A stretch of 64,000 nucleotides of DNA from Candidatus Hermodarchaeota archaeon (GCA_048885525.1 JBHLLP010000014.1:1-64000), one strand, 5' to 3'; positions 1-64,000 are shown, numbered from the stretch's first letter. Notes: a model not told the origin generated them from the sequence alone. Program-made: numbers and translations.

Positions 1-1133
1 ACTTTTTTTAGATCTAATTCAAATGCTTCTGGACATAAGTGAGTGCAATTACCGCAATTGAAACAACGGGATCGATCTATAGCAGAGATCATCCCATCCT
101 TTATAATAAACGCATTGGTAGGACATGTGTCAATTGCTTTACATCCTTCGCAATTTTTACACGCATTAGGATTAAACTTCATAACAAAATTATTCTCCCA
201 AACATCACCGTAAGTCATTTCTCCTACTTTTTCACGCCCTACAAGACTTAAAATCGTTAATTTAACTAATTTATCAGATTTGACGATATTTTTAAAAATC
301 TTTTCGTTCAATATAGGAATAGGAATGGCTATACTACAAATAGATTCTAAACCATAAGATGTTTTAAAGGCACCCATATATTCGGGTTTCATTCCTTCTA
401 ATGGAGCAATAGTCATCATATTAGGCTTTTCGATATAATTACGGGTTCCAGGTCCCATTAAATAGCCTATAGCTCCATTTACAAGAACAGGAGATCCAAC
501 TCCAAATGATTCGAAATCAGGATCATTTTGAAAAGGATTGAGTGCGCCACATCCCGAAAAAGTTATTTCTGTTTTATTTGGTGAAAAAGGTAGACAAGAG
601 AAAATAGTGTTAATTTGATGTGTTTCACAGTTAATCATTGCATTATAATTCTTAATTGCTTGTCTAGTCCCTACTAGTTTAGCAAATTGCATATCTTCAA
701 GTTTCATTTGCTTTTCAATAGATTCCCCTTCAGCACTTATAGCTACGATTGTAACTGATTTTCCCTCAACGATATCTCTGAAGAGAGAACCACCACAATA
801 ATTATCTATTGTTTTACTTTGAGTAGTGCCATATATAATCAGATCCACAATGCCTAAATATTCATTTGGACATGGTCCAGCAAAAGCTGGAATTCCGTTT
901 ATATCAACTTCAGTAAATTTTCTTAATGTTTTAGGTGGTGAAAGTCGAAAAGAGAAGATCCCCATAATTCCGCTCATAAGTCCTTTAGTAGCGGTTGTAA
1001 TAACATCAACATCTTCAAATTTAACTTTCTTGCCTTCACTAATCTGATCTAGCAATTGTTGAACTGTTAGTACAACTGCCGAACCATCTTCAATCTTCTT
1101 TCTGATTTCTGAAAGTTCTCTTTTTTTAACCAC
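1..1133 (-). CDS. DUF39 / methanogenesis marker 16-type metalloprotein (homocysteine-biosynthesis sulfur-incorporation family) with C-terminal 4Fe-4S ferredoxin domain; runs off the window edge
   Basis: Not in the ORF track. Segments translated by hand from GTG at 1133: MVKKRELSEIRKKIEDGSAVVLT...DVDVITTATKGLMSG...GPCPNEYLGIVDLIIYGT. The same frame gives CKNCEGC...CP and CFNCGNCTHLCP near the window start. Confidence 0.8.
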   Translation of the reverse strand, partial: MVKKRELSEIRKKIEDGSAVVLTVQQLLDQISEGKKVKFEDVDVITTATKGLMSGIMGIFSFRLSPPKTLRKFTEVDINGIPAFAGPCPNEYLGIVDLIIYGTTQSKTIDNYCGGSLFRDIVEGKSVTIVAISAEGESIEKQMKLEDMQFAKLVGTRQAIKNYNAMINCETHQINTIFSCLPFSPNKTEITFSGCGALNPFQNDPDFESFGVGSPVLVNGAIGYLMGPGTRNYIEKPNMMTIAPLEGMKPEYMGAFKTSYGLESICSIAIPIPILNEKIFKNIVKSDKLVKLTILSLVGREKVGEMTYGDVWENNFVMKFNPNACKNCEGCKAIDTCPTNAFIIKDGMISAIDRSRCFNCGNCTHLCPEAFELDLKK

Positions 1134-1259
1134 AAGAAATCATCATTTAATTTCAAAAACTAACATTTTAAATATTTATTTATAATAAAATTTTTTTATT
1201 TAAACTATTCTTAAAATAATTATAGAGAGTCAAGCAGTTCTTTTGAGGTTATAGTATTT

Positions 1260-1985
1260 TTGTCATATTTTGAATCAAGATTACGTGTAGATTTCAATGA
1301 TTTTAATGATATTATAAACAAATTACAATTATGTGAAGATTTAGGAATAAAAAATTTAATAATTGAACCTGAAAATAAAATAAGCATAATACCATTAGAT
1401 ATTAAAGAAAATATAAAAAGAGAGACAAATTTAAAGATTTTTTATCGAATTAATTTAAGATTAGATGATCTCGACGATTTTAAAAGAAGAATTAAAGTTT
1501 TTAATAATTTTTCTGATATTCTTTCAATTGAATCTTTAAACAAGGATGTTCAGTTACATGCTGCGAGAGATTCGAGAGTTGATATTGTTTCTTATTCAAA
1601 CCCGGAGATTATAAAGACTCTTAATCCAGGAGTTATTTCACTCACTAAACAAAATAATTCATTTTTAGAATTTTCATTAGCTCCAATTATGGTAAATAAT
1701 AAAATTGATCAATCGAAAAATTTTAGAAATTTGTATAAAACCATCCAATTAGCAATAAAATTAAAAGGAAATATAATTATAAGTGGAAATTTTGATGATA
1801 TGTATGATTTTAGACATCCAAGAGCTTTAATAAGTATTTGTCATTCTCTTTTAGGAATTCCTTTAGAAAAAGCTAAGAAAATTTTTAAGAATAATCCAAT
1901 ATTATTATTAGAGAGACCAAAAAAGCGGGCAGATAATAATGTTGAACTAGAATTTAGGATAATAAAAGGTGGGGATTATCAATAG
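1260..1985 (+). CDS. rnp3: RNase P protein subunit Rpp30
   Basis: AARDSRVDIV, LEFSLAP and IISG...DFRHPR motifs; adjacent to Pop5. Confidence 0.85.
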   Translation: MSYFESRLRVDFNDFNDIINKLQLCEDLGIKNLIIEPENKISIIPLDIKENIKRETNLKIFYRINLRLDDLDDFKRRIKVFNNFSDILSIESLNKDVQLHAARDSRVDIVSYSNPEIIKTLNPGVISLTKQNNSFLEFSLAPIMVNNKIDQSKNFRNLYKTIQLAIKLKGNIIISGNFDDMYDFRHPRALISICHSLLGIPLEKAKKIFKNNPILLLERPKKRADNNVELEFRIIKGGDYQ

Positions 1986-2314
1986 TTAAAAAAGAAAGGC
2001 AAAGATATATTTTATTTAAAATAATTAAAGAAACTAAAACAAATTTTACTCAAAATTCTATTGTAAAATCAATTTGGCAATCAATTTGGCGATACTTTGG
2101 ATTGAAAGGAGCGAATAAAATTGGATTATGGTTAATGGAATTTAATCTAGATAATGATTATGGAATTATAAGATGCTCTCACCAAACAAAGGAAACATTA
2201 ATTTCATCTTTAAGCCTTGTGAAAGAAATCAATGGAACTAAAGTAATATTAACCCCTACGAAAACGTCGGGGACAATACGATCACTAAAAAAGCAAATAA
2301 ATATGGTAAAATAG
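1982..2314 (+). CDS. rnp2: RNase P protein subunit Pop5/Rpp14; non-canonical start (ATA at 1982 or TTA at 1976)
   Basis: The frame of the 2102..2314 ORF extends upstream to IVKKERQRYILFKII (Pop5 R-x-R-Y-I-x-F motif) and contains GIIRC and TSGTIRSL. There is an in-frame TAG at 1955-1957. Confidence 0.8.
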   Translation: MVKKERQRYILFKIIKETKTNFTQNSIVKSIWQSIWRYFGLKGANKIGLWLMEFNLDNDYGIIRCSHQTKETLISSLSLVKEINGTKVILTPTKTSGTIRSLKKQINMVK

Positions 2315-2346
2315 ATTTAGATGATAATAGTTCCTTATAACAAAAA

Positions 2347-2787
2347 ATGAAGGTATATAATTTAACAAAAGCACATATTCAGCATATAAATAGCATAACT
2401 GAAGCTATATTGAAAATTTCACTATCAAACATCAAAGATATAGAGAAAAATCCATTCCTTCTAATAGTTGAATCAACTATAGAGAATTCTATTAAAGTAT
2501 CTATTTATCCACTAAAAAAGGAAAAAATAATTAAGATAACTTTTTCAGGATTTAATTTTTCCAAAGATCTTATTGACGAGATTTCTAGAATTCTCCAAGA
2601 TTTTCAAGTTATCCATACTTCAGGAGTCCTCCTAATAAAGGACCAATTGTTTTATGAGTGTTATTTAAACCTAAGTTTAATTGAACCAAAAATTATTGAT
2701 TTAAAAGCTTCTCTGGATAAGATTAAAAACATATTTAAAGAAATAAAAATAGAAGAAATTGGACTTAAAAAAACCAAAGAAAATTAA
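2347..2787 (+). CDS. hypothetical protein
   Basis: 146-aa ORF, co-oriented and closely spaced with neighbours. Confidence 0.6.
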   Translation: MKVYNLTKAHIQHINSITEAILKISLSNIKDIEKNPFLLIVESTIENSIKVSIYPLKKEKIIKITFSGFNFSKDLIDEISRILQDFQVIHTSGVLLIKDQLFYECYLNLSLIEPKIIDLKASLDKIKNIFKEIKIEEIGLKKTKEN

Positions 2788-2789
2788 TC

Positions 2790-3239
2790 ATGGATACATG
2801 GAAAGTTTTTTTAAAATTTTCAGATGGGCTAGATAAAGAACTCGAATTATTTGATGCTAAAGCATATTTTGGAGGATATTTAAAGATAAAAAGAAGTTAC
2901 TTTAATGCTCTTTTTAAATCAATTAAAATGACAAAAAAGTATTTTACACAAAAAGCAATAGAAAAAGTAATAGGACCTAATAATGATAATTGGACTCTTA
3001 ATCCTTGGTTACTCATAATTGTTAAAGATAATGAAAAAAAAAAGCCATTCTGGTTTTTTATAAAAAGAGAGAAAGATCTATCAGGTATACTTGTTGCTAT
3101 AGGCCCTAAGCCATTTGCCGAATATAATAATAAGAATGCACAAGAAGCAAAAAGAGAAATTAAGAGCCTGATAAATTACGTTATAGCGTATTTGAACAAA
3201 TTTAATTGTATTATAATGCTACCAAATTATCTTCAGTAA
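2790..3239 (+). CDS. hypothetical protein
   Basis: 149-aa ORF starting just after the previous stop. Confidence 0.6.
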   Translation: MDTWKVFLKFSDGLDKELELFDAKAYFGGYLKIKRSYFNALFKSIKMTKKYFTQKAIEKVIGPNNDNWTLNPWLLIIVKDNEKKKPFWFFIKREKDLSGILVAIGPKPFAEYNNKNAQEAKREIKSLINYVIAYLNKFNCIIMLPNYLQ

Positions 3240-3414
3240 ATTAACAGTACTTAATTGAGATTAGTTTTATAACTGTCTTTTTATTAATATCTTTTGTTAA
3301 CTTTAGAAAAATACAAAGAATATACGAAAAATATTAAATTAAATTTTAATTATCAATTTTAATATTAGGTTATACAGAAAATAGTACAAATAAAAATTAA
3401 ATGGCTAACTAAGC

Positions 3415-4209
3415 TTGAAAAAAAATAACTTCATAGTCCTAATCTGTGTTTTAATAACAAATTTAACTATTTTTCCTTTATTCTATGTAGTAAATAGTTA
3501 TGGTGCAACTGAAGAAATCGATTCAGAATTTGGAGAATCCCCTTTAATAGACGGATACATTGATCTTCTTTCAGGAGAATGGAATAAAGCAACAAAAGAG
3601 GAATTTTTATTAAAAGATTTACCTATTAAATGTTGGGTAATGCAAAATGATAATAATCTTTATATATCTATCCAATTAGAATTAGAACCAGGAGAACATG
3701 AACTCACTGAATTTATAGGACTTGTAATTTCAAATAGTTCTTCTGAGAATAAAGAAGATTTTATCGATGCCAAAATTGTCCAATTTTCTAATATTTCAGA
3801 AAATGAATTTGATTACTTTGATTATTACATAAACAATAGTATCTTTTCAATCGATACAGAAAATAATGGCGATGGAGCAGCAAATTTAAACGGACTTACT
3901 TCCACTTATGAGTTTTCTATTCCTATTAATAATATTATTGAAAACAATGAGGATGTAGTACTAGATTATGGTAATACTTATGCTTTTAACATTACTTATG
4001 GAGATACTCCAATTTATCCAAATGGAGTTAAAAAAAGTGCTATAGTCCTTATTAATCTGAAATCAATCCCATCTTCATCTTCACCACTTACTAATATAAT
4101 CCTGTATGCCTTATGTATATTAGTTTTTAGTGTCGTAGGAATTATTTATGGATTTTACATTTATAAAATTTTTAGATTGAAAGAAAAAATTGAAAGAATA
4201 AAACGATAA
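3415..4209 (+). CDS. membrane-anchored surface protein, DOMON/CBM9-like beta-sandwich
   Basis: N-terminal signal-like segment, PLIDG...EW, NDNNLYISI and YEFSIP motifs, C-terminal TM helix with basic tail. Confidence 0.55.
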   Translation: MKKNNFIVLICVLITNLTIFPLFYVVNSYGATEEIDSEFGESPLIDGYIDLLSGEWNKATKEEFLLKDLPIKCWVMQNDNNLYISIQLELEPGEHELTEFIGLVISNSSSENKEDFIDAKIVQFSNISENEFDYFDYYINNSIFSIDTENNGDGAANLNGLTSTYEFSIPINNIIENNEDVVLDYGNTYAFNITYGDTPIYPNGVKKSAIVLINLKSIPSSSSPLTNIILYALCILVFSVVGIIYGFYIYKIFRLKEKIERIKR

Positions 4210-4210
4210 A

Positions 4211-4627
4211 ATGTCTAAAATACCTAAAAAAAGAGAAAGAGAGCAAAATTTAAAAGAAAAATATCGATATGATGAAAAATTTGCATATAGATCCGTAATA
4301 GTTTCAGCTGTTTTAGGAGGTATTTTTTTTATCATTTCTCTTTTCTTTAATACTGGCATAATAACTTTTTTTATGAATAGAGACATATTTTGGACCATTA
4401 TAGATATAACAATTAAAGTTATAGTTATTCTATTGTTTTTTTTGTTTATGATAACGAGTATTGGTAATTATAAAGAATTAGTTGGTAAACCGTTAAATTG
4501 GAGGGAATTACTATTACTTGTTTTATTTTCCATTGGACAAACAATTTTAAACTTTTGGGTCTTTATATTTAGTTTTTTTGGAATTACTGTAATATTAATC
4601 TATTTTTATATGGTTCAAGAGTTATAA
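4211..4627 (+). CDS. small integral membrane protein
   Basis: Several hydrophobic segments. Confidence 0.6.
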   Translation: MSKIPKKREREQNLKEKYRYDEKFAYRSVIVSAVLGGIFFIISLFFNTGIITFFMNRDIFWTIIDITIKVIVILLFFLFMITSIGNYKELVGKPLNWRELLLLVLFSIGQTILNFWVFIFSFFGITVILIYFYMVQEL

Positions 4628-4650
4628 TCAGAATTTTTATAAATTAGAAA

Positions 4651-5394
4651 ATGAGCTCAGAATTTTTATATATTGGGCATAGAGGAACAAGAACTAATTT
4701 TGATGAAAATACAATAGAGGCTTTTAAAAAAGCTTCAGAATTTGGAGCAACTTATATTGAATTTGATGTTCGAAAAACAAAAGACGAAAAATTCATAATT
4801 ATGCATGATGCAACTTTAGATAGAACAACAAATGGTTCAGGATTACTAAACAATTTAAAATATAACGAAATCGATAAGATCAAAACTAAAATTCATAATT
4901 GTCCTATTCCCCTCTTATCAGATGTTTTGAAGGAATTAAAAGGATCAGTAAAGTATATGATCGAGTTAAAGGATGATGATTTAAAAGACAAAATTCCGAA
5001 AATAGTTAAAAAATATAACTTATTAGAAGAAAGCATTTTTAGTGGACGGAATTTAAAGGATTTACAATACATAAAACAAGCGTATCCTAAAAATCAAATA
5101 TGTTATAATATCACTAAAGGGTTAGGATTTAAAATCAATGAATTCTTGAAAATTGGGAGGTTAAAACAATTAGAATTTAAACCAGATTTAATAAGTTTAA
5201 GATCGAATCTAATATCAAAAGAATTTGTTGAAATTTGTCATGATAATGAAATTAAATCTTTAGCATGGGATTTTATCTCTTATGAAGATCCAATAGTATA
5301 TATTAAATCTTTAATTAAATTAGGAATTGATGGAATTTTATTTGATGATTATAGAAATATCCCAAAAATTAAGGATTGGGTTAATACAAATTAA
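4651..5394 (+). CDS. glycerophosphodiester phosphodiesterase
   Basis: IGHRG, ENTIEAF, IEFDV...TKD and HDATLDRTT motifs. Confidence 0.9.
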   Translation: MSSEFLYIGHRGTRTNFDENTIEAFKKASEFGATYIEFDVRKTKDEKFIIMHDATLDRTTNGSGLLNNLKYNEIDKIKTKIHNCPIPLLSDVLKELKGSVKYMIELKDDDLKDKIPKIVKKYNLLEESIFSGRNLKDLQYIKQAYPKNQICYNITKGLGFKINEFLKIGRLKQLEFKPDLISLRSNLISKEFVEICHDNEIKSLAWDFISYEDPIVYIKSLIKLGIDGILFDDYRNIPKIKDWVNTN

Positions 5395-7451
5395 TTATTT
5401 TCCTTAATCCTTGAAAATCCGCTAGGTATATGAAGAATAATCTCATCTAGAGATAATAATTTTACCCATTTCTTTGATTCTTTATCAATTTTTTTAATGA
5501 AATAAGATTTAATATCTTTAGCTAATTTTCCTTTAGTAAGACCACTTGTTTTTGAGGGGATAATATTTATAATATTTTTTGTTTGTTTTTTTATTGCTAA
5601 CTCTGGACCCGAAATGATCTTAGGGAAAAAAATTTTACGATTATCCTGAAATTCTGCTTTCAATTCAATAATTTTTAATCCTATAGTTAACTCTGTTTTA
5701 GCATTTTTTACAAAATTTTTTTTACCAGTGATTATAAAAGAACCTTTAGATAAAAATTCGCCTGATGGGGGGCTTTTTGAAATCTGATTTGGGAATACAT
5801 AAAATACATCAACAACACCCCAATTTTCTTTCCATGCCCTTGAATAACTAGCAACAAAATCAGCAGTTTCGTGAATAGTATTTAAGGGAATATTTTTTTC
5901 TTCTGAATTTTTTAGTACTGCTAACGGAGAACCAGGGAAGTTCGTATGAAAGACTAAATCTTTTGCATCTATATAATTTTTAAAAATAATTTCATTAGAT
6001 GTGGCATCTCTACCTCCTATAATTAGAAACCCATCAGAAGATATGAACCATCTGAACTTTTCGTACCATTTTTTCTTTGGTTTTTTTATTAGGAAATCAA
6101 CACCAATTTCTATTGATTCTTTTTCAATTTTTAATTTATCGATTTTATCTTTAGTTTTTTCTATAGCTGTTATAGTTCCTTTAATTTTTTTTTCTGCTTT
6201 TTTCCCTTTGGAATAAATATCATTAGCATTTTGCCCAATGCTCTTTTTTAAATTAATGTAAACAGGATCATTGTTAAATTTTATTAATATCTGATTATTA
6301 GAAGGAATCAAATTTTCATAGAATTCAGTTCCATTTAAATTCTGTAATTTAGCTACTTGTAGTCTTTTACTAATTTCTTCCCATTGATACCCCTTCTTCT
6401 TAGCTTCCAATATTACTGAATATAATTTTTCTAAGGAATTTAAGTTAGCATATATTAAGTCTCCGATATTGTAATACTTTTCCTTCTTGTTCTTAAGCTC
6501 TTCAAGATATTCTTGTTGATTTTTTAATATTTTTTTTTGAGTTTTAATTTGATTATCAATTTCTTGATCTTTTGGTTTCTTTAAAGCTTCAGAATCAATT
6601 TTTGAAAAATATTCATCAACAGCTTCATTGAATGTTGCAAAATCCTTTTTTTCAAATTCTTTAAGAATTTCAATTTCAAATGGAATTACCGATATTTGAT
6701 TTCCTTGCTGATCAAAAACAATTTGTGCATTGTTTTTACCAAATAATAATTGATTTCTTAAATTTTTGAAAGAATCATATAAATTCTGATATTCTATGTC
6801 AGAGAGATCTCGTCCGAGACGTTGTTTATTAATCTTAGCCCTATGGCATATTTCCTCACTATATAGTCCTGAAATGTGAACATTCCTGGATAGATCCCTT
6901 ACAATCTCAACTTCAGAATTTTTAAATAAAGCTTTAAATTCATCTTTATTTAAAGTTAGAAAATTCTTGCCTGGAGATTTAGGAAAGAAATACTCTTTTT
7001 GAGGAAGTACTACCCTATCTCTAAATTTTCTATATTTCTTAGCAATTCTAAGGACATTTTTTTCATCCAATAATAGAAAATTTCCCTTATTAAATAATTC
7101 TACAACAAACCTCCAAGGAAGATGTTCTTTATTACTTAGCTCAAATATGATAATTCTATCAAATTGGTGTTGTGAAATTTTTAAAATTCTTCTATTTTTT
7201 AAAAATTTCCTTAGAGAACGTATATATTGACTAGGATAATTTGGTATTGGATAATCATAATCCGTTAAATTAATTCGAGAGTCTTTTTTAATGATTAAAT
7301 TTTTCTTTCCAAAATTAGTATTGATTTTTAGTATCAATAAATCTTCTATTTCGTATACATTTTGAATTGTACCATTAATCAATATGGAGGCTAATTCTTT
7401 AACAATCGCGTATACGTCAAAGTTAGAAAATTCTTTTGCTGGTTTAATCAT
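5391..7451 (-). CDS. rqcH: ribosome quality control protein RqcH (NEMF/NFACT family)
   Basis: LRKFL...FDRII, VELF.KGN, WYEKFRWF.SSDG, GGRDATSNE and PPSGEFL.KGSF motifs. Confidence 0.9.
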   Translation of the reverse strand: MIKPAKEFSNFDVYAIVKELASILINGTIQNVYEIEDLLILKINTNFGKKNLIIKKDSRINLTDYDYPIPNYPSQYIRSLRKFLKNRRILKISQHQFDRIIIFELSNKEHLPWRFVVELFNKGNFLLLDEKNVLRIAKKYRKFRDRVVLPQKEYFFPKSPGKNFLTLNKDEFKALFKNSEVEIVRDLSRNVHISGLYSEEICHRAKINKQRLGRDLSDIEYQNLYDSFKNLRNQLLFGKNNAQIVFDQQGNQISVIPFEIEILKEFEKKDFATFNEAVDEYFSKIDSEALKKPKDQEIDNQIKTQKKILKNQQEYLEELKNKKEKYYNIGDLIYANLNSLEKLYSVILEAKKKGYQWEEISKRLQVAKLQNLNGTEFYENLIPSNNQILIKFNNDPVYINLKKSIGQNANDIYSKGKKAEKKIKGTITAIEKTKDKIDKLKIEKESIEIGVDFLIKKPKKKWYEKFRWFISSDGFLIIGGRDATSNEIIFKNYIDAKDLVFHTNFPGSPLAVLKNSEEKNIPLNTIHETADFVASYSRAWKENWGVVDVFYVFPNQISKSPPSGEFLSKGSFIITGKKNFVKNAKTELTIGLKIIELKAEFQDNRKIFFPKIISGPELAIKKQTKNIINIIPSKTSGLTKGKLAKDIKSYFIKKIDKESKKWVKLLSLDEIILHIPSGFSRIKENN

Positions 7452-7523
7452 TTTATGTTTAATTCTTAGTATGTTAATAATATATAATGATTTTTATAAT
7501 AAATAATATTTATAATAATAATT

Positions 7524-7964
7524 ATGGGGAAGCGCAAGAAGGTAGATATTAGAAAAAGAAGACAAAGATTAATAAAAGAGAAGAAGAAAGAACTACAGAA
7601 AAAGTCAATTCAAACAGAGAAAAAACCATTAAAAACTTTAGATTTACGTTTAGAAAAGGAAACAAAGTTATATTGGATTCGAGCATTTACCGGCGCTTTA
7701 AGTGTCATCGTAGGAAGACTTTTATTTGGATTAATAGGGTGGTTCTTATTTATATGGATGTTAATTTGGTGGTTTTTATTTCCATTTGTAGTAAGTTTTT
7801 TTATATATAAATTTGAATATGATAAAGAAGAGTGGAATTGGAAAAATATTATATTACCTGGTATAGGTATTTTTTTCTTCTTGTTTATGATTTTCGGTGT
7901 TTTAATTCATACATTACTTAATTTTATCCCAACATTTTCGTCGGTTCTTGAATTATTTATATAA
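7524..7964 (+). CDS. EMC6/Rab5ip-like three-TM membrane protein
   Basis: YWIRAFTGALSVIVGRLLFGLIGW resembles EMC6 TM1-2 as recalled; three TM segments and a basic N-terminus. Confidence 0.5.
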   Translation: MGKRKKVDIRKRRQRLIKEKKKELQKKSIQTEKKPLKTLDLRLEKETKLYWIRAFTGALSVIVGRLLFGLIGWFLFIWMLIWWFLFPFVVSFFIYKFEYDKEEWNWKNIILPGIGIFFFLFMIFGVLIHTLLNFIPTFSSVLELFI

Positions 7965-7980
7965 GAATAATCCATTTGTT

Positions 7981-8487
7981 TCATAATTGTATTCTTTGTA
8001 TTATTCTTTTTCCTTTCTTTTCTTTTGAGGTGAATACAATTGCTTCTAATGTATAAATACGCTCACAATATACACATTGTATTTTCAGAGGTTTTTCTTC
8101 TAATACTAAAAATTCGGTGTCGATAGGCTCTTTCTGGGAATTTGAAATACATGTCTGGTTAACACATAAAATTAATTTTTTTATTGTTTTGGGAAGTTTT
8201 ACCCTTTTTTTTTCTATTACTTTATAATTTTCAATTAGAGAAATTGTAGCATTAGGAGAAAGTATGGATATCTGTTGCATTTGAGTTTCATTTAAAAATA
8301 CATTCTCAATTTTAATTATATCTTTTGTTTGATATTTCTTTGATGAAACATTAACTCCAATAGTCATTAAATTTTTAGATTCATCAATACCAGTAAGGCT
8401 GAGAATTGTTAATGCATATCCCGCATCTATATGATCAATAACAGTACCTTTTGATATTTTATCAATTTTTAATTTTTCTTCTAACAT
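7981..8487 (-). CDS. pyrI: aspartate carbamoyltransferase regulatory subunit
   Basis: GTVIDHI and KDIIKIE motifs; zinc ligands CVNQTCISN and CVYCE. Confidence 0.95.
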   Translation of the reverse strand: MLEEKLKIDKISKGTVIDHIDAGYALTILSLTGIDESKNLMTIGVNVSSKKYQTKDIIKIENVFLNETQMQQISILSPNATISLIENYKVIEKKRVKLPKTIKKLILCVNQTCISNSQKEPIDTEFLVLEEKPLKIQCVYCERIYTLEAIVFTSKEKKGKRIIQRIQL

Positions 8488-8682
8488 TTTCTCATTATAT
8501 TGGCTTTTCTACCATTTAAAGTTTTAGAATTCCTTCCTTTGCATAATGCTGTAGAACTAGCTTTTCTTTTAAAAAAGAATTGAGAAAAAAGGCAGAAAAT
8601 TAGGTTGAATAGTTTGCTAGCCCTTAATTAAACATATTAACTGAAAAAACCTTTAGATATTATTATAATAATACAACTAAGT

Positions 8683-9759
8683 TTATAATATTGAGAAAGA
8701 AATAAAAAATAAAATAGTTGATAAACAAAAAGTAAAAGATAGATTATCATCAATCTCTAAATCTAAATAATCCAATAATCCAATTATCATCATACCCACA
8801 ATAGGAATTAAAAATAATCCTAATAGGCTGGACCTATAAAAATTTCTTAGTAAATATAATAATATTATTCCAGAGAAGAAAGCAGCTATCATACCCGCAA
8901 TTAACCCCTCATAAGTTTTGTTTGTTTTTCTTATTCTTCTACGACCTATAGTCCTACCAAATAAATTGGATGTTATATCTCCAAAAATTGACATTATCAT
9001 TGAAGTACAAATGATTACTGGACCAATTGGTTGAATAGGACCATATATGATTATTATCGAAAAACATCCAATACTCATTGAAATGTGAGGTCCTAACCTC
9101 AAATGTAATTCCTTTTCTCGCAATAATTGATTAACCGGTTTTAACGGATATATATTAGGTTTTAATATTCTAACAATATCAGCAGTTAATAGACCTAATA
9201 AAGATATCCCAACTAAAAAAACTACTAAATTTTGAGTAAAAATCATGATATCTCCCCCAATGTGAAATAGCTCTGAAATGAACTCTGGTATATATTCTAA
9301 GATATATATGAAGAAATTTTGAATTAAAAATCCAAGAGTAAAATAAAAGAATATAATTCCTAAGACCACTAAATGGGTTAATTTCCTATATATATCATAC
9401 TTAAGTGGGAGTTCTGTGAATGGTTGAGATTTAGTTGTTTTAACACTATTCTTGATTTTTTTAAATCTATGCTTCTCTCTTGAAATGAAAAGATAAAATA
9501 ATGGAAGATATATTCCAACAAAACCTATTATAAAAAAATTAAATGGAAACACCAAAAATTCTTTATCGGAGAGATTTAAGAATTTTTTTAAAAATAGGTT
9601 TACAGATATAGCTATTATTAGAACTAGAGCATTTGTTAAATTATTAATAAATGCACCCTTTTCTCTTTCTCTTCTTGCTAAATATGTAATGTACAAAAGA
9701 ATAAATCCATAAGTATATAGAATGCAAATAATTATTATCGAAAAAATATTCAATAACAA
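8683..9759 (-). CDS. dolichol/phytol kinase-like CTP-dependent membrane kinase (SEC59/DGK1/VTE5 family)
   Basis: RKLTH, GD...NLFGR..G, KTYEG and IDDNL motifs; multi-pass membrane protein. Confidence 0.8.
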   Translation of the reverse strand: MLLNIFSIIIICILYTYGFILLYITYLARREREKGAFINNLTNALVLIIAISVNLFLKKFLNLSDKEFLVFPFNFFIIGFVGIYLPLFYLFISREKHRFKKIKNSVKTTKSQPFTELPLKYDIYRKLTHLVVLGIIFFYFTLGFLIQNFFIYILEYIPEFISELFHIGGDIMIFTQNLVVFLVGISLLGLLTADIVRILKPNIYPLKPVNQLLREKELHLRLGPHISMSIGCFSIIIIYGPIQPIGPVIICTSMIMSIFGDITSNLFGRTIGRRRIRKTNKTYEGLIAGMIAAFFSGIILLYLLRNFYRSSLLGLFLIPIVGMMIIGLLDYLDLEIDDNLSFTFCLSTILFFISFSIL

Positions 9760-9858
9760 CCAAACTCACGAAATTTTAATACTTAAAGGTTTTATTTTTT
9801 TTAATGTTTTCTTGATAACAAAGCTATTAGAAAATAAGAAAGTAAATTTAAATGAAGC

Positions 9859-11262
9859 CTAAAATTGAGATTCATCAATTATAGGCATATCTTTTGAAGC
9901 TAGTGTTTTTTGAATTTCATTAGTAGGTAATTCATAATCTGCTAAATTGCCAGTCATATATTCCTTATAGGCTAACAAATCAAAAAATCCATGACCACTA
10001 AGGTTAAATAAAATTACTTTCTTTTCATTATTTTCTTTAGCTTTCAAAGCTTGATCAATTGTTTCTTTTATTGCATGAGCAGCTTCTGGTGCAGGAAGAA
10101 TTCCTTCAGCTTTTGCAAATTGCAAACCTGCTCTAATTACTTCAGTTTGATGATGCATTGTGGCTCTAATAATTTTTTTATTGTTTAAAATTGAAATAAT
10201 AGGTGCAATTCCATGATATCTTAATCCTCCTGCATGAATTGGACTAGGGATAAATGAATGTCCTAAAGTATGCATCTTAACTATAGGTCCTTTCATTGAT
10301 GAATCTCCATAATCCCATCTATAATCTCCTTTACATACACTTGGACACGCTCGAGGTTCTACACCAATTATTTCAATATTCGGAGTTTTTCCGTTGAGTT
10401 TATCTCTGACAAATGGAATAACCATACCAGCAAAATTAGAACCACCTCCCATACAACCTATTATTATATCTGGTTCTTTAATCCCTACTTTCATCAATTG
10501 AATTTTTGTTTCTTGTCCTATTATTGTTTGATGTAGAAGAACAAAATTTACAACGCTTCCAAGAGAATATTTTATTTTATTACTTCTCATACTATGCTCT
10601 AGTGCTTCTGATATTGCGATACCTAAACTTCCTGGATGTTTAGGATCTTTTTCTAAGAAAGACAATCCGGATTCAGTTAGTTTTGAAGGGCTGGCATGAA
10701 CTTCAGCATTAAAAGATCTCATTAGTATTTTTCTACCCGGTTTTTGCAAAAAACTTGCTCTAACCATATAAACAGAGCATTTTAAACTAAATAGATTACA
10801 TCCATAAGCTAAACCCGAACCCCATTGTCCTGCACCAGTTTCAGTAACTAACTCTTCTGTTCCTTCCATTTTCGCATAATATGCTTGAGTTATAGCAGTA
10901 TTAGGCTTGTGAGAACCTGTAGGAGATAATGATTCATTTTTAAAAAATATTTTAATATTCTCACCTCCTATGCCTAATTCTTTTTCTAAACCTAAAGCAC
11001 GATGAAGAGGACTAGGTCTATATGTATTTGCGAAAATCTCCCTTAATTTATTAGGAATGGGTATCGTAGGCTCTTGAGAGCCTTCTTGAATTACACATTC
11101 TTTAGGAAATATAGCGAATGCCATTTCTGGTGGTGCTGGCTTCCCGTCCATTGGATTAATTAAGGGCGTCATGGGAGTGGGTAAATCTGGTAAAATATTT
11201 ACCCATTCTTTTGGTATTTCATTAGGTTGTAAAACAATTCTTCCATTAAAATAATCTACCAT
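9859..11262 (-). CDS. trpB2: tryptophan synthase beta chain, type 2
   Basis: PTGSHKPNTA (PLP lysine), TETGAGQWGS, GGGSNFAG, HAGGLRYHG and FNLSGHG; no trpA alongside. Confidence 0.95.
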   Translation of the reverse strand: MVDYFNGRIVLQPNEIPKEWVNILPDLPTPMTPLINPMDGKPAPPEMAFAIFPKECVIQEGSQEPTIPIPNKLREIFANTYRPSPLHRALGLEKELGIGGENIKIFFKNESLSPTGSHKPNTAITQAYYAKMEGTEELVTETGAGQWGSGLAYGCNLFSLKCSVYMVRASFLQKPGRKILMRSFNAEVHASPSKLTESGLSFLEKDPKHPGSLGIAISEALEHSMRSNKIKYSLGSVVNFVLLHQTIIGQETKIQLMKVGIKEPDIIIGCMGGGSNFAGMVIPFVRDKLNGKTPNIEIIGVEPRACPSVCKGDYRWDYGDSSMKGPIVKMHTLGHSFIPSPIHAGGLRYHGIAPIISILNNKKIIRATMHHQTEVIRAGLQFAKAEGILPAPEAAHAIKETIDQALKAKENNEKKVILFNLSGHGFFDLLAYKEYMTGNLADYELPTNEIQKTLASKDMPIIDESQF

Positions 11263-11444
11263 TTTATTTACCTTTTTTTAATTTACTTTTACACATCTTA
11301 TAATGTGTTTCATTAACATGTTGGAATTCAACTAAATTAATGCCCATTTAGAAAGAGATTTTAATATTTTGAGAAAACATATTAAAATGAAAAAATAAGA
11401 CTAAATAAGATCCATTGCAAGTGACACTATTGCCACTGCCACGG
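11263..11444 (-). promoter_or_regulatory. structured trpB2 leader, putative attenuator
   Basis: Hairpin 11412-11444 (CCGUGGCAGUGGCA-AUAG-UGUCACUUGCAAUGG) covers Trp codons and the stop. U6 tract at 11390-11395, perfect 10-bp inverted repeat at 11358-11388, further inverted repeats at about 11312-11342 and 11291-11308. Confidence 0.55.
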
Positions 11445-11477
11445 CCACTGCCAATTAATTCTTCTTACAGTTGCCAT
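11427..11477 (-). CDS. putative Trp-rich leader peptide MATVRRINWQWPWQWQ
   Basis: ATG GCA ACT GTA AGA AGA ATT AAT TGG CAG TGG CCG TGG CAG TGG CAA TAG: four Trp codons in the last eight sense codons, same strand as trpB2 and 164 nt upstream of it. Confidence 0.75.
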   Translation of the reverse strand: MATVRRINWQWPWQWQ

Positions 11478-11643
11478 AATTGTAAATAAAAAGGTTATCA
11501 TGTATATTATTTTAAATATATAATCGTAAATAAAAACCTATTTATTTTTCCTTCAAAATATCATGATATTTTAAATTCTATACTTTTTGATATGAATCCA
11601 TTAAAACATAGTTATTAAAAACTGACTATAAAGATAAAGAGAA

Positions 11644-12048
11644 CTAGCGTCCTTCAAAAATTTTATAAAGATTTTTTGCTGCAATTCTCATAACTTTTAC
11701 TGTCTTCATGAGGGTATCAATAATAGTTCCAGCACATACAATCACTAACCTTCCAGCATTAGTTATAACAATATAACCATTTTCAGCCCTCACTATTATC
11801 TCACTTAAATCTTCTTGGAATAAAGTTTGAATTGTTGATTTCCCCGTCATTAATAAAGCACTGGCAAGTCCGCAGAATTGATCACCATCAACATGATATT
11901 GTGGTAAAGCAGAGAAAGCTATTTGATATCCTTCAAAACTTACAAGCGCAATCGCTTCAATATCGGCATTTGAGGTTATAAAAGTAATTTGAGGACTTAT
12001 TTTTTCAATATCCTCTTGATTTATTCCTAAATCAGACCCAAATTGAAT
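11644..12048 (-). CDS. roadblock/LC7 (MglB/LAMTOR-like) protein, probable ATT start
   Basis: The 68-aa track ORF extends in frame to (M)QFGSDLG...DIEAIALVSFEGYQIAFSAL...FCGLASALL. An SD-like AGGTG lies 7 nt before ATT at 12048, with an in-frame TAA just upstream. Confidence 0.8.
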   Translation of the reverse strand: MQFGSDLGINQEDIEKISPQITFITSNADIEAIALVSFEGYQIAFSALPQYHVDGDQFCGLASALLMTGKSTIQTLFQEDLSEIIVRAENGYIVITNAGRLVIVCAGTIIDTLMKTVKVMRIAAKNLYKIFEGR

Positions 12049-12412
12049 AAGTCTACACCTTTAGTGCTTTAAGTTTTTATAAATATTATTATAAATATAA
12101 TAATTTTTATCTTATTATATTTTTATTTTTAACATTTGAAGTTTATTTTAAAGTGAAATATAATTCTCTAACTTTTATTATTTTATGAATTTAATAGAAA
12201 GAATTTTCTCAATAACTTAATTTAATATAAATAAATTTATTCTATTATGTTTCAATCGATTACTTTATTTACTGTTCAAAAGTAAATTTTAATATTTTAT
12301 AATCTTAACAATATTTAAAACACCCTTTGAATTTTTTAAAGGTTTGAGAATAATTACATAGTATTTATGCTCTATTGATTTAATAATTAGGAATTATTTA
12401 TAAAAATTAATT

Positions 12413-14719
12413 ATGATAACAACACGAGAATCGATAAGTTACCAATTTTCATTGATATTTGGATATTCATCCCCAGATGACGTTATTGCTGGAGATGTAA
12501 TTGGTCCCGGGAAATTAACAAGAAAAAAAGTAAATGAACTTTCCAAAGAAGTCATTAAATACTTAACAATGTACAATGCAATTTTAAGGGATTACGCTGG
12601 AGCAGAAGTATTTAGTATAGAGTTTGAATTATACAACTTTGATGAAAAAAGTGCTCGAATTAATATTTATCCCCAATCAATGATTTTTATACCTGGAAAA
12701 TTTAAAGATTGTGAAAGTTTACTGCTTGCTTTAAAACCAGAATCTGGAGTTTTAGATATACACAAATCTAGAGAATCACTGAACAATATAAGTAAATTAT
12801 TTTTTGAAGTAGAGGAGTTCACTAATCGTCCAGAATTAAAGAAAGAAGAAAAACAACTGGTTTTTAACAAATTTGCCTCTAGATTTAGTAAAAAACTCTT
12901 TGGAGAACTCATAGAAGACAAATGGAATAAAAAACTAATTGGTATAAGTAAAGCTCTCCCAACAGAAAAGGACATGTTGAATATATATGCAAAAATTATA
13001 ACTGACATTGAAGTATTATGGTCTAAAAAACCTATGGAGATCAATTTATTAAATCCAAAATTACAGAAGATTAAGACTCCATTCGAAGGACAGCAAGCTA
13101 TTGAACATCTTAAATATTCAATATCAGAACCAAGTGTTAATTTTATCGTTGATAAAACTTTAAAATTAGGAACTAATCTCATTAATTTAGCAAATACGGG
13201 AACTTTAGATGAAACTCAAGATGAAGTAGTACTTTTTATTATCGATTATATAAGTAAAAAAACCAAAGAAATTAGCGATTTTTATACTGCTGAATGGTTA
13301 ATCTCCAAAATAAACAATTGGTTAATCGATCTACAAGGATATTTGAATAAATTCTTAGAATATTCTAGAAATTTTCTTAATACAGGAGAAATAGGAAATC
13401 TAGATGAACTACTCAACAAATTTGAACATTATATTTTAAATATAGGAAAATTAGAAAGTGTAGATTTTAATGATATCTGTAAAATAGCAAAAAAATATAT
13501 TGAAGAGACATTAATTCAAAAACAAAGTTTGCGAATAATAGAATTGAGTTCAGTTTTCAATTATTTTACTGAAATTATCAAAAAAAATCTTGAATTAATA
13601 AGAATTTCTCTCCCTAAATATCTTTCTTATCGCAGATTAAAAACTCTGACAATGACATTAATCGAAAACTTACATAAAAAGTTTAATAATGAACAAAAAC
13701 CAGCAAAAATTTTAGGTCAGAAATTAATAGGAGAATTTAAAGCTTATATTTTTAATCAGATTGAAACTCATTCATTTCTATTAAAGAAGGAAGTTAAATA
13801 TAACGAAAAAGAACTCATAAATGAATTTATTCAATTAATCGATCAAAATATTAATGATTTCTTTAACAATATAAAGTTGAAAATAGATGATTTGGTAGTT
13901 TTTGCCGAAATTCAAATGGAAACCAATACAAAAATAATAAAGGAACATTTAGATAAATTCAGAAAATATTCAAGAGAATTACATTTTCTATTGAGTTATG
14001 TTTTGAGACATTCTACAATTAATCGTTATATCAAAGAGGAACCTGATCAAGAAATTAGTGATCCTGTGACATTTTCAAATAGATTTTATAGGTTTTTAGA
14101 AAAAAGAATAGGTGGAATAAACTTGGAATGGAAATTCTATGTATTAGAGTGGATAAGAGACTATTCCAAGAAATTTCTTAAACCTGAAGAACAAAAGATA
14201 TGGACATTAACTGAAATTTATCATGATTTTGTAGGATATTTTGAAGAGAGAGAATCAGAAGAGCAACAAGTTGAAAATTTTTTACCATTCTTAGATCAGT
14301 ATATTACAAAACTTTCTGATATTGGAGAAAAAAATGTATTACTTGATTTTTATAAAAAATTTGCATATAGTTTGGATATTACCATAGAATTTCCAAAATA
14401 TGTTAAAAATAATATTAAAAATGAGCTGAACAGTCTCAATCCTCAATCAGAAAAAAATATCCCTTTTAATTATTTTAGTCTAAATGAAAATGAGTCATTC
14501 TATAATTATGTCAAGAATATGGAATTAAAATACTTCTCAAAATTAATACCAAGGCCATCAACTGTGACTTTAAAACATATTTTAACAAACGAAGAAAAAG
14601 AACTATTTAAAGGAGACCTTTTTCATATAATTGATTTCAAATTCTGGCATAATAATGCTCGATTCGAATTATCAGATAATTTTAAAGAAGTTTATCGAGA
14701 ATGGGTGAAAGATCTATGA
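12413..14719 (+). CDS. large hypothetical protein, mostly alpha-helical
   Basis: 768-aa ORF, no motif recognised. Confidence 0.7.
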   Translation: MITTRESISYQFSLIFGYSSPDDVIAGDVIGPGKLTRKKVNELSKEVIKYLTMYNAILRDYAGAEVFSIEFELYNFDEKSARINIYPQSMIFIPGKFKDCESLLLALKPESGVLDIHKSRESLNNISKLFFEVEEFTNRPELKKEEKQLVFNKFASRFSKKLFGELIEDKWNKKLIGISKALPTEKDMLNIYAKIITDIEVLWSKKPMEINLLNPKLQKIKTPFEGQQAIEHLKYSISEPSVNFIVDKTLKLGTNLINLANTGTLDETQDEVVLFIIDYISKKTKEISDFYTAEWLISKINNWLIDLQGYLNKFLEYSRNFLNTGEIGNLDELLNKFEHYILNIGKLESVDFNDICKIAKKYIEETLIQKQSLRIIELSSVFNYFTEIIKKNLELIRISLPKYLSYRRLKTLTMTLIENLHKKFNNEQKPAKILGQKLIGEFKAYIFNQIETHSFLLKKEVKYNEKELINEFIQLIDQNINDFFNNIKLKIDDLVVFAEIQMETNTKIIKEHLDKFRKYSRELHFLLSYVLRHSTINRYIKEEPDQEISDPVTFSNRFYRFLEKRIGGINLEWKFYVLEWIRDYSKKFLKPEEQKIWTLTEIYHDFVGYFEERESEEQQVENFLPFLDQYITKLSDIGEKNVLLDFYKKFAYSLDITIEFPKYVKNNIKNELNSLNPQSEKNIPFNYFSLNENESFYNYVKNMELKYFSKLIPRPSTVTLKHILTNEEKELFKGDLFHIIDFKFWHNNARFELSDNFKEVYREWVKDL

Positions 14720-17103
14720 TAAGCGGAGTAAAAAGAAAAACAACAGCAGTAGAAAGTACATTTAGATTCTTTCAAACTGTTGATTTAATAATCTCTCATT
14801 TTAAAAGAGAAGCTGATAAGAATAAAATCTTTGAACTTATCAGTCAGATAACAAGCTTTAATGATTTACTAATAGCTACCGCAACTATTCATATATATCA
14901 CAGCTTAGGAATCAGAGTTCAAAAGCATTTGGATGTTAACAGATTTACCTATGATTCCACAAAGAATTTAGAGTTAGCAGAAAAAAAAATGTTAATTGAG
15001 GAAATTGATTCTTTATTGAAGGATTCATTAAGTTTAGAGGTAAATCTTCTCAATAAAATAATTGATTTAGAAAATAGATTTATTTCCTTTTTGATTGAAG
15101 AACAAAGTGAACAACGTTCAAAAATTCAAAAAGAGAAAACTTTAAAGGATATTGAGACTCAAATTGAGCAAGAACTACAAGAAATCATATTAAATTATCC
15201 CCAATTCTACTTCTATGATTTAATAGGAGATTTGATTGGACTTAATAACGCTGTAAAAAAAGAAATCTTAGAGGAAAGTGCAGCTTTTAAGGATATTTCT
15301 GTTGAATTAGAAAAAAAATTGGAGTTAGAAGAAAAAGAAGATAAATTCATAGAATTAGCAACTCTAAATAGATTAATAGAAAAGATTCAGACTGATTTTG
15401 AGTTTAAGTCATATAAAGAATTACAAATCGAAGCAATGCCTGTAAGAATGATAAAGCGAAAGATATTAAACTACAATTTTAATAGATTTCCTATTTCCAT
15501 ACCTGGATTGAAGGCATTAATGGAAGCGAATAATTTAAAAAAAGATCTTATTTATAAAATTGAAAATGCTCTTATCGAAAAAATCGATTATGATCAATTT
15601 GAAGCAAAAATCATTAGTTTTTTGAAATTTGCATTAATTAAAAAATTAAAAGAAAATCCAAATGATTTTATTTATTTTCTACAAAGTATAAATGAATGTA
15701 GTTTCGATGATATAATCTATACACTACAAACTTATGGAGTTTACAATATTATATATTTCTTAGATATTGATGAAGAATTATCTGAAAAAGTAAAAAAAAA
15801 TATGGTTAGATACAATATTGAAAAACTTGATATTGTATCTTTAAATGATGATAACCAGAATCTACTTCATTTAGCAAAAAAGGCAATCTCGGAGTTATAT
15901 ATTCAAGATATCAGAGGAATTATGGAAAAAAAAGAATTTGATTTGATAGAGATATTAAATCAAGAAATTCAAAAATATCCAAAGTTGTTAAGAATATTAG
16001 AAGAGAAAACTGGAACAAATATTAATAATTTAAATCAATACGTTAGAAAGAAAATAGTTATTGATAAAGTTTTCATAAATGAGTTAAAAATTAAAAATTA
16101 TTCTCATCTATTGTTTATTCTCGAGTTCGAAGAAATTATTAATAAGCTAGCAAAAGACATTTTTTTCTACATTTTATCCAAAATTCTAAGGCAGCTAAGC
16201 AGAATAATAGAAGTATATTTTAAGGTTTCAAATGACAGATCTTTAATTTTATTAGCATTAAAGAAAATAGAAGGGATAACCGAATCAGAAGAATGGATTA
16301 AAATTAAACTTGAAGAATTAATCATTAAACGATTATGCAAAAGGCAAGAAGAACTAGTTATTGTGTTTAATGCAAATAATCAACCATTTTTAGTCAATGG
16401 GTTCATTTTTGCACGATTGATGGAAATATCATTAAAAGACGCTACTTCAGAATTGAAAAATAATCTGAGTCCAATTTATAAAGGTATAGCTCAATTAAAG
16501 TTGAAATCTGATATAATTTCTCCTATTTCATATTGCTTAGGATATGATATAATCAAAAGATTTGAAAAATTTGAAAAAAGTCGGAAATCAGAAGTAGAAC
16601 GGATAATCGAATCAAAACAAAAATTAAAAGAAGAGAAAGCAAAAAAAGTACGTGAGGAACAAAAACTTAGCACATTAAATTGGATTGAACGTAGGATTAC
16701 AAGTTCATTAATGAGAATTAATAGTCCAGGGATTAACCCAAATCAGTTATATTGGCAAGAAAAGGATTTAAAAATAGCAACTGATAACATCAAGCTTCAT
16801 AGTGAACTAAAAGGTGATCCAATTGAGTTGGTAAGTCAATTTTTTGATTTTGCTATAGAAAAGATTAGAAATTTTACTGTAGATATAAAATTGCCTGATT
16901 ATGAAAAAATTAAGACTATTGTGAATACTATTGCTGAAAAAGCATTAATAAAAAGACTTAATAGAAGTCCCACTCCCGAAGAAAAAAGAAATTTACTTGA
17001 TGGGGAAAGATATGAAATTGGAAATCAAATTGCCAGAAAAATTGGTGATCTATTAGATAAAGCCTTATATACAAAATTTAAAAGTAGACAAAAATCTCAT
17101 TAA
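14716..17103 (+). CDS. large hypothetical helical/coiled-coil protein
   Basis: ORF of about 795 aa; ATG at 14716 overlaps the upstream TGA (ATGA coupling). Confidence 0.7.
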   Translation: MISGVKRKTTAVESTFRFFQTVDLIISHFKREADKNKIFELISQITSFNDLLIATATIHIYHSLGIRVQKHLDVNRFTYDSTKNLELAEKKMLIEEIDSLLKDSLSLEVNLLNKIIDLENRFISFLIEEQSEQRSKIQKEKTLKDIETQIEQELQEIILNYPQFYFYDLIGDLIGLNNAVKKEILEESAAFKDISVELEKKLELEEKEDKFIELATLNRLIEKIQTDFEFKSYKELQIEAMPVRMIKRKILNYNFNRFPISIPGLKALMEANNLKKDLIYKIENALIEKIDYDQFEAKIISFLKFALIKKLKENPNDFIYFLQSINECSFDDIIYTLQTYGVYNIIYFLDIDEELSEKVKKNMVRYNIEKLDIVSLNDDNQNLLHLAKKAISELYIQDIRGIMEKKEFDLIEILNQEIQKYPKLLRILEEKTGTNINNLNQYVRKKIVIDKVFINELKIKNYSHLLFILEFEEIINKLAKDIFFYILSKILRQLSRIIEVYFKVSNDRSLILLALKKIEGITESEEWIKIKLEELIIKRLCKRQEELVIVFNANNQPFLVNGFIFARLMEISLKDATSELKNNLSPIYKGIAQLKLKSDIISPISYCLGYDIIKRFEKFEKSRKSEVERIIESKQKLKEEKAKKVREEQKLSTLNWIERRITSSLMRINSPGINPNQLYWQEKDLKIATDNIKLHSELKGDPIELVSQFFDFAIEKIRNFTVDIKLPDYEKIKTIVNTIAEKALIKRLNRSPTPEEKRNLLDGERYEIGNQIARKIGDLLDKALYTKFKSRQKSH

Positions 17104-17266
17104 AGAAATCGAAAACTTTACCAAAATTAAATTCTAAGAATTATTTATATAACTTATTTATTTTGAAAGCATAATTTTAGACATTTTTTAGGAAATAATA
17201 AAAGTATTAAATTAGTTATTATTTACTCTATTTAAAAACAATTATCAAAATAAGGATTATATTCTA

Positions 17267-17542
17267 ATGGCCTCAGTTTTTTCCTTTATTAAAAAAGAGT
17301 TAATATATTTAAAAGATTCTTTTTCTGAAATTATTAAAGGCATTATTCTCGTAGTTTTTGCCACTTCGGGGCTAATATTTTCTATTTCACTTAGAATTTT
17401 AGGATATAATGGCACAATAATCACATTTTTTGGGATTCTTGCAGAATTTATTACATTAGTCCTTTGTTATTTCTTTTTTCGGAAATATTTGAAATCAGAG
17501 GAAAAAACTGAACGATCTCAACTAAAAGGAAAGAAAGACTAA
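17267..17542 (+). CDS. small two-TM membrane protein
   Basis: Two hydrophobic helices. Confidence 0.55.
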   Translation: MASVFSFIKKELIYLKDSFSEIIKGIILVVFATSGLIFSISLRILGYNGTIITFFGILAEFITLVLCYFFFRKYLKSEEKTERSQLKGKKD

Positions 17543-17551
17543 CTAATATTT

Positions 17552-18274
17552 TTATATAAATTCTTCCCAAGGTCTATCGTTGATTCGCTGTGAGATTAAA
17601 TATTCTTTAATGTCTATTTTTAATAAATTCGGATCATATTCCCAAGCACCATGTCTATTAAATGAAATACATCTAATATTTTGAATATTTAATTTTGATT
17701 TAATTAAAAATCCATACATTGAAACTTGTGGTATAGAAACCAAAAAATTACCCTCAGGTTTATAATCAATTACTTTAACAACATCATTTTGAATTTCAAT
17801 TAAATCAATATGACCTGTAATTACTTTTTTTTTTTCTTCATTCCAAATTGGAACTTCTATAGCTATTGCATCCTTATCTTTTATTAAAATATTTTTTAAT
17901 ATGGGATCGTGTCCTGGTACACCTAAAAAATTATTTGTTCGATAAATTTCATAAACCTTTTGAGCATATTTAGGTAATTTTGAATTAGAATCATGATATT
18001 GAATTTTACCGGATCTAATAAGATTTTTACTAAAACTCCTAATAAAAGCTGGTTTAATACCTTTAATTTTAAATTTGGATACTCTTGGAAATTGTTTTGA
18101 ATTAAATAAATCGTTAGGGATTAATCCTTCATAAGTTTTTTTAAAATGTTCTTTTAGTTTATTTAATTCTTCTATATTAGCAGTTATTTGAGAGTATTTT
18201 TCTTTATGGTGTTTTTTATTCCAATTAAAGGAATAAGGAATATTTTGATGAATAAAAACTTTTCTTTTAAGCAA
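17552..18274 (-). CDS. PD-(D/E)XK nuclease family protein
   Basis: AIEVPIW...GHIDLI...VIDYKP...QVSMY, matching RecB/Cas4-like nuclease motifs. Confidence 0.75.
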   Translation of the reverse strand: MLKRKVFIHQNIPYSFNWNKKHHKEKYSQITANIEELNKLKEHFKKTYEGLIPNDLFNSKQFPRVSKFKIKGIKPAFIRSFSKNLIRSGKIQYHDSNSKLPKYAQKVYEIYRTNNFLGVPGHDPILKNILIKDKDAIAIEVPIWNEEKKKVITGHIDLIEIQNDVVKVIDYKPEGNFLVSIPQVSMYGFLIKSKLNIQNIRCISFNRHGAWEYDPNLLKIDIKEYLISQRINDRPWEEFI

Positions 18275-18743
18275 GATTAATACTCTCTTAGAATTTACTA
18301 AATCTTGATAATATAATAAATATAAGTCTTAAAGTAAATTAAAGAATTTGATTTATTAAAAGAGATATGTTAACAATTTATTAATTTATTAGGAAGAGTT
18401 ATCTCAATTTATCTGATATATATTGATATCAAGCTAATATTAAAAGAATTTATACAAATTTAATTAATTAAATATTTTCTTATTTTGAAATGTTTTGCTA
18501 ATAGCAAAATTTCTGATAGATTCCTATTGATTGGGATTTAAATTTATAGAATTCTTTTAATTCCTTAAAAAATTTTGTGTAGAATTATTAAGATTAAACA
18601 GTATTAAAAATATGGTGTTTAATAAAAAATTAGGGTTTTTATATCAAGATTCAATTTATCGTTAAAATCTATATATTTTAAGATTGAGGTTTGTATTAAA
18701 GTAAAAATATTTAAAGAATTAAGTAAAAGGAGATATTTAATCA

Positions 18744-19229
18744 ATGGAAAAAGACATTAAAAACGATAATTCGAAAAAGAAAATCAAAGTTGAGGATAAA
18801 GAGGGCTTAACATTAACCTATTGTAAAGAAGATTTTCTTAAAAAATTCCCTCACTTAATAAGGGAAGTGGCCGAAAACATAAAATCAATAAAAATAAATT
18901 CAATTAATTCTCAAATTGAGTGTAATTTTGAAGAAGAACAACCAAAATCGAAAAATTTCTACCCAAATGAATTATATAATCCTGGAGCGATTGATTTTAT
19001 TAGAAGATGTTCAAAAATAGAGGAAGTAATTGAGATTTTAGACTATTTAATGAATAGAGATGAAATTACTGAAGAAGATTATAATAAGTATAAAGATATA
19101 ATTTCACAAGAAGGAGGTTTGGACCGGCTTATTAACGAGAGTGGTGGTCCAAAACATCCGGGATATTATTTAAAAAAGTATTATAAAAAGGACATTAAAA
19201 ATGAAAAAATAAATAGTAAAGAGGATTAA
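18744..19229 (+). CDS. DUF2095 family protein
   Basis: FPHL..E and YNPGAIDFIRRC...EVIEILDYL...EIT, with GYY near the C-terminus. Confidence 0.75.
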   Translation: MEKDIKNDNSKKKIKVEDKEGLTLTYCKEDFLKKFPHLIREVAENIKSIKINSINSQIECNFEEEQPKSKNFYPNELYNPGAIDFIRRCSKIEEVIEILDYLMNRDEITEEDYNKYKDIISQEGGLDRLINESGGPKHPGYYLKKYYKKDIKNEKINSKED

Positions 19230-19237
19230 TATCATAT

Positions 19238-19310
19238 GACAAATGATGAACTTATGACAAAGTTAGCTACTTGCTCGGTAGCAATGACGTTGTCGCCCCA
19301 AACTGATGTC
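19238..19310 (+). ncRNA. box C/D guide sRNA, predicted to guide 23S rRNA Gm2251 (E. coli numbering)
   Basis: Box C ATGATGA at 19243-19249, box D CTGA at 19303-19306, terminal stem GACA/TGTC, internal stem GCTAC/GTAGC followed by C'-like ATGACG. The D guide TGTCGCCCCA is complementary to P-loop UGGGGCGRCA. Confidence 0.8.
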
Positions 19311-19328
19311 TTAACTTATTAATACCTA

Positions 19329-19574
19329 TTATTCTAATCTTTTTCGAAAAAAAACTCCTTTCTCTGTTAAAAAATATTCATTATCATTTTTTTTTATGAG
19401 ACCTAAATCAATTAAAACTGGAAGTCTCCCATTTATGCATGAAATTGGTAACCCAGAAAATAATTTAATCATCTCGTAATTTTTTGCCCCATTATAGATA
19501 GCAACAAGTATTTCAATTCCCATATAACCTATAACATTTTTTAGATCTTCAACGGTGTCTTCATCGTAAGGCAT
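19329..19574 (-). CDS. small winged helix-turn-helix protein
   Basis: RLPVLIDLGLI...YFLTEKG wing motif. Confidence 0.7.
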   Translation of the reverse strand: MPYDEDTVEDLKNVIGYMGIEILVAIYNGAKNYEMIKLFSGLPISCINGRLPVLIDLGLIKKNDNEYFLTEKGVFFRKRLE

Positions 19575-19671
19575 TATAACTCATTTATTAAAATTTTATA
19601 AGATATAAGAAACTAATTTTCATTTCTATGTTTTATAAAATAAATATTAATTTCTTATTGATGTTTTTCTT

Positions 19672-20901
19672 TTAGAATTTTTTTTTATTGGTTTTTAATG
19701 TAGACTTACGTTCTTCTTTTGATACACTTATTTTTTCAGACTCAATTGGTTCACTCATTTTTACTTTAGTGGAGTATTTATTCGCTACTACAGGTTCAGA
19801 TTCTTTTGGTAACAGCTTTCTCATCCATTCTGGAAAGGCGGTAGTAATCTGTAAATTAGTTTTCAACACAATATATGTTTCACCATTATAATTTAGTTCT
19901 TCTATAACATCGTATTTCTTTAAGAAATTAATATTTTCCATCAAGGAATCTAAAGATTTCTTTGATACTAATTTTGGTAATTTATCTTTTGAAATTAGAC
20001 CATTTCTTAATTCTGAAAGAACATTGTATTTTTTAGAATCAGCCATTATTTGAAATAATGTAAAAGCATCTTCTTTTATTTCTTCCTTACTTTTCTTTTC
20101 ATATTCACTATAATATTCTTGGACTTTAGGGAGGAGTAGCTCTATTAGTTCTGGTTTATCATCAATATATTCTATAACACTATCTGGAGGTATTCTTTCT
20201 GCATTTACTTCTTTTAATAAAAGAACATATCTTTCTACTAATCCTATTTGATTTATGAAAATAAACTGTTTATCAACTAGGGTTTCGATAATTCCATTAA
20301 AATCTTTTTCAGGGAATTTTTCAATAAACCATTCTCTTAACCACTCTAATGGTATTGGACCTTTAGATAATTTTTCTAAAGTTTTAAAAATATGTCTATC
20401 ATTTAATAGGATAGCAATTTTCTCTTCTTCGGTTTTTTCCCTAGTATCTTCGATGATTGTCCAATATAAATTATTTACCCATGCTTTTATTAAAGATTCA
20501 TTTTTAATTATATTCTCTTGATCATCTTCATCAAAATTACTAATGTCAGTTATATAAAAAGCAGTAAAAATTTCTTCATTTGATTGTAATCTTTCTGAAA
20601 ATTCAGAGCATAATTTTGATATTTTCTCTTCAATTTCAGGGGGAATCAGCTGATCAAGGATTATTGAAACCATTAACATTTCTTTGTTTCCTCTCGCCCA
20701 ATCTGAATGAATTTCAAAATAATAATTCATCGATTTTAGATTTTCAAAAGAATGTGTAAAAAAACCCTCACTAAATTGCTGGTCCATAATGTTAGCTACT
20801 TTACCCGCTAATTCCTTTTCTAATATATTCTTTGGATAAGAATAGAACACTAATGGACCAATTTTGCGATGAAAATACGATAATGTAACGATAGTTTTCA
20901 A
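19672..20901 (-). CDS. longin/uDENN-domain protein (folliculin/SMCR8/NPRL2-like) with probable C-terminal winged-helix domains
   Basis: N-terminus MKTIVTLSYFHRKIGPLVFY and loop FEIHSDWARGNKEMLMVSII. Confidence 0.6.
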   Translation of the reverse strand: MKTIVTLSYFHRKIGPLVFYSYPKNILEKELAGKVANIMDQQFSEGFFTHSFENLKSMNYYFEIHSDWARGNKEMLMVSIILDQLIPPEIEEKISKLCSEFSERLQSNEEIFTAFYITDISNFDEDDQENIIKNESLIKAWVNNLYWTIIEDTREKTEEEKIAILLNDRHIFKTLEKLSKGPIPLEWLREWFIEKFPEKDFNGIIETLVDKQFIFINQIGLVERYVLLLKEVNAERIPPDSVIEYIDDKPELIELLLPKVQEYYSEYEKKSKEEIKEDAFTLFQIMADSKKYNVLSELRNGLISKDKLPKLVSKKSLDSLMENINFLKKYDVIEELNYNGETYIVLKTNLQITTAFPEWMRKLLPKESEPVVANKYSTKVKMSEPIESEKISVSKEERKSTLKTNKKKF

Positions 20902-21110
20902 TTAATGAATCTCCATTAAGATTTCTTTTATTGAATAACAAGAACAGCTCTTTTTTTCTGTTTAACCTAAATTAAATTAATATTGAAGATTATATATTAT
21001 TAAAGATAAATAAATTTATCTTAACTTACCCTCTAATATCTTAGAATAATTAATATAACAAATCAATGTAATTTATTTTAATGAATCAATAATAAAATCG
21101 GAATTTATTT

Positions 21111-21857
21111 ATGAGCCCTATAAAATTAATTGGATTTGATTTAGATGATTGTCTATTTGACTCCACGGGATTATCTGAAAGGGCCAGAATTAAAGGCCTT
21201 GATGCAATGATTAACTTAGGCTTAGAAATTGACAAAAACAAAGCGGTAAGGATATTGAATGAAATTGTAAGAGAATATGGTTCAAATTCATCAAAACATT
21301 ATAATCATTTCGTAAGAAGATTGAATCAAATGGATGAAAAAATAGAATTCATGTCATATAATGATCGATATAAATATATCGCTGCTGCTGTTATGGCTTA
21401 TCATGAGGAAAAAGTAAATTCGATAAAATTATATGATGATGTTAGAAATAGTTTAAGCAGATTAAAAGAATTATCAATAAAAACAGCAATCATAACCGAT
21501 GGAATTCCAATAAAACAATATGAAAAGATATTAAGACTCAAAATTGATAAATTGCTCGATTTAGTAGTTATCTCTGATGAAATTGGAATTAAAAAACCTA
21601 ATCCAGAGTTATTTACTTACTGTTTAAAAAAATTTAAAGTAAAAGGTCAAGAAACAATATATGTTGGAGATCGGTTAGATAAGGATATAGTACCTGCTAA
21701 TATAAACAATATTTACAGTGTATATCTTCACAGGGGCGGAAAGTATGACAGTTATAAAAAAGAGTTTAAAATTCAAGGCTATTCTAAGCCAGATTATGAG
21801 ATCTCTAATTTGAACGAATTATTTGATATAATTGATGAGATTAATGATAAAGAGTAA
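21111..21857 (+). CDS. HAD-superfamily hydrolase
   Basis: FDLDDCL, ITDG, KKPNP and YVGDRLDKD motifs. Confidence 0.9.
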   Translation: MSPIKLIGFDLDDCLFDSTGLSERARIKGLDAMINLGLEIDKNKAVRILNEIVREYGSNSSKHYNHFVRRLNQMDEKIEFMSYNDRYKYIAAAVMAYHEEKVNSIKLYDDVRNSLSRLKELSIKTAIITDGIPIKQYEKILRLKIDKLLDLVVISDEIGIKKPNPELFTYCLKKFKVKGQETIYVGDRLDKDIVPANINNIYSVYLHRGGKYDSYKKEFKIQGYSKPDYEISNLNELFDIIDEINDKE

Positions 21858-21873
21858 AAGGTTATTCTATAAA

Positions 21874-22692
21874 ATGAGAGTAGCATGTATCCAACCACAA
21901 ATCTTTCAAGAAAGAAATAAATGTTATAATGAAATTGAACGAATTTTGAGAGAGCTTTTAGAAGTACATAAAAATTGCGAAATTATATGTTTACCTGAAA
22001 GATGGGTTCCTTTATTTAAAAATTCCTCTCTTAATTTTCAAGAACAAAGGGGCAAAGATTATTCTTTTATTCAAAATTTAGCTAGAGAATACAATATTAA
22101 GATTTTATCAGGAGCAATTTGGGAAAAAAGAAGAGGTTTTAAAAAACCTGCCATAACCTGTTACTATTTTAATGAGAATGGCGAAGAAATTGGCAGACAA
22201 GATAAAATTCACCTCTATGCTTATGAACGCGAGTATTTTGAGTCAAGCAACGAATTAAACTTATTTAAATTGAGCAATTCCCATCTTTTTACGATTCTAA
22301 TATGTTTTGATATGGCTTTTTTTGAGACTCCTCGATTGGCTGTTGAAAATGGAGCAGATATACTATTCTCACCTACACAAATAAGGCAAGATGGAATGAA
22401 AAATTGGCAAATTTATTTAAAAGCACGAGCTCTTGAAAATCGCGTACCTATAGTGGCATGTAACACTTATGGAAGATATTTGAAAAGAAATTTCATAGGG
22501 AAGAGCAAAATCATTTCTTTCCATGAAGGGAATATATCTCCATCTAAATTAAAAATCGTAGAAGGTCCAAAAGATTCAAGTGGATTTATTTTTGACAATA
22601 TCGATTTAATTTTTCCAAGAAAATTAAGAAATATTCGTTTAAAAGAACAAATTGATAAAAACAAAATAAAAGTCAAAATAATTAATAACTAA
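21874..22692 (+). CDS. carbon-nitrogen hydrolase (nitrilase/amidase family)
   Basis: Catalytic triad LPE, KIHL, ICFD plus ARALEN; start placed at MRVACIQ. Confidence 0.9.
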   Translation: MRVACIQPQIFQERNKCYNEIERILRELLEVHKNCEIICLPERWVPLFKNSSLNFQEQRGKDYSFIQNLAREYNIKILSGAIWEKRRGFKKPAITCYYFNENGEEIGRQDKIHLYAYEREYFESSNELNLFKLSNSHLFTILICFDMAFFETPRLAVENGADILFSPTQIRQDGMKNWQIYLKARALENRVPIVACNTYGRYLKRNFIGKSKIISFHEGNISPSKLKIVEGPKDSSGFIFDNIDLIFPRKLRNIRLKEQIDKNKIKVKIINN

Positions 22693-22713
22693 AGTATAAT
22701 CTTGTAATTTGAT

Positions 22714-23670
22714 ATGAATGGTTTAAAAGAACTAAAAAAAATCCTTTTTTGTGGTTTAGAAAGTGGTGGGAAAACATCAATATTATTACTATTAGATAAG
22801 AAATTTAGTTTATTGCCTACAGTCAAACCAACTATAAAAGCAAAAAGAAGTTTTCATACAAACTCGTTATTGGGAACGTCAATTGTCCGTTGGGATTTAG
22901 GTGGACAAAAGAGTTATAGAAAAATATATTTAGGTCATAAGAGTAGATATTTTACCGATATGCAATCAATATTTTATGTGATTGATGTTCAAGCACCAAA
23001 TAAATTTGAAAAATCATTAATATTTCTTAAAGATATTATAAATATTACTTCTGAGTCACATCCTGAAAATTTTCAGTTCTTAATATTACTTCATAAATAT
23101 GATCCGGATATTAAAAATAATAAAGAAATTCTAAATCATGTGAAGTATTTAGAAAACCAAATCTCATCTGCTATTAAAGATATTAAATATTCCATTTTTA
23201 AGACTTCAATATATGATGAACCAAGTTTATTGAAGGCTTTTTCTGATGGTGTTTTTTACGCAACCCATAAATCAAAAATGTTTGAAACTTTATTGAAAGA
23301 ATATATGAGTAAAACTTACAATAGTTCTATGCTTTTATTAGATCAAAATTGTTTTATAATTGCTAGTAGAACCACTAATGAAGATTATCAGAGAATATGT
23401 GAAGCCATCGCTCCAAGATTAACTCAAGCATTAGAAAAGTTAGAAGAATGGGACATAAATACAATTGATATTGTGACAAATGTAGAATTTCCAGGAAAAC
23501 AATCAGAATTTCAAAAAGAGGGAATAATTTTTCTTAGAAAATTAGATATAAATAACACGAGACTATATTTAGTCGCACTCTGCCTAAATAAAAAAGTGAA
23601 AATTAAATCATATGAGTATTTACCACTATTAGCAGATAATTTAAAAAATTTAGTAGAAAGTTTTGAATAA
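22714..23670 (+). CDS. Rag/Gtr-like small GTPase with C-terminal roadblock/longin-like domain
   Basis: GLESGGKTS, WDLGGQ, HKYD and TSIYDEPSLLKAFS (Rag-type G4 and G5), plus a C-terminal domain of about 130 aa. Confidence 0.8.
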   Translation: MNGLKELKKILFCGLESGGKTSILLLLDKKFSLLPTVKPTIKAKRSFHTNSLLGTSIVRWDLGGQKSYRKIYLGHKSRYFTDMQSIFYVIDVQAPNKFEKSLIFLKDIINITSESHPENFQFLILLHKYDPDIKNNKEILNHVKYLENQISSAIKDIKYSIFKTSIYDEPSLLKAFSDGVFYATHKSKMFETLLKEYMSKTYNSSMLLLDQNCFIIASRTTNEDYQRICEAIAPRLTQALEKLEEWDINTIDIVTNVEFPGKQSEFQKEGIIFLRKLDINNTRLYLVALCLNKKVKIKSYEYLPLLADNLKNLVESFE

Positions 23671-23861
23671 TCTTTAACTTTATTCTTATATTACAAAATA
23701 CTTTTTCATCTATTCCTTATTTTAATTCTAAACCTGTTTGGATTTTAAGTTATAATTTTTTTTTTAAAATTTGATATATATTTTAATTTTACTTTTAATG
23801 ACCTCTCTGGGTGGGGTTTAAATAGTTATGATTAAAATCAATTTAAATAAAGGTATAAAAA

Positions 23862-25055
23862 ATGATTGCTAAATTCAATGTAAATAAATATTATGCAGGT
23901 CCAAAAGCCTTATTTGATCCAAATTATATCCCACCGCATCTTTTATATAGAAAAAAAGAAGAAGATTCTCTCTATTCAATTTTAAATGATTCATTATTTG
24001 ATGAATTTAATCTCAATATACTTTATCAAGGAATTAATGGTATTGGAAAGAAAGTAATAGTTAATAAAGTATTAAATGATCTTTTTAAACAAAATAGAGA
24101 ATTTATTAAAATTAATAAAATTTGTGTGGATTGCAAGGAAAAACATCCTGAAGAAATAATTTTTTCATTACTAAGTAAAATAATTAGGTTATCAAATCTC
24201 AATTTCGATTTTCAACCACTATTAAATTCAGAGATATCCCACTTATGGAATACGTTTAAATTTATTTGTAATAGGGACAATTCACATTTATTTTTTATAT
24301 TTAATAACATCGAGTATTTACCACCGTATATTTTCAATAAATTTATACAATTTAGCAGGGAATCAAAAATAACTTTAATATCTACAATAAATAAAATTAT
24401 ACAACCTGGAACAATGGAGTTATTTTCTGAGTTTGATTTAAAAAAGAAGCTGAATTTCTATACTTATAGAGAGCTTTATTTTATTTTAAAACAGAGAGTA
24501 TTATTGAGTTTTTCCCGTGAAATAGATAAAAACCTCATTAGATACATTACAGATTTGATCTGTGAGCAATATGTCCCTGTTCCGGGAAAAGGAATTCAAA
24601 TACTTCGAGATTTATATCCAATATTAAAAAATCAACATTCTTTAAAAGATTTTGAAGTTTTGGAAATTTTTCAAAATGAATTTGATACATTTCACATTTC
24701 TGATGAATTCAGTATGATAAATTATCTTTCTGAAGAAGATATATTAACAATAATATTTTTAGATAATCTTTCGAATTATTTTACTTCTAAAAATAAGTTT
24801 TATATCTCTTTAAAAGAATTAAACGAATTATATAACATTTCATGTGAAACTTTAGAGTTTCAAAAATCTCTTAATGAATTTCGCGAATTAACTGAAGAAA
24901 TGTTGAACATTGGAGTTTTAAAACCCTCAAAAAGAACATTTCACAAGAAAAGTAATAATGAGATTTTCAGTGGAGTAAATAATGATTACTTCTTCATATT
25001 GATTAATCCTAAAAAAATAAAGGTAATTATTGATGCAATTTTTAACCAGCGTTAA
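23862..25055 (+). CDS. divergent Cdc6/Orc1-like AAA+ protein with degenerate ATPase motifs
   Basis: FDPNYIPPHLLYRKKE N-terminus typical of Cdc6; Walker A GINGIGKK; Walker B region FFIFNNIE; probable C-terminal winged helix. Confidence 0.75.
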   Translation: MIAKFNVNKYYAGPKALFDPNYIPPHLLYRKKEEDSLYSILNDSLFDEFNLNILYQGINGIGKKVIVNKVLNDLFKQNREFIKINKICVDCKEKHPEEIIFSLLSKIIRLSNLNFDFQPLLNSEISHLWNTFKFICNRDNSHLFFIFNNIEYLPPYIFNKFIQFSRESKITLISTINKIIQPGTMELFSEFDLKKKLNFYTYRELYFILKQRVLLSFSREIDKNLIRYITDLICEQYVPVPGKGIQILRDLYPILKNQHSLKDFEVLEIFQNEFDTFHISDEFSMINYLSEEDILTIIFLDNLSNYFTSKNKFYISLKELNELYNISCETLEFQKSLNEFRELTEEMLNIGVLKPSKRTFHKKSNNEIFSGVNNDYFFILINPKKIKVIIDAIFNQR

Positions 25056-25225
25056 ATAGTTCTAAAATTTAAATATTTTTTTTAAAAATTTTAAAAAAAA
25101 AACATTTAAAGGCGCTTTCAAAAATCCGAAAATGTAAAGCAGATTTTTTTAATAAGATATCTTATATATTTATAGGTATAATCACACTATTTTTTTATTA
25201 ATAAATGTAGAAATGGAGAAAAATT

Positions 25226-28200
25226 TTGACTTATATTAAAAAAATTTCTATGAGTGGTTTCAAATCTTTTGGAGATCGAACTGTAACTATCAGACTTTCA
25301 AGTGGATTCACATGTATCGTGGGACCGAATGGGGCTGGTAAATCTAATATAATAGATGCTTTATGTTTCTCGCTTGGTAGGTTAAGCAAAAAAACTATGA
25401 GAGCAAAAAGTTTAGAGGATCTTATCTTTGCTGGTTCACGAGGGAAAAATCCTTCTCAAAGAGCTTCAGTTACATTATTTTTTGATAATTCTGATAATGT
25501 TTTTCCTGGAGGAACAGATGATTTTCAGATTACTCGTGTTATAAAAAGAGGCGGAGGAGGCGGATATAAAATGAATGGAAAGAAAGTCACCCGCCAGCAA
25601 ATACTTAACGCTTTAGCAGCAGCAAATATTGATCCTGATGGTAGTAATCAATTTGTATTACAAGGAAAGATTGTTGAATTAACACATATGAATCCTGAAG
25701 ATCGCAGGAGGTTCATTGAGGAGTTAATAGGACTTCAAAAATATGATGAAATGAAGGATGCTACTTTAAAGGAATTAGAAAAAGCAGAAAGAGATTTAGG
25801 ACAGTTTGAAGCGATCTTTAAAGAAGTATCTGCTCAACTGAAAAAGGTTGAAAAAGAAAAAAATGACGCTTTAGCTTGGAAAGAATTAGATGATCAAATA
25901 AATTATCTAAACTCGCAGTTAATAGCTCTAAAGATTTCAAAATTACGAGAAGAAGAAGAAGAACTAGAAAAAAAAATCGAAATATCTTCAAAAATCGTTG
26001 AAGAATTGCAAGAAAAAATAAATCGTCAAGAAGATGTCTTAAAACAAGAATCTCTCGTTATGGATAATATCCAAAAAACTATTACTGATAAAGAAAAAGA
26101 AAGAGAAGAAATAACTGAAAATATAACTCAAATTAAAACACAAATATCTTCAAGTCAAACCACATTAAATCTGGATAATAAATCAATCGATAAACTAACA
26201 AAAGAAATTGAATCTCTAGAAAGTCAACAAATGAAACTTGAAGATGAGCAAACTTTTGATTCATTAATAGAAAGTGTGTTAAATGTAATTTTAGAATATG
26301 AGAATTATATTGAAGAAGCTAAAAAGGAAATTGAAAAAAGACAACAAAACCAAGCTGAATTAGACCTTAAAATAAAAAATAATGAAGATGAAAAATCTAT
26401 TTTTAAAGCAGAAATATCCAAGATACAACAAAATGTTTCTTCTAATAATGCTCAAATTAAGATGCTTAGAGGAACTATTAAAAAAAATGAAGAAAAAAAG
26501 GAAAAATTAGAAATTGAATTACAGAGATTGAAAAAAGATGCTGAAAGCATCGATGAGGCCATTGAAGCGACTAAACAAGCAGAATCTGAAATAAGGAATA
26601 AAATTAACGATTTAAATAGTAAAATTTCTAAAGAAAATCAAAATCAAAAAGATCTAGAGAATAATATTAACACTCTCCAAATAGAGAAAAACCAACTAAA
26701 TTCTAAATCAGCAAATTTTCAAGCTACTTTATCGTCTTTAAGTACAGAAATTAAAATGAATCAAGGAAACATACAAGAATTAGATGAAAAGAAAAATCTT
26801 ATAAAGAAAAAGATTACTGAATTAAGTCAAGGTCAGGACTCTGAAAAAGCAGTGAAAGAATTATTGAGTCAAAATGAAACCATAAACAAAGAATTGAGTG
26901 AATTAAGAACAAAATTAAAGCAAGAAAATTCAGTATATAGAAAAAATGAACAAGATCTAGAACTAATTAAAATGAAAAAATATTCTTGCGAATCAGAAAT
27001 CAATGATAATAATGCAAAGATTGATAATATTAATACAGAACTAAAAATTCTTACAAAAGAATTAACAAATTTGGATCGAGAGAAGAATAAATTAGAAATA
27101 CTAGCAGATACATCAAATAAAAGTCTTACAAATATTACTGAGTCAACTGAAAAATTATTAATTAAGAAGGAGAATGTACAAAGACGTTTAGAAGATCTTT
27201 CCCAACAAAAAGAAAATTTGACAAAAAAAATTGAATCTTCTGAGGAAGAATACGAGAAGGATACAAAAGATGTTACGGGAATTCTCCAAATTTTAAATAT
27301 GCTTACCCAGAATATTAATATCTCAGTTGAATCTATTAAAAGTAATATACAACAATCAAACGCAGAGGCAATTGAATCATCCGCAGAAGATTTTAAAAAA
27401 TTCATTTTAGATATCATAGATATTATGAAAACAGTTGAGGATATTGGCGTTGATGAGGAAAAACATGCTGAAATGACAGAAATGATTAACTCTATAATGC
27501 AAACTTTAAAAATGTTTACAGATAATGCTGATGAAACCATTAATCAATTAATCGATAGAGTAAAAGAATCAGCAGACATTGAAGTACAAAGTTCAACCGC
27601 TACATTTGATAGTTTTGTTCAAGACTTAATGGAAATTCTTGAAAATGTATATCTTTCGTTAAGAAAGCTAACTATGTCTAAAAGTCAGGAACTATACAAA
27701 CAATTGGAAGAAATATCGGAGACTATCAAATCCCAAACAGACGATTTTAACCAAAATGAGAAACAATTAACTGAAAGTAATATCCAAGAAAAACACTTAT
27801 CAGAAAACCTTTCAACTTATGAAAAAAGACTTAATGAAATTAATAAAAGAAATACTGAGATAAATGAAAGAATTAAAAAAGGAGAACAAGAAATTAAGGA
27901 AAGGGAGAAAATAATTAATACCAGACAATCAGAAACTAGTAACTTTGATATCGAAATTGAAAAACTAAAAAAACTTAAAGACACATATTGGGACAATCTC
28001 TCTACAATTCAAGAAGATATTGATAAAAAGCAAAACGAATTAGAAAATCTGAGAGAAAAATTACAGGAATTGCACGGAATTCAAAATTTATTTGAGAATA
28101 TTGCTGAAATTGATGATAATGTAGAAAAATTAAATAAAATTATTTTGGAAAAGAAAAATTTAATCGTAAATACAGAAGAAAATATTAAAAAAATTCAAGA

Positions 28201-29677
28201 AGAACAAAATTCATTACAAAAAAATATTGATGAACTTGTTCTAAAAAAAGAGAACTACTGGGAAATAACAGAGAATTTACGAAAACAGATAGATGATGAG
28301 AACAAAACCTTGGAAGATACTATGGATCGCTTAAGAGCGCTTGAAAACGTAATGAGGATAATTGATTCTATTGAAGATATTAAAAAAGAAAATAATGATG
28401 CTAAAAATAATGTTCAAACTTGTTTAAATGAAATAGAAGGATTGAAAACCCAGATTGAAGAAATCCAAAAAAATGTGAATAAAAAACAAGAAGTAATAGA
28501 TTCTTTAAGAATTCAGAAAACAGAAGAGTTAGAATCACAAAAGGTAGCCCAAAAGAATTTAAACAAATTGAATAAAGATTTGCAGAAATCTCAAGGGAAG
28601 TTGAATGAGTTAAATAAAAATAAAGAAAGAGAACAAAAAATTATTGGGCTGCATCAAGAGATAAAAGATATTGAAGAACAGATTGAATTAATAACAAAAG
28701 AATTAAGCAATTTTAAAGAAAAATTGGATAGTGAAAATGAAAAGAAGAATGAAAAACAAAAAGAGATTGATAAGTTTATACAAGAAAAAGATGAATCATG
28801 GAAAAAACAAAAACAATATCAGAAAGTTATAACTGACTTAAAATCAGATTTATCTATGGAGAATTCTAAAATCAACAATTTTGAATCAAAAAAAATAATG
28901 TGTACTGATCAAATTGAAACTTTGTTTGAGCGTTCTAAAGAATATGGGTCATTACCTCCTATAAATGAAGGGCTTTCAGAAGCAGAATTACAGGCAGATA
29001 TAGTAGAAAAAACACAGAAGAAAAAAACCCTAGAACCTGTGAATTTAAAAGCAATTGAACAATATGATACTGTAAAAGAAAGATTTGATGAGATAGATAT
29101 GAGACGGCAAACAATACAAAGAGAAAGAAAATCAATTTTAGATGCTATTGATAAGATTGAACTAGAAAAAACAAGAACATTCATGAAAGCATATCATGAG
29201 ATTAATAGAGAGTTTAGTAGAATTTTTCAAAAACTTAGTCCTGGTGGTTCAGCGAAAATGATTTTAGATAGACCAGATAAGCCATTCGAAGGGGGTATTA
29301 GTATAGAAGCAAGACCAAGAGGTAAAAAAATTAGCTCATTAGAAATATTAAGTGGCGGTGAAAAAACATTAGTAGCATTATCTTTCATATTTGCTGTTCA
29401 AGAATTTTATCCTGCTCCATTTTATGTAATGGACGAAATTGATGCTGCTTTAGATGGTCCAAATGTACATCGCGTTTCCATGGTTATAAAAGAATTTGCT
29501 TCACAAGCTCAATTTATGGTGATTAGCCACCGTGAGGAAAATATAGTAAATGCAGATAGAATTTATGGAGTATCAATGCAACAAAGTGGAATAACTGATA
29601 TTTTTAGCGTTGATTTAGAAGAAGAGGCAAAAAGAATTCTTGAAATTGAAGATGTCGAACCTACAATAACAGAATAA
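25226..29677 (+). CDS. smc: chromosome segregation protein SMC with atypical central domain
   Basis: GFKSF, GPNGAGKSN, Q-loop QG, PVNLKAI, LSGGEK, DEIDAALD and ISHR motifs. Confidence 0.93.
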   Translation: MTYIKKISMSGFKSFGDRTVTIRLSSGFTCIVGPNGAGKSNIIDALCFSLGRLSKKTMRAKSLEDLIFAGSRGKNPSQRASVTLFFDNSDNVFPGGTDDFQITRVIKRGGGGGYKMNGKKVTRQQILNALAAANIDPDGSNQFVLQGKIVELTHMNPEDRRRFIEELIGLQKYDEMKDATLKELEKAERDLGQFEAIFKEVSAQLKKVEKEKNDALAWKELDDQINYLNSQLIALKISKLREEEEELEKKIEISSKIVEELQEKINRQEDVLKQESLVMDNIQKTITDKEKEREEITENITQIKTQISSSQTTLNLDNKSIDKLTKEIESLESQQMKLEDEQTFDSLIESVLNVILEYENYIEEAKKEIEKRQQNQAELDLKIKNNEDEKSIFKAEISKIQQNVSSNNAQIKMLRGTIKKNEEKKEKLEIELQRLKKDAESIDEAIEATKQAESEIRNKINDLNSKISKENQNQKDLENNINTLQIEKNQLNSKSANFQATLSSLSTEIKMNQGNIQELDEKKNLIKKKITELSQGQDSEKAVKELLSQNETINKELSELRTKLKQENSVYRKNEQDLELIKMKKYSCESEINDNNAKIDNINTELKILTKELTNLDREKNKLEILADTSNKSLTNITESTEKLLIKKENVQRRLEDLSQQKENLTKKIESSEEEYEKDTKDVTGILQILNMLTQNINISVESIKSNIQQSNAEAIESSAEDFKKFILDIIDIMKTVEDIGVDEEKHAEMTEMINSIMQTLKMFTDNADETINQLIDRVKESADIEVQSSTATFDSFVQDLMEILENVYLSLRKLTMSKSQELYKQLEEISETIKSQTDDFNQNEKQLTESNIQEKHLSENLSTYEKRLNEINKRNTEINERIKKGEQEIKEREKIINTRQSETSNFDIEIEKLKKLKDTYWDNLSTIQEDIDKKQNELENLREKLQELHGIQNLFENIAEIDDNVEKLNKIILEKKNLIVNTEENIKKIQEEQNSLQKNIDELVLKKENYWEITENLRKQIDDENKTLEDTMDRLRALENVMRIIDSIEDIKKENNDAKNNVQTCLNEIEGLKTQIEEIQKNVNKKQEVIDSLRIQKTEELESQKVAQKNLNKLNKDLQKSQGKLNELNKNKEREQKIIGLHQEIKDIEEQIELITKELSNFKEKLDSENEKKNEKQKEIDKFIQEKDESWKKQKQYQKVITDLKSDLSMENSKINNFESKKIMCTDQIETLFERSKEYGSLPPINEGLSEAELQADIVEKTQKKKTLEPVNLKAIEQYDTVKERFDEIDMRRQTIQRERKSILDAIDKIELEKTRTFMKAYHEINREFSRIFQKLSPGGSAKMILDRPDKPFEGGISIEARPRGKKISSLEILSGGEKTLVALSFIFAVQEFYPAPFYVMDEIDAALDGPNVHRVSMVIKEFASQAQFMVISHREENIVNADRIYGVSMQQSGITDIFSVDLEEEAKRILEIEDVEPTITE

Positions 29678-29702
29678 TGATAATTTTTCCTTGAGGTGAG
29701 TA

Positions 29703-30716
29703 ATGATTTCAAAAAATGGAGAAGACACGGTAAAAAAATATAATTTTAATGAATGGACTGTAAAACTCTTAAAGGAATTTGCATCAAAAAATAATATTAA
29801 AATTCCAACTAAGGCAAAAAAAAGAGATATTGTTGAATTGCTTGAAAACGTTACATCTCATCCCGACTTTATCGATCGATCTCAAGAAGAACAAACAGAA
29901 GAACCTGAAATAGAATTAGTTGCTGAGTTTGATGAAGAAGATGAGGATCTTGCATTATTGCGAAAAGAAAAAACTGAATTGAAATTTTGGCAAAAACCAC
30001 CATTTTCAAGTCTTTTAGATACTGAATTAGCAAAAGAATCCGAAATTGCTTTTTACGATTTGTCAAAATTAGTAGATAGCTTTTTTGATAATATGCTTCA
30101 TGAAGATTTAATTAACTATAAAATTTCTGGAATAGCACTTAAAACATCTGCATCTCTACATCATTACAAAATCTCAAGTATAATTAAAGAAGAGGAACAA
30201 ATTCAACGAAGAGAAGAATTAGAAAAATTCAGACAAAGCCATTCTAGATCAATTCCAAAAGCTTTGCCTCAGCCAATTTCCCCTAAAATGCAAATTGCTA
30301 CTAAGGATGAATTATTTGATGCTATGAGATCAGCGATTATTGAAGTAATGCAAAATAAAGAAAAGTTAAAAAGAAGGAGAATGCGAAGAGAAGAACTTAA
30401 AGAACAAAGGATCCAAATGAGATCCAAAGCGCAATTACCAAAAGAACTCTTAAAACATATTAGTGGTAAAGAACAGACTGTTGAAGAATTGCATGAATCA
30501 TGGTATAATCGAATAAAAGCTACAATCAATTTAAACAATAAACAAACAAGTATTTTTGATTTAATGAATATTATTAAAAACGAAGAGGAAAGTGGTATAG
30601 GTCGTAAATTTTCGTTAGTACGTATGTTTTTAGCTTTACTATTCTTATCTACTGGAAATAAATTAAATTTATCTCAAGAGGAAGATTTTCAAGATATTTT
30701 AGTTGATACTAGTTAA
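29703..30716 (+). CDS. scpA: kleisin ScpA-like protein with N-terminal HeH/SAP/Rho-N-like module
   Basis: SGIALKTSASLHHYK N-terminal kleisin region and C-terminal FLALLFL...SQEEDFQDI; lies between smc and scpB. Confidence 0.75.
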   Translation: MISKNGEDTVKKYNFNEWTVKLLKEFASKNNIKIPTKAKKRDIVELLENVTSHPDFIDRSQEEQTEEPEIELVAEFDEEDEDLALLRKEKTELKFWQKPPFSSLLDTELAKESEIAFYDLSKLVDSFFDNMLHEDLINYKISGIALKTSASLHHYKISSIIKEEEQIQRREELEKFRQSHSRSIPKALPQPISPKMQIATKDELFDAMRSAIIEVMQNKEKLKRRRMRREELKEQRIQMRSKAQLPKELLKHISGKEQTVEELHESWYNRIKATINLNNKQTSIFDLMNIIKNEEESGIGRKFSLVRMFLALLFLSTGNKLNLSQEEDFQDILVDTS

Positions 30717-30756
30717 CGGTAATTTTTATAAAAATTATTATTAAAAGTGACCAGAA

Positions 30757-31749
30757 TTGGAAGAAAATCCAGATAAAGAAAATAATGAGGAAATAGAAGA
30801 AAATCCTGACAATATTTTTGATGAAGAAGAAAATGAACTTCTTGATGAAGAAATTAAAGATGTGGAAACATTAACTGAAATAGAATCTAAAGAAGTAGAT
30901 TTAGATGATTCAATGAAAGAAATTGAAGGTGAATTCATTGAACAACTAGAAACAAAATCAGAAGATATTGAAAAACTTGAATTAGTTGAAGAATTCGATC
31001 AAGAATCAGAAGCAATCCTAATTGAAGAATCTATTGATGTGCAAAGGCTTGAAGATGCAAACAATATAATTAAAAATACGTCAGAAAGTACGATTATCCA
31101 TGAAAAAGCTTTAGAACTTGATGAAAAAGCTCTTCATCGAAATTTTATTGAGGCAGCCCTCTATGCTGCTGGAGGACCTTTAACAATAGAAGAGTTATCC
31201 AATAAATTAGAATTTCCTAAAAAGGAAGTAGAAACTCTAGTAAATGAATTAGCTTTTGATTATTTAGAGCGTACTACATCACTAATTATTGCGCAAATTG
31301 GAGATAGATATCAAATGCAGATTAGACCTGAATACACTGAAAAAGTTTCAAAATTTGCGAAAGGAGGGGCAATAGCAGAGAGGCATTTAAGAACTTTGAC
31401 TATTATCGCTTTAAAGCAACCAATCTTAAAATCAATGGTTATAAAATTAAGAGGTACTGGAGCATATGAACATATAAAGTACCTTTTAGATAATGAATTT
31501 ATAAACGCTGTAAAAAAAGGTAGATCTCACGAATTAACTACTTCAGATAAGTATGCAGAAATGTTTGGATTGCCAAAAGATATAAGATTGATGAAACAAG
31601 CTATGATCAATCAATTAGGAATTGGAGAAGGAGGAGAAATTAAGGTTTCAGGTGAAACCGAAGAAGTGGAAAAAGTCGAAGATTCAATTGAAATCGAAGA
31701 AGAAAATCAAGTTGAACCTATGAATGAAAATGATGAGGTAGAAGAATAA
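30757..31749 (+). CDS. scpB: SMC-Scp complex subunit ScpB with acidic extensions
   Basis: IEAALYAAGGPL, LRTLTIIALKQPI, LRGTGAYEHI and MFGL motifs. Confidence 0.9.
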   Translation: MEENPDKENNEEIEENPDNIFDEEENELLDEEIKDVETLTEIESKEVDLDDSMKEIEGEFIEQLETKSEDIEKLELVEEFDQESEAILIEESIDVQRLEDANNIIKNTSESTIIHEKALELDEKALHRNFIEAALYAAGGPLTIEELSNKLEFPKKEVETLVNELAFDYLERTTSLIIAQIGDRYQMQIRPEYTEKVSKFAKGGAIAERHLRTLTIIALKQPILKSMVIKLRGTGAYEHIKYLLDNEFINAVKKGRSHELTTSDKYAEMFGLPKDIRLMKQAMINQLGIGEGGEIKVSGETEEVEKVEDSIEIEEENQVEPMNENDEVEE

Positions 31750-31767
31750 GTAACTCTTCAAAATTCT

Positions 31768-34371
31768 TTATTCTTTAAAAAAGTAAACACTAATATTTAG
31801 ATCTTCAACATTTTCTTTTAAATCAGGCTTCTCTTTGATAGATTTTTCTAAAGATTTCTCTATTATTTCTAATTTATTTATTCTAATTGTATTCCTAATA
31901 TCTTCTTTTAAGTTTTCTATGTAATTAATATTATTCTTTGCTGTTAGAAGAACCACTTTTGAAATTTCTTGATTTAAAGGTATCTGAATTTTTGATTTAC
32001 TCATTCTTAAATTCTTTATTATTTCAATTCCTAATTTCCCTTTCTCAATTAATTCTTCAGATAAATTATCATAGGGTACTGGCCATTTTTCTAAATGTAT
32101 TGAATTTAAATCTTTAAATTGTTTGTAAAAAATTGAATATATTTCTTCAGAAATGAATGGCATTATGATTGCTAGTATTTTAAGTATTTTATAAAATAAA
32201 TTTAAAGCATTTTTTAAAGAAGCTATTCTGATTCCTTGGTCTTCAATATAAAACTTATATTTTATTGCTTCAATGTAATTATCGCAGATATCATTCCAGA
32301 AGAATGATCTTAAGATCATTGTAGCTTCATGCCAGTTATATTCATCAAAATACTTAGAAATTAGAGCTAGATTTTTATTGAATTCTGAAAAAAAGAAACT
32401 ATCAGCTGCAGATAAAACACTAGAATTAATATTGAGATCATCAATTTCAATATTATTTAAATTTAAATATAAAAACCTATAAGCATTCCAGATTTTCGTA
32501 ATAAACCTTGAAGCACCGATTAATTGTTCATATCTTATTCCATACTTTTTATTGAATTTATCTTCTGGAAGCCTTTCTCTTTCCTTTTTGATATCTTCAA
32601 GAAGAACAGGTTGCTTAGATTGGAGATTAATCCAAGAGAATTCAAATGGATAATCATCTCCTAAAGAACCCATAGCAGCCCAATATCTAATAGCATCAGC
32701 GCCATATTTTGGCATAACTTCATCGGGTGAAACAGAATTTCCAAGACTCTTAGACATATGACGACCATCTGGACCAGCAACCATTCCGTTTATCATAGCT
32801 TCATAAAATGGGGTTTTTCCTGTTAATTTTTTACATCGAAATAATGTATAAAATAACCATGTTCTGATAATCTCATATCCTTGGGGGCGATGAACCTTAG
32901 CTTTAAGGTAGGTTCTTTCATAAAACTCTTTGTTTTCTTCCCATTTTGCAATTTCTAATGGACTTATGCTTGAATCAATCCAACAATCACATATATCTTT
33001 TTCTCCAACAATTTTTTTGCTCTTGCATTTTGAACATTCTTTAAGAGGTGGATTAATTTTTACTGGGTCAAGAGGTAAATCATCTCTCTTTGGGGGAATA
33101 ATTTCGCCACAATCTTTACAATACCAAAATGGAATTGGAGTTCCAAAGACTCGTTGACGTGAAATTACCCAATTCCAATCCAAGCCCCCTGCCCAATCTA
33201 GTAATCTTTGTTTTTGCTTTTCTGGATACCATTTCATCCCTTCTGCTGATTTAATTATTTCTTGAGTAAAATCTTTTACATTAATAAACCACTGATAAAC
33301 AGGCAAATATTCAATAGGTTTTCTGCAAGAAGGTCGTTCAGAATGAACAATTATACTATGCTCATAATCTTCTACTTTTTCAATCAATCCCATATTTTCA
33401 AGGTCTTCGACAATTTGTTCTCGAGCTTCCATTATAGTTAAACCCTGATATTTAGAATTCTGATTCATATGCCCATCTTCTGTAAATATCTGTATCTCAT
33501 CAAGATTATATTGCAATTTCCATTTTATGTCCATTTCATCTCCATAAGTACAAACATAAACAACACCAGTACCAAAATTCATATCAACTGTATTATCCAT
33601 ATAAACTCGAACAGCGCGCTTCGTAAAGGGAATTTGGATTTCAGCAGCAGATAGATCATGATAACGATCATCATTAGGATTGACCATTACAGCTACACAT
33701 GCTTCCATGTATTCCGGACGCGTTGTAGCAATAGTAACAAATTCATCATCTCTTCCAATAATAGGTAATTTCATATACCATAACTTCCCTTGTTCTTCCT
33801 GATATCCCACTTCTGCTTTTGCTACAGAAGTTTCGCAATTAACACAGAAATGGGTTGGAAATTTCTCTCGATACAACCAACCCTTCTCATAAAAATAAAG
33901 AAGTGATAATTGAACTTTAAATTTATAATCATCATCCATAGTTCGATATGTATATTCCCAGTCAGGAGAATATCCTAACTCATCATACTGTCTCATCATA
34001 TTTTTGATATTATCATCAACCCATTCAACACATTTTTGTAGGAATTCATCTCGTTGATGTTGAGAGATCCCATACTTCTTTTGAACAGCAAGTTCCACAG
34101 GAAGACCATGGCAATCAAATCCTTGAGGGAAATACACATTTTCTCCCTTCATTTTATGATATCTTGCTACAAAATCTATCCATGAATGATTTAAAATATG
34201 TCCCATATGAAGATCTCCACTTACAAAAGGAGGAGGAGTATCTATAGAAAATATTTCACCCTTTTGATTGAAATTGAATGCATAAATTCTTTCATCCTTC
34301 CAAAATTTGATCCATTTCTTTTGAACTTCGTTAAAATTAAACCGCTTTGGATATGATATTATTTTTGCCAT
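31768..34371 (-). CDS. valS: valyl-tRNA synthetase
   Basis: DTPPPFVSGDLHMGH, ATTRPE, WVISRQR and HMSKS motifs. Confidence 0.95.
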   Translation of the reverse strand: MAKIISYPKRFNFNEVQKKWIKFWKDERIYAFNFNQKGEIFSIDTPPPFVSGDLHMGHILNHSWIDFVARYHKMKGENVYFPQGFDCHGLPVELAVQKKYGISQHQRDEFLQKCVEWVDDNIKNMMRQYDELGYSPDWEYTYRTMDDDYKFKVQLSLLYFYEKGWLYREKFPTHFCVNCETSVAKAEVGYQEEQGKLWYMKLPIIGRDDEFVTIATTRPEYMEACVAVMVNPNDDRYHDLSAAEIQIPFTKRAVRVYMDNTVDMNFGTGVVYVCTYGDEMDIKWKLQYNLDEIQIFTEDGHMNQNSKYQGLTIMEAREQIVEDLENMGLIEKVEDYEHSIIVHSERPSCRKPIEYLPVYQWFINVKDFTQEIIKSAEGMKWYPEKQKQRLLDWAGGLDWNWVISRQRVFGTPIPFWYCKDCGEIIPPKRDDLPLDPVKINPPLKECSKCKSKKIVGEKDICDCWIDSSISPLEIAKWEENKEFYERTYLKAKVHRPQGYEIIRTWLFYTLFRCKKLTGKTPFYEAMINGMVAGPDGRHMSKSLGNSVSPDEVMPKYGADAIRYWAAMGSLGDDYPFEFSWINLQSKQPVLLEDIKKERERLPEDKFNKKYGIRYEQLIGASRFITKIWNAYRFLYLNLNNIEIDDLNINSSVLSAADSFFFSEFNKNLALISKYFDEYNWHEATMILRSFFWNDICDNYIEAIKYKFYIEDQGIRIASLKNALNLFYKILKILAIIMPFISEEIYSIFYKQFKDLNSIHLEKWPVPYDNLSEELIEKGKLGIEIIKNLRMSKSKIQIPLNQEISKVVLLTAKNNINYIENLKEDIRNTIRINKLEIIEKSLEKSIKEKPDLKENVEDLNISVYFFKE

Positions 34372-34403
34372 TTAAAATCCTTTTCAGATGTATCATAATA
34401 TAA

Positions 34404-34505
34404 TGGACCTGACGGGAATTGAACCCGTGACCTCTTGAATGCGAATCTTGTTATTAAGCATTCAACTTAATAGTATCAAGCGATCTTCCACTGATCTACA
34501 GGCCC
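34404..34505 (-). tRNA. tRNA-Ala(CGC) with a 30-nt intron at position 32/33 (intron 34445-34474); CCA not encoded
   Basis: Acceptor stem GGGCCUG/CAGGUCC with G3:U70 and A73; D arm GAUC/GAUC; anticodon stem CUUGA/UCAAG; T arm ACGGG-UUCAAUU-CCCGU; bulge-helix-bulge at the intron junctions. Confidence 0.93.
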
Positions 34506-34591
34506 AACAGTAATTATGATCTGTTTGTATTTTTAAAGTCAGAATAACTAAAATCTTTTATTGTTTTTCTTAGCTATTTTAAAAAAGGAGA

Positions 34592-36970
34592 TTAATATTG
34601 AGTTCTCTCGATTATATCATTTTGTGCGGCTGTTGTGAGCTCTGTAAACAAAACAGAATATCCAGCAATTCTTACTACTAAACCACGATAATCTTCAGGA
34701 TTTTCTTGCGCTTTACATAAAGTATCTTTGCCAACAACATTAAATTGGATATGATATCCTCCATTAGGCTCAAAATACGATTTAATCAATGGAATAAAAA
34801 TATCTTGTTTGAGATTATTTGGATGAAAATCAAGGATTAATGAAGTTCCATTAGTAATAAGTTCAGTATTCAATTTTTTAACCGAATTAAGTATTGCAGT
34901 TGGACCATTTTTATCTCTTCCGTTAGTAGGTCCTACACCATTTGAAAGAGGATCCCTAGATTTTCGCCCATCTGCAGACGCTGCTGTAAAAGTTCCAAAT
35001 GTTATATGAAAAGAAGTTGAATATACTCCTGGATTAAATTTACCGGCACGATAATTTTCATATTTGGATATCTCATTGCAATATTCTCTAACAATATCTA
35101 CAGCAATCTGATCTACATAATCATTATCATTCCCATATTTTGGAACTTTATTTATAAAAAGTTCTCTCCACTCAGATCCTTTTTTTCCTTGGTATGATCC
35201 ACGATAATTTTTCATAAGTATTGTTCTCATATCCTCAAATGAGATAAGATTATCTTCAAAAACTAATTTTTTAATTACTGCTAAACTATCTGCAACCGTT
35301 GCTAAACCAATTAATTGGGGGCCTGTAAAATTGTAAATAGCACCGCCTTTAGTTACATCTAAGTCGCGTTCAATACAGTTATCGATCGTAGAAGATAAAT
35401 AGGGTTTTGGATTAAATTCGGCAATAGTTTTATCAAGTGTATTCATCGTTAATACCATATTTTTTATAAGAAATTTCATCTGTATCAGAAATGAATTCCA
35501 AAGATCTTGATAAGATTTGATTTCTTTATCCATTTTTATCCCAATTTCTCTTCTGAAAAACATATCCCTTCCATTTGTTAAAGCTAATTCTAAACATTTA
35601 AGAATATTAAGTTGACATGCATTTGTCGAGCCAAATGATTTACTTGGGTGTTGAGGTTCTACACATCCTATTGGTGCATACTCTCTAGCATCTTCGAGGG
35701 TAAGACCACGATTCACAAGACCCTGAATCATTACATCATCATTAAATAAAGCGATACTAGTGCCTATTTTAACTGATTTAGCAATTTTAATTAAAAAATC
35801 CGTTGGAGTGTTTTTATGAATTCTTATTGAAAATGTAGGTTGAACTGTTTGGAGATGGGAATATGCATCCAGTATGATATATGATAAATCGTTGGTAGCA
35901 TCATTTCCTTCTCTGTCTAGACCCCCAATAGTGACATTTTCTGTGATTGGAGGTCCTTCTGCTGCGTTAATAGCAAAGTAAAAGACGTAATTCCATAATG
36001 TTGTTAATTTCAGAAAAAAACATTCGATTAAAAATTGAATTTCTTCATTAGTTATAATTCCGATATTTACGTCATTCACATAGAATGGATAGACTAACTG
36101 GTCAAGGCGCCCAATACTGATAGCCAATCCTCCATCTTCTAGTCCACATATTAGATGATTGAAATATACTAACTGAATGGCTTCTTTAAAGTTTTTTGGT
36201 GGATATTCAGAAATATTTGAGCAAATTTCGGATATTTCTATAAGTTCCTTATGTCTTTTAGGATTTATTTCTGTTTCTGCCATTTTTTCTGCTAAAGATG
36301 AAAATCTTTTTATAAATGATTTAGCTGCAGTACATACAATAATAACGGACTGTAAAAAAGAGGTTTTAGGACTATCACCAGAAAATTCTTCCAACTTGTT
36401 CTTTGCCTTTTTAATCAAATTTGTTAATCCAAATTTTAAAATATTTTCATGACCTGGGAAAAAATGACCAATACCGTTAGTTAATTCAGTTTCAACTAGA
36501 AATACGTTTGTCTCCATAATATTTTTCACTTTTGGATCTAAATTTTCTAAGAAATGCTCTTTTAAAGTGGTTTCTTCGTTTTTCCAAAAAGGAACTATTT
36601 TTTCCATAAAATTTTGTTTTTCCTCGTCTGAAATGTACATTTTCTGAGCAGAACGGTTTTCAAAAGTATTCATATCTTGTTCTAGAAAATCCACTGCTAC
36701 CTCGGGATATAGTGGAGTTCCAACATATTTACTACATTGATTTCCTACAATTAATTCATCTTCCCAGATTTTTATAGTCATATTTGTTAATATATGACTT
36801 ATAGCTTTAGCAAAACGAATAACTGGATGTTCTCCTTTTGTTTTTTTATATGAATCAGTAATTAAATTAGCTCTTTCAATACAAATTTCGTGTGGTTGCA
36901 TAACCACTTTATTTTTCATTTTTAAAATTCTATTCTCATAATAAGATGGTGGAAGTTGTTCTAACTGCAT
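34592..36970 (-). CDS. glycyl radical enzyme (PFL2/PflD-like, substrate unknown)
   Basis: GRLDQ, Cys loop IGCVEP and glycyl motif LVVRIAGYS. Confidence 0.9.
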   Translation of the reverse strand: MQLEQLPPSYYENRILKMKNKVVMQPHEICIERANLITDSYKKTKGEHPVIRFAKAISHILTNMTIKIWEDELIVGNQCSKYVGTPLYPEVAVDFLEQDMNTFENRSAQKMYISDEEKQNFMEKIVPFWKNEETTLKEHFLENLDPKVKNIMETNVFLVETELTNGIGHFFPGHENILKFGLTNLIKKAKNKLEEFSGDSPKTSFLQSVIIVCTAAKSFIKRFSSLAEKMAETEINPKRHKELIEISEICSNISEYPPKNFKEAIQLVYFNHLICGLEDGGLAISIGRLDQLVYPFYVNDVNIGIITNEEIQFLIECFFLKLTTLWNYVFYFAINAAEGPPITENVTIGGLDREGNDATNDLSYIILDAYSHLQTVQPTFSIRIHKNTPTDFLIKIAKSVKIGTSIALFNDDVMIQGLVNRGLTLEDAREYAPIGCVEPQHPSKSFGSTNACQLNILKCLELALTNGRDMFFRREIGIKMDKEIKSYQDLWNSFLIQMKFLIKNMVLTMNTLDKTIAEFNPKPYLSSTIDNCIERDLDVTKGGAIYNFTGPQLIGLATVADSLAVIKKLVFEDNLISFEDMRTILMKNYRGSYQGKKGSEWRELFINKVPKYGNDNDYVDQIAVDIVREYCNEISKYENYRAGKFNPGVYSTSFHITFGTFTAASADGRKSRDPLSNGVGPTNGRDKNGPTAILNSVKKLNTELITNGTSLILDFHPNNLKQDIFIPLIKSYFEPNGGYHIQFNVVGKDTLCKAQENPEDYRGLVVRIAGYSVLFTELTTAAQNDIIERTQY

Positions 36971-37079
36971 TTAAATCCCTATATATTATCAATAATTCAG
37001 TATATTTAAGAATATAATTGCTTATTCTAATAAACGTTTTTATAATATGATTTTAAAGAAATTCTAGTATTTCGAAGAT

Positions 37080-37916
37080 TTAGATAAATCTCATCAGATG
37101 TTTTTTAGTTTCAGGAGAAAACAATAGATTTTTTTTAGTTTTATCTTTAAATCTTTTAATTGCCAAATCCAAATATTCTTCATTTGAATCTATTCCTATA
37201 AATTTACGATTTAAAATATTACAAACAATTCCAGTGGTACCAGAACCTACAAAAGGATCTAATATACTATCCCCTTCATTTGAAGAAGAAGATATTATTC
37301 TATTCAATAACTCTAATGGTTTTTGGGTGGGATGTTTGCCAAATTCTTTCTCATCTTTAAGCAATAAAGGAATTGACCAAACACTTCTCATTTGCTTATC
37401 TTTATTCTTCAATTTATCTTTAGGGTTATTCCAAGACTTCATTTTATCATAATTAAATGTATGGAGTGAGCTTTTAGATTTACGAGCCCATAATATAATT
37501 TCATGGCTATGAGTAAAATATTTGCATGATAAATTAGGTGGAGCATTGGGCTTATACATTACGATATCATTAATTATATCATAACCATTTTTCTCTAATA
37601 GATACCCTATTTTGTAGATGATATGCAAAGTCCCAGAAATCCAAATGCTACCATTTTTATTTAAAACTCTTCGACAGGCTTTTAACCATGAATCAGAAAA
37701 ATTAATATCCTCTTCAAAACCTTTTGATTTATCCCATTCACCTTTATTAACAGACACCATTTTGCCTGATTTGCAAGTTACGCCATCATTTGATAAGAAG
37801 TAGGGAGGATCAGCATAAATTAAATCAAATTTATTACTATCAAATTGATTAAGTATATCTAAAGCATCTCCATGATACAAGACGAAATTTTTCTCTTTAA
37901 AATAAGGATTTGTCAT
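37080..37916 (-). CDS. DNA amino-methyltransferase, beta class (DpnA/M.DpnIIB-like), orphan
   Basis: ADPPYFLSN.G...GKMVSVNKGEWD, HPTQKP and LDPFVGSGTT motifs. Confidence 0.88.
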   Translation of the reverse strand: MTNPYFKEKNFVLYHGDALDILNQFDSNKFDLIYADPPYFLSNDGVTCKSGKMVSVNKGEWDKSKGFEEDINFSDSWLKACRRVLNKNGSIWISGTLHIIYKIGYLLEKNGYDIINDIVMYKPNAPPNLSCKYFTHSHEIILWARKSKSSLHTFNYDKMKSWNNPKDKLKNKDKQMRSVWSIPLLLKDEKEFGKHPTQKPLELLNRIISSSSNEGDSILDPFVGSGTTGIVCNILNRKFIGIDSNEEYLDLAIKRFKDKTKKNLLFSPETKKHLMRFI

Positions 37917-38071
37917 ATTAAGATTTAATTATCTTAGAAATTATGTAAAATTCAATCAAGCTTGTTAAGAAAATATAATATCTTTTAATTATTAACTTTA
38001 AAGTTTAATATTAACAAACACTTAATATTCATGTAAGAAAATCGTTAACTTATTCAAAATGTATTAGAGAT

Positions 38072-39019
38072 TTGGACATGATAAATAAACAAAGATTTGA
38101 AGAGTTATTTAGCCAACATGTTATTAAAGACATTTCAGAAGAAGAAATTGATATTGTTCTTTCAGGTCAATATGGTAAAGCATTAGAATTATTAAGAGAT
38201 GCAGAGTCAACTGGATTGTTTCCTGCTTTAGTTGGCCCCCCAGGAGTTGGTAAAACAATTTTATGTCGATATTTTGCAAGTTTAAGGGCTAAAGAGAAAA
38301 AAAACAAAAGTTTTCATTGGCTAACAATGGATGAGAGTATAAAGCCTTCGCATTTTGTTGGCTCTTTTGATCCCGCAATTACATTAAAGAAAGGTTTTGT
38401 ACTGGAAGCTTTTAACCCCGGTCCATTATTAAATGCAATGCTAGAAGGAGGTACCTTCTTAGCTAATGAAATTAATAGGGCTACAGAATATTCTCAAAAT
38501 ACGTTATTAGAACCCCTAGAGGAAGCTTCAATTGGTATTCCCCATTTAGGACGGATAAAAGCAGATAACGATTTTTTCTTTATATGTGCAATGAATCCTG
38601 AAGAATTATCCGGAACACATCGCTTATCTGAAGCTTTGAAAGATAGAATAAAGGTTTGGATCAAACTAACTTATCCGGATAAGTCTACAGAATTAGATAT
38701 TATAAGAATAAATCTACCTGAACATTTTATTATTGAAGAATCTGAATTAGAATTGATATATTCAATTATAAAAGAAACGAGACAAAACAAAATAGACATT
38801 GAAATTCCTGCCTCTATAAGAGCCGGAATTGCTATTGCTAAATTATTAGCTAGAAAAAGATTATTAGAGAAAGAAAATAATGTGAAAGAAAAAGAATCTG
38901 CATATGTTTATCTCTCAGAAATTGCCCGGCATGTTTTACTGGGGAGTTTAAAACCTAAACCTGGAGTAAAGGTCGAAAATGTTATAGAAAATATTATTCA
39001 TAAGACTTTAGGAGGGTAA
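38072..39019 (+). CDS. MoxR-family AAA+ ATPase
   Basis: GPPGVGKT, ANEINRA, AMNP and LSEALKDR motifs. Confidence 0.88.
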   Translation: MDMINKQRFEELFSQHVIKDISEEEIDIVLSGQYGKALELLRDAESTGLFPALVGPPGVGKTILCRYFASLRAKEKKNKSFHWLTMDESIKPSHFVGSFDPAITLKKGFVLEAFNPGPLLNAMLEGGTFLANEINRATEYSQNTLLEPLEEASIGIPHLGRIKADNDFFFICAMNPEELSGTHRLSEALKDRIKVWIKLTYPDKSTELDIIRINLPEHFIIEESELELIYSIIKETRQNKIDIEIPASIRAGIAIAKLLARKRLLEKENNVKEKESAYVYLSEIARHVLLGSLKPKPGVKVENVIENIIHKTLGG

Positions 39020-39024
39020 AATTA

Positions 39025-41514
39025 TTGGGAGTATTTCCTGAAAATCCTTGTGAGTTTGCTGTAGAGTTTATAAGAAGGATGAGAAATCATCCAGATATAA
39101 TCCAAATGCCTTCTCCACGACAAGTGTTATCAATTCCTAATTTAATCATATCAAGATATTATCGTAAAGGGACCATTACTCCAAATGATTTTATTGAAAT
39201 TGGTACTGTTACTTCATTTCCCGATAATCAAAATTTAGCAAAAGATATTGCTTTTGAGATTCTCTTTCCAAATTACAAGAAAGACTTAATAAGTTCATTC
39301 TTTATTGATGGTGAGAATGATAATTTTGAAGATGAATTGAAAAACTCCGGAATCAAATCGGAATTAGAACAATTACAGGATCTCATAGATGAGATTGAAT
39401 TTTCAAAATCAATTGACACAGATATGATTCAGCAATTAGAAAGTTTTATGGAACAATTAGATCAAAAAAGGCATGAAGAACCGTATAAATCAGCACTTAA
39501 TTTCTTCAATGATGATTCTGAGTTATATAAAGAAGAAATAACTTCATTTGAGAAATTGCTTGAAGAAGCAAAGAACCGAATGCTTCAAAAAATAAATTCT
39601 TTAGATCCGAGGGATCTTAAAGCTGGTGCTAATTTAGGATTAAATGAATTAGTTCAACAACAATCCTTAAGAGAATGGGAAAAAATTACAAGTAAAGCTT
39701 TAAATAATCAAAATATTGAGAACGATTTAAAGGAATTATTAAAATCAGGAAGTTTAGAAGATTTACTCCAATCTATGAAATTTTTAAAAAATACTGATGC
39801 TATTTCTAAAGAACAATTCGAGAATCTAAAAAAGGAACTACAAAATAAAATTAGTAATTTAGATCAACTTTTTCAATCAGCGAAACACTTAGGAGAAACT
39901 CCTAATTTTGACCAAAATAAAGTTTTAAGCTATAGTTTAAAACAATCTTCATTTGAACATAATTTCAATTTAGCAAATTCACTTGATCAATTTTTTGGTA
40001 CCAATCTGAGAGCCCCCTTATTAGATACTTTTGATCAACAGAATAAAAATTCCCAAATGAATCTTTCACTTGAAACTTTAACAAAAACTGCATTTACAAA
40101 CAAGTCTTGGAATTCACTATTTAATCAAGCATTAAAAAATGCAATTAATGAAGCAAAGTCTCAAAATAAGAAGTATGAGGCTTTTAAATCACTTACTTAT
40201 CAGTTGCAACAACTTATGAATAGTTGTCAAAATATGCACTGTAGTCAAAAAATGGCTCAAAACATTCCAAATCTCACGTCTTTAACATTTGAATCTTGTG
40301 ACACTCCCTCCCAACTAAGAAATGTAACCGAATTTTTAAGAAAAATTGGTTTAAACCTAAATTCAGAAGTTATTGAGAGAATTGGAAAGAAGCTTCAAAT
40401 GCCTGAGGATGAAATTTTTGAATTAATTGAGCCCAATTATCAATTATTAAAAAAATTGGTGGAAAATAAAAAAGCAGATTTTCAAAGATTAACTAATTTA
40501 ATGAACCAAATTCAAGATCAATTAAATTATGATAGAATAAAAGAATTAACTGCTAGCGCTTTAGCTTCTGATAATAGAGATGCACTAGGAGCACTTGGAA
40601 ACTTTAATTTAAGTGATGCATTAAAAAGTGCTCAGCAAATTGGAGGTCAAGAAGGTGAAAATAAGATGATTTCTTGTCTATCTGCAGGTACTGGAGAAAA
40701 TCTACTTAAACAATGGTTTATTCATCGTAAAGATCTGCCAGAAGGGACTAAACAGAAAGTTAAAGAATTAGCAAAAAAAATGTTAATTGAATTAGGCATA
40801 TATTATTCAAGAGCACGTTTAGGCAGTTCTACAACGGGACCAATACCAATTAATATAGTAAGACCTTATTCAATAGGAGACGATTTTGAAAACATTGATC
40901 TTGAAGAAACGTTATATAATATATTAGAAAAAGGTAAAAAATTAGATCATATTAAATATGATGATTTTTTTGTTTATGAAACTGCTAAAGGGCTTCGAAC
41001 TGTCTGTTTTGAACTTGATATTTCAGGTAGTATGTCGGGGAATAAACTTGCTTATATGAGCATCTGTGTTACGATGTTATGTTATGGGATGCGTAAAGAT
41101 GAACTCGGAATTACTTTTTTTGAATCAGATACTCATGTTTTAAAAAGATTGGATGAAAAAGTGGATTTAGAAAAATTAGCTGATGAACTCCTTTCTGTTA
41201 AGGCTCGAGGAGGTACAAGAATACAAAGTGCTATCGAGTGGGCAAACAAGCAATTTAAAGAACATTCTGCCTCACGTGAAAAATTAAATGTATTATTTAC
41301 TGATGCTGAAATTTTCGATATTAAAGATGCTATGGTAGAATTTAAGAAAATGCGTTCATTAGGAGTTGATTTCATATTAGTGTGTCCTGAAGCTTCATAT
41401 AACTTTAAAGAAGCGAAAAAAATGGTAAAAGTTGCAGGAGGACAATTGCTTACTATAAAAGACTGGAACGAATTTCCCAAATTAATTTCAGAAATAATTA
41501 AATCAAGATTTTAA
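39025..41514 (+). CDS. VWA-domain protein, MoxR partner
   Basis: C-terminal MIDAS DISGS, GGT and FTD; IDLEETL pre-VWA motif. Confidence 0.85.
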   Translation: MGVFPENPCEFAVEFIRRMRNHPDIIQMPSPRQVLSIPNLIISRYYRKGTITPNDFIEIGTVTSFPDNQNLAKDIAFEILFPNYKKDLISSFFIDGENDNFEDELKNSGIKSELEQLQDLIDEIEFSKSIDTDMIQQLESFMEQLDQKRHEEPYKSALNFFNDDSELYKEEITSFEKLLEEAKNRMLQKINSLDPRDLKAGANLGLNELVQQQSLREWEKITSKALNNQNIENDLKELLKSGSLEDLLQSMKFLKNTDAISKEQFENLKKELQNKISNLDQLFQSAKHLGETPNFDQNKVLSYSLKQSSFEHNFNLANSLDQFFGTNLRAPLLDTFDQQNKNSQMNLSLETLTKTAFTNKSWNSLFNQALKNAINEAKSQNKKYEAFKSLTYQLQQLMNSCQNMHCSQKMAQNIPNLTSLTFESCDTPSQLRNVTEFLRKIGLNLNSEVIERIGKKLQMPEDEIFELIEPNYQLLKKLVENKKADFQRLTNLMNQIQDQLNYDRIKELTASALASDNRDALGALGNFNLSDALKSAQQIGGQEGENKMISCLSAGTGENLLKQWFIHRKDLPEGTKQKVKELAKKMLIELGIYYSRARLGSSTTGPIPINIVRPYSIGDDFENIDLEETLYNILEKGKKLDHIKYDDFFVYETAKGLRTVCFELDISGSMSGNKLAYMSICVTMLCYGMRKDELGITFFESDTHVLKRLDEKVDLEKLADELLSVKARGGTRIQSAIEWANKQFKEHSASREKLNVLFTDAEIFDIKDAMVEFKKMRSLGVDFILVCPEASYNFKEAKKMVKVAGGQLLTIKDWNEFPKLISEIIKSRF

Positions 41515-41519
41515 AAAAA

Positions 41520-43868
41520 ATGGTAAAAAAATCGATATCAAGTCTTATAATTGAGAAATTTGGTTTAAATTTATATCAAAAATCACTAAAATTTCTTACA
41601 AATAAAGTTAATATTATTGATTTTAAACAAGATCCAATAAAATTAAGAAGTATTATATTAGATGAGGAACGTGAATATCATCTAATAATTGATGAAAGAA
41701 ATAACGAAATATTTCATGATTGTCCCACCTTTCTTATTCATTCAGAAAGAGAAAAAAAAATTTGTATTCACCTAATAAAGTTATTATTAGTTATTAGAGA
41801 TACTCTTGCTCAAAAGATACTAGAAGATTTTAACAGGTATACATTAACTTCGGAAGATTTAGGCTCGCGGAAAAAAAGTAAGAACTTTATGTTATTAGCG
41901 AATAGTTGTTTTGAAAATAATAATTGCATTGAAGCATTAAGTTATTTGAATAAAGCAATTATAAACCAACTCGAAAGTGAGAAGATCATTGGAATTTTCT
42001 TAGATAAAGCAATTAATAATAACTTATTTATAGAATTCTTTGAATTTTTAGAAAATTTGTATGAAAATGAATTAGAAAATTACATATTGAAATATAATAT
42101 TCAAATTGAAAAAGGATTTAAAAGATTTTTAAATACCATACCCAATTATTCATTTTTCAACATTATTAAAATTATTGAATCTATTGATAAAATATCAGAA
42201 TTTAAAGATATTTCATTTATAGCTTCATATTTTAATAAATTCCAGGAAATGGTAAATAGTTCGGATTTTAACTCTAAATATTTTTCAATTTATATCATTA
42301 AAAAGAATTATGAAAAATTGAATAAGATAAATCAAGCATTTAAGGATATTATTTCTGAAACTCAACTAAATGCAATCAAAGTCGAGCTATTGACTTATTT
42401 CTTTTCTGAAATTGATAATTTTTGTATAATTGAGAAATTAAAGTTATTGAAAAAACAATTTAAAGTCATAAATATTCCTAAAGAGAAATTCTATAGTCAA
42501 TATAAGAATTATAAAATGGAAATTCAAGAATTGGAAAGAAAAGTGTATCTCAAAAAATTCGCATTTTTAAAGGTTTTAAGTGAAAAATATAATATAAAAA
42601 GAACAAAAGGAGAATTTAGAAAAAAAAGAAATACATATATTGTCAAACACGATGAAATCAATTTAAAAAATCCTGTTTATAATTATATTATTTCTCGCAT
42701 TGGTTTTTTTGGATTAAACGTTCAGACGATAAAATCTTCTGAAATCGGGATCAATTATTTCATAATGAGAGAATTATTTCTAGATGATTTAAGTAGTTTT
42801 CAAGATGTTTTCTACTATAAACAACAGTTCTGGGGTGAATTGGATAATTATGAAATAAACCCAATTGACGGTGTATCCTTATCAACTGATAGTACAGAAT
42901 ACAGTTATGACGATGATCACAAATATTCTAATGACGTAATGATTATTGAGTGGAATTTGGCAAATAAGCCAATTCAAGGAAGCATAGTAAATGCATATGG
43001 TTCTCAAATTATAATTCCTGATTATAATAACCCCCTTTTTCATGATTTAAAACCATTTGATTTGTGTTATTGTAAAAAAGCTCCTGTAAAAATTGAGAGT
43101 AATATAATAAAAACTGTAAATGTAATTAAAAAATGTTCATTTAAAGATGCTATTAAAAGCATCTCTAAGGGAATGGAATTTATTGAAGGATATTATCCTT
43201 TATCATTAGTAAAAGCAGTGTTAAATAAAGAAATAGATCCATTTCATGCTAATGATTTAGTAGTTAATAACCAAAATAGAGTTTTTATACCAAAATATAA
43301 TAATTTTATTAAAGCTTTTAATGAATTTTTATTGAATTTTATTTTTAAAGAAAAAGAATACATCTTTGAAGAACTAAAAACTAATATTGATGAAAATACC
43401 ACTCAAATTTTATCCTTATTAAATTTGAACAATGACTTAGCTGGGTTAGATCTACCCTACACTAAAATATTAAAGGATTCGATTTCACCAAATATTCAAT
43501 TAAACGAGTTCAAATCAAGATTTTTAAATAATATTCATGAAATCATAAAAAATATATTAAAAAAAAAGGAACTTGGAAGTACTATTTTGTTTGACTTGAA
43601 AAAATTAAAGCATACTCCATTCTTTAAATACTCCAATGAAATTCTTGAAATTAGAAAAAAAGAGTTTGAATCTTCGGAAATTCATAGATATCTCGATAAG
43701 GATGAGGTGTTGCATAATGTATCTGGAATTTATAATACATACTATGGTAAAAAATTCTTGAATATTCTTCAAGTAAAGGATCCACTACTTTTAAAACCCG
43801 AAAAATTTAAAAAATTCCGTGATATTAGTTCAAAATTAAACCTAAAAGTAAAAATTGTAGATTTATAA
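41520..43868 (+). CDS. SWIM-like zinc-finger protein
   Basis: HDCPTF...ICIHLIK near the N-terminus. Confidence 0.55.
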   Translation: MVKKSISSLIIEKFGLNLYQKSLKFLTNKVNIIDFKQDPIKLRSIILDEEREYHLIIDERNNEIFHDCPTFLIHSEREKKICIHLIKLLLVIRDTLAQKILEDFNRYTLTSEDLGSRKKSKNFMLLANSCFENNNCIEALSYLNKAIINQLESEKIIGIFLDKAINNNLFIEFFEFLENLYENELENYILKYNIQIEKGFKRFLNTIPNYSFFNIIKIIESIDKISEFKDISFIASYFNKFQEMVNSSDFNSKYFSIYIIKKNYEKLNKINQAFKDIISETQLNAIKVELLTYFFSEIDNFCIIEKLKLLKKQFKVINIPKEKFYSQYKNYKMEIQELERKVYLKKFAFLKVLSEKYNIKRTKGEFRKKRNTYIVKHDEINLKNPVYNYIISRIGFFGLNVQTIKSSEIGINYFIMRELFLDDLSSFQDVFYYKQQFWGELDNYEINPIDGVSLSTDSTEYSYDDDHKYSNDVMIIEWNLANKPIQGSIVNAYGSQIIIPDYNNPLFHDLKPFDLCYCKKAPVKIESNIIKTVNVIKKCSFKDAIKSISKGMEFIEGYYPLSLVKAVLNKEIDPFHANDLVVNNQNRVFIPKYNNFIKAFNEFLLNFIFKEKEYIFEELKTNIDENTTQILSLLNLNNDLAGLDLPYTKILKDSISPNIQLNEFKSRFLNNIHEIIKNILKKKELGSTILFDLKKLKHTPFFKYSNEILEIRKKEFESSEIHRYLDKDEVLHNVSGIYNTYYGKKFLNILQVKDPLLLKPEKFKKFRDISSKLNLKVKIVDL

Positions 43869-43882
43869 AATAAATTGTTAAA

Positions 43883-45073
43883 TTAATTTTCAAATTGTAG
43901 TTTTCCATAGACAGCATCATGTCCAGGTATAAACCAGAACTTTCCTTTCCTTATTTTATTTATAGCTTCGTATAAATCTTCAGGAATGCTATTGAAGTTA
44001 CTTTTTCCTTCCCATATTGCATACTCGCTACTATTTTGGGCAATCAATTTTTCATATATTGATAAATTCTTTCTATCATATTCAGATCCTCCTAAAATAA
44101 CAGAAATTAAGTGTAATAATGGTACAATATACTGAAAATTCAATTTAAAAGGACTTTTTTGATCACTTAATTCTTGAGCTCGAGCTAATACACCTTTAGT
44201 AAGTTTTTTTCTGCAGTAAGGACATGAATCTATGTTGAGTTTAGGACTACAAAAATAATCTTGATTTCCAATATGTCTTTCAGGTCTATGCCCGTTATAA
44301 TAATATTTGCCCTGTGATGGTTTGAACTCATAAGTCTTAATAAATCTATTTCTTTTGATTGAATCGATTAAATTTTGGTAATTTAGTTTATTTAAATCAA
44401 ATATCGTTGCCTCTCTTCCTATTCTATGAAAATTAATAGAATGGCTATCAGAATTAGATATTACAGAGACCTTATTTAAATCAGAAATTCTTCTGATCAT
44501 TAAGGGATCAGCACTTAATCCAGTTTCAACACAATTTATATAATACATTCCAGTTCCTAAAGCATCTTCCATCGAGTTAAACTGTGAGATATCTCCAAAT
44601 AAACCAAAATATGGGGTAAATATATGAGCAGGTATTATTTCAATATCCATATCTATCGATTTTAAACTAAAAATGAGATTTTCTGGAGAATTATAAATTT
44701 TTGGTCTCCCTTCCTTACTTAAATTACCGAATTTTGTTAATAATTCAACAGTTTCATCTACTTTTTCAAAGTTTGGAAAAAGAATGATAAAATGAATTCT
44801 TTTAAATTGTGAATTATTTTTCCAAATAGCCTCAATTTCTGTTTGTAATACAAAATAAACTTCTGGTACTTGGGGAATGTTGAAAATTCCATTAGAAGTT
44901 TCCAATAATTTACATTTTAATTCATTTAACCATATAGGGTGAAGACAATCACCTGTACCGACTAATTGAATCCCTTTAATATTACAATTATAGGCAATTT
45001 TAAAAAGGTCAATGTTTTTACTCGCACCGCCTGAGAATTTACTATGAATATGTAAATCGCAAATCTTATGCAT
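43883..45073 (-). CDS. endonuclease Q family PHP-domain protein
   Basis: DLHIHSKFS, GTGDCLHP.W, PAHIFTP, ETGLSAD, SNSDSHS, GREAT, CPYC...KGV and PGHDAVYG motifs. Confidence 0.85.
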   Translation of the reverse strand: MHKICDLHIHSKFSGGASKNIDLFKIAYNCNIKGIQLVGTGDCLHPIWLNELKCKLLETSNGIFNIPQVPEVYFVLQTEIEAIWKNNSQFKRIHFIILFPNFEKVDETVELLTKFGNLSKEGRPKIYNSPENLIFSLKSIDMDIEIIPAHIFTPYFGLFGDISQFNSMEDALGTGMYYINCVETGLSADPLMIRRISDLNKVSVISNSDSHSINFHRIGREATIFDLNKLNYQNLIDSIKRNRFIKTYEFKPSQGKYYYNGHRPERHIGNQDYFCSPKLNIDSCPYCRKKLTKGVLARAQELSDQKSPFKLNFQYIVPLLHLISVILGGSEYDRKNLSIYEKLIAQNSSEYAIWEGKSNFNSIPEDLYEAINKIRKGKFWFIPGHDAVYGKLQFEN

Positions 45074-45304
45074 TTTTCTTAAATTGATTTTATTGAAACT
45101 TGTTATAAATTTTCAATCAATTTATTTAAAATCATAAATAAAAATAGAATTAAAATTAACCACAGGTTAAAGTCAGAACTAACGGCAATTCATAATTAAT
45201 AAATAAAGTTAGATGTTATTTTTTTAATAGTATTTTTATTATTATGCATAAATTTTATTTACATAGAATCTGAAACTTTAATTGATAACAATTAAACAAT
45301 ATAA

Positions 45305-46591
45305 GTGAGTATGAGTAAAAATAACTTGCAACACCCATCAAAGGATATTATTGAAAGTAAGGGTACTATTCTTAGAGGAAAAACAGTCTGTATGTGCTTA
45401 ACGGGTTCGGTGGCTGTAATATCTACTCCAATCGTAGCCCGAGAACTTATGAGAATGGGCGCTGAAGTAATATGCGTTATGTCCAAAGCTGCAACAGAAT
45501 TAATAAATCCATCTTTAATGGAATGGGCAACAGGAAATAAAGTTATCACTAAAGTAACTGGAGCTGTTGAACATATTTACCTCGCAGGAGATAGGCCTTC
45601 AAGCGTAGGGAAAGCTGATTTAATATTAATATGTCCCGCAACCGCAAATACAATTTCAAAAATAGCAAATGGAATTGATGATACTCCAGTTACTACAGTA
45701 GCATCAACAGCATTTGGATCATCAATACCAATCGTAATTGTACCTGCAATGCACGAAAGTATGTATAAACATCCCATCTTAGCAAAAAATGAGCAAAAAT
45801 TACGCGATTGCGGAGTTGAAATTCTAGGTCCTAGAATTTCTGAAGGAAAAGCTAAAATAGCTAGAATTGACGATATAATTGATAGGGTAATAGATTTATT
45901 AGTTACAAAGAAAGATTTAGATGGAAAGAAAATTCTTATTACTGCTGGACCAACAAGAGAAGCAATAGATTCAGTAAGATTTGTTTCCAATAAGTCATCA
46001 GGAAGAATGGGGATTGAATTAGCCAAAGAAGCCTCTGCTAGAGGTGCTGACGTAACTTTAGTTGCTGGTGAATGTATGGCAAAACTTCCTAATTATCTAA
46101 AAATAAGACATGTAGTCTCAACCGATGATTTTATAGATGCCGTTAAAGATGAAATCTCACTAAATAATTATGATTTTTTCATTTCAGCTGCGGCTGTAAG
46201 TGATTATAAACCAATTGAATGCATTGAGGGAAAAATTTCATCTGATAATGTAGAAACATTACAGTTAAATATGAAATTAACTCCAAAAATAATAAATGTT
46301 GCTAGAAAGAAAGATTACAATTTATTTATTGTAGCATTTAAAGCGGAAACCAACGTTTCTAAGAGTGAACTAATCGAACGTGCTTATAATAGACTCATTA
46401 AATCTGAAGTTGACCTAATTGTTGCAAATGATATTGGTAGAAGAGATATAGGTTTCAGCAGTAAATATAACGAGGTATTTATTATAGATAAAAAAAAACA
46501 TATTACTCATGTTGAGAGAAACACTAAACGATACATTGCTTCGAGAATAATTGATGTAGCTCTACAGACTTATCAAACAAGAAGTAAATAG
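45305..46591 (+). CDS. coaBC: phosphopantothenoylcysteine decarboxylase/synthetase
   Basis: TGSVA, PATANT, PAMH, TAGPTRE.ID.VRF.SN.SSG.MG and AFKAE motifs. Confidence 0.95.
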   Translation: MSMSKNNLQHPSKDIIESKGTILRGKTVCMCLTGSVAVISTPIVARELMRMGAEVICVMSKAATELINPSLMEWATGNKVITKVTGAVEHIYLAGDRPSSVGKADLILICPATANTISKIANGIDDTPVTTVASTAFGSSIPIVIVPAMHESMYKHPILAKNEQKLRDCGVEILGPRISEGKAKIARIDDIIDRVIDLLVTKKDLDGKKILITAGPTREAIDSVRFVSNKSSGRMGIELAKEASARGADVTLVAGECMAKLPNYLKIRHVVSTDDFIDAVKDEISLNNYDFFISAAAVSDYKPIECIEGKISSDNVETLQLNMKLTPKIINVARKKDYNLFIVAFKAETNVSKSELIERAYNRLIKSEVDLIVANDIGRRDIGFSSKYNEVFIIDKKKHITHVERNTKRYIASRIIDVALQTYQTRSK

Positions 46592-46846
46592 ATCTCTCGT
46601 ATATAATCTATTTAAAAACCTTTGTTTGAGAAATCGTTAATCTTTTTCATATTTATTTTTGAATGAAAATATTTAAATATCAAGTTGTTTACTGTAAAAA
46701 GTGAGGAAAAAGTTAAAGTTTGAGCAGATAAAGAATACCTAGAAATTAGGAATAATATCTAAAATCGTATTCTTTAATTAATTTAGTAATAAAAGGATAT
46801 ATATTAATAATATGTTTTAATTAAGATTGATTAAGAAATTACTTTT

Positions 46847-49800
46847 TTGAGTGCGTTTAAAATTACATCAAAAGAAGAAGGAAAAATTAAACAAGGAACC
46901 ATCGCAGAATATATGCGTAAGAGGACTCAGTTAGTTGGTTTTGAGTTTGGTTATTGGAAACATGTCCAGTATTGTGCTGAATTTATTGATAATGCATTGG
47001 ATGCCATTGAAAGTTTTCAATGGAAAGAATTACAAAAACCAGATTCTAAAATCAAATTTTCACTAGATCAAGAACTTTTTCTGGAGAAATTCTCTATTCT
47101 TGAGGCTGCCAAGGAAGAAAAAAGATCTCAGCACTTAGATAACGAAGCAAAACATACTTTAATGCAAGAATTAGGTATTGAATCTAATGAATCCCCCATT
47201 ACTATTCCTGAAGAAACAGAAATTAGAGAAGAGGAATCTGGAGAAATAACTGATAAAGAAGAATTAGAAATTGAGGAGGAAGTTAAAAGAATAATTGATG
47301 ATATGCAAGAGATCATTAAACCTGTTGAATTTATTATTGATGTAGAACCTATTGTAATTGTTCGTATTAGGGAATATGAAGCTCCTTCATTTTTAACATC
47401 TGAAATTAGCCAGAAAAATATTATGAGCTATACTTTTGAAATTTTTGATAATGGTACAGGAATGTCAAAAATCGATTTAAAAAAATTTGGCCGATATCTT
47501 GCCTCCTCAAAATCTATGGAATTAAAACAAACTAGAGGAAGTCAAGGATTTGGTGCACCAAGTGCTTTCAGTGATGCTCAAAATACAACGGGTAAACCAG
47601 TTATTACAGTTTCAAAATCCAGTGACCAAGTGTATGCAATTTGCTCAGAATTTTTCACTACTTCTAAAAATGAAAAAAAATATTTAATCCATCCAACTGA
47701 AATTGATAGTCCCTTCTTACATGGTACTTACATCAAACTCAATTATTTAAATGTAAAGTATGTTAGAGGTTATGTTGAAAAATATATTGAAGAGACTGCA
47801 TTTATGAATCCTCATGTTACAATTATATATATTGATCCTGATGGAAAAGAAAAAATTTACCGAAGATTAGCTACTTCTTTCCCACCAGAACCTAAATATG
47901 CCAAACCTCATCCTTCATCTGTTAATATAGGAGATCTACAAGATTTGATTACAAAATCAGAAAATAAATCCATTTCAGCATTTTTACAGGATAATTTTGT
48001 AAGAATGAGTTCAAAAATAGCCAAAGAAATTGTTGACATAGCCGAAAGAGATTTGCAAGACAAATTAAATTTACTAATATTAACAGATGGTTTTGTAAAT
48101 GTAGTTAAGAAAAAAACAGATCAAATTTTTTTTATGCGAGATGAAAAAAGGATATATGGACGTTCTACTAAACCACGAGACAAATTAATAATTTACCAAG
48201 TTGATTCAGAAGAACTTAAAGAGAAATATGGGGAGTATATTTCAAATTATAATAGATATATTAAAGATTATGAAAAATCTAATAAAGAGATAAAGAAATT
48301 AAATAGTAGAATTGAAAAAACTGCAACTAAAAAAGAGATCAATGCTATCGAAAAAGAAATTAAAAAATTTTTAAGAAACATTGAGGATATTAGAAAAAAA
48401 AAGGACAAAGTTAAGGAAAATCTAAATAATCTTTTTAAAGATGTTAAGGATGGATTAATTGAACTTAAAAAATTTAAAAACAGAACAGATTTTGAAGATT
48501 TAGTCAATGAAGTTCAACTTTCTAAAATAAAACCAGCTGATTTAACCAAGGAGCAATTTAATTCTCTGTTCCTTTCTTTCAAATCAATTAAGTATATGGC
48601 TCCTCCAACAGACACAGCAATTCCAGTAGGTGAATCAATTTTAGAAAATACTTTAATTAAAGAAATTGGTTTAAGAATTTCAGATAATATTGATGACTTT
48701 GAAACGCCTGTAGATACAATTAGTACTATGACTGAATCATTGTATAAGGAACAAAAGGGTTTACTATTAAAAGAAGAAAAAAAGAGTGATCGTAGTGAAA
48801 TAAGTAAAATTGAGATAGATTCAGAAGAACTTATTAATTTAAATTCTGAGATATTAGGAACGATCGATATTATTGACGAAACTATTGATAAACAACAAAT
48901 CAAACAAACAATAGATGATCTTCTTATTTTTTCAGATATTGAATCGATCGATAGTTATCGTGAAGTATTTGATTATTTCCTTGAAAGTTTTACAAAAGAT
49001 GATGATTTCGTTGCAGCAGAAACAAGATCACCTACAAGTGGAAAAGGATTAGCATATGTGGTTGAAGCAGTAATGGCTTATTCTAGAAATATTGAAATTC
49101 CTAAACGATCTAGAGATGTATTATCAAGATTCGTGAATAGAACTCCGAAATTAAGAGATAGTGCAGATTGTGCAATAACAAAAGCAGTTCAATCAGTTAA
49201 TTGGAAGAATTATAATCTTGAAACATATGATAATAACTTACCAAAAGGACCAATTAAACTATTAGTTAACGTTTCTGGACCATTTGTCCATTTAATGTTT
49301 AAGTCACAATCAAAAAATGCCCTAGCTGATGATGAGGATTTAATTAAAGAAATAAAATATTGTCTTGAAGCAATAGGGAGAAGACTAAGGGTATACATCA
49401 ATAGAAGAGCTAGTATACGTAAAAGTGAAAAGCGAGCTAGCTTGATAGAAAAATATATTCCCCCATTCGTTAAAAGTGTATACAATATTGCTTCCAAAGG
49501 GGAGAGTAAATTTAAGGCAAGATTGGACATTAAAGAAATTGAGGATTTAATGAAGGGGGCAATCGGTAAGAAGTCAGTTCCAGTTACCCCACAAGATTTG
49601 AAATCCAAAAAGCCTGAAATTAAAGAAGTAGAAATTGAAAAAGAAGAAATAAAGGAAGTTGAGGCCATTGAAAAAGAGGCTCCTATTGTAAAAAAAATTT
49701 CTATTGAAAAACCGAAACCAGAGAAAGAATTAATTTCGAAAAAAACTTTACTTAATTGGACAGTAAAAGAACTTAAAGATTATTGTAAAAAACATGATAT

Positions 49801-50215
49801 TACAGTACTCTCAAAAGATAGGAAAAATGAAATCATTGAAAAGATTTTAGATTCATTTACCACTAAAAGAGTAATAAAGAAACCAGAAATAATTGAACCT
49901 ATAGTTTCAGAAATCATTACAGAAAAACCAAAACCTTTAATAACTTCTGCTCCGAAAAGACTTACACCAATTACAACTCAAAAAACACGTTCAAAACCAA
50001 AATCAACTCAAACGACTTTACCCATCATTACTACGGATAAAATAATTTCTGTATTATCAAATGAATGGCAAACTATAAAACATCTTATTTTTAAATTAAA
50101 AATTAAAGAAATGATGGATGCTCGATACCTTCAGTTGAAATTGAAAGAACTGGAACGTAAAGGGCAAGTGTTAGTTGAACTTAAAATGGGTAGAAAACAT
50201 TGGAAATTGAAATAA
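46847..50215 (+). CDS. top6B: DNA topoisomerase VI subunit B, with large insertions and C-terminal extension
   Basis: EFIDNALDA, DNGTGM, TRGSQGFG, NPH, KPHP and RFVNRTP motifs. Confidence 0.9.
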   Translation: MSAFKITSKEEGKIKQGTIAEYMRKRTQLVGFEFGYWKHVQYCAEFIDNALDAIESFQWKELQKPDSKIKFSLDQELFLEKFSILEAAKEEKRSQHLDNEAKHTLMQELGIESNESPITIPEETEIREEESGEITDKEELEIEEEVKRIIDDMQEIIKPVEFIIDVEPIVIVRIREYEAPSFLTSEISQKNIMSYTFEIFDNGTGMSKIDLKKFGRYLASSKSMELKQTRGSQGFGAPSAFSDAQNTTGKPVITVSKSSDQVYAICSEFFTTSKNEKKYLIHPTEIDSPFLHGTYIKLNYLNVKYVRGYVEKYIEETAFMNPHVTIIYIDPDGKEKIYRRLATSFPPEPKYAKPHPSSVNIGDLQDLITKSENKSISAFLQDNFVRMSSKIAKEIVDIAERDLQDKLNLLILTDGFVNVVKKKTDQIFFMRDEKRIYGRSTKPRDKLIIYQVDSEELKEKYGEYISNYNRYIKDYEKSNKEIKKLNSRIEKTATKKEINAIEKEIKKFLRNIEDIRKKKDKVKENLNNLFKDVKDGLIELKKFKNRTDFEDLVNEVQLSKIKPADLTKEQFNSLFLSFKSIKYMAPPTDTAIPVGESILENTLIKEIGLRISDNIDDFETPVDTISTMTESLYKEQKGLLLKEEKKSDRSEISKIEIDSEELINLNSEILGTIDIIDETIDKQQIKQTIDDLLIFSDIESIDSYREVFDYFLESFTKDDDFVAAETRSPTSGKGLAYVVEAVMAYSRNIEIPKRSRDVLSRFVNRTPKLRDSADCAITKAVQSVNWKNYNLETYDNNLPKGPIKLLVNVSGPFVHLMFKSQSKNALADDEDLIKEIKYCLEAIGRRLRVYINRRASIRKSEKRASLIEKYIPPFVKSVYNIASKGESKFKARLDIKEIEDLMKGAIGKKSVPVTPQDLKSKKPEIKEVEIEKEEIKEVEAIEKEAPIVKKISIEKPKPEKELISKKTLLNWTVKELKDYCKKHDITVLSKDRKNEIIEKILDSFTTKRVIKKPEIIEPIVSEIITEKPKPLITSAPKRLTPITTQKTRSKPKSTQTTLPIITTDKIISVLSNEWQTIKHLIFKLKIKEMMDARYLQLKLKELERKGQVLVELKMGRKHWKLK

Positions 50216-50225
50216 GGAGAAAAAA

Positions 50226-51413
50226 ATGACGAGAAAGCAAAATACTGAAGTTTTTGATTTACGAGCGGCAAAGGATTTATATTTAGAATATTTGGAAAGA
50301 GGAAAAGAGAAAAAGGAAATTGATTTTCCACCAGATACAGTGAAAATTGATGATCTTAGTAAAAGAGAAACATTAGATCGTTTATATAAATTAGTTGATA
50401 AAGTTCTTGAAAAAGTTTATACCTCTGGAAGACCCTCTATAGAATTGCCTTCCAGATCAGGTACAAACATCATCTGGGACGAAGAAAATGATTTATTATT
50501 ACTAGGTAAACAAATAATGGAAAAACAATTTCACTCACTTACTAGTGTGGCAGATATTACACGACTAATGAGGGTTTTAGAGGTTGTTTATGAACTTCTT
50601 AATGAAGACATACACGCCACAAAAAGGGAAGTATTTTATACTGATGTTAATTTGTTTCAAGAACAAAAAAATAGCGATAAAAGTATTGAAGATGTAGCGA
50701 CAATGTTATATACAACCAGAAATTCAACTCACATTGTAGCAGCTCCAAAAGGTACTTGTGTAGGAAGATTAAGAATTCGTGATAGAAACGATATTATTGA
50801 TTTAGAAGGATTAGGGAGCGGTGGATGGACAATCTCACCGATGCTTGATAATATCGAAATAATTGAGTCCGATGCTGAATTTATTCTCGTCATAGAGAAG
50901 GATGCTGCGATGATGCGTTTAGCAGAAGCTAGATTTTGGAGAAAGTATCCTTGCATCCTGTTAACGGCTCAAGGTGTTGGAAATGTTGCAGTAAGAATGT
51001 TTTTGAAGAGACTAAGTAAAGAATTAAATCTTCCGGTGTTTAGTCTAGTTGATAGTGATCCTTACGGTCACTATATTCACTCAGTATATTTAAGAGGCTC
51101 TAAAAGATTAAGTTATGAATCACCTTTTCTTGCTACACCAAATATAAAACTTTTAGGAGTTTTAACTAGAGATTTAGATAAATATAAAATTCCTCAAGAA
51201 GTTAGGATAAAGATGAATAAGCAAGACGAAAAACGCACAAAAGATTTATTAAATGAAGATTTCGTAAAAAAAAATAAAGCTTGGGAAACAGATCTCAAGT
51301 TAGCTCTTAAACAAAAAATAAAAGCAGAAATACAAGCATTCGCCTCTCATGGTTTTAAATTTTTAACAGATAAATACTTACCTGAAAAATTAACTACAGG
51401 TGATTGGATATGA
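50226..51413 (+). CDS. top6A: DNA topoisomerase VI subunit A
   Basis: TKREVFY (catalytic Tyr); TOPRIM motifs VIEKDA and DSDPYG. Confidence 0.95.
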   Translation: MTRKQNTEVFDLRAAKDLYLEYLERGKEKKEIDFPPDTVKIDDLSKRETLDRLYKLVDKVLEKVYTSGRPSIELPSRSGTNIIWDEENDLLLLGKQIMEKQFHSLTSVADITRLMRVLEVVYELLNEDIHATKREVFYTDVNLFQEQKNSDKSIEDVATMLYTTRNSTHIVAAPKGTCVGRLRIRDRNDIIDLEGLGSGGWTISPMLDNIEIIESDAEFILVIEKDAAMMRLAEARFWRKYPCILLTAQGVGNVAVRMFLKRLSKELNLPVFSLVDSDPYGHYIHSVYLRGSKRLSYESPFLATPNIKLLGVLTRDLDKYKIPQEVRIKMNKQDEKRTKDLLNEDFVKKNKAWETDLKLALKQKIKAEIQAFASHGFKFLTDKYLPEKLTTGDWI

Positions 51414-51922
51414 GAATCTTTAAAAAGAAAGATGGGGGAGTCGTACAACTAATTGATAAAGAGGATATGAAAGAATGGCCAATTGAATTGCCTTTACTTT
51501 TCATTGAATATATAAGAACTAAACAATTGGATAATTATGGGAGTGCTAAAAAGGAAGTTGAGACGTATCTCGATGAAATTATGACAGATGTAGCGATCCC
51601 TAGATTAGTGAGTGTTTTGGAAGGAGATGATGCTGAAAAAATAATACTAGCTCTAACTCGGATTGAAGAAATTTCGAAAAAAGATATTGAAATGGCAAAA
51701 CCAATAAAGAAATATCTGAATTATCTTTTAGAGAAAAATGATAAGCAGATTGTGAAATTGGCCCAAGCTATTTCGAAAAATTTTGAAAATGCTAAAAGAA
51801 AGAAAGATTTAACGAAAAAAAGGAATAGCATGCGTGAAAAAGAAAAGTTATTCCTTGAAGGCAAAATTAGTGGAGAAGAATATGCTAAAGCGAGAAAAGA
51901 GTATTTAACATTAAAAGAGTAA
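51404..51922 (+). CDS. hypothetical helical protein with SHOCT-like C-terminus
   Basis: LFLEGKISGEEYAKARKEYL; overlaps the end of top6A. Confidence 0.6.
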   Translation: MDMRIFKKKDGGVVQLIDKEDMKEWPIELPLLFIEYIRTKQLDNYGSAKKEVETYLDEIMTDVAIPRLVSVLEGDDAEKIILALTRIEEISKKDIEMAKPIKKYLNYLLEKNDKQIVKLAQAISKNFENAKRKKDLTKKRNSMREKEKLFLEGKISGEEYAKARKEYLTLKE

Positions 51923-51932
51923 TATTTATATT

Positions 51933-52607
51933 ATGAATTGGGAAAATGAAAAGGATCACTTTCATAATTTCATATTAAATAATAAAATTATTGGATTTTT
52001 TAGAGAACCTTTATTATTAAAGTCAGGTAGACTATCTTCTTGGTATATAAATTGGAGGAATATAGCTTCTGATGTTTACTTACTCGATCAATTAACAGAT
52101 TATATAATATTATTTATTGATTATTTAGGTTTAAACCCAGTATGCTTTTATGGCGTTCCAGAAGGGGCTACAAAGTTAGGAATTATCACCCAATATAAAT
52201 GGGCAAGAAGACAGAAGAATTATAATTCTGGAAGTCACCCTTTAGCTATGGGTAGAGGTAAACAAAAAGAACATGGAGATCCGAAAGATAGATTTTTTGT
52301 TGGAATACCTAAAGGAGAAACTATTATTCTTGAAGATGTAACAACAACGGGAGAATCTTTAATTGCTACAATTAGGAAATTGAGGGAATTGAATGTAGCA
52401 ATAATTGCTGCTATTGGATTAACAAATAGAAACGAATTAAGAGATGATGGAAAGAGTGTTGAAGAGATAGTAAAAGAACAAAACATCCAGTATTATGCAA
52501 TGAGCAATGCAGTTGATTTAATACCTAGAATCCATATGAATGAAGATATTAAAAAAAAAATTAAAGAATACTTCAAAAAATATGGGTCTAAACAATTAAA
52601 TCTATAA
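51933..52607 (+). CDS. pyrE: orotate phosphoribosyltransferase
   Basis: LKSGRLSSWY, KEHG and PRPP loop ILEDVTTTGES. Confidence 0.88.
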   Translation: MNWENEKDHFHNFILNNKIIGFFREPLLLKSGRLSSWYINWRNIASDVYLLDQLTDYIILFIDYLGLNPVCFYGVPEGATKLGIITQYKWARRQKNYNSGSHPLAMGRGKQKEHGDPKDRFFVGIPKGETIILEDVTTTGESLIATIRKLRELNVAIIAAIGLTNRNELRDDGKSVEEIVKEQNIQYYAMSNAVDLIPRIHMNEDIKKKIKEYFKKYGSKQLNL

Positions 52608-52644
52608 TGTATCTTACCTAATGTAATTTTAAAAATTTTTTTGC

Positions 52645-53208
52645 TTAAAAAAAATCTCTCCATATTTTAATGAGATTGTATAAATAAGTGTAAAGTAATT
52701 TTTCAGAGTATGTTAATCTTCTCTCATCATCTAAAGATAATTCAGCCATAGATAATTTTAATAGTTTTAATAACCTACTATCAATAATATTGGAACTATA
52801 TGAATTATATCTATCTAAATCTATTTTAGGTTTATTATTTTTAATTACTTCCATTTCCATGATTTGTTTGAATACTTTTATCTTGTTTAGAAAATAATTA
52901 TTAGTCCTTTTGATTAATTTAAGGTCATCTCTCTCACCTATAGCATAACGCTGAACATCAATATTATCACATTTTTCAGCAGGGCTTACTTTTAAAATAT
53001 CTCTTTCTATGAATGGAATCGCAGAAAATAACTTTATTCTATATTTTTTACCTTTTTCAAAAGGTCCGAACCACTCTCCTAATAGAGAAAAAGCTTCAAA
53101 ATCCTTAATACATTCGGTTACAACTATTTCATTTTTGAAGATAAAGTTTAACCTACTCAAAGAATTTAATAAGCGTTCGCCAATTACTTCCAATAATAAA
53201 TTCACCAC
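52645..53208 (-). CDS. GINS subunit, Gins23-type (B domain first)
   Basis: N-terminal FGPFEKGKKYRIKLFSA..F B-domain pattern; C-terminal SRLLKLLKL...RLTYSEK. Confidence 0.7.
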   Translation of the reverse strand: MVNLLLEVIGERLLNSLSRLNFIFKNEIVVTECIKDFEAFSLLGEWFGPFEKGKKYRIKLFSAIPFIERDILKVSPAEKCDNIDVQRYAIGERDDLKLIKRTNNYFLNKIKVFKQIMEMEVIKNNKPKIDLDRYNSYSSNIIDSRLLKLLKLSMAELSLDDERRLTYSEKLLYTYLYNLIKIWRDFF

Positions 53209-53299
53209 ATTTAATAAATTAAAAAGTCTTTATATACTATACAATAGTAATTCAAGAGAAATAAACATAATATTATTTATTTAATAAAATGCAAACCTC

Positions 53300-56200
53300 G
53301 TGAAAATTTTGGTAATAGAGATAATATTGCTTATAGTCTTTATCACTTTGTTTTTATTTGGATTTTATATAATATATAAACAAGTTGCATTAGTTAAAAA
53401 GGGAGAATTCAGCAATAAAGACCGATTTCAATGCTTATTTTATGGCCTTATCTTTAGTTTATCTATTATGGTAGTTTTTACTGTAGCTGTCATTTTTACT
53501 GTAAGAAGCCCTGATTTTTGGGACCCAGAAACAACGCCTCCTGATGTTCATCCTCTAGCATTATTAATACCGTTTATCTGTTGTTTAATTTATGTCACTT
53601 TTTATCCTATTATCGATTTCCTTTTCATTGCTTTAAGTAAAGAATCTGATGAAGGATTAACACCGTTTCACAAATTTATAAGAAACAAGATAATTAATAC
53701 CTCAAGTAATAAATATACAAACGTATTAATTGCTTTAGCTTTTTTCCTCTTAGTTTTTGTTCTCCCGCCTATTTTATTGTCAATAGTAGGTCTACCTTTT
53801 ATTATGATTTGGATAACTTGGAGTCTTGTTTATCCAATAATGATATTAACTTTTTATGGATCCAAGGGATATATAGCGGGAATTTCAGATACTTATTATC
53901 ATATTCCTGATGTAAGAAGATCAATTTTTCTTAATTTTGAGAATGCCAAGAGAGGATTAAACCAATTTAAATCTGAACCGGGATATTATATCATTTTAGG
54001 AATAATGATTTTTGTCTTTATATGGGCTTGGATTTCGTTATTCCAAACAATTGCTTTTTTCTTTATGTGTATCACACTTTCTATATGTTCATTGGCAATA
54101 TCAACAATGTCTTCTGCTTTTGTCTTTGTTACTTTATTTTTTGGAATTATTGGATACTTTACTCGTTTTTGGAGTAGGAAAATAAAATATAGAGGGATTG
54201 ATATATATTTTGCTGCTTATTTAATGGCTTCTATAGGAATCAATGTTTTAGTTAATTTCTTAATAGTTAATCCCGATAAATTGCTATTTACTTTTAACTT
54301 ATGGGTCTTCACCAATCAAATTGTTCCAAATTATGTTATGTTTGCTTGGGCTGCTGTTATTGAAGAAATTGTGTTAGTAGTTTTTACTTCTTACTTTTTT
54401 TTGGCAAGAAATAATGAATTTATTACTAATATTAAATATTCTAAAATTACTAAATCAGGTCAAACTTTTGATCCAATTCCACTATTTAATTTAATTAACC
54501 ATCCTAGTAACAAAATAAGAGAACATGCAGAACAAACATTGACACTAATGTTTGAAAGAATTCCTTTAAAAAGTGAAATTGACCTTAATAAATGGAAATT
54601 TAAAAATTCCTTGCTAGATGGTATAAGTGGATATAATCCAAACTCAAGACATATTTGTAAAAAAATCTTAATTCAACTAGAAAAAGATATTCCAGAGAAA
54701 ATATTACCTTGGATAATAGAAGCATTAGAATCTCCAAATTATGATAAATGCATTCCTATTACAAAAACGCTTTTAAATGCAAATATAGATTTTGTTGAAA
54801 AAGTACCTAAAGATTTAATTATTAACTTAATTGAAGATTCAGAATGGAGATTAAAATTATTAGGAATTAAAATTTTTAAAAGACTACTAAAGAAAAATAG
54901 TGATTTGATTCTTAAATTAGATATTAATAAATTAATTAATGACCCAAATAGTAGGATACAAGTAGAAATTTTAAACCTTTTAGCAGAATCTTCTTACATA
55001 ATTCCTATAGATACAATAATTGAAAAAATTTTTCATATTAATAATGAAATTAGCGCAGCAGCAATTAAGAACCTAAAAAATCTTAATTTAAAAGAAATCG
55101 ATAAAAAAATAATTTCTAAAATTATTCCTCTGATGAAAGATCCATCTAGTTCTGTTAGAGCATCAATTTTTGAGGTTTTGGTAAAAATAGGTAAATTTAA
55201 GAAAAACAATATTCCAATATTACCTTTTTTTGATGGATTAAGTGATTCAAATGAAGAAACTCGACAAGCAGCCATAAATGTACTGGAAAAGTATTTTGAA
55301 GAGGAACCCGGTTTGCTCGATATTGATTATATGATTAATAAAATCGATCCAAATAATTTTGAGGCATTAAATAGCTTAGTTTCACTTCTTGGAAGATTGT
55401 GGAAATATAATCCCAATAAAATATTAAATATTTTATTAATATTTATAAAATTTGAAAATAATCCTTTAAGAAAGACTATTTCAAATATTTTAATAGAAAA
55501 TCATGCTGAAAATCCTGAATTAATAGTTCAGAACTTAATTAAAATCCCAGATGTTACTAAATATATAACAAGAGGAATTATCTCACAAACCCTAATTAAT
55601 ATTGGTAAAAAAAATCCAAAGAATATAATCCTAAGCTTACTAAATTATCTTGATGATGAAAATGATGATATAAGATTAAATGCTCTTAATTCAATAGATG
55701 GCTTGATTGAACAATTTGTTGATTATAGTAATTTGAAACCAATCCTATTACAATTACGGAAAGATAAGAACAAACAAGAAAAGAAAATTGCCTCACGTAT
55801 TATCTCAAAAATAGCTCAAAAAGATTCTTCTCTATTAAAACCTTATATTTCTGAATTCTTACAGATATTAGCTAAACAAGAGTTATCTGTGAGAATTTTT
55901 CTTATTAAATCTCTATTAGATATTGCTAAAGATTCTCCAGACCTTATTCCTATCAAAGAAATTTTAAATTTTCTTAACGATCAAGATTCATTTATCCGGG
56001 AAACTAGTGCGAAAATTCTAGGGTATATTGGATATAAACTTCCAATTTCAGTTATCGACGCTTTAATTAATAGAGCATCTAATGATGATGAATGGATCGT
56101 TAGAGAGGCTGCTGTAACAAGTTTAGGTGAAATAATTAATCATGTTGATAATAAGGAAAAAATCATTGAAAAATTGGTATCTTTACTTAACGATGAGCAA

Positions 56201-56671
56201 AATTGGGTTCGAAGATCGGCTTTGAATATTTTATCAACTATTAAAGAGGTAAATAATTCTCATATTTCTCTTAATGATTTAATAAATAATCTTAGGAGTC
56301 CTGATCCAAAAGTTAGAGAAGCCTCAGCGGGATTGGTTCGAATATTTAGTAATCAAATAGATGAGATTTTTAATGATATAGTGATTTTATTGGAGGATGA
56401 ATCAAAAGAAGTACGAGCTAGAGCTATTAATAGTTTTGTTGAAATAATACAAGATGTAGGACTTAAAAAGATCTTATCAAAATTATTACAAAATCTTAGT
56501 GATGAGGGTTCTATAGAAACCCAGCGTTCAATTGCCCTAATTTTAGGACGAACAGCTAAATATGAAGATAAAGAACTTAAAAAACGAGTTATTTCTCTCT
56601 TAAAAATAAGATGTGAAATGAGTCAAGATCCTATTATTTGTTCAACACTACAGCAACTAAAAGATGCTTAA
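53300..56671 (+). CDS. multi-pass membrane protein with long C-terminal HEAT-repeat solenoid
   Basis: About nine TM segments followed by repeated L.D....VR..A...L motifs. Confidence 0.8.
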   Translation: MKILVIEIILLIVFITLFLFGFYIIYKQVALVKKGEFSNKDRFQCLFYGLIFSLSIMVVFTVAVIFTVRSPDFWDPETTPPDVHPLALLIPFICCLIYVTFYPIIDFLFIALSKESDEGLTPFHKFIRNKIINTSSNKYTNVLIALAFFLLVFVLPPILLSIVGLPFIMIWITWSLVYPIMILTFYGSKGYIAGISDTYYHIPDVRRSIFLNFENAKRGLNQFKSEPGYYIILGIMIFVFIWAWISLFQTIAFFFMCITLSICSLAISTMSSAFVFVTLFFGIIGYFTRFWSRKIKYRGIDIYFAAYLMASIGINVLVNFLIVNPDKLLFTFNLWVFTNQIVPNYVMFAWAAVIEEIVLVVFTSYFFLARNNEFITNIKYSKITKSGQTFDPIPLFNLINHPSNKIREHAEQTLTLMFERIPLKSEIDLNKWKFKNSLLDGISGYNPNSRHICKKILIQLEKDIPEKILPWIIEALESPNYDKCIPITKTLLNANIDFVEKVPKDLIINLIEDSEWRLKLLGIKIFKRLLKKNSDLILKLDINKLINDPNSRIQVEILNLLAESSYIIPIDTIIEKIFHINNEISAAAIKNLKNLNLKEIDKKIISKIIPLMKDPSSSVRASIFEVLVKIGKFKKNNIPILPFFDGLSDSNEETRQAAINVLEKYFEEEPGLLDIDYMINKIDPNNFEALNSLVSLLGRLWKYNPNKILNILLIFIKFENNPLRKTISNILIENHAENPELIVQNLIKIPDVTKYITRGIISQTLINIGKKNPKNIILSLLNYLDDENDDIRLNALNSIDGLIEQFVDYSNLKPILLQLRKDKNKQEKKIASRIISKIAQKDSSLLKPYISEFLQILAKQELSVRIFLIKSLLDIAKDSPDLIPIKEILNFLNDQDSFIRETSAKILGYIGYKLPISVIDALINRASNDDEWIVREAAVTSLGEIINHVDNKEKIIEKLVSLLNDEQNWVRRSALNILSTIKEVNNSHISLNDLINNLRSPDPKVREASAGLVRIFSNQIDEIFNDIVILLEDESKEVRARAINSFVEIIQDVGLKKILSKLLQNLSDEGSIETQRSIALILGRTAKYEDKELKKRVISLLKIRCEMSQDPIICSTLQQLKDA

Positions 56672-56831
56672 TTTTGTGATTTCCTTTTACAGAAATTTAA
56701 ACAATAATTCAATAAATCTCACAACAGTCTCTTTTTTTAATTTCTCCATATTTTCTCTTTAATAAAATATGTCATTAATATTAAGAATTAAAAAATTACA
56801 AAAAATAATTTAGGCATATCAGAAAAAATAA

Positions 56832-58970
56832 ATGAATTTTCTCATGACAACCCCTTTATCAAGCCCTACTCAACCAATTAATAAAGTTCAACGCTTTGAG
56901 GATTTTTATCGTTTATTTCAAGAGAAACCAGGTGTATATAAGTATCAAGATCAAATTAATGATATTTATGCCAAAGGAGGAAATACTCTAATTGTTTTTT
57001 ATGAAGATTTATTGGCAAGTGAACCAGATATTGCTGAATTATTAAAACAAGATCCTGAAACACTACTTGAAGATGCTATAGAAGCATTTAAAAATTTATT
57101 AAAATTTCAAGGATCAAAACTAACTCATCAAAATTATTTTGTCAGAATAACTACTAAAGATAAAATAAGTACTTTATTAATACCTCTAAGAGGATTAAGG
57201 GCAAAACATATTAGTACCCTAGTATGGTCTAAAGGTATCTTAGTTAGATGTTCTACCATAAGACCTAAGATAATAAATGCTTCTTTTGAATGTAATTTAT
57301 GTGGAGCCCAATTTGATATTATTCAGTTAACTTCTAGAATAAGATGGCCTAAATTTTGTGTAAATAAGAGATGTAAAGCAAAAGCACAAACAGACTTTAG
57401 ACTTATATCAAAAAGTTCAGAATTTATCGATTGGCAAAGCGTCATGATTCAAGAGATACCAGAAGATTTGCCACCTGGAAGAATTCCTAGATCAGTTCAA
57501 GCAATTTTAACTCATGATTTAGTTGATTCAGTAAAACCTGGAGATAGAGTTAAATTGATGGGAATTTTTAAATCGGTTTTAGCCCAATCAACTAAAAGTA
57601 ATAATTCTACTTTATTCAAAACTTTTTTTGATATTAATTTTATAGATCCAGAAGATAAAGCAGAAGATATTATTGATCTCTCTAAGGAAGATAAGAAAAA
57701 AATTGAAGATCTCTCAAAAGAACCATTTATTCAAAAAAAAATAGCACGTTCAATTGCTCCCGATATATATGGGAGAGAAGATCTTAAAATAGCATCGGCT
57801 TTAAGTTTATTTGCAGGAACAAGGAAAAAAAAACCAGGAGGAGGTTATAAAAGAGGTGATATACACGTATTATTTGTAGGAGATCCTGGAACAGGAAAAT
57901 CAGAAATTTTAAAAAGTGCCATAGAAGTATCTCCCCGGGGATTGTATACTTCTGGAAAAGGTTCCACTGCTGTTGGTTTAACTGCGGCAGTAATAAAAGA
58001 TACTGATACGGGTCAAATGAACCTTGAAGCGGGTGTTGTTGTATTAGCAAATGGAGGTGTTGCGGCGATAGATGAATTTGATAAAATGGATACTGCAGAT
58101 AGATCTGCTCTCCATGAAGCAATGGAACAACAAACTGTAAGTATTGCTAAAGCTGGAATTGTTGCAACATTAAAAGCTCAAACTGCTATTATAGCCGCTG
58201 CTAATCCATATTCTGGAAGATATGATAGATATAAAACACCTACTCAAAATATTAGATTACCTCCTTCTCTCTTATCTCGTTTTGATTTAATTTTTGTAGT
58301 TGTTGATAAGCCTAATCCAGCAGATGATGCTCAAATGGCCGAATTTATTTTAAAAAATTCTATGATAAGCTTAGAAGAGACATTTGAAGAAAATGATACT
58401 TCTGTAGCACCTATCTCGAGAGATCTTCTTAAAAAATATATTAAACATGCTAGGAGGACATGTAATCCAATCTTATCTGATGAGGCTAAAGATAGAATAA
58501 AAGAATTTTACCTTGAATTAAGAGGTCAATATGATAGTGAAGATGCAATCATATCAATTTTAGCAAGAAATCTAGATGCTTTAGTTAGGCTTAGCGAGGC
58601 TTATGCTAAAATGGCGTTAAGAGATAAAGTAATTAAAGAAGATGTAGAAGAAATAATTAAATTATTTAAAAGATATCTTAAAGATACCGGTTATGACGAA
58701 ACAACTGGTAAAATAGATATGGACCGAATTTTTGTTGGTCAATCTAGAACTAATCTAAACAAATTAGAAAAGATAATGAATAGATTGAAAGAAATCTTTG
58801 AAGAAAGTAATTGGAGAGCCCTTGAAAAATCTAATGTTATTCAAATTTTAGAGTTAGAAGAGAGTTTAGATAAAAAATTCATAGAAAACGCTTTGGATGA
58901 GTTAATAAAAGAGGGAACTCTGTACGAGCCAAAAAGTAACCAAATTAAATTTACAAATAAATTAGATTAA
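56832..58970 (+). CDS. mcm: replicative helicase MCM
   Basis: Zinc finger, GDPGTGKS, IDEFDKM, EAMEQQ and LLSRFD; no intein visible. Confidence 0.97.
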   Translation: MNFLMTTPLSSPTQPINKVQRFEDFYRLFQEKPGVYKYQDQINDIYAKGGNTLIVFYEDLLASEPDIAELLKQDPETLLEDAIEAFKNLLKFQGSKLTHQNYFVRITTKDKISTLLIPLRGLRAKHISTLVWSKGILVRCSTIRPKIINASFECNLCGAQFDIIQLTSRIRWPKFCVNKRCKAKAQTDFRLISKSSEFIDWQSVMIQEIPEDLPPGRIPRSVQAILTHDLVDSVKPGDRVKLMGIFKSVLAQSTKSNNSTLFKTFFDINFIDPEDKAEDIIDLSKEDKKKIEDLSKEPFIQKKIARSIAPDIYGREDLKIASALSLFAGTRKKKPGGGYKRGDIHVLFVGDPGTGKSEILKSAIEVSPRGLYTSGKGSTAVGLTAAVIKDTDTGQMNLEAGVVVLANGGVAAIDEFDKMDTADRSALHEAMEQQTVSIAKAGIVATLKAQTAIIAAANPYSGRYDRYKTPTQNIRLPPSLLSRFDLIFVVVDKPNPADDAQMAEFILKNSMISLEETFEENDTSVAPISRDLLKKYIKHARRTCNPILSDEAKDRIKEFYLELRGQYDSEDAIISILARNLDALVRLSEAYAKMALRDKVIKEDVEEIIKLFKRYLKDTGYDETTGKIDMDRIFVGQSRTNLNKLEKIMNRLKEIFEESNWRALEKSNVIQILELEESLDKKFIENALDELIKEGTLYEPKSNQIKFTNKLD

Positions 58971-59008
58971 TCTCTAATTTACAACTTTTATTAAAATTAG
59001 TTCAATTT

Positions 59009-59533
59009 TTAAAAGAAAAATTTAACAGCTGCTTCCGAGATAATTTTAAATGCGAGTTCAACATTTTCTCCCGTTTTTGCAGATGTCTGAATAACTGATA
59101 TAAAATTAATTTCCTTTTTTATAGAATTAATTTCTAATTCACTTAATTCCGTTCCTAAATCACTTTTATTTGCGAGTAGAATAATTGGGGCCTGGGCACA
59201 ATATTGTTTTACGTCCGGAATCCAGAATTTTTCAATTTGATCGAATGTGTTTCTGCGTGTTAAATCCCCTACTATAATAATTCCTTTAGCTCCAGCATAA
59301 TAAGATGGTCTCATACTTATCCAACGCTCTTGTCCAGCGATATCCCAAAGCTGAAGTTTTGTATCATTATCCTTTTCTAATTTTATATTTTTAGTAAAAA
59401 TGTTTGTACCTATACTTGACCGATAATCTTTAGTAAATTGCCCAGTTATAAATTTTTTAACTAAACTTGTTTTGCCAACAGCAGGTTCTCCAATAATAAT
59501 TATTTTCAGTGTGTATTTCTTAATCTTGTTCAT
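59009..59533 (-). CDS. Rab/Ras-like small GTPase
   Basis: GEPAVGKTS, WDIAGQE, NKSD and SAK motifs; no C-terminal prenylation cysteines. Confidence 0.9.
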   Translation of the reverse strand: MNKIKKYTLKIIIIGEPAVGKTSLVKKFITGQFTKDYRSSIGTNIFTKNIKLEKDNDTKLQLWDIAGQERWISMRPSYYAGAKGIIIVGDLTRRNTFDQIEKFWIPDVKQYCAQAPIILLANKSDLGTELSELEINSIKKEINFISVIQTSAKTGENVELAFKIISEAAVKFFF

Positions 59534-59634
59534 ATATGATTAATTCTATGAAGAAACTTTTTTAAGTATATATATAAATATTAAAATAATTAAGTTCTGA
59601 AATACTATATATAGAAAAATAGAGAGATAATATT

Positions 59635-60735
59635 ATGACTACAGGTATAATTTATGATGACATTTATTTAGAACATGATATTGGAACTCAACTACAACAT
59701 GTAGAAAGCCATGAAAGATTAATTGCTATAATGAATTTTTTAGAAAAACAACAATTACTTGAAGATCCGAACTTTAGAATAATCAAACCAAGAAAAGCGA
59801 ATTTAGACCAAATTAAGTATGTCCATGAAGAAAGATTAATTAAAGAAATTCAAGAAATATGTGACTTAAGTGCTAAAACGCACCGTCTTCAGGCTATTGA
59901 TATGGATACTGTAGCATCCCCCAAAACCTATGAAGCATCGTTATTCTCAGTCGGTGGAAATCTACAAGCTATAGATGAGATATTAAATAATAATATAAAG
60001 AATGCTTTTGCATTAGTAAGACCTCCTGGACACCATTCTAATTCACATCGATTTGCTGGATTTTGTATATTCAATAATATAGCTGTCGCAGCTGAATATC
60101 TTTTTAGAGAAAAAGGAGTAAAAAAAATAATTATTGTTGATTGGGATTGCCATCATGGTAATGGGACTCAAGATATATTTTATCAAGGTTCTAAATCAGA
60201 TTCTGGTGAATTAGTAATGTTTAATTCACATCAATATGGTTACTTTTATCCAGGTACGGGAAATTACAATGAAATTGGCACAGGTAAAGGAGCAGGAAAC
60301 ATTATTAATTATCCAATGCCTGCTGGTTCAGCTGATGATGTTATACCTCTTTTTTTCGATGAAATAATCGCTCCTGTATGTGAAGAGTTTAAGCCAGAAT
60401 TTATTTTAATTTCTGCAGGTTTTGATACCCATTGGACAGATCAATTAACAAATATGAATTGGACATACCAAGCACCTGCAAACTATCTTAAAAAAATTAA
60501 AACAATCGCAAAAAAATATGCTAATGAGAGGATTCTTATAACTTTAGAGGGAGGTTACGAACTAGATAAACAAGCTCGCGCTGTTTATAATTGTTTGAAA
60601 GTACTTAATGATGAAGATGATAATCTTATATTAGAAGAAGCAAGATCTTCTAGGGTAGAATTGATAGATTACTTCAATAACAAATTAATTCCCGCATTGA
60701 AGGATAAATTAAAACCATATTGGGAGTGCTTTTAA
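59635..60735 (+). CDS. Zn-dependent histone deacetylase family protein
   Basis: RPPGHH, GFCIFNN, DCHHGNGT, SAGFD and LEGGY motifs. Confidence 0.93.
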   Translation: MTTGIIYDDIYLEHDIGTQLQHVESHERLIAIMNFLEKQQLLEDPNFRIIKPRKANLDQIKYVHEERLIKEIQEICDLSAKTHRLQAIDMDTVASPKTYEASLFSVGGNLQAIDEILNNNIKNAFALVRPPGHHSNSHRFAGFCIFNNIAVAAEYLFREKGVKKIIIVDWDCHHGNGTQDIFYQGSKSDSGELVMFNSHQYGYFYPGTGNYNEIGTGKGAGNIINYPMPAGSADDVIPLFFDEIIAPVCEEFKPEFILISAGFDTHWTDQLTNMNWTYQAPANYLKKIKTIAKKYANERILITLEGGYELDKQARAVYNCLKVLNDEDDNLILEEARSSRVELIDYFNNKLIPALKDKLKPYWECF

Positions 60736-60841
60736 GAAGTTAATTACAAAACACTTTTATATTTACATTTACGCTATTATTATAATTGCAGAAATATTAT
60801 ATAATAAAATTTTAGTTTATAAAAATTATATCTAGATTATT

Positions 60842-61735
60842 ATGTCAGATGAATATAAGAGAAATAATAATGATAAAGAAAAGGAAAAAAAACCTTTTTC
60901 AGCACCATCGATGCCTCCACCAACAATAACACCCCTTACACCCCCTCCTTCAATGCCAGCTCCAACAGCTACGCCCCCTGCGGCCCCTTCCCCTCTTACA
61001 ACTCCTCCAATCCCCCCACCTATAAGTAAACCTATTCCTTCTCCTATAACTGATTCCACACCTTCAATTTCAATAACCCCTTTACAAGAGGAATATGATT
61101 CAGTTAGAATACAACTCCAAGAAAAGGATTCTATAATAAATCAATTACAATCTCAAATTAATGATTTCAATACTCAAAATTCACAATTAAATGCGGTAAT
61201 TCGAGAAAAAGAAAGCCAAATGAATCGAATAACAAATCAATTACAATCACTTCAGAGTTCAACCGAAGCTTATCAACAACAGGTTAAACAATTAACAGAT
61301 GAAAATTCTCAACTAAAAGCTCATATTCCTGGATTACAACAACAAGTTCAAGAACTTCAACAACATAATTCTATGTTACAACAACAAATTGGACCATTAC
61401 AGGCACAGATTACTAAATTGCAGGAAGAAGTTATATATAAAGAAAAACGAATTGAAGAATTAAAAGAACCTAAAGCTGTAATGCCTTCAAGTTTAGCACA
61501 AGGTATAACAGATCAAACAACAAGCTATATTACTAGCTCAACTTTAACCCCTACAACAACATCTACACCAAGCCCATCTGTTGGAACAGGATCTGGAAGA
61601 AGAATTTGCCCCAATTGTGGTGCAAGTGGGTTTGCTGTAAAAGAAGTTGAAGATAAAACACGAATAATCAGCTACATTCCAAAACCTATTTATGCAAAAA
61701 AGCTGGTATGTACTAAATGCGGCTTTGAATTCTAA
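60842..61735 (+). CDS. proline-rich / coiled-coil / C4 zinc-ribbon protein
   Basis: Pro-rich N-terminus, Gln-rich heptads, CPNC...CTKC. Confidence 0.7.
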   Translation: MSDEYKRNNNDKEKEKKPFSAPSMPPPTITPLTPPPSMPAPTATPPAAPSPLTTPPIPPPISKPIPSPITDSTPSISITPLQEEYDSVRIQLQEKDSIINQLQSQINDFNTQNSQLNAVIREKESQMNRITNQLQSLQSSTEAYQQQVKQLTDENSQLKAHIPGLQQQVQELQQHNSMLQQQIGPLQAQITKLQEEVIYKEKRIEELKEPKAVMPSSLAQGITDQTTSYITSSTLTPTTTSTPSPSVGTGSGRRICPNCGASGFAVKEVEDKTRIISYIPKPIYAKKLVCTKCGFEF

Positions 61736-61800
61736 TGTATTCATTTTTGCTTTTAAACCATTAGGGTATTCTTTAATTCTTTTTTGAGATAGTTTATTTT

Positions 61801-61827
61801 ATAGCTACTTCAATTGAGCTATTTTTT
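61801..61827 (+). terminator. possible terminator (short hairpin plus T tract)
   Basis: ATAGCT-N10-AGCTAT followed by TTTTT, downstream of the 60842..61735 ORF. Confidence 0.3.
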
Positions 61828-61985
61828 AAAAGTTACTAACAACAATCTACAATAAAATTCTTTACAATATCTTTTTTAAAGAAACTAACAACTTAAAATA
61901 GTATGTGGAAAATTATAAATATAATAATTTCAATTAATATTCTAAACTCTTTTTTGAAAAAAAAAACGGTTTATTTTGATATCCT

Positions 61986-64000
61986 ATGTCTGAATTAAGA
62001 GAGGAATTATTAGGCGGCGGTATTAATAAAAAAAGAGTAATTGGAACAGTTTTAGTAGCAGTAATTTTAATCAGTATTTTTGCGTTCTCAACAGTTTTTT
62101 TTAATTTGCTTTTTGGTTCTCAAAGACCGTTCCCTAGCAAGGAGAAAGCAAAAGCTGAAGAAGAAGATCCAGAATTAATTAAACCCCCTTTTCCTTTTGA
62201 TGAAGATTTTTTTCAAGATTTATTTGATGATTTGACTCCAGAACAATTGCAGGAACTAATGGATATGCTACCAGACATGTTAGATGGTAATATTGATGAT
62301 CTTGATCTAAATGATTTTTCAGAAGCTCTCTTGGCACTATTAGGATCTCTAGCTGCTGAGAAAGAGATTTTTAGGGTTTATGATTATCAACTATTCATAG
62401 ATATGGCAACTAAATTATGGAGATATGAATGTTTTGATGAATATACTGGGGAAAGTTGGCACTCAACAGCAGCTAGTAGTGTATTTGATTTCATCAGTTA
62501 TGGTGAGTATTTATCACAGTATTCCTCTTGTGATATAATAACCATTAAAATGCCACTTACTCCTAATTTGGGTGCGAATTCCATGGTGATCCCTTCATTT
62601 TTTCCAACTCCTTTTATTATGGATGGAAGTGTTTATGCAGAAAATTTAGATCTAGGATCTGTTAATCTAGAGAAGACTGATTTTAACTGCACCACAATAG
62701 ATCTTCAATTTTTTCAAGAAGATCCTGTTAATCTGACATATGAGTTATTTGGATTAGATTTACCAAGTAATAATGAGATTAATAATAGTGCTGTTCAGGC
62801 ACAATACACTCCGGTTTTCATAAAAAATAAATATTTAAAATTACCATTCGGGATACAAAATTATATCAATAATTACCCAAATATCAAAACTCACTATGAT
62901 GCTTTAGATTTGATTATTGGAGATACAGATAATACTTTTGAGGTTGCTAATAAAATAAGAGGTTATCTTCAATATAATTTCCTATCACCTTTAACAGGAA
63001 TGGATATTTTCAGCTACAATGCGGCTCCAGAAGGAAGAGATATTGTGGATTATTTCTGCGAGCAAGGAGAAGGTCTTTGGTCAGATTTTGCTACTGCATT
63101 TTGTGTATTTGCTAGAGCTTTTAATGTTTCAAGTCGTTTTGTGGATGGTTTCAATAGTTTCGGTATTGAAGAAGGTTTTGATACACAAGAGGGTAAGGAC
63201 TATTTTGCAATTAAGTATTTAAATTTATACAGTTGGGCTGAAATTTATGTTCCAACCGATGTTTCTGGAAATGGTAATTGGGTTCAAATTGATGTTTTTG
63301 AAGCGATCCCTTATACCCCTTTTACATCTGAATTTAATATTAGTGTTTCAGCTGATCAACTATCTTATTCTCGACCAGATGTGGCAAATATTACTGCTAT
63401 ATTAACTTCAACTAACAGCTCCGTAAACGGTAGAACAATAACTTTCAATGATTATACTACCGGGCAACTAATCGGCCAATCCATTACAGATTCAAATGGT
63501 GAAGCGTCGATTCTTGTAAATATTAATAATTCTCAAGTTGTAGGACCACATATTATTGAGGCAGCATATGGTTTATCTGCAGTTAATTACACATTATTTA
63601 CTGTCTTAGGTCCTATTGAAGTCAATCTTAATAGTGTTAATCCCACCGAGGTTAACATATCTGACGCTATTCTTCCAGATAGTACCGATATTCAAGGTTA
63701 TGTATATGATCCAATCAGCGGATTAAGAGTTGAGAGTGCAGAGGTTAATTTCATTTTATTTCAGAAAGGTACAAACATTGAAGTACCAACCGCATTTAAT
63801 CCTGCAGCTAGAAATACAGATGTTAACGGGGATTTTGATGGAATATTGAATTTAGAACCTTCGGTCTCATCAGGATTATACGAAATAAGAGTAGATTTTA
63901 ACGGAACTTGGTGGATTGATACGCCTTATTTTAATTTTCCATTTACACCTATCCCACTTATTACTGATTCGAGCAATAGATTAGAGTTTAATGTGACTGA
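61986..64000 (+). CDS. membrane-anchored transglutaminase-like (TgpA-type) surface protein with Ig-like domains; runs off the window edge
   Basis: Not in the ORF track. Segments translated by hand from ATG 61986: N-terminal TM, LWRYECFDEYTG, DYFCEQGEGLWSDFATAF...ARAFNVSSRFVDGF, YSWAEIY, GNWVQID, then TDSNG-type Ig-like segments. Confidence 0.8.
   Translation, partial: MSELREELLGGGINKKRVIGTVLVAVILISIFAFSTVFFNLLFGSQRPFPSKEKAKAEEEDPELIKPPFPFDEDFFQDLFDDLTPEQLQELMDMLPDMLDGNIDDLDLNDFSEALLALLGSLAAEKEIFRVYDYQLFIDMATKLWRYECFDEYTGESWHSTAASSVFDFISYGEYLSQYSSCDIITIKMPLTPNLGANSMVIPSFFPTPFIMDGSVYAENLDLGSVNLEKTDFNCTTIDLQFFQEDPVNLTYELFGLDLPSNNEINNSAVQAQYTPVFIKNKYLKLPFGIQNYINNYPNIKTHYDALDLIIGDTDNTFEVANKIRGYLQYNFLSPLTGMDIFSYNAAPEGRDIVDYFCEQGEGLWSDFATAFCVFARAFNVSSRFVDGFNSFGIEEGFDTQEGKDYFAIKYLNLYSWAEIYVPTDVSGNGNWVQIDVFEAIPYTPFTSEFNISVSADQLSYSRPDVANITAILTSTNSSVNGRTITFNDYTTGQLIGQSITDSNGEASILVNINNSQVVGPHIIEAAYGLSAVNYTLFTVLGPIEVNLNSVNPTEVNISDAILPDSTDIQGYVYDPISGLRVESAEVNFILFQKGTNIEVPTAFNPAARNTDVNGDFDGILNLEPSVSSGLYEIRVDFNGTWWIDTPYFNFPFTPIPLITDSSNRLEFNVT

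Follow-up and report, generated by a model that had tools for sequence, protein, structure and literature searches.

An upstream open reading frame (ORF) rich in Trp codons, followed by a series of RNA hairpins, precedes the trpB2 gene in the 64,000-nucleotide stretch of archaeal DNA analyzed here (the window). Comparative data indicate that this leader ORF and the structured RNA are real, that they are conserved, and that they are linked to the tryptophan pathway. We consider it very likely that the leader serves as a sensor, while the output step remains unproven. Our favored interpretation, held with moderate confidence, is that the element is a cis-acting leader-peptide sensor of Trp, wherein a stalled ribosome blocks a hairpin and thus permits read-through into trpB2. 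Translation of the ORF, ribosome stalling as the signal, the direction of control, and termination as the output are all inferred without transcript or ribosome data; the public sequencing runs located were DNA only, from sediment and soil metagenomes.

The leader ORF is located on the minus strand at positions 11427 to 11477, beginning with an ATG at 11477 and ending with a TAG stop codon at 11429-11427. Its 16 sense codons encode a peptide whose C-terminal end reads W-Q-W-P-W-Q-W-Q. The four in-frame UGG codons, which together span 11433 to 11453, are leader codons 9, 11, 13, and 15 (11453-51, 11447-45, 11441-39, and 11435-33). A distance of 164 nt separates the leader stop codon from the ATG of trpB2 at position 11262. 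The patch from 11412 to 11453 has a G+C content of 57% versus 19% for the remaining intergenic region. An earlier, sequence-only reading of this DNA had described the 16-codon leader with its four TGG codons 164 nt upstream of trpB2, the GC-rich patch in an AT-rich spacer, and a hairpin at 11444-11412 whose loop includes the stop codon and which precedes a U-rich run, and each of these features was confirmed.

The promoter assignment made in that reading requires revision. The proposed TATA-like sequence TATATTTAAA is indeed present at 11511-11520 (minus strand), but it is not conserved in relatives. The element that is conserved in genus alignments is a different TATA-box-like sequence, TTTTTATTTA, at 11527-11536 (minus strand), approximately 50 nt upstream of the leader ATG. 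Based on the archaeal TATA consensus, we infer that TTTTTATTTA is the putative promoter of a leader-trpB2 transcript, although its function has not been shown. Within 520 nt, relatives with higher G+C content have a TATA-like motif only at 30-52 nt upstream of the leader ATG; the interval from the leader to the gene contains none. Because the sole TATA-like motif lies upstream of the leader, the leader is predicted to be the first ORF of the trp transcript, and this arrangement speaks against the trp gene having its own promoter farther downstream. Directly upstream of the leader region is another short ORF (11644-11850, minus strand) with a weak match to Roadblock/LC7 proteins. The end of a Roadblock/LC7-like gene also precedes the leader region at four other loci (L032, L033, L127, and L131), and the neighborhood is therefore conserved.

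TrpB2 was found in 16 of the 24 other genomes sampled from the genus, which together with the window's own locus provides 17 loci for comparison. Loss of the in-frame Trp codons in relatives had been named in advance as an outcome that would refute the attenuator interpretation. This outcome was not encountered: the ATG, the in-frame TGG codons, and the stop codon are kept at 17 of 17 genus loci, and leaders are found across Asgard families. Within the genus, leader codons 2-8 vary freely, and the stop codon follows the last TGG by one or two codons, except in one sequence in which the interval is seven. Insertions and deletions in these leaders include a 6-nt gain that adds Trp-Cys (four genomes) and a 6-nt loss that removes Pro-Trp (one genome). 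The 164-nt spacer between the leader and trpB2 is likewise conserved across the genus. One locus (L011, genome G013) carries a 1-nt deletion after W-P-W-R that shifts the reading frame, such that the leader ends seven codons later, with four Trp codons intact ahead of the deletion.

With 4429 short ORFs present in the intergenic windows of the source genome alone, it is reasonable to ask whether this leader is merely a chance ORF in an A+T-rich spacer. However, among 2201 intergenic upstream windows of this genome, at least three Trp codons within the last 10 codons of a short ORF occur only once, at the trpB2 leader. Even short ORFs with two Trp codons near their end are found in only 13 of these windows (0.6%). 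These values, the preservation of the leader at every genus locus, its phylum-wide conservation, and the covariation of the RNA structure described below refute a chance origin, which we regard as having almost no remaining probability. The exact or near motif was found once in the source genome. Likewise, DNA searches with an 81-nt query yielded one match per genome, each adjoining a trp gene.

Several other candidates from the source genome were rejected. A W-rich frame on contig C9 at position 98594 is off-frame within an amino-acid permease gene, another preceding an MFS transporter gene is off-frame within the end of a histone-like gene, and a third preceding a gene for a PPC-domain protein also proved to be a false lead. 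The suggestion that equivalent leaders might exist for other amino acids was not borne out in this genome. The best His-, Met-, and Thr-rich short ORFs precede genes for Kelch, unknown, and DsbA-like proteins, and these ORFs are taken as chance occurrences.

Wider surveys place the leader among trp genes of Asgard archaea. In a set of 80 TrpB2 loci from bacteria and archaea, an automatic test was passed by two, one of which is from an Asgard genome, and two more Asgard leaders in the same set were recognized by eye. Among 83 upstream regions of Asgard trp genes, 43 carry a short frame with at least three Trp codons in its last 14 codons. These counts are not independent trials, given that the genomes are related. 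Nevertheless, the leaders recur across families in which they cannot be aligned and precede two different genes, a distribution that appears hard to explain otherwise.

Conservation of TGG codons alone cannot distinguish a coding sequence from an RNA motif, because Trp has no synonymous codon and because UGGC pairs with GCCA in the first hairpin. Thus, it remains conceivable, although in our estimation improbable, that the UGG-rich stretch is untranslated and serves as an RNA or DNA motif, made up of UGGC repeats and hairpins, for a protein that responds to Trp, for example a TrpY-like repressor on the DNA or a TRAP-like protein on the RNA, with the reading frame as a by-product. Consistent with this alternative, conservation of the TGG triplets is indistinguishable from simple nucleotide conservation, distant families share the nucleotide pattern TGG-NCT-TGG-C, and no Shine-Dalgarno motif precedes the leader ATG in the window's genus. 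A Shine-Dalgarno-like motif is seen at this position in several relatives, however, and the spacing of the triplets follows the reading frame: over the final 14 codons preceding the stop in the 43 Asgard leaders, 162 TGG triplets are in frame versus five out of frame. An in-frame start codon is always found upstream of the first Trp codon (ATG in 38 of the 43 leaders, and GTG or TTG in the other five), and a stop codon follows within a few codons. Lengths of the Asgard leader ORFs cluster at 16-18 codons, and ORF length is maintained despite sequence divergence. For example, loci L026 and L030 have diverged in sequence but are equal in leader length and Trp positions. Insertions and deletions occur in multiples of three nucleotides, and the number and spacing of Trp residues vary (W-x-W, WW, and W-x-x-W) in a manner that fits no single binding site. 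Furthermore, the clusters of TGG are specific to one strand, numbering 99 in the sense and 16 in the antisense direction, contrary to what would be expected of a palindromic DNA operator.

The association with tryptophan genes extends well beyond the genus. In the order's other families, W-x-W, WW, or W-x5-W is found near the stop codon of a short ORF at every trpB2 locus with enough upstream sequence, and one complete genome of this order (G032) is among those that carry the leader. Overall, trpB2 is preceded by W-rich short ORFs in families f1-f5, f7, f8, f11, f20, f22, f26, and f31, and an additional 40 Asgard trpB2 loci revealed such frames in f1, f5, f7, f8, f11, f20, f22, f26, and f31. 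No W-rich frame was seen at the sampled trpB2 loci of f12, f13, f16, f23, f25, and f32. A named Borrarchaeum record also carries a leader, with four Trp codons. The second gene preceded by such leaders is trpD. Within the order, trpD (Pfam-confirmed) is immediately preceded by a W-rich short ORF and followed by trpC-trpF in four operons, and such an ORF is also found at eight of eight further phylum loci that have a noncoding region before trpD. A W-rich short ORF is present upstream of trpD in all 14 trp operons in which trpD is the first gene. One genome carries nearly identical leader tails before trpB2 and before the trp operon (L031 and L117).

The sister genus g17, from the same family, provides a particularly close comparison. 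There, the leader, the first hairpin, the sequence CAUUGG, and the third and fourth hairpins are alignable as DNA but are located upstream of trpD-trpC-trpF, whereas the sampled trpB2 gene of this genus (L132) is without a leader. Similarly, genera g12 (L127) and g16 (L131) have no leader ORF upstream of trpB2 and instead carry a W-rich leader before trpD. The element therefore tracks tryptophan biosynthesis rather than chromosomal neighborhood. In L131, the region upstream of trpB2 retains a remnant of the 3′ arm of the first hairpin along with the third and fourth hairpins, making this locus a naturally occurring Trp-codon deletion.

The presumed target gene in the window, trpB2 (9859-11262, minus strand), codes for a TrpB-like PLP enzyme of 467 amino acids that matches the NCBIfam profile NF009057 ("TrpB-like PLP enzyme") with 618 bits, well above the cut-off of 366. 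The closest named TrpB2 records are from Promethearchaeota (Asgard) metagenome-assembled genomes (MAGs), which agrees with the prior assignment of this DNA to an Asgard host. The source genome, of which the window represents contig 14, is 3.58 Mb in length, 99.3% complete, and 29% G+C. Whole-genome searches produced no match for TrpA, TrpC (indole-glycerol-phosphate synthase), TrpD, a chorismate-binding TrpE, or the canonical TrpB1, whereas the same searches gave matches in 14 of 14 control genomes. TrpB2 is therefore the sole trp enzyme found in the host genome, and its role here is presumably that of an indole-salvage Trp synthase. On the basis of this gene content, the host looks like a Trp auxotroph that can salvage indole plus serine. 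As the only trp enzyme found, TrpB2 would be a natural target for Trp-dependent control. The gene for Trp-tRNA synthetase in this genome (C12:36994) has no leader.

RNA folding and the genus alignment indicate that four hairpins are formed by the leader end and the spacer. In this alignment, 89.7% of cells in the four-hairpin structure are paired, compared to 30-42% after the partners are slid by one to three columns. Eleven pairs are altered on both sides, and the observed values were reached by none of 500 shuffles. The first hairpin, HP1 (11412-11444, minus strand), has a predicted free energy of -13.8 kcal/mol (z = -3.06 against shuffles) and is interrupted by a bulge. Its 5′ arm is formed by leader codons 12-16 (Pro, Trp, Gln, Trp, and Gln), its AUAG loop contains the stop codon, and its 3′ arm continues into a conserved CAAUGG sequence. 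Covariation within this hairpin had been proposed as a test of its relevance, and compensatory changes are indeed found in the genus at alignment pairs 80-100, 81-98, and 82-97. At these pairs, the codon that varies between Trp codons three and four changes in step with the 3′ arm. Across all lineages, structure around the stop codon is only modestly above that of shuffled sequences (mean z of -1.28), which weighs against the proposed mechanism.

Immediately downstream of HP1 is a U-rich run (11385-11412, minus strand) that includes U6 at 11390-11395 and constitutes a candidate termination region. At least five consecutive T residues are present at the U-rich position in 14 of 17 genus sequences, and the best-conserved U6 sits 17-22 nt past the HP1 stem. 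In the source genome, T6 is found in 24% of the 40-nt 3′ flanks of genes versus 16% for A6, which is only a slight enrichment. Because T runs are common in a genome with 29% G+C, the U6 is weak evidence when considered alone.

The remainder of the spacer is also structured. Hairpin HP2 (11358-11388, minus strand) is an A+U-rich stem of 10 base pairs, with changes on both sides in five of its nine aligned pairs. A possible outer helix predicted between 11401-11409 and 11343-11351 (minus strand, spanning 11343-11409 overall) would enclose both U6 and HP2, but its support is weak, with a single covarying pair (G-C to A-U) and three mismatching sequences. Hairpin HP3 (11311-11342, minus strand), identified by folding and alignment, has a two-part stem and a strongly conserved loop region, and a compensatory A-U to G-C replacement distinguishes its trpB2-linked copies from those linked to trpD. 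Hairpin HP4 (11291-11308, minus strand) includes alignment pair 231-238, which is C-G in eight sequences and U-A in seven. The best-conserved part of the spacer is formed by HP3 and HP4 near trpB2 (11291-11342), rather than by the leader. These two hairpins travel with the cassette to trpD, and they persist in L131 after loss of the leader.

The arrangement of these parts suggests how the element might operate. Transcription is predicted to start approximately 25 nt upstream of the leader ATG, and a ribosome would then translate the 16-codon leader ORF. When charged tRNA-Trp is plentiful, the ribosome would pass the four UGG codons, terminate at the UAG codon, and leave the RNA. HP1 would then be free to form, most transcripts would end in the U-rich stretch, and little trpB2 mRNA would be made. 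In contrast, when charged tRNA-Trp is scarce, the ribosome would stall on the UGG codons and cover the 5′ arm of HP1, and with this hairpin blocked, RNA polymerase would continue into trpB2. Stalling at any one of the last three UGG codons would be enough to place the ribosome over the HP1 5′ arm, whereas a ribosome that has finished translation and departed would leave this arm exposed. The direction of control, with scarcity of Trp leading to more expression, is inferred because the target genes are biosynthetic. The same layout, with Trp codons in the last eight or so codons, then a hairpin, and then U-rich sequence, is invariant across lineages. Specifically, the last Trp codons form the hairpin 5′ arm and the stop codon lies in the loop in the window's genus and at loci L022, L024, L020, L033, and L065. 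Family f2 instead has a long stem whose base takes in the last UGG along with the stop codon and whose 3′ end runs directly into UUUU, giving the appearance of an intrinsic terminator.

No antiterminator could be identified. When the columns predicted to be covered by a ribosome were forced open in RNAalifold, no new helix emerged in the genus consensus and HP2 through HP4 were unchanged. Given that no alternative helix was obtained, the switch would be the formation of HP1 itself rather than an alternation of terminator and antiterminator. A consensus scan of the genus for bacterial-type terminators was silent at the leader, but scans of this type, like those for sigma-70 promoters, are uninformative for an archaeon. 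Masking of the ribosome-binding site of trpB2 was also evaluated. A Shine-Dalgarno-like AGGU (11270-11273, minus strand) is located 7 nt upstream of the trpB2 ATG, and the long-range pairing that would sequester it occurs only in the fold of the window's own sequence and is not conserved. Because this site is unpaired in the consensus structure, translational unmasking is disfavored. The most economical reading of the output is that the stalled ribosome occludes a hairpin that promotes termination.

There are aspects of this preferred output that cannot be fully reconciled at present. Archaeal RNA polymerase terminates at oligo-U tracts without a hairpin, and thus the relevance of HP1 is not explained. 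The gap of 17-22 nt separating HP1 from the U6, the frequency of T runs in this genome, and the silent terminator scan are further weak points. An orthologue of the termination factor aCPSF1/FttA is present in the host genome, but a model resting on polarity alone would give no regulation, because the spacer is untranslated in both states. Conservation, covariation, and linkage to trp genes support the original proposal of a Trp attenuator, whereas its termination step, its role for FttA, and its direction of control all remain inferences.

Given these uncertainties, a serious rival is that the same sensor has a post-transcriptional output, although we view this as a minority possibility. A stalled ribosome could shield the 5′ end of the RNA from 5′-to-3′ exonucleases of the aRNase J or aCPSF2 type, or could alter processing or folding of the leader through HP2-HP4, and more TrpB2 protein would result. 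Stalled ribosomes are known to stabilize ermC mRNA in Bacillus. Neither an antiterminator nor a canonical terminator was found in the genus, as this alternative would permit, and HP3 and HP4, being conserved, mobile with the cassette, and able to outlive the leader in L131, are likely to have a role of their own. However, the unpaired AGGU leaves no masked ribosome-binding site to be relieved, and the f2 hairpin with its abutting U tract resembles a terminator.

Sensing of charged tRNA-Trp by the preferred mechanism can also be weighed against recognition of free tryptophan by the nascent peptide, as occurs with TnaC. In such an arrangement, a W-rich arrest peptide together with tryptophan would stall the ribosome at or close to the stop codon, and expression would rise when Trp is abundant, the reverse of the preferred logic. 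The leaders have some features that might be expected of arrest peptides, since Trp is found within one to three codons of the stop in most of them, W-P-W is strongly kept, and the leaders of family f11 have a Gly-Pro-rich tail. Nonetheless, we find this scheme very improbable for the element as a whole. The target genes, trpB2 and the trpD operon, are biosynthetic and not catabolic, and several clustered regulatory codons are a hallmark of tRNA-charging sensing. Moreover, Trp is the only residue enriched at every position from -2 to -9, while other residues vary widely between families.

The f11 leaders (L148, L165, and L166) are located approximately 110-120 nt upstream of trpB2 and share a conserved W-x-W-G-P-x-G-P-V tail. 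Because this Gly-Pro-rich end recalls arrest peptides, f11 may use a different mode of sensing.

Compared to known systems, the Asgard element resembles the enterobacterial trpL leader (RF00513), which likewise has a short upstream ORF whose UGG codons are grouped shortly ahead of the stop, hairpins that overlap the ORF end, and a U-rich tract before the first structural gene. However, the Asgard element lacks sequence or structure similarity to RF00513 and has no 2:3 antiterminator. A scan of positions 10800-12500 with Rfam covariance models (E values up to 10) produced no match to RF00513 (Trp_leader) and only four weak hits to unrelated families. The Asgard leader has four alternating Trp codons rather than the two adjacent ones of trpL, and it functions, if our interpretation is correct, in an archaeal host whose polymerase and termination signals and factors (oligo-U and aCPSF1/FttA) differ from those of bacteria. 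E. coli tnaC shares a short leader in which Trp content matters and a ribosome near the stop codon that controls downstream factor-dependent termination. Distinct from the Asgard leaders, tnaC senses free Trp via its nascent peptide, switches on the catabolic tryptophanase operon, and relies on a single critical Trp.

The characterized system of archaeal trp control is the TrpY repressor of Methanothermobacter, a DNA-binding protein that acts on palindromic TRP boxes at the promoter. TrpY and the Asgard element are alike in that archaeal trp genes are regulated in response to Trp, whereas the Asgard element is strand-specific, is in frame, and lies downstream of the TATA-like motif.

Bacterial systems with more extensive use of such leaders provide additional parallels. 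Trp operons of actinobacteria such as Corynebacterium and Streptomyces are preceded by leaders in which UGG is repeated two or three times, with a second trp locus of the same genome among the examples, and the Trp codons contribute to complementary triples of the GGCC/GCC type (Seliverstov et al. 2005, PMC1262725). These attenuators share UGG-repeat leaders before trp genes with the Asgard element, but they are bacterial and have G+C-rich terminators with poly-U and clear antiterminators. In mycobacteria, polycysteine short ORFs precede several loci for Cys metabolism and form a "Cys ribulon," in which a stalled ribosome blocks one RNA duplex without a classical terminator/antiterminator pair (Canestrari et al., bioRxiv 10.1101/834739). 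The Asgard leaders are similar to this design in their simplicity and regulon-wide spread, but differ in that no consensus pairing involves the ribosome-binding site of trpB2.

By analogy, we lean on balance toward the view that the Asgard phylum possesses a portable "Trp ribulon" that links the pace of the ribosome to completion of the transcript by a Pol II-like polymerase, and that this is the first case of leader-peptide attenuation in archaea. The switch would operate by ribosome occlusion of a hairpin without an antiterminator, and its readout could be hairpin-assisted oligo-U termination or termination by aCPSF1/FttA. Textbooks present leader-peptide attenuation as a model case of transcription-translation coupling, and the mechanism has been considered a bacterial one. 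In full-text searches of the literature, we found no report of leader-peptide attenuation of trp genes in archaea, although general statements that upstream ORFs act in archaea have been made (PMC10219788). A conserved Trp leader in Asgard archaea would show that the ribosome is used as an amino-acid sensor in archaea, that transcription and translation are functionally coupled in the lineage nearest to eukaryotes, and that hairpins in RNA can influence the behavior of a Pol II-like archaeal polymerase or of its termination factor. The cassette would also offer a compact and testable probe of archaeal termination, and it could serve to mark uncultured Lokiarchaeia that are Trp auxotrophs and salvage indole.

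Several additional short ORFs were encountered during these surveys. At L113 (positions 5316-5396) in genome G024, which belongs to the window's genus, a short ORF with three Trp codons follows trpG and precedes a gene for a GNAT-methyltransferase fusion. This ORF resembles the trpD leaders of g16 and may be a relic of a rearranged operon or may precede a further Trp-controlled gene; it was left out of the trp-leader counts. A second W-containing short ORF in genome G039 (L114:10549-10632, minus strand) lies approximately 400 nt upstream of the trp-operon leader and has its own TATA-like motif and G+C hairpin, so the two could represent tandem leaders or the second could be a separate small unit. 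Finally, a bacterial TrpB2 locus from an Ignavibacteriales MAG (L100:1324-1392) carries a short ORF ending in H-T-W-P-W-R-R. Its W-P-W core is the same at the nucleotide level as that of the Asgard leaders, which could reflect either convergence or transfer of the gene together with its leader.

Follow-up and report, generated by a model that had tools for sequence, protein, structure and literature searches.

A 409-aa protein encoded in the window analyzed here (the whole stretch of 64,000 nucleotides) is read by us as a Lokiarchaeial NPRL2-like longin protein of the GAP type, in which R70 would speed up GTP hydrolysis by a Rag-like or Arf-like GTPase, a reading to which we give a probability of about 0.55. 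In eukaryotes, growth control operates via Rag GTPases, and the longin-domain GAPs GATOR1/NPRL2 and FLCN switch these GTPases off; the finger arginines of the known GAPs are NPRL2 Arg78, FLCN Arg164, and SMCR8 Arg147. The best candidate substrate in this genome is a divergently transcribed RagA-like GTPase-roadblock protein (Table 1).

Table 1. Features of the longin locus, with positions counted from the first letter of the window.
Feature	Coordinates	Strand	Description and basis
81-aa winged-helix protein (HTH_45)	19329..19574	-	Downstream of the longin gene, same strand; PF14947, E = 9e-7
NPRL2-like protein	19672..20901	-	ORF, 409 aa, TTG start; longin, two winged-helix domains, and tail
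Winged-helix domain 2, about aa 272-357	19831..20088	-	Four helices then three strands (AF2)
Winged-helix domain 1, about aa 156-240	20182..20436	-	Four helices then three strands (AF2)
Longin domain, aa 1-155	20437..20901	-	AF2 model and structural Z scores
Arg70, β4-β5 loop (WARG), candidate arginine finger	20692..20694	-	58/64 conserved (alignment A1)
GP motif G15-P16, start of β2	20854..20859	-	61/62 conserved
Perfect 9-bp inverted repeat, AAGATAAAT-AA-ATTTATCTT	21003..21022	.	Divergent longin/HAD intergenic region
HAD-IA hydrolase	21111..21857	+	TIGR02253 family, 194 bits; divergent from the longin gene
Carbon-nitrogen hydrolase (nitrilase superfamily)	21832..22692	+	PF00795, E = 4e-28
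RagA/Gtr1-like GTPase, 318 aa, roadblock domain aa 185-316	22714..23670	+	Pfam, AF2, Foldseek
T10 run, 3' of the GTPase gene	23756..23765	+	Read off the sequence

Fold and Domain Architecture of the Longin Protein

The translated ORF begins with MKTIVTLSYFHRKIGP and carries H65-S-D-W-A-R70-G71, so that the N-terminus and the HSDWARG motif with Arg70 described in the first-pass annotation were both found in the sequence. The AF2 model of the full protein had a pLDDT of 89.8 and a pTM of 0.79. Residues 1-150 were modeled with a pLDDT > 93 in the longin topology β-β-α-β-β-β-α-α, with β1 at 3-11, β2 at 15-22, α1 at 29-41, β3 at 46-52, β4 at 55-65, β5 at 73-82, α2 at 88-107, and α3 at 111-153, and the protein ends in a disordered Lys-rich tail (aa 378-409). 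The proposed longin fold was also supported by Z scores of 11-14 to the longins of GAP complexes. In the VIA search, the Loki roadblock-longin 8YQG scored 14.1, and the values were 13.4-13.9 for FLCN of the RagC/D GAP FLCN-FNIP2 (6NZD, 6ULG, 8DHB), 13.6 for NPRL2, 13.1 for NPRL3, 11.9 for Npr2, 11.4 for C9orf72/SMCR8, an Arf GAP (7O2W, 6LT0), and 11.3-11.8 for Lst4, with SNARE and adaptor longins at Z ≤ 10.4. An independent all-against-representatives search likewise placed the FLCN, NPRL3, Npr2, C9orf72/SMCR8, and Lst4 longins (Z 11.3-13.4) above those of SNAREs and adaptors (Z ≤ 10).

Over the full length of the 409-aa model, the best Foldseek matches were NPRL2 chains of GATOR1, which occupied ranks 1-4 (E = 1e-5 to 1e-4, up to 402 columns aligned) and were followed by FLCN, NPRL3, Npr2, SMCR8/C9orf72, and Lst4. 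The global rmsd to the NPRL2 chains is high, at 12-20 Å, because the domain orientations differ. In the Atlas search, NPR2 (PF06218) was the only eukaryotic family aligned over the whole protein, its clusters covering residues 1-371/374 with 210-241 residues aligned and a TMq of 0.40-0.42, whereas folliculin clusters covered residues 1-224/232 only. The C-terminal half was modeled as two winged helices, whose helices and strands span aa 158-237 and 272-355, and no DENN domain was found in it. The likeness to folliculin and SMCR8 claimed at first thus stands for the superposition of the longin domain, but not for the full-length protein, for which NPRL2/NPR2 ranked first in both Foldseek and Atlas. 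As modeled, the architecture is of the NPRL2/NPRL3 type, a longin domain and two winged helices, and not the longin-DENN arrangement of FLCN and SMCR8. In the literature, NPRL2 and NPRL3 consist of a longin domain and at least two wHTH domains, each with four helices and two strands (PMC3747258).

The Pfam NPR2, Folliculin, and Longin models gave no match to the 409-aa protein at E ≤ 1, and the NPR2 model gave none at E ≤ 0.1 among 71 of its relatives. The sole tie to NPRL2 at the sequence level was a sub-threshold profile match in a search of PDB sequences (E = 0.14-0.17) to NPRL2 residues 9-41, confined to the GP segment, in which G15-P16 aligns with the "TLGP" of NPRL2. Compared with NPRL2/Npr2 of GATOR1/SEACIT (6CES, 7T3B, 9V0J, 9O5A, 8ADL), the protein has the same order of longin and winged-helix domains, a GP motif at the start of β2, and a loop arginine, but shares only about 13-15% identity in structural alignments, carries the Lys-rich tail, and belongs to a prokaryote without a TOR pathway.

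The GP Motif and the Candidate Arginine Finger

Among 66 relatives of the longin domain, whose alignment columns were on average 27% identical, the columns conserved at 90% or more were F10, G15, P16, P23, F62, S66, R70, E74, and S79. G15-P16 and R70 were more than 90% conserved even when relatives with as little as about 25% identity were included, and the pattern GP...xxRG was kept in 48/49 longin-family ORFs from the fetched loci, so that the expected conservation of R70 among homologs was observed in both samples. Judged from this conservation, the motifs are not there by chance. The GP motif and the arginine are 54 residues apart, compared with 57 in human NPRL2 (GP at 20-21, and Arg78 according to the literature), and the GP motif together with an "ARG"-type finger loop is also common to FLCN and SMCR8. 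The position of G15-P16 fits the definition of the GP motif at the end of the β1-β2 loop or the start of β2, and this motif has been reported in NPRL2, FLCN, SMCR8, and C9orf72 and reported missing from NPRL3, FNIP2, and non-GAP longins (PMC12290439).

Relatives from the same family were also found joined to GTPases. Seven are fused to G domains, six of the Arf type and one of the Ras type. Rag-like-roadblock paralogs, including C57_2675_4138 from this genome, begin with a longin domain in which GP and ARG are in register (hhalign E = 1e-4, probability 58%). At a second locus of the same genome, an Arf/Rag-like G domain is joined with a receiver-longin protein and a sensor kinase. GP/ARG longins thus occur naturally fused to both Rag-like and Arf-like GTPases, which supports the plausibility of a GAP activity of the 409-aa protein.

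As the most likely mechanism, we infer one in which the longin domain would form a homodimer or pair with a small longin paralog, the dimer would serve as a platform for a Rag-like or Arf-like small GTPase, and R70 would enter the nucleotide pocket and speed up GTP hydrolysis, as do the finger arginines of NPRL2, FLCN, and SMCR8. The genome encodes a stand-alone GP/ARG longin of 164 aa (C7_29222_29716) in addition to the fused forms, and no second full-length longin paralog was found in it. Certain other genera do encode two full-length copies. No NPRL3-, FNIP-, or DEPDC5-like partner was identified, the neighboring genes being without domains of the DEPDC5/NPRL3 type.

The same dimer might instead be a non-catalytic platform that binds a Rag-like or Arf-like GTPase as a GEF, a scaffold, or an effector, with the arginine and the GP motif contributing to binding or folding. 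Mon1-Ccz1, TRAPP, DENN, and Ragulator are models for such a role, the longin domain matches those of DENND1, CPLANE, Mon1-Ccz1, and TRAPP at Z 8-10, and the longin/roadblock platforms described so far are mostly GEFs or scaffolds and not GAPs (PMC3747258; PMC10933270). However, the best structural matches are the longins of GAP complexes, and the arginine is retained throughout nearly all of the family ORFs together with a GP motif that has been reported only in such longins, and we therefore consider the platform reading rather doubtful.

The Neighboring Rag-like GTPase as a Candidate Facultative Partner

The start of the Rag-like GTPase gene lies 1.8 kb from that of the longin gene, and its product contains the P-loop GLESGGKTS, WDLGGQ, HKYD (127-130), and TSIYD (164-168), with H127, K128, and D130 invariant. 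It matched the Pfam model Gtr1_RagA (PF04670) with E = 3.9e-25 and 89.1 bits (cut-off 22), and its AF2 model (pLDDT 83.6) ends in an α-β-β-α-β-β-β-α roadblock domain, which agrees with the initial description of a Rag-type GTPase with HKYD, TSIYD, and a C-terminal roadblock-like domain. In Foldseek, the model superposed at full length, over about 310-320 columns, on the RagA-like Lokiarchaeota GTPase 8YL2 (E = 4e-23, TMq 0.72) and on RagA/Gtr1 (TMq 0.69-0.74); phmmer gave E = 7e-31 to 8YL2, 8e-15 to Gtr1, and 2e-12 to RagA. An HKxD-containing G domain, TSIYD, and a C-terminal roadblock are thus shared with LokiRagO (8YL2), LokiRagM (8ZLA/9M28), and RagA/Gtr1, at an identity of 26-27% to 8YL2 and 18-20% to RagA/Gtr1. 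With about 10 Rag-like genes in the 3.58-Mb genome, the chance that some Rag-like gene falls within 3 kb of a given gene is about 2%. The GTPase at 59009-59533, also put forward as a possible partner, is an ordinary Ras/Rab-like protein of 174 aa located 38 kb away, and the genome offers no basis for that pairing.

The longin ortholog was present in 75/75 sampled genomes of the order (68/68 and 7/7 in its two families). An ortholog of the Rag-like GTPase was detected in 24/301 genomes, with 22/68 and 1/7 in the two families. The remaining 46/68 and 6/7 have the longin gene, but no Rag-like ortholog was found in them. In all 22 cases in which both genes lay on one contig, they were < 3 kb apart, and the GTPase ortholog, where present, was located at the longin locus, with a single extra copy elsewhere. 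For five genomes in which the locus does not contain it, the best match in the rest of the genome was a paralog with 31-35% identity. The GTPase was present in 1/5 genomes of genus g6 and 1/2 of g7 and was not found in any of the 28 genomes of the well-sampled genus g4, and the longin protein remained 54-72% identical across these absences. It thus seems that the GTPase was lost several times, even among members of one genus. No GTPase was detected within 7 kb of the paralogous full-length longin copies.

In its strong form, the original proposal would make the two proteins exclusive cognate partners, as GAP and GTPase, of a minimal, ancestral version of the GATOR1/FLCN-Rag module for amino-acid sensing. 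The close spacing of the genes and the near absence of the GTPase ortholog from other loci speak for such a pair, and the sister family has a degraded GTPase copy in the corresponding place, which suggests an ancestral arrangement. On the other hand, the longin protein was retained wherever the GTPase was lost, which rules out an exclusive partnership across the greater part of the order and leaves this reading unlikely. Of the original proposal, the association at the locus holds, whereas the one-to-one dependence does not. The GTPase would be a facultative and not the sole partner of the GAP-type longin protein, because most related genomes keep the latter without it. All synteny was drawn from one order and may thus count as a single evolutionary event.

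Constant Neighbors and a Conserved Palindrome

The constant neighbors of the longin gene are the HAD hydrolase and the small wHTH protein. In 16/16 orthologous loci, the HAD gene adjoined the longin gene, including those of genus g10 with an altered orientation, and the wHTH gene was located a few kb or less away, while the CN-hydrolase gene was found at 13/16. As first described, the HAD and nitrilase genes lie ahead of the GTPase gene in the same orientation. The intergenic distances are about 16 and 21 nt, and the three genes probably form one operon. The true start of the CN-hydrolase is likely the ATG at 21874, as judged by the N-termini of homologs, and the T10 run likely ends the transcript.

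The inverted repeat is located in a conserved block of about 50 bp, which is kept in genera g1, g2, and g6 and partly in g8 and g9, the remaining spacer having diverged. The palindrome is unique in the genome, with 0.004 occurrences expected.

Such an arrangement could also point to a transcription regulator, in which the winged helices of the longin protein bind the palindrome and control the divergent HAD/CN-hydrolase(/GTPase) operon, and the longin domain acts as a sensor or as a GTPase-binding input. The invariable longin/HAD gene pair and the conservation of this unique palindrome across genera are in line with this idea, as is the resemblance of the winged-helix domains to the DNA-binding wHTH of ArsR/HxlR/MarR proteins (Z 8-9.7; for domain 2, Z 7.9 to CzrA and weak HlyU/ArsR profile matches with E of about 0.3). 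However, both domains are acidic to neutral across 18 orthologs (pI 4.5-6.8, with 4.5-6.5 for the acidic domain 1), which is unusual for DNA binders, and the equivalent domains of NPRL2/3 make protein contacts. The palindrome also has a very high AT content and may represent a bidirectional TATA/BRE element, and it could be bound just as well by the neighboring 81-aa wHTH protein. A role as a regulator thus seems improbable, and the winged-helix domains of the NPRL2-like protein probably mediate protein contacts.

Relation to Known Longin Systems

Asgard longins that combine a GP motif with an arginine finger have already been published, both as "NPRL2-like" and as "FLCN/SMCR8-type" proteins, and the first-pass annotation likewise gave Asgard longin and Rag-like families as already reported. 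In this GAP-type class, a longin with a small C-terminal domain has been reported from most Thor MAGs and from a few of the Loki MAGs. The class is also reported to include proteins fused to GTPases or to two-component domains, and both kinds were seen here too. Compared with that class as a whole, the protein described here differs in being universal in one Lokiarchaeial order (75/75 sampled) and in having a defined, conserved neighborhood with a facultative Rag-like neighbor. Its genomic partners, a HAD hydrolase, a CN-hydrolase, and a small wHTH protein, also set it apart from NPRL2. According to the literature, gene order does not reveal the partners of Asgard longins (PMC10933270), and whether their clients are Rag-like or Arf-like GTPases has been left open (PMC12290439).

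The protein class was thus already known, and no new type of system comes to light at this locus. The locus provides one concrete pair of small soluble proteins, a candidate longin GAP and a Rag-like GTPase, together with a warning from the distribution data that the pairing of longin and Rag-like proteins is facultative. More speculatively, the block formed by the wHTH gene, the NPRL2-like gene, the palindromic promoter, and the HAD, CN-hydrolase, and, in some genomes, RagA-like GTPase genes might be a pre-eukaryotic metabolite-responsive switch, in which the NPRL2-like protein would turn off the Rag-like GTPase and be co-regulated with, or report on, a nitrogen/amide-metabolite pathway. We regard this as very unlikely on present data; if true, it would place the link between NPRL2/Rag and nutrients before eukaryotes and before TOR.

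Modelled Architecture of the Longin Protein

The first-pass annotation had described the 409-aa product as a folliculin/SMCR8-like longin protein, and every sequence detail quoted there was correct. Pfam and NCBIfam scans of this protein returned nothing usable, the only matches being DUF7950 (E = 0.16) and Csa3 HTH (E = 0.0025), both far below the cut-off. Neither Pfam NPR2 nor Folliculin matched the protein or any of 71 relatives, among which weak Afi1 matches were obtained in four members (best E = 0.031), and a protein atlas feature search recovered only unnamed Promethearchaeota clusters. Profile searches against PDB sequences reached NPRL2 at a sub-threshold E of 0.14-0.17 with both full-length and longin-only alignments, and the aligned region was confined to the GP-motif segment, never extending as far as Arg78. 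The relationship between the longin protein and NPRL2 escapes sequence models.

The AlphaFold2 model, built from a 71-sequence alignment, was confident (pLDDT 89.8, pTM 0.79). It begins with a longin domain (aa 1-155), continues through a pair of winged-helix domains (aa 158-237 and aa 272-355) in which four helices precede a three-stranded wing, and ends in a disordered basic tail. In a Foldseek comparison with the PDB, the first four ranks were NPRL2 chains of GATOR1 (E = 1e-5 to 1e-4), followed by FNIP2/FLCN, yeast Npr2, and NPRL3. Several alignments spanned the whole length, but the global rmsd was high because domain orientations differ. In two VIA-align runs, of which one did not depend on Foldseek, the longin domain gave Z scores of 14.1 with a solved Lokiarchaeota roadblock-longin protein, 13.4-13.9 with FLCN, 13.6 with NPRL2, 13.1 with NPRL3, 11.9 with Npr2, 11.4 with C9orf72/SMCR8, 11.3-11.8 with Lst4, and at most 10.4 with SNARE, adaptor, TRAPP, DENN, and Mon1-Ccz1 longins. 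Eukaryotic NPR2 (PF06218) clusters of the ESM Atlas covered residues 1-371/374, and Folliculin clusters aligned up to about residue 230 and no further.

NPRL2 and NPRL3 are composed of a longin domain and then at least two four-helix, two-strand wHTH domains (Levine et al., PMC3747258), exactly the layout of the 409-aa protein, whereas FLCN and SMCR8 have a DENN domain where this protein has two winged helices. Because FLCN and SMCR8 continue into a DENN domain, the modelled architecture is NPRL2-like and not FLCN/SMCR8-like.

[quoted passage not shown]

The GP motif, located where the second longin strand begins and adjoining the arginine finger, is common to NPRL2, FLCN, SMCR8, and C9orf72 and is reportedly missing in NPRL3, FNIP2, and non-GAP longins (Traffic 2025, PMC12290439). 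In the longin protein, G15-P16 open beta2 and R70 lies in the beta4-beta5 loop. Conservation of R70 among homologs was confirmed: in 66 longin domains with a mean column identity of 27%, G15, P16, R70, S66, E74, F62, and S79 were each at least 90% conserved, and GP...xxRG was kept in 48 of the 49 longin-family ORFs of the fetched loci, proteins without the arginine being short stand-alone paralogs. The GP-to-Arg distance is 54 residues, compared with 57 in human NPRL2. R70 is the putative residue-level equivalent of NPRL2 Arg78. It is less likely that the protein acts as a GEF or scaffold than as a GAP.

Organization of the Locus

The window has a G+C content of ~26-30%, and the named homologs of its proteins are from Lokiarchaeia/Promethearchaeota MAGs. 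The three plus-strand genes encoding the HAD hydrolase, the carbon-nitrogen (CN) hydrolase, and the GTPase are separated by gaps of ~16 and 21 nt and trailed by a T10 run, making a predicted operon plausible. The GTPase carries a P-loop, WDLGGQ, HKYD, and TSIYD, and matched solved Lokiarchaeota Rag-like GTPases (8YL2, E = 7e-31; 8ZLA/9M28, 1.5e-22), then Gtr1 and RagA. It was modelled as a G domain plus a roadblock domain, superposing full-length on LokiRagO, RagA, and Gtr1, and is a genuine Rag-like GTPase. The product at 59009, also named for complex prediction, was rejected as a partner: it is encoded 38 kb away and is an ordinary Ras/Rab-like protein. The genome has ~83 small-GTPase ORFs, this one among them, and ~10 are Rag-like. 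A 397-aa protein encoded between the Rag-like GTPase and an SMC gene had no significant Pfam match and is conserved at that site throughout the family.

Features at the longin locus and at related loci. Unprefixed coordinates refer to the window; G000, the genome of the window (3.58 Mb), with contigs C7, C20, C28, and C57; L0xx, fetched loci.
Feature	Location	Strand	Description
Winged-helix protein	19329-19574	-	81 aa, HTH_45
Longin protein	19672-20901	-	409 aa, no Pfam family
Longin/HAD spacer	between 19672-20901(-) and 21111-21857(+)		209 bp
Inverted repeat	21003-21022		AAGATAAAT-AA-ATTTATCTT
HAD-IA hydrolase	21111-21857	+	TIGR02253, 194 bits
CN hydrolase	21832/21874-22692	+
Rag-like GTPase	22714-23670	+	318 aa, Gtr1_RagA, E = 3.9e-25
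397-aa protein	23862-25055
Extra gene of g6, g8, g9	L033:8464-9330, L037:8366-9451, L038:5874-6893		288-361 aa, outside window
Small GTPase, sister family	L042:642-1334, L043:12992-13684, L045:312-1007		230 aa, ortholog of G000 C28_3553_4239
Longin-Rag-like-roadblock proteins	G000 C57:2675-4138 (C57_2675_4138), L051:961-2403, L053:1495-2907, L057:1018-2436, L059:1012-2415		467-487 aa
Four-gene cassette	G000 C20:47591-51780 (L061:592-4781)	-	
Cassette gene 1			ArsR-type HTH regulator
Cassette gene 2			182-aa Arf/Rag-like G domain, Gtr1_RagA E = 6e-16, HKFD
Cassette gene 3			MASE3-PAS-HisKA-HATPase sensor kinase
Cassette gene 4			receiver domain fused to weak GP-type longin, E = 7e-4 to family HMM
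Stand-alone longin	G000 C7:29222-29716 (L062:2223-2717)		164 aa

The longin/HAD spacer contains a conserved block of ~50 bp, inside which lies a perfect 9-bp inverted repeat that is conserved across genera, unique in the genome, and may be a putative operator or bidirectional promoter element. Allowing up to 2 mismatches, 3 copies were found in the genome against 3.7 expected, and thus no regulon signal was detected beyond the longin/HAD locus. The divergent arrangement of the two genes and the palindrome between them suggested a transcription-factor role for the longin protein, made less likely by its winged helices being acidic to neutral and by a dedicated small wHTH gene lying next door.

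Distribution of the Longin Gene and Its Neighbours

In a sample of 301 genomes of the phylum, a full-length longin ortholog was present in 68/68 genomes from its own family and in 7/7 from the sister family, with only domain-level relatives elsewhere. Only 24 genomes yielded the Rag-like ortholog (E <= 1e-45). Among the genera of the two families (g1-g13), it occurred in g1 (18/21), g6 (1/5), g7 (1/2), g8 (1/1), g9 (1/1), and g13 (1/1, with an internal stop), and was not found in g2 (0/4), g3 (0/4), g4 (0/28), g5 (0/2), g10 (0/3), or g11 (0/2). When both genes were on the same contig, they were less than 3 kb apart in all 22 genomes, including that of the window, where a given gene has a ~2% chance of lying within 3 kb of a Rag-like gene (~14% for any small GTPase). 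GTPase genes generally lie outside operons with longin or roadblock genes (Tran et al., PMC10933270). In five genomes without the ortholog, the best match was a paralog at 31-35% identity and the next gene directly abutted that of the CN hydrolase. This pattern is most simply read as an ancestral position at the locus with repeated subsequent loss, and the Rag-like GTPase is thus an accessory gene of the longin locus. In most of the order, this neighbour cannot be a requirement for the longin protein.

In 16 loci surveyed from 13 genera, the HAD hydrolase gene adjoined the longin gene in every case, even where its orientation had changed; the 81-aa wHTH gene was likewise present at 16/16 loci and the CN hydrolase gene at 13/16. 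Paralogous full-length longin copies (L048-L050) and a distant homolog (L047) had no GTPase, HAD, or wHTH neighbours.

An extra gene lies between the longin and small wHTH genes in g6, g8, and g9, with no homolog in the genome of the window. The N-terminus of its product looks roadblock- or longin-like (IFIVDKxNNTLIFL), a conserved 'F(S)EYPxKPK' segment in the C-terminal part recalls RWD/UEV folds, and this product might be a partner subunit. In three genomes of the sister family (g10, g13), a small GTPase gene is located ~5.5-6 kb from the longin gene, not adjacent to it.

Wider Links between Longins and GTPases

Fusions and cassettes lend independent support to a longin-GTPase link. Among close relatives of the longin domain, six are fused to an Arf-type G domain and one to a Ras-type. 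In Rag-like-roadblock paralogs of 470-500 aa, a single chain carries an N-terminal longin, then a Rag-like G domain and a roadblock-like region at the C-terminus, with GP and ARG of the longin in register with those of the 409-aa protein (hhalign E = 1e-4); a relative at L060 has no ARG. The cassette on contig C20 is apparently a two-component system wired to a small GTPase, and its receiver-longin fusion type has already been published (Liu et al., bioRxiv 10.1101/2020.10.19.343400).

The stand-alone longin on contig C7 is closely paralogous to the N-terminal domain (E = 4e-39), keeps GP and WARGNKEMLM intact, and has no GTPase gene nearby; it might serve as a dimer partner for the 409-aa protein.

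The protein class is already known. NPRL2-like proteins and NPRL2-like longin fusions (Liu et al.), and FLCN/SMCR8-type longins bearing both the GP motif and an arginine finger (PMC12290439), have been reported in Asgard archaea, and whether the partners of such GAP-type longins are Rag-like or Arf-like GTPases was posed as a question in the latter study. The original observation was real, and its inference of fold and motif was correct; NPRL2-like, rather than folliculin-like, is the apt label. The proposal of a cognate GAP-GTPase pair held for adjacency but not for fixed pairing, and it is reasonable to regard the neighbouring Rag-like GTPase as a candidate, facultative partner of the longin protein.
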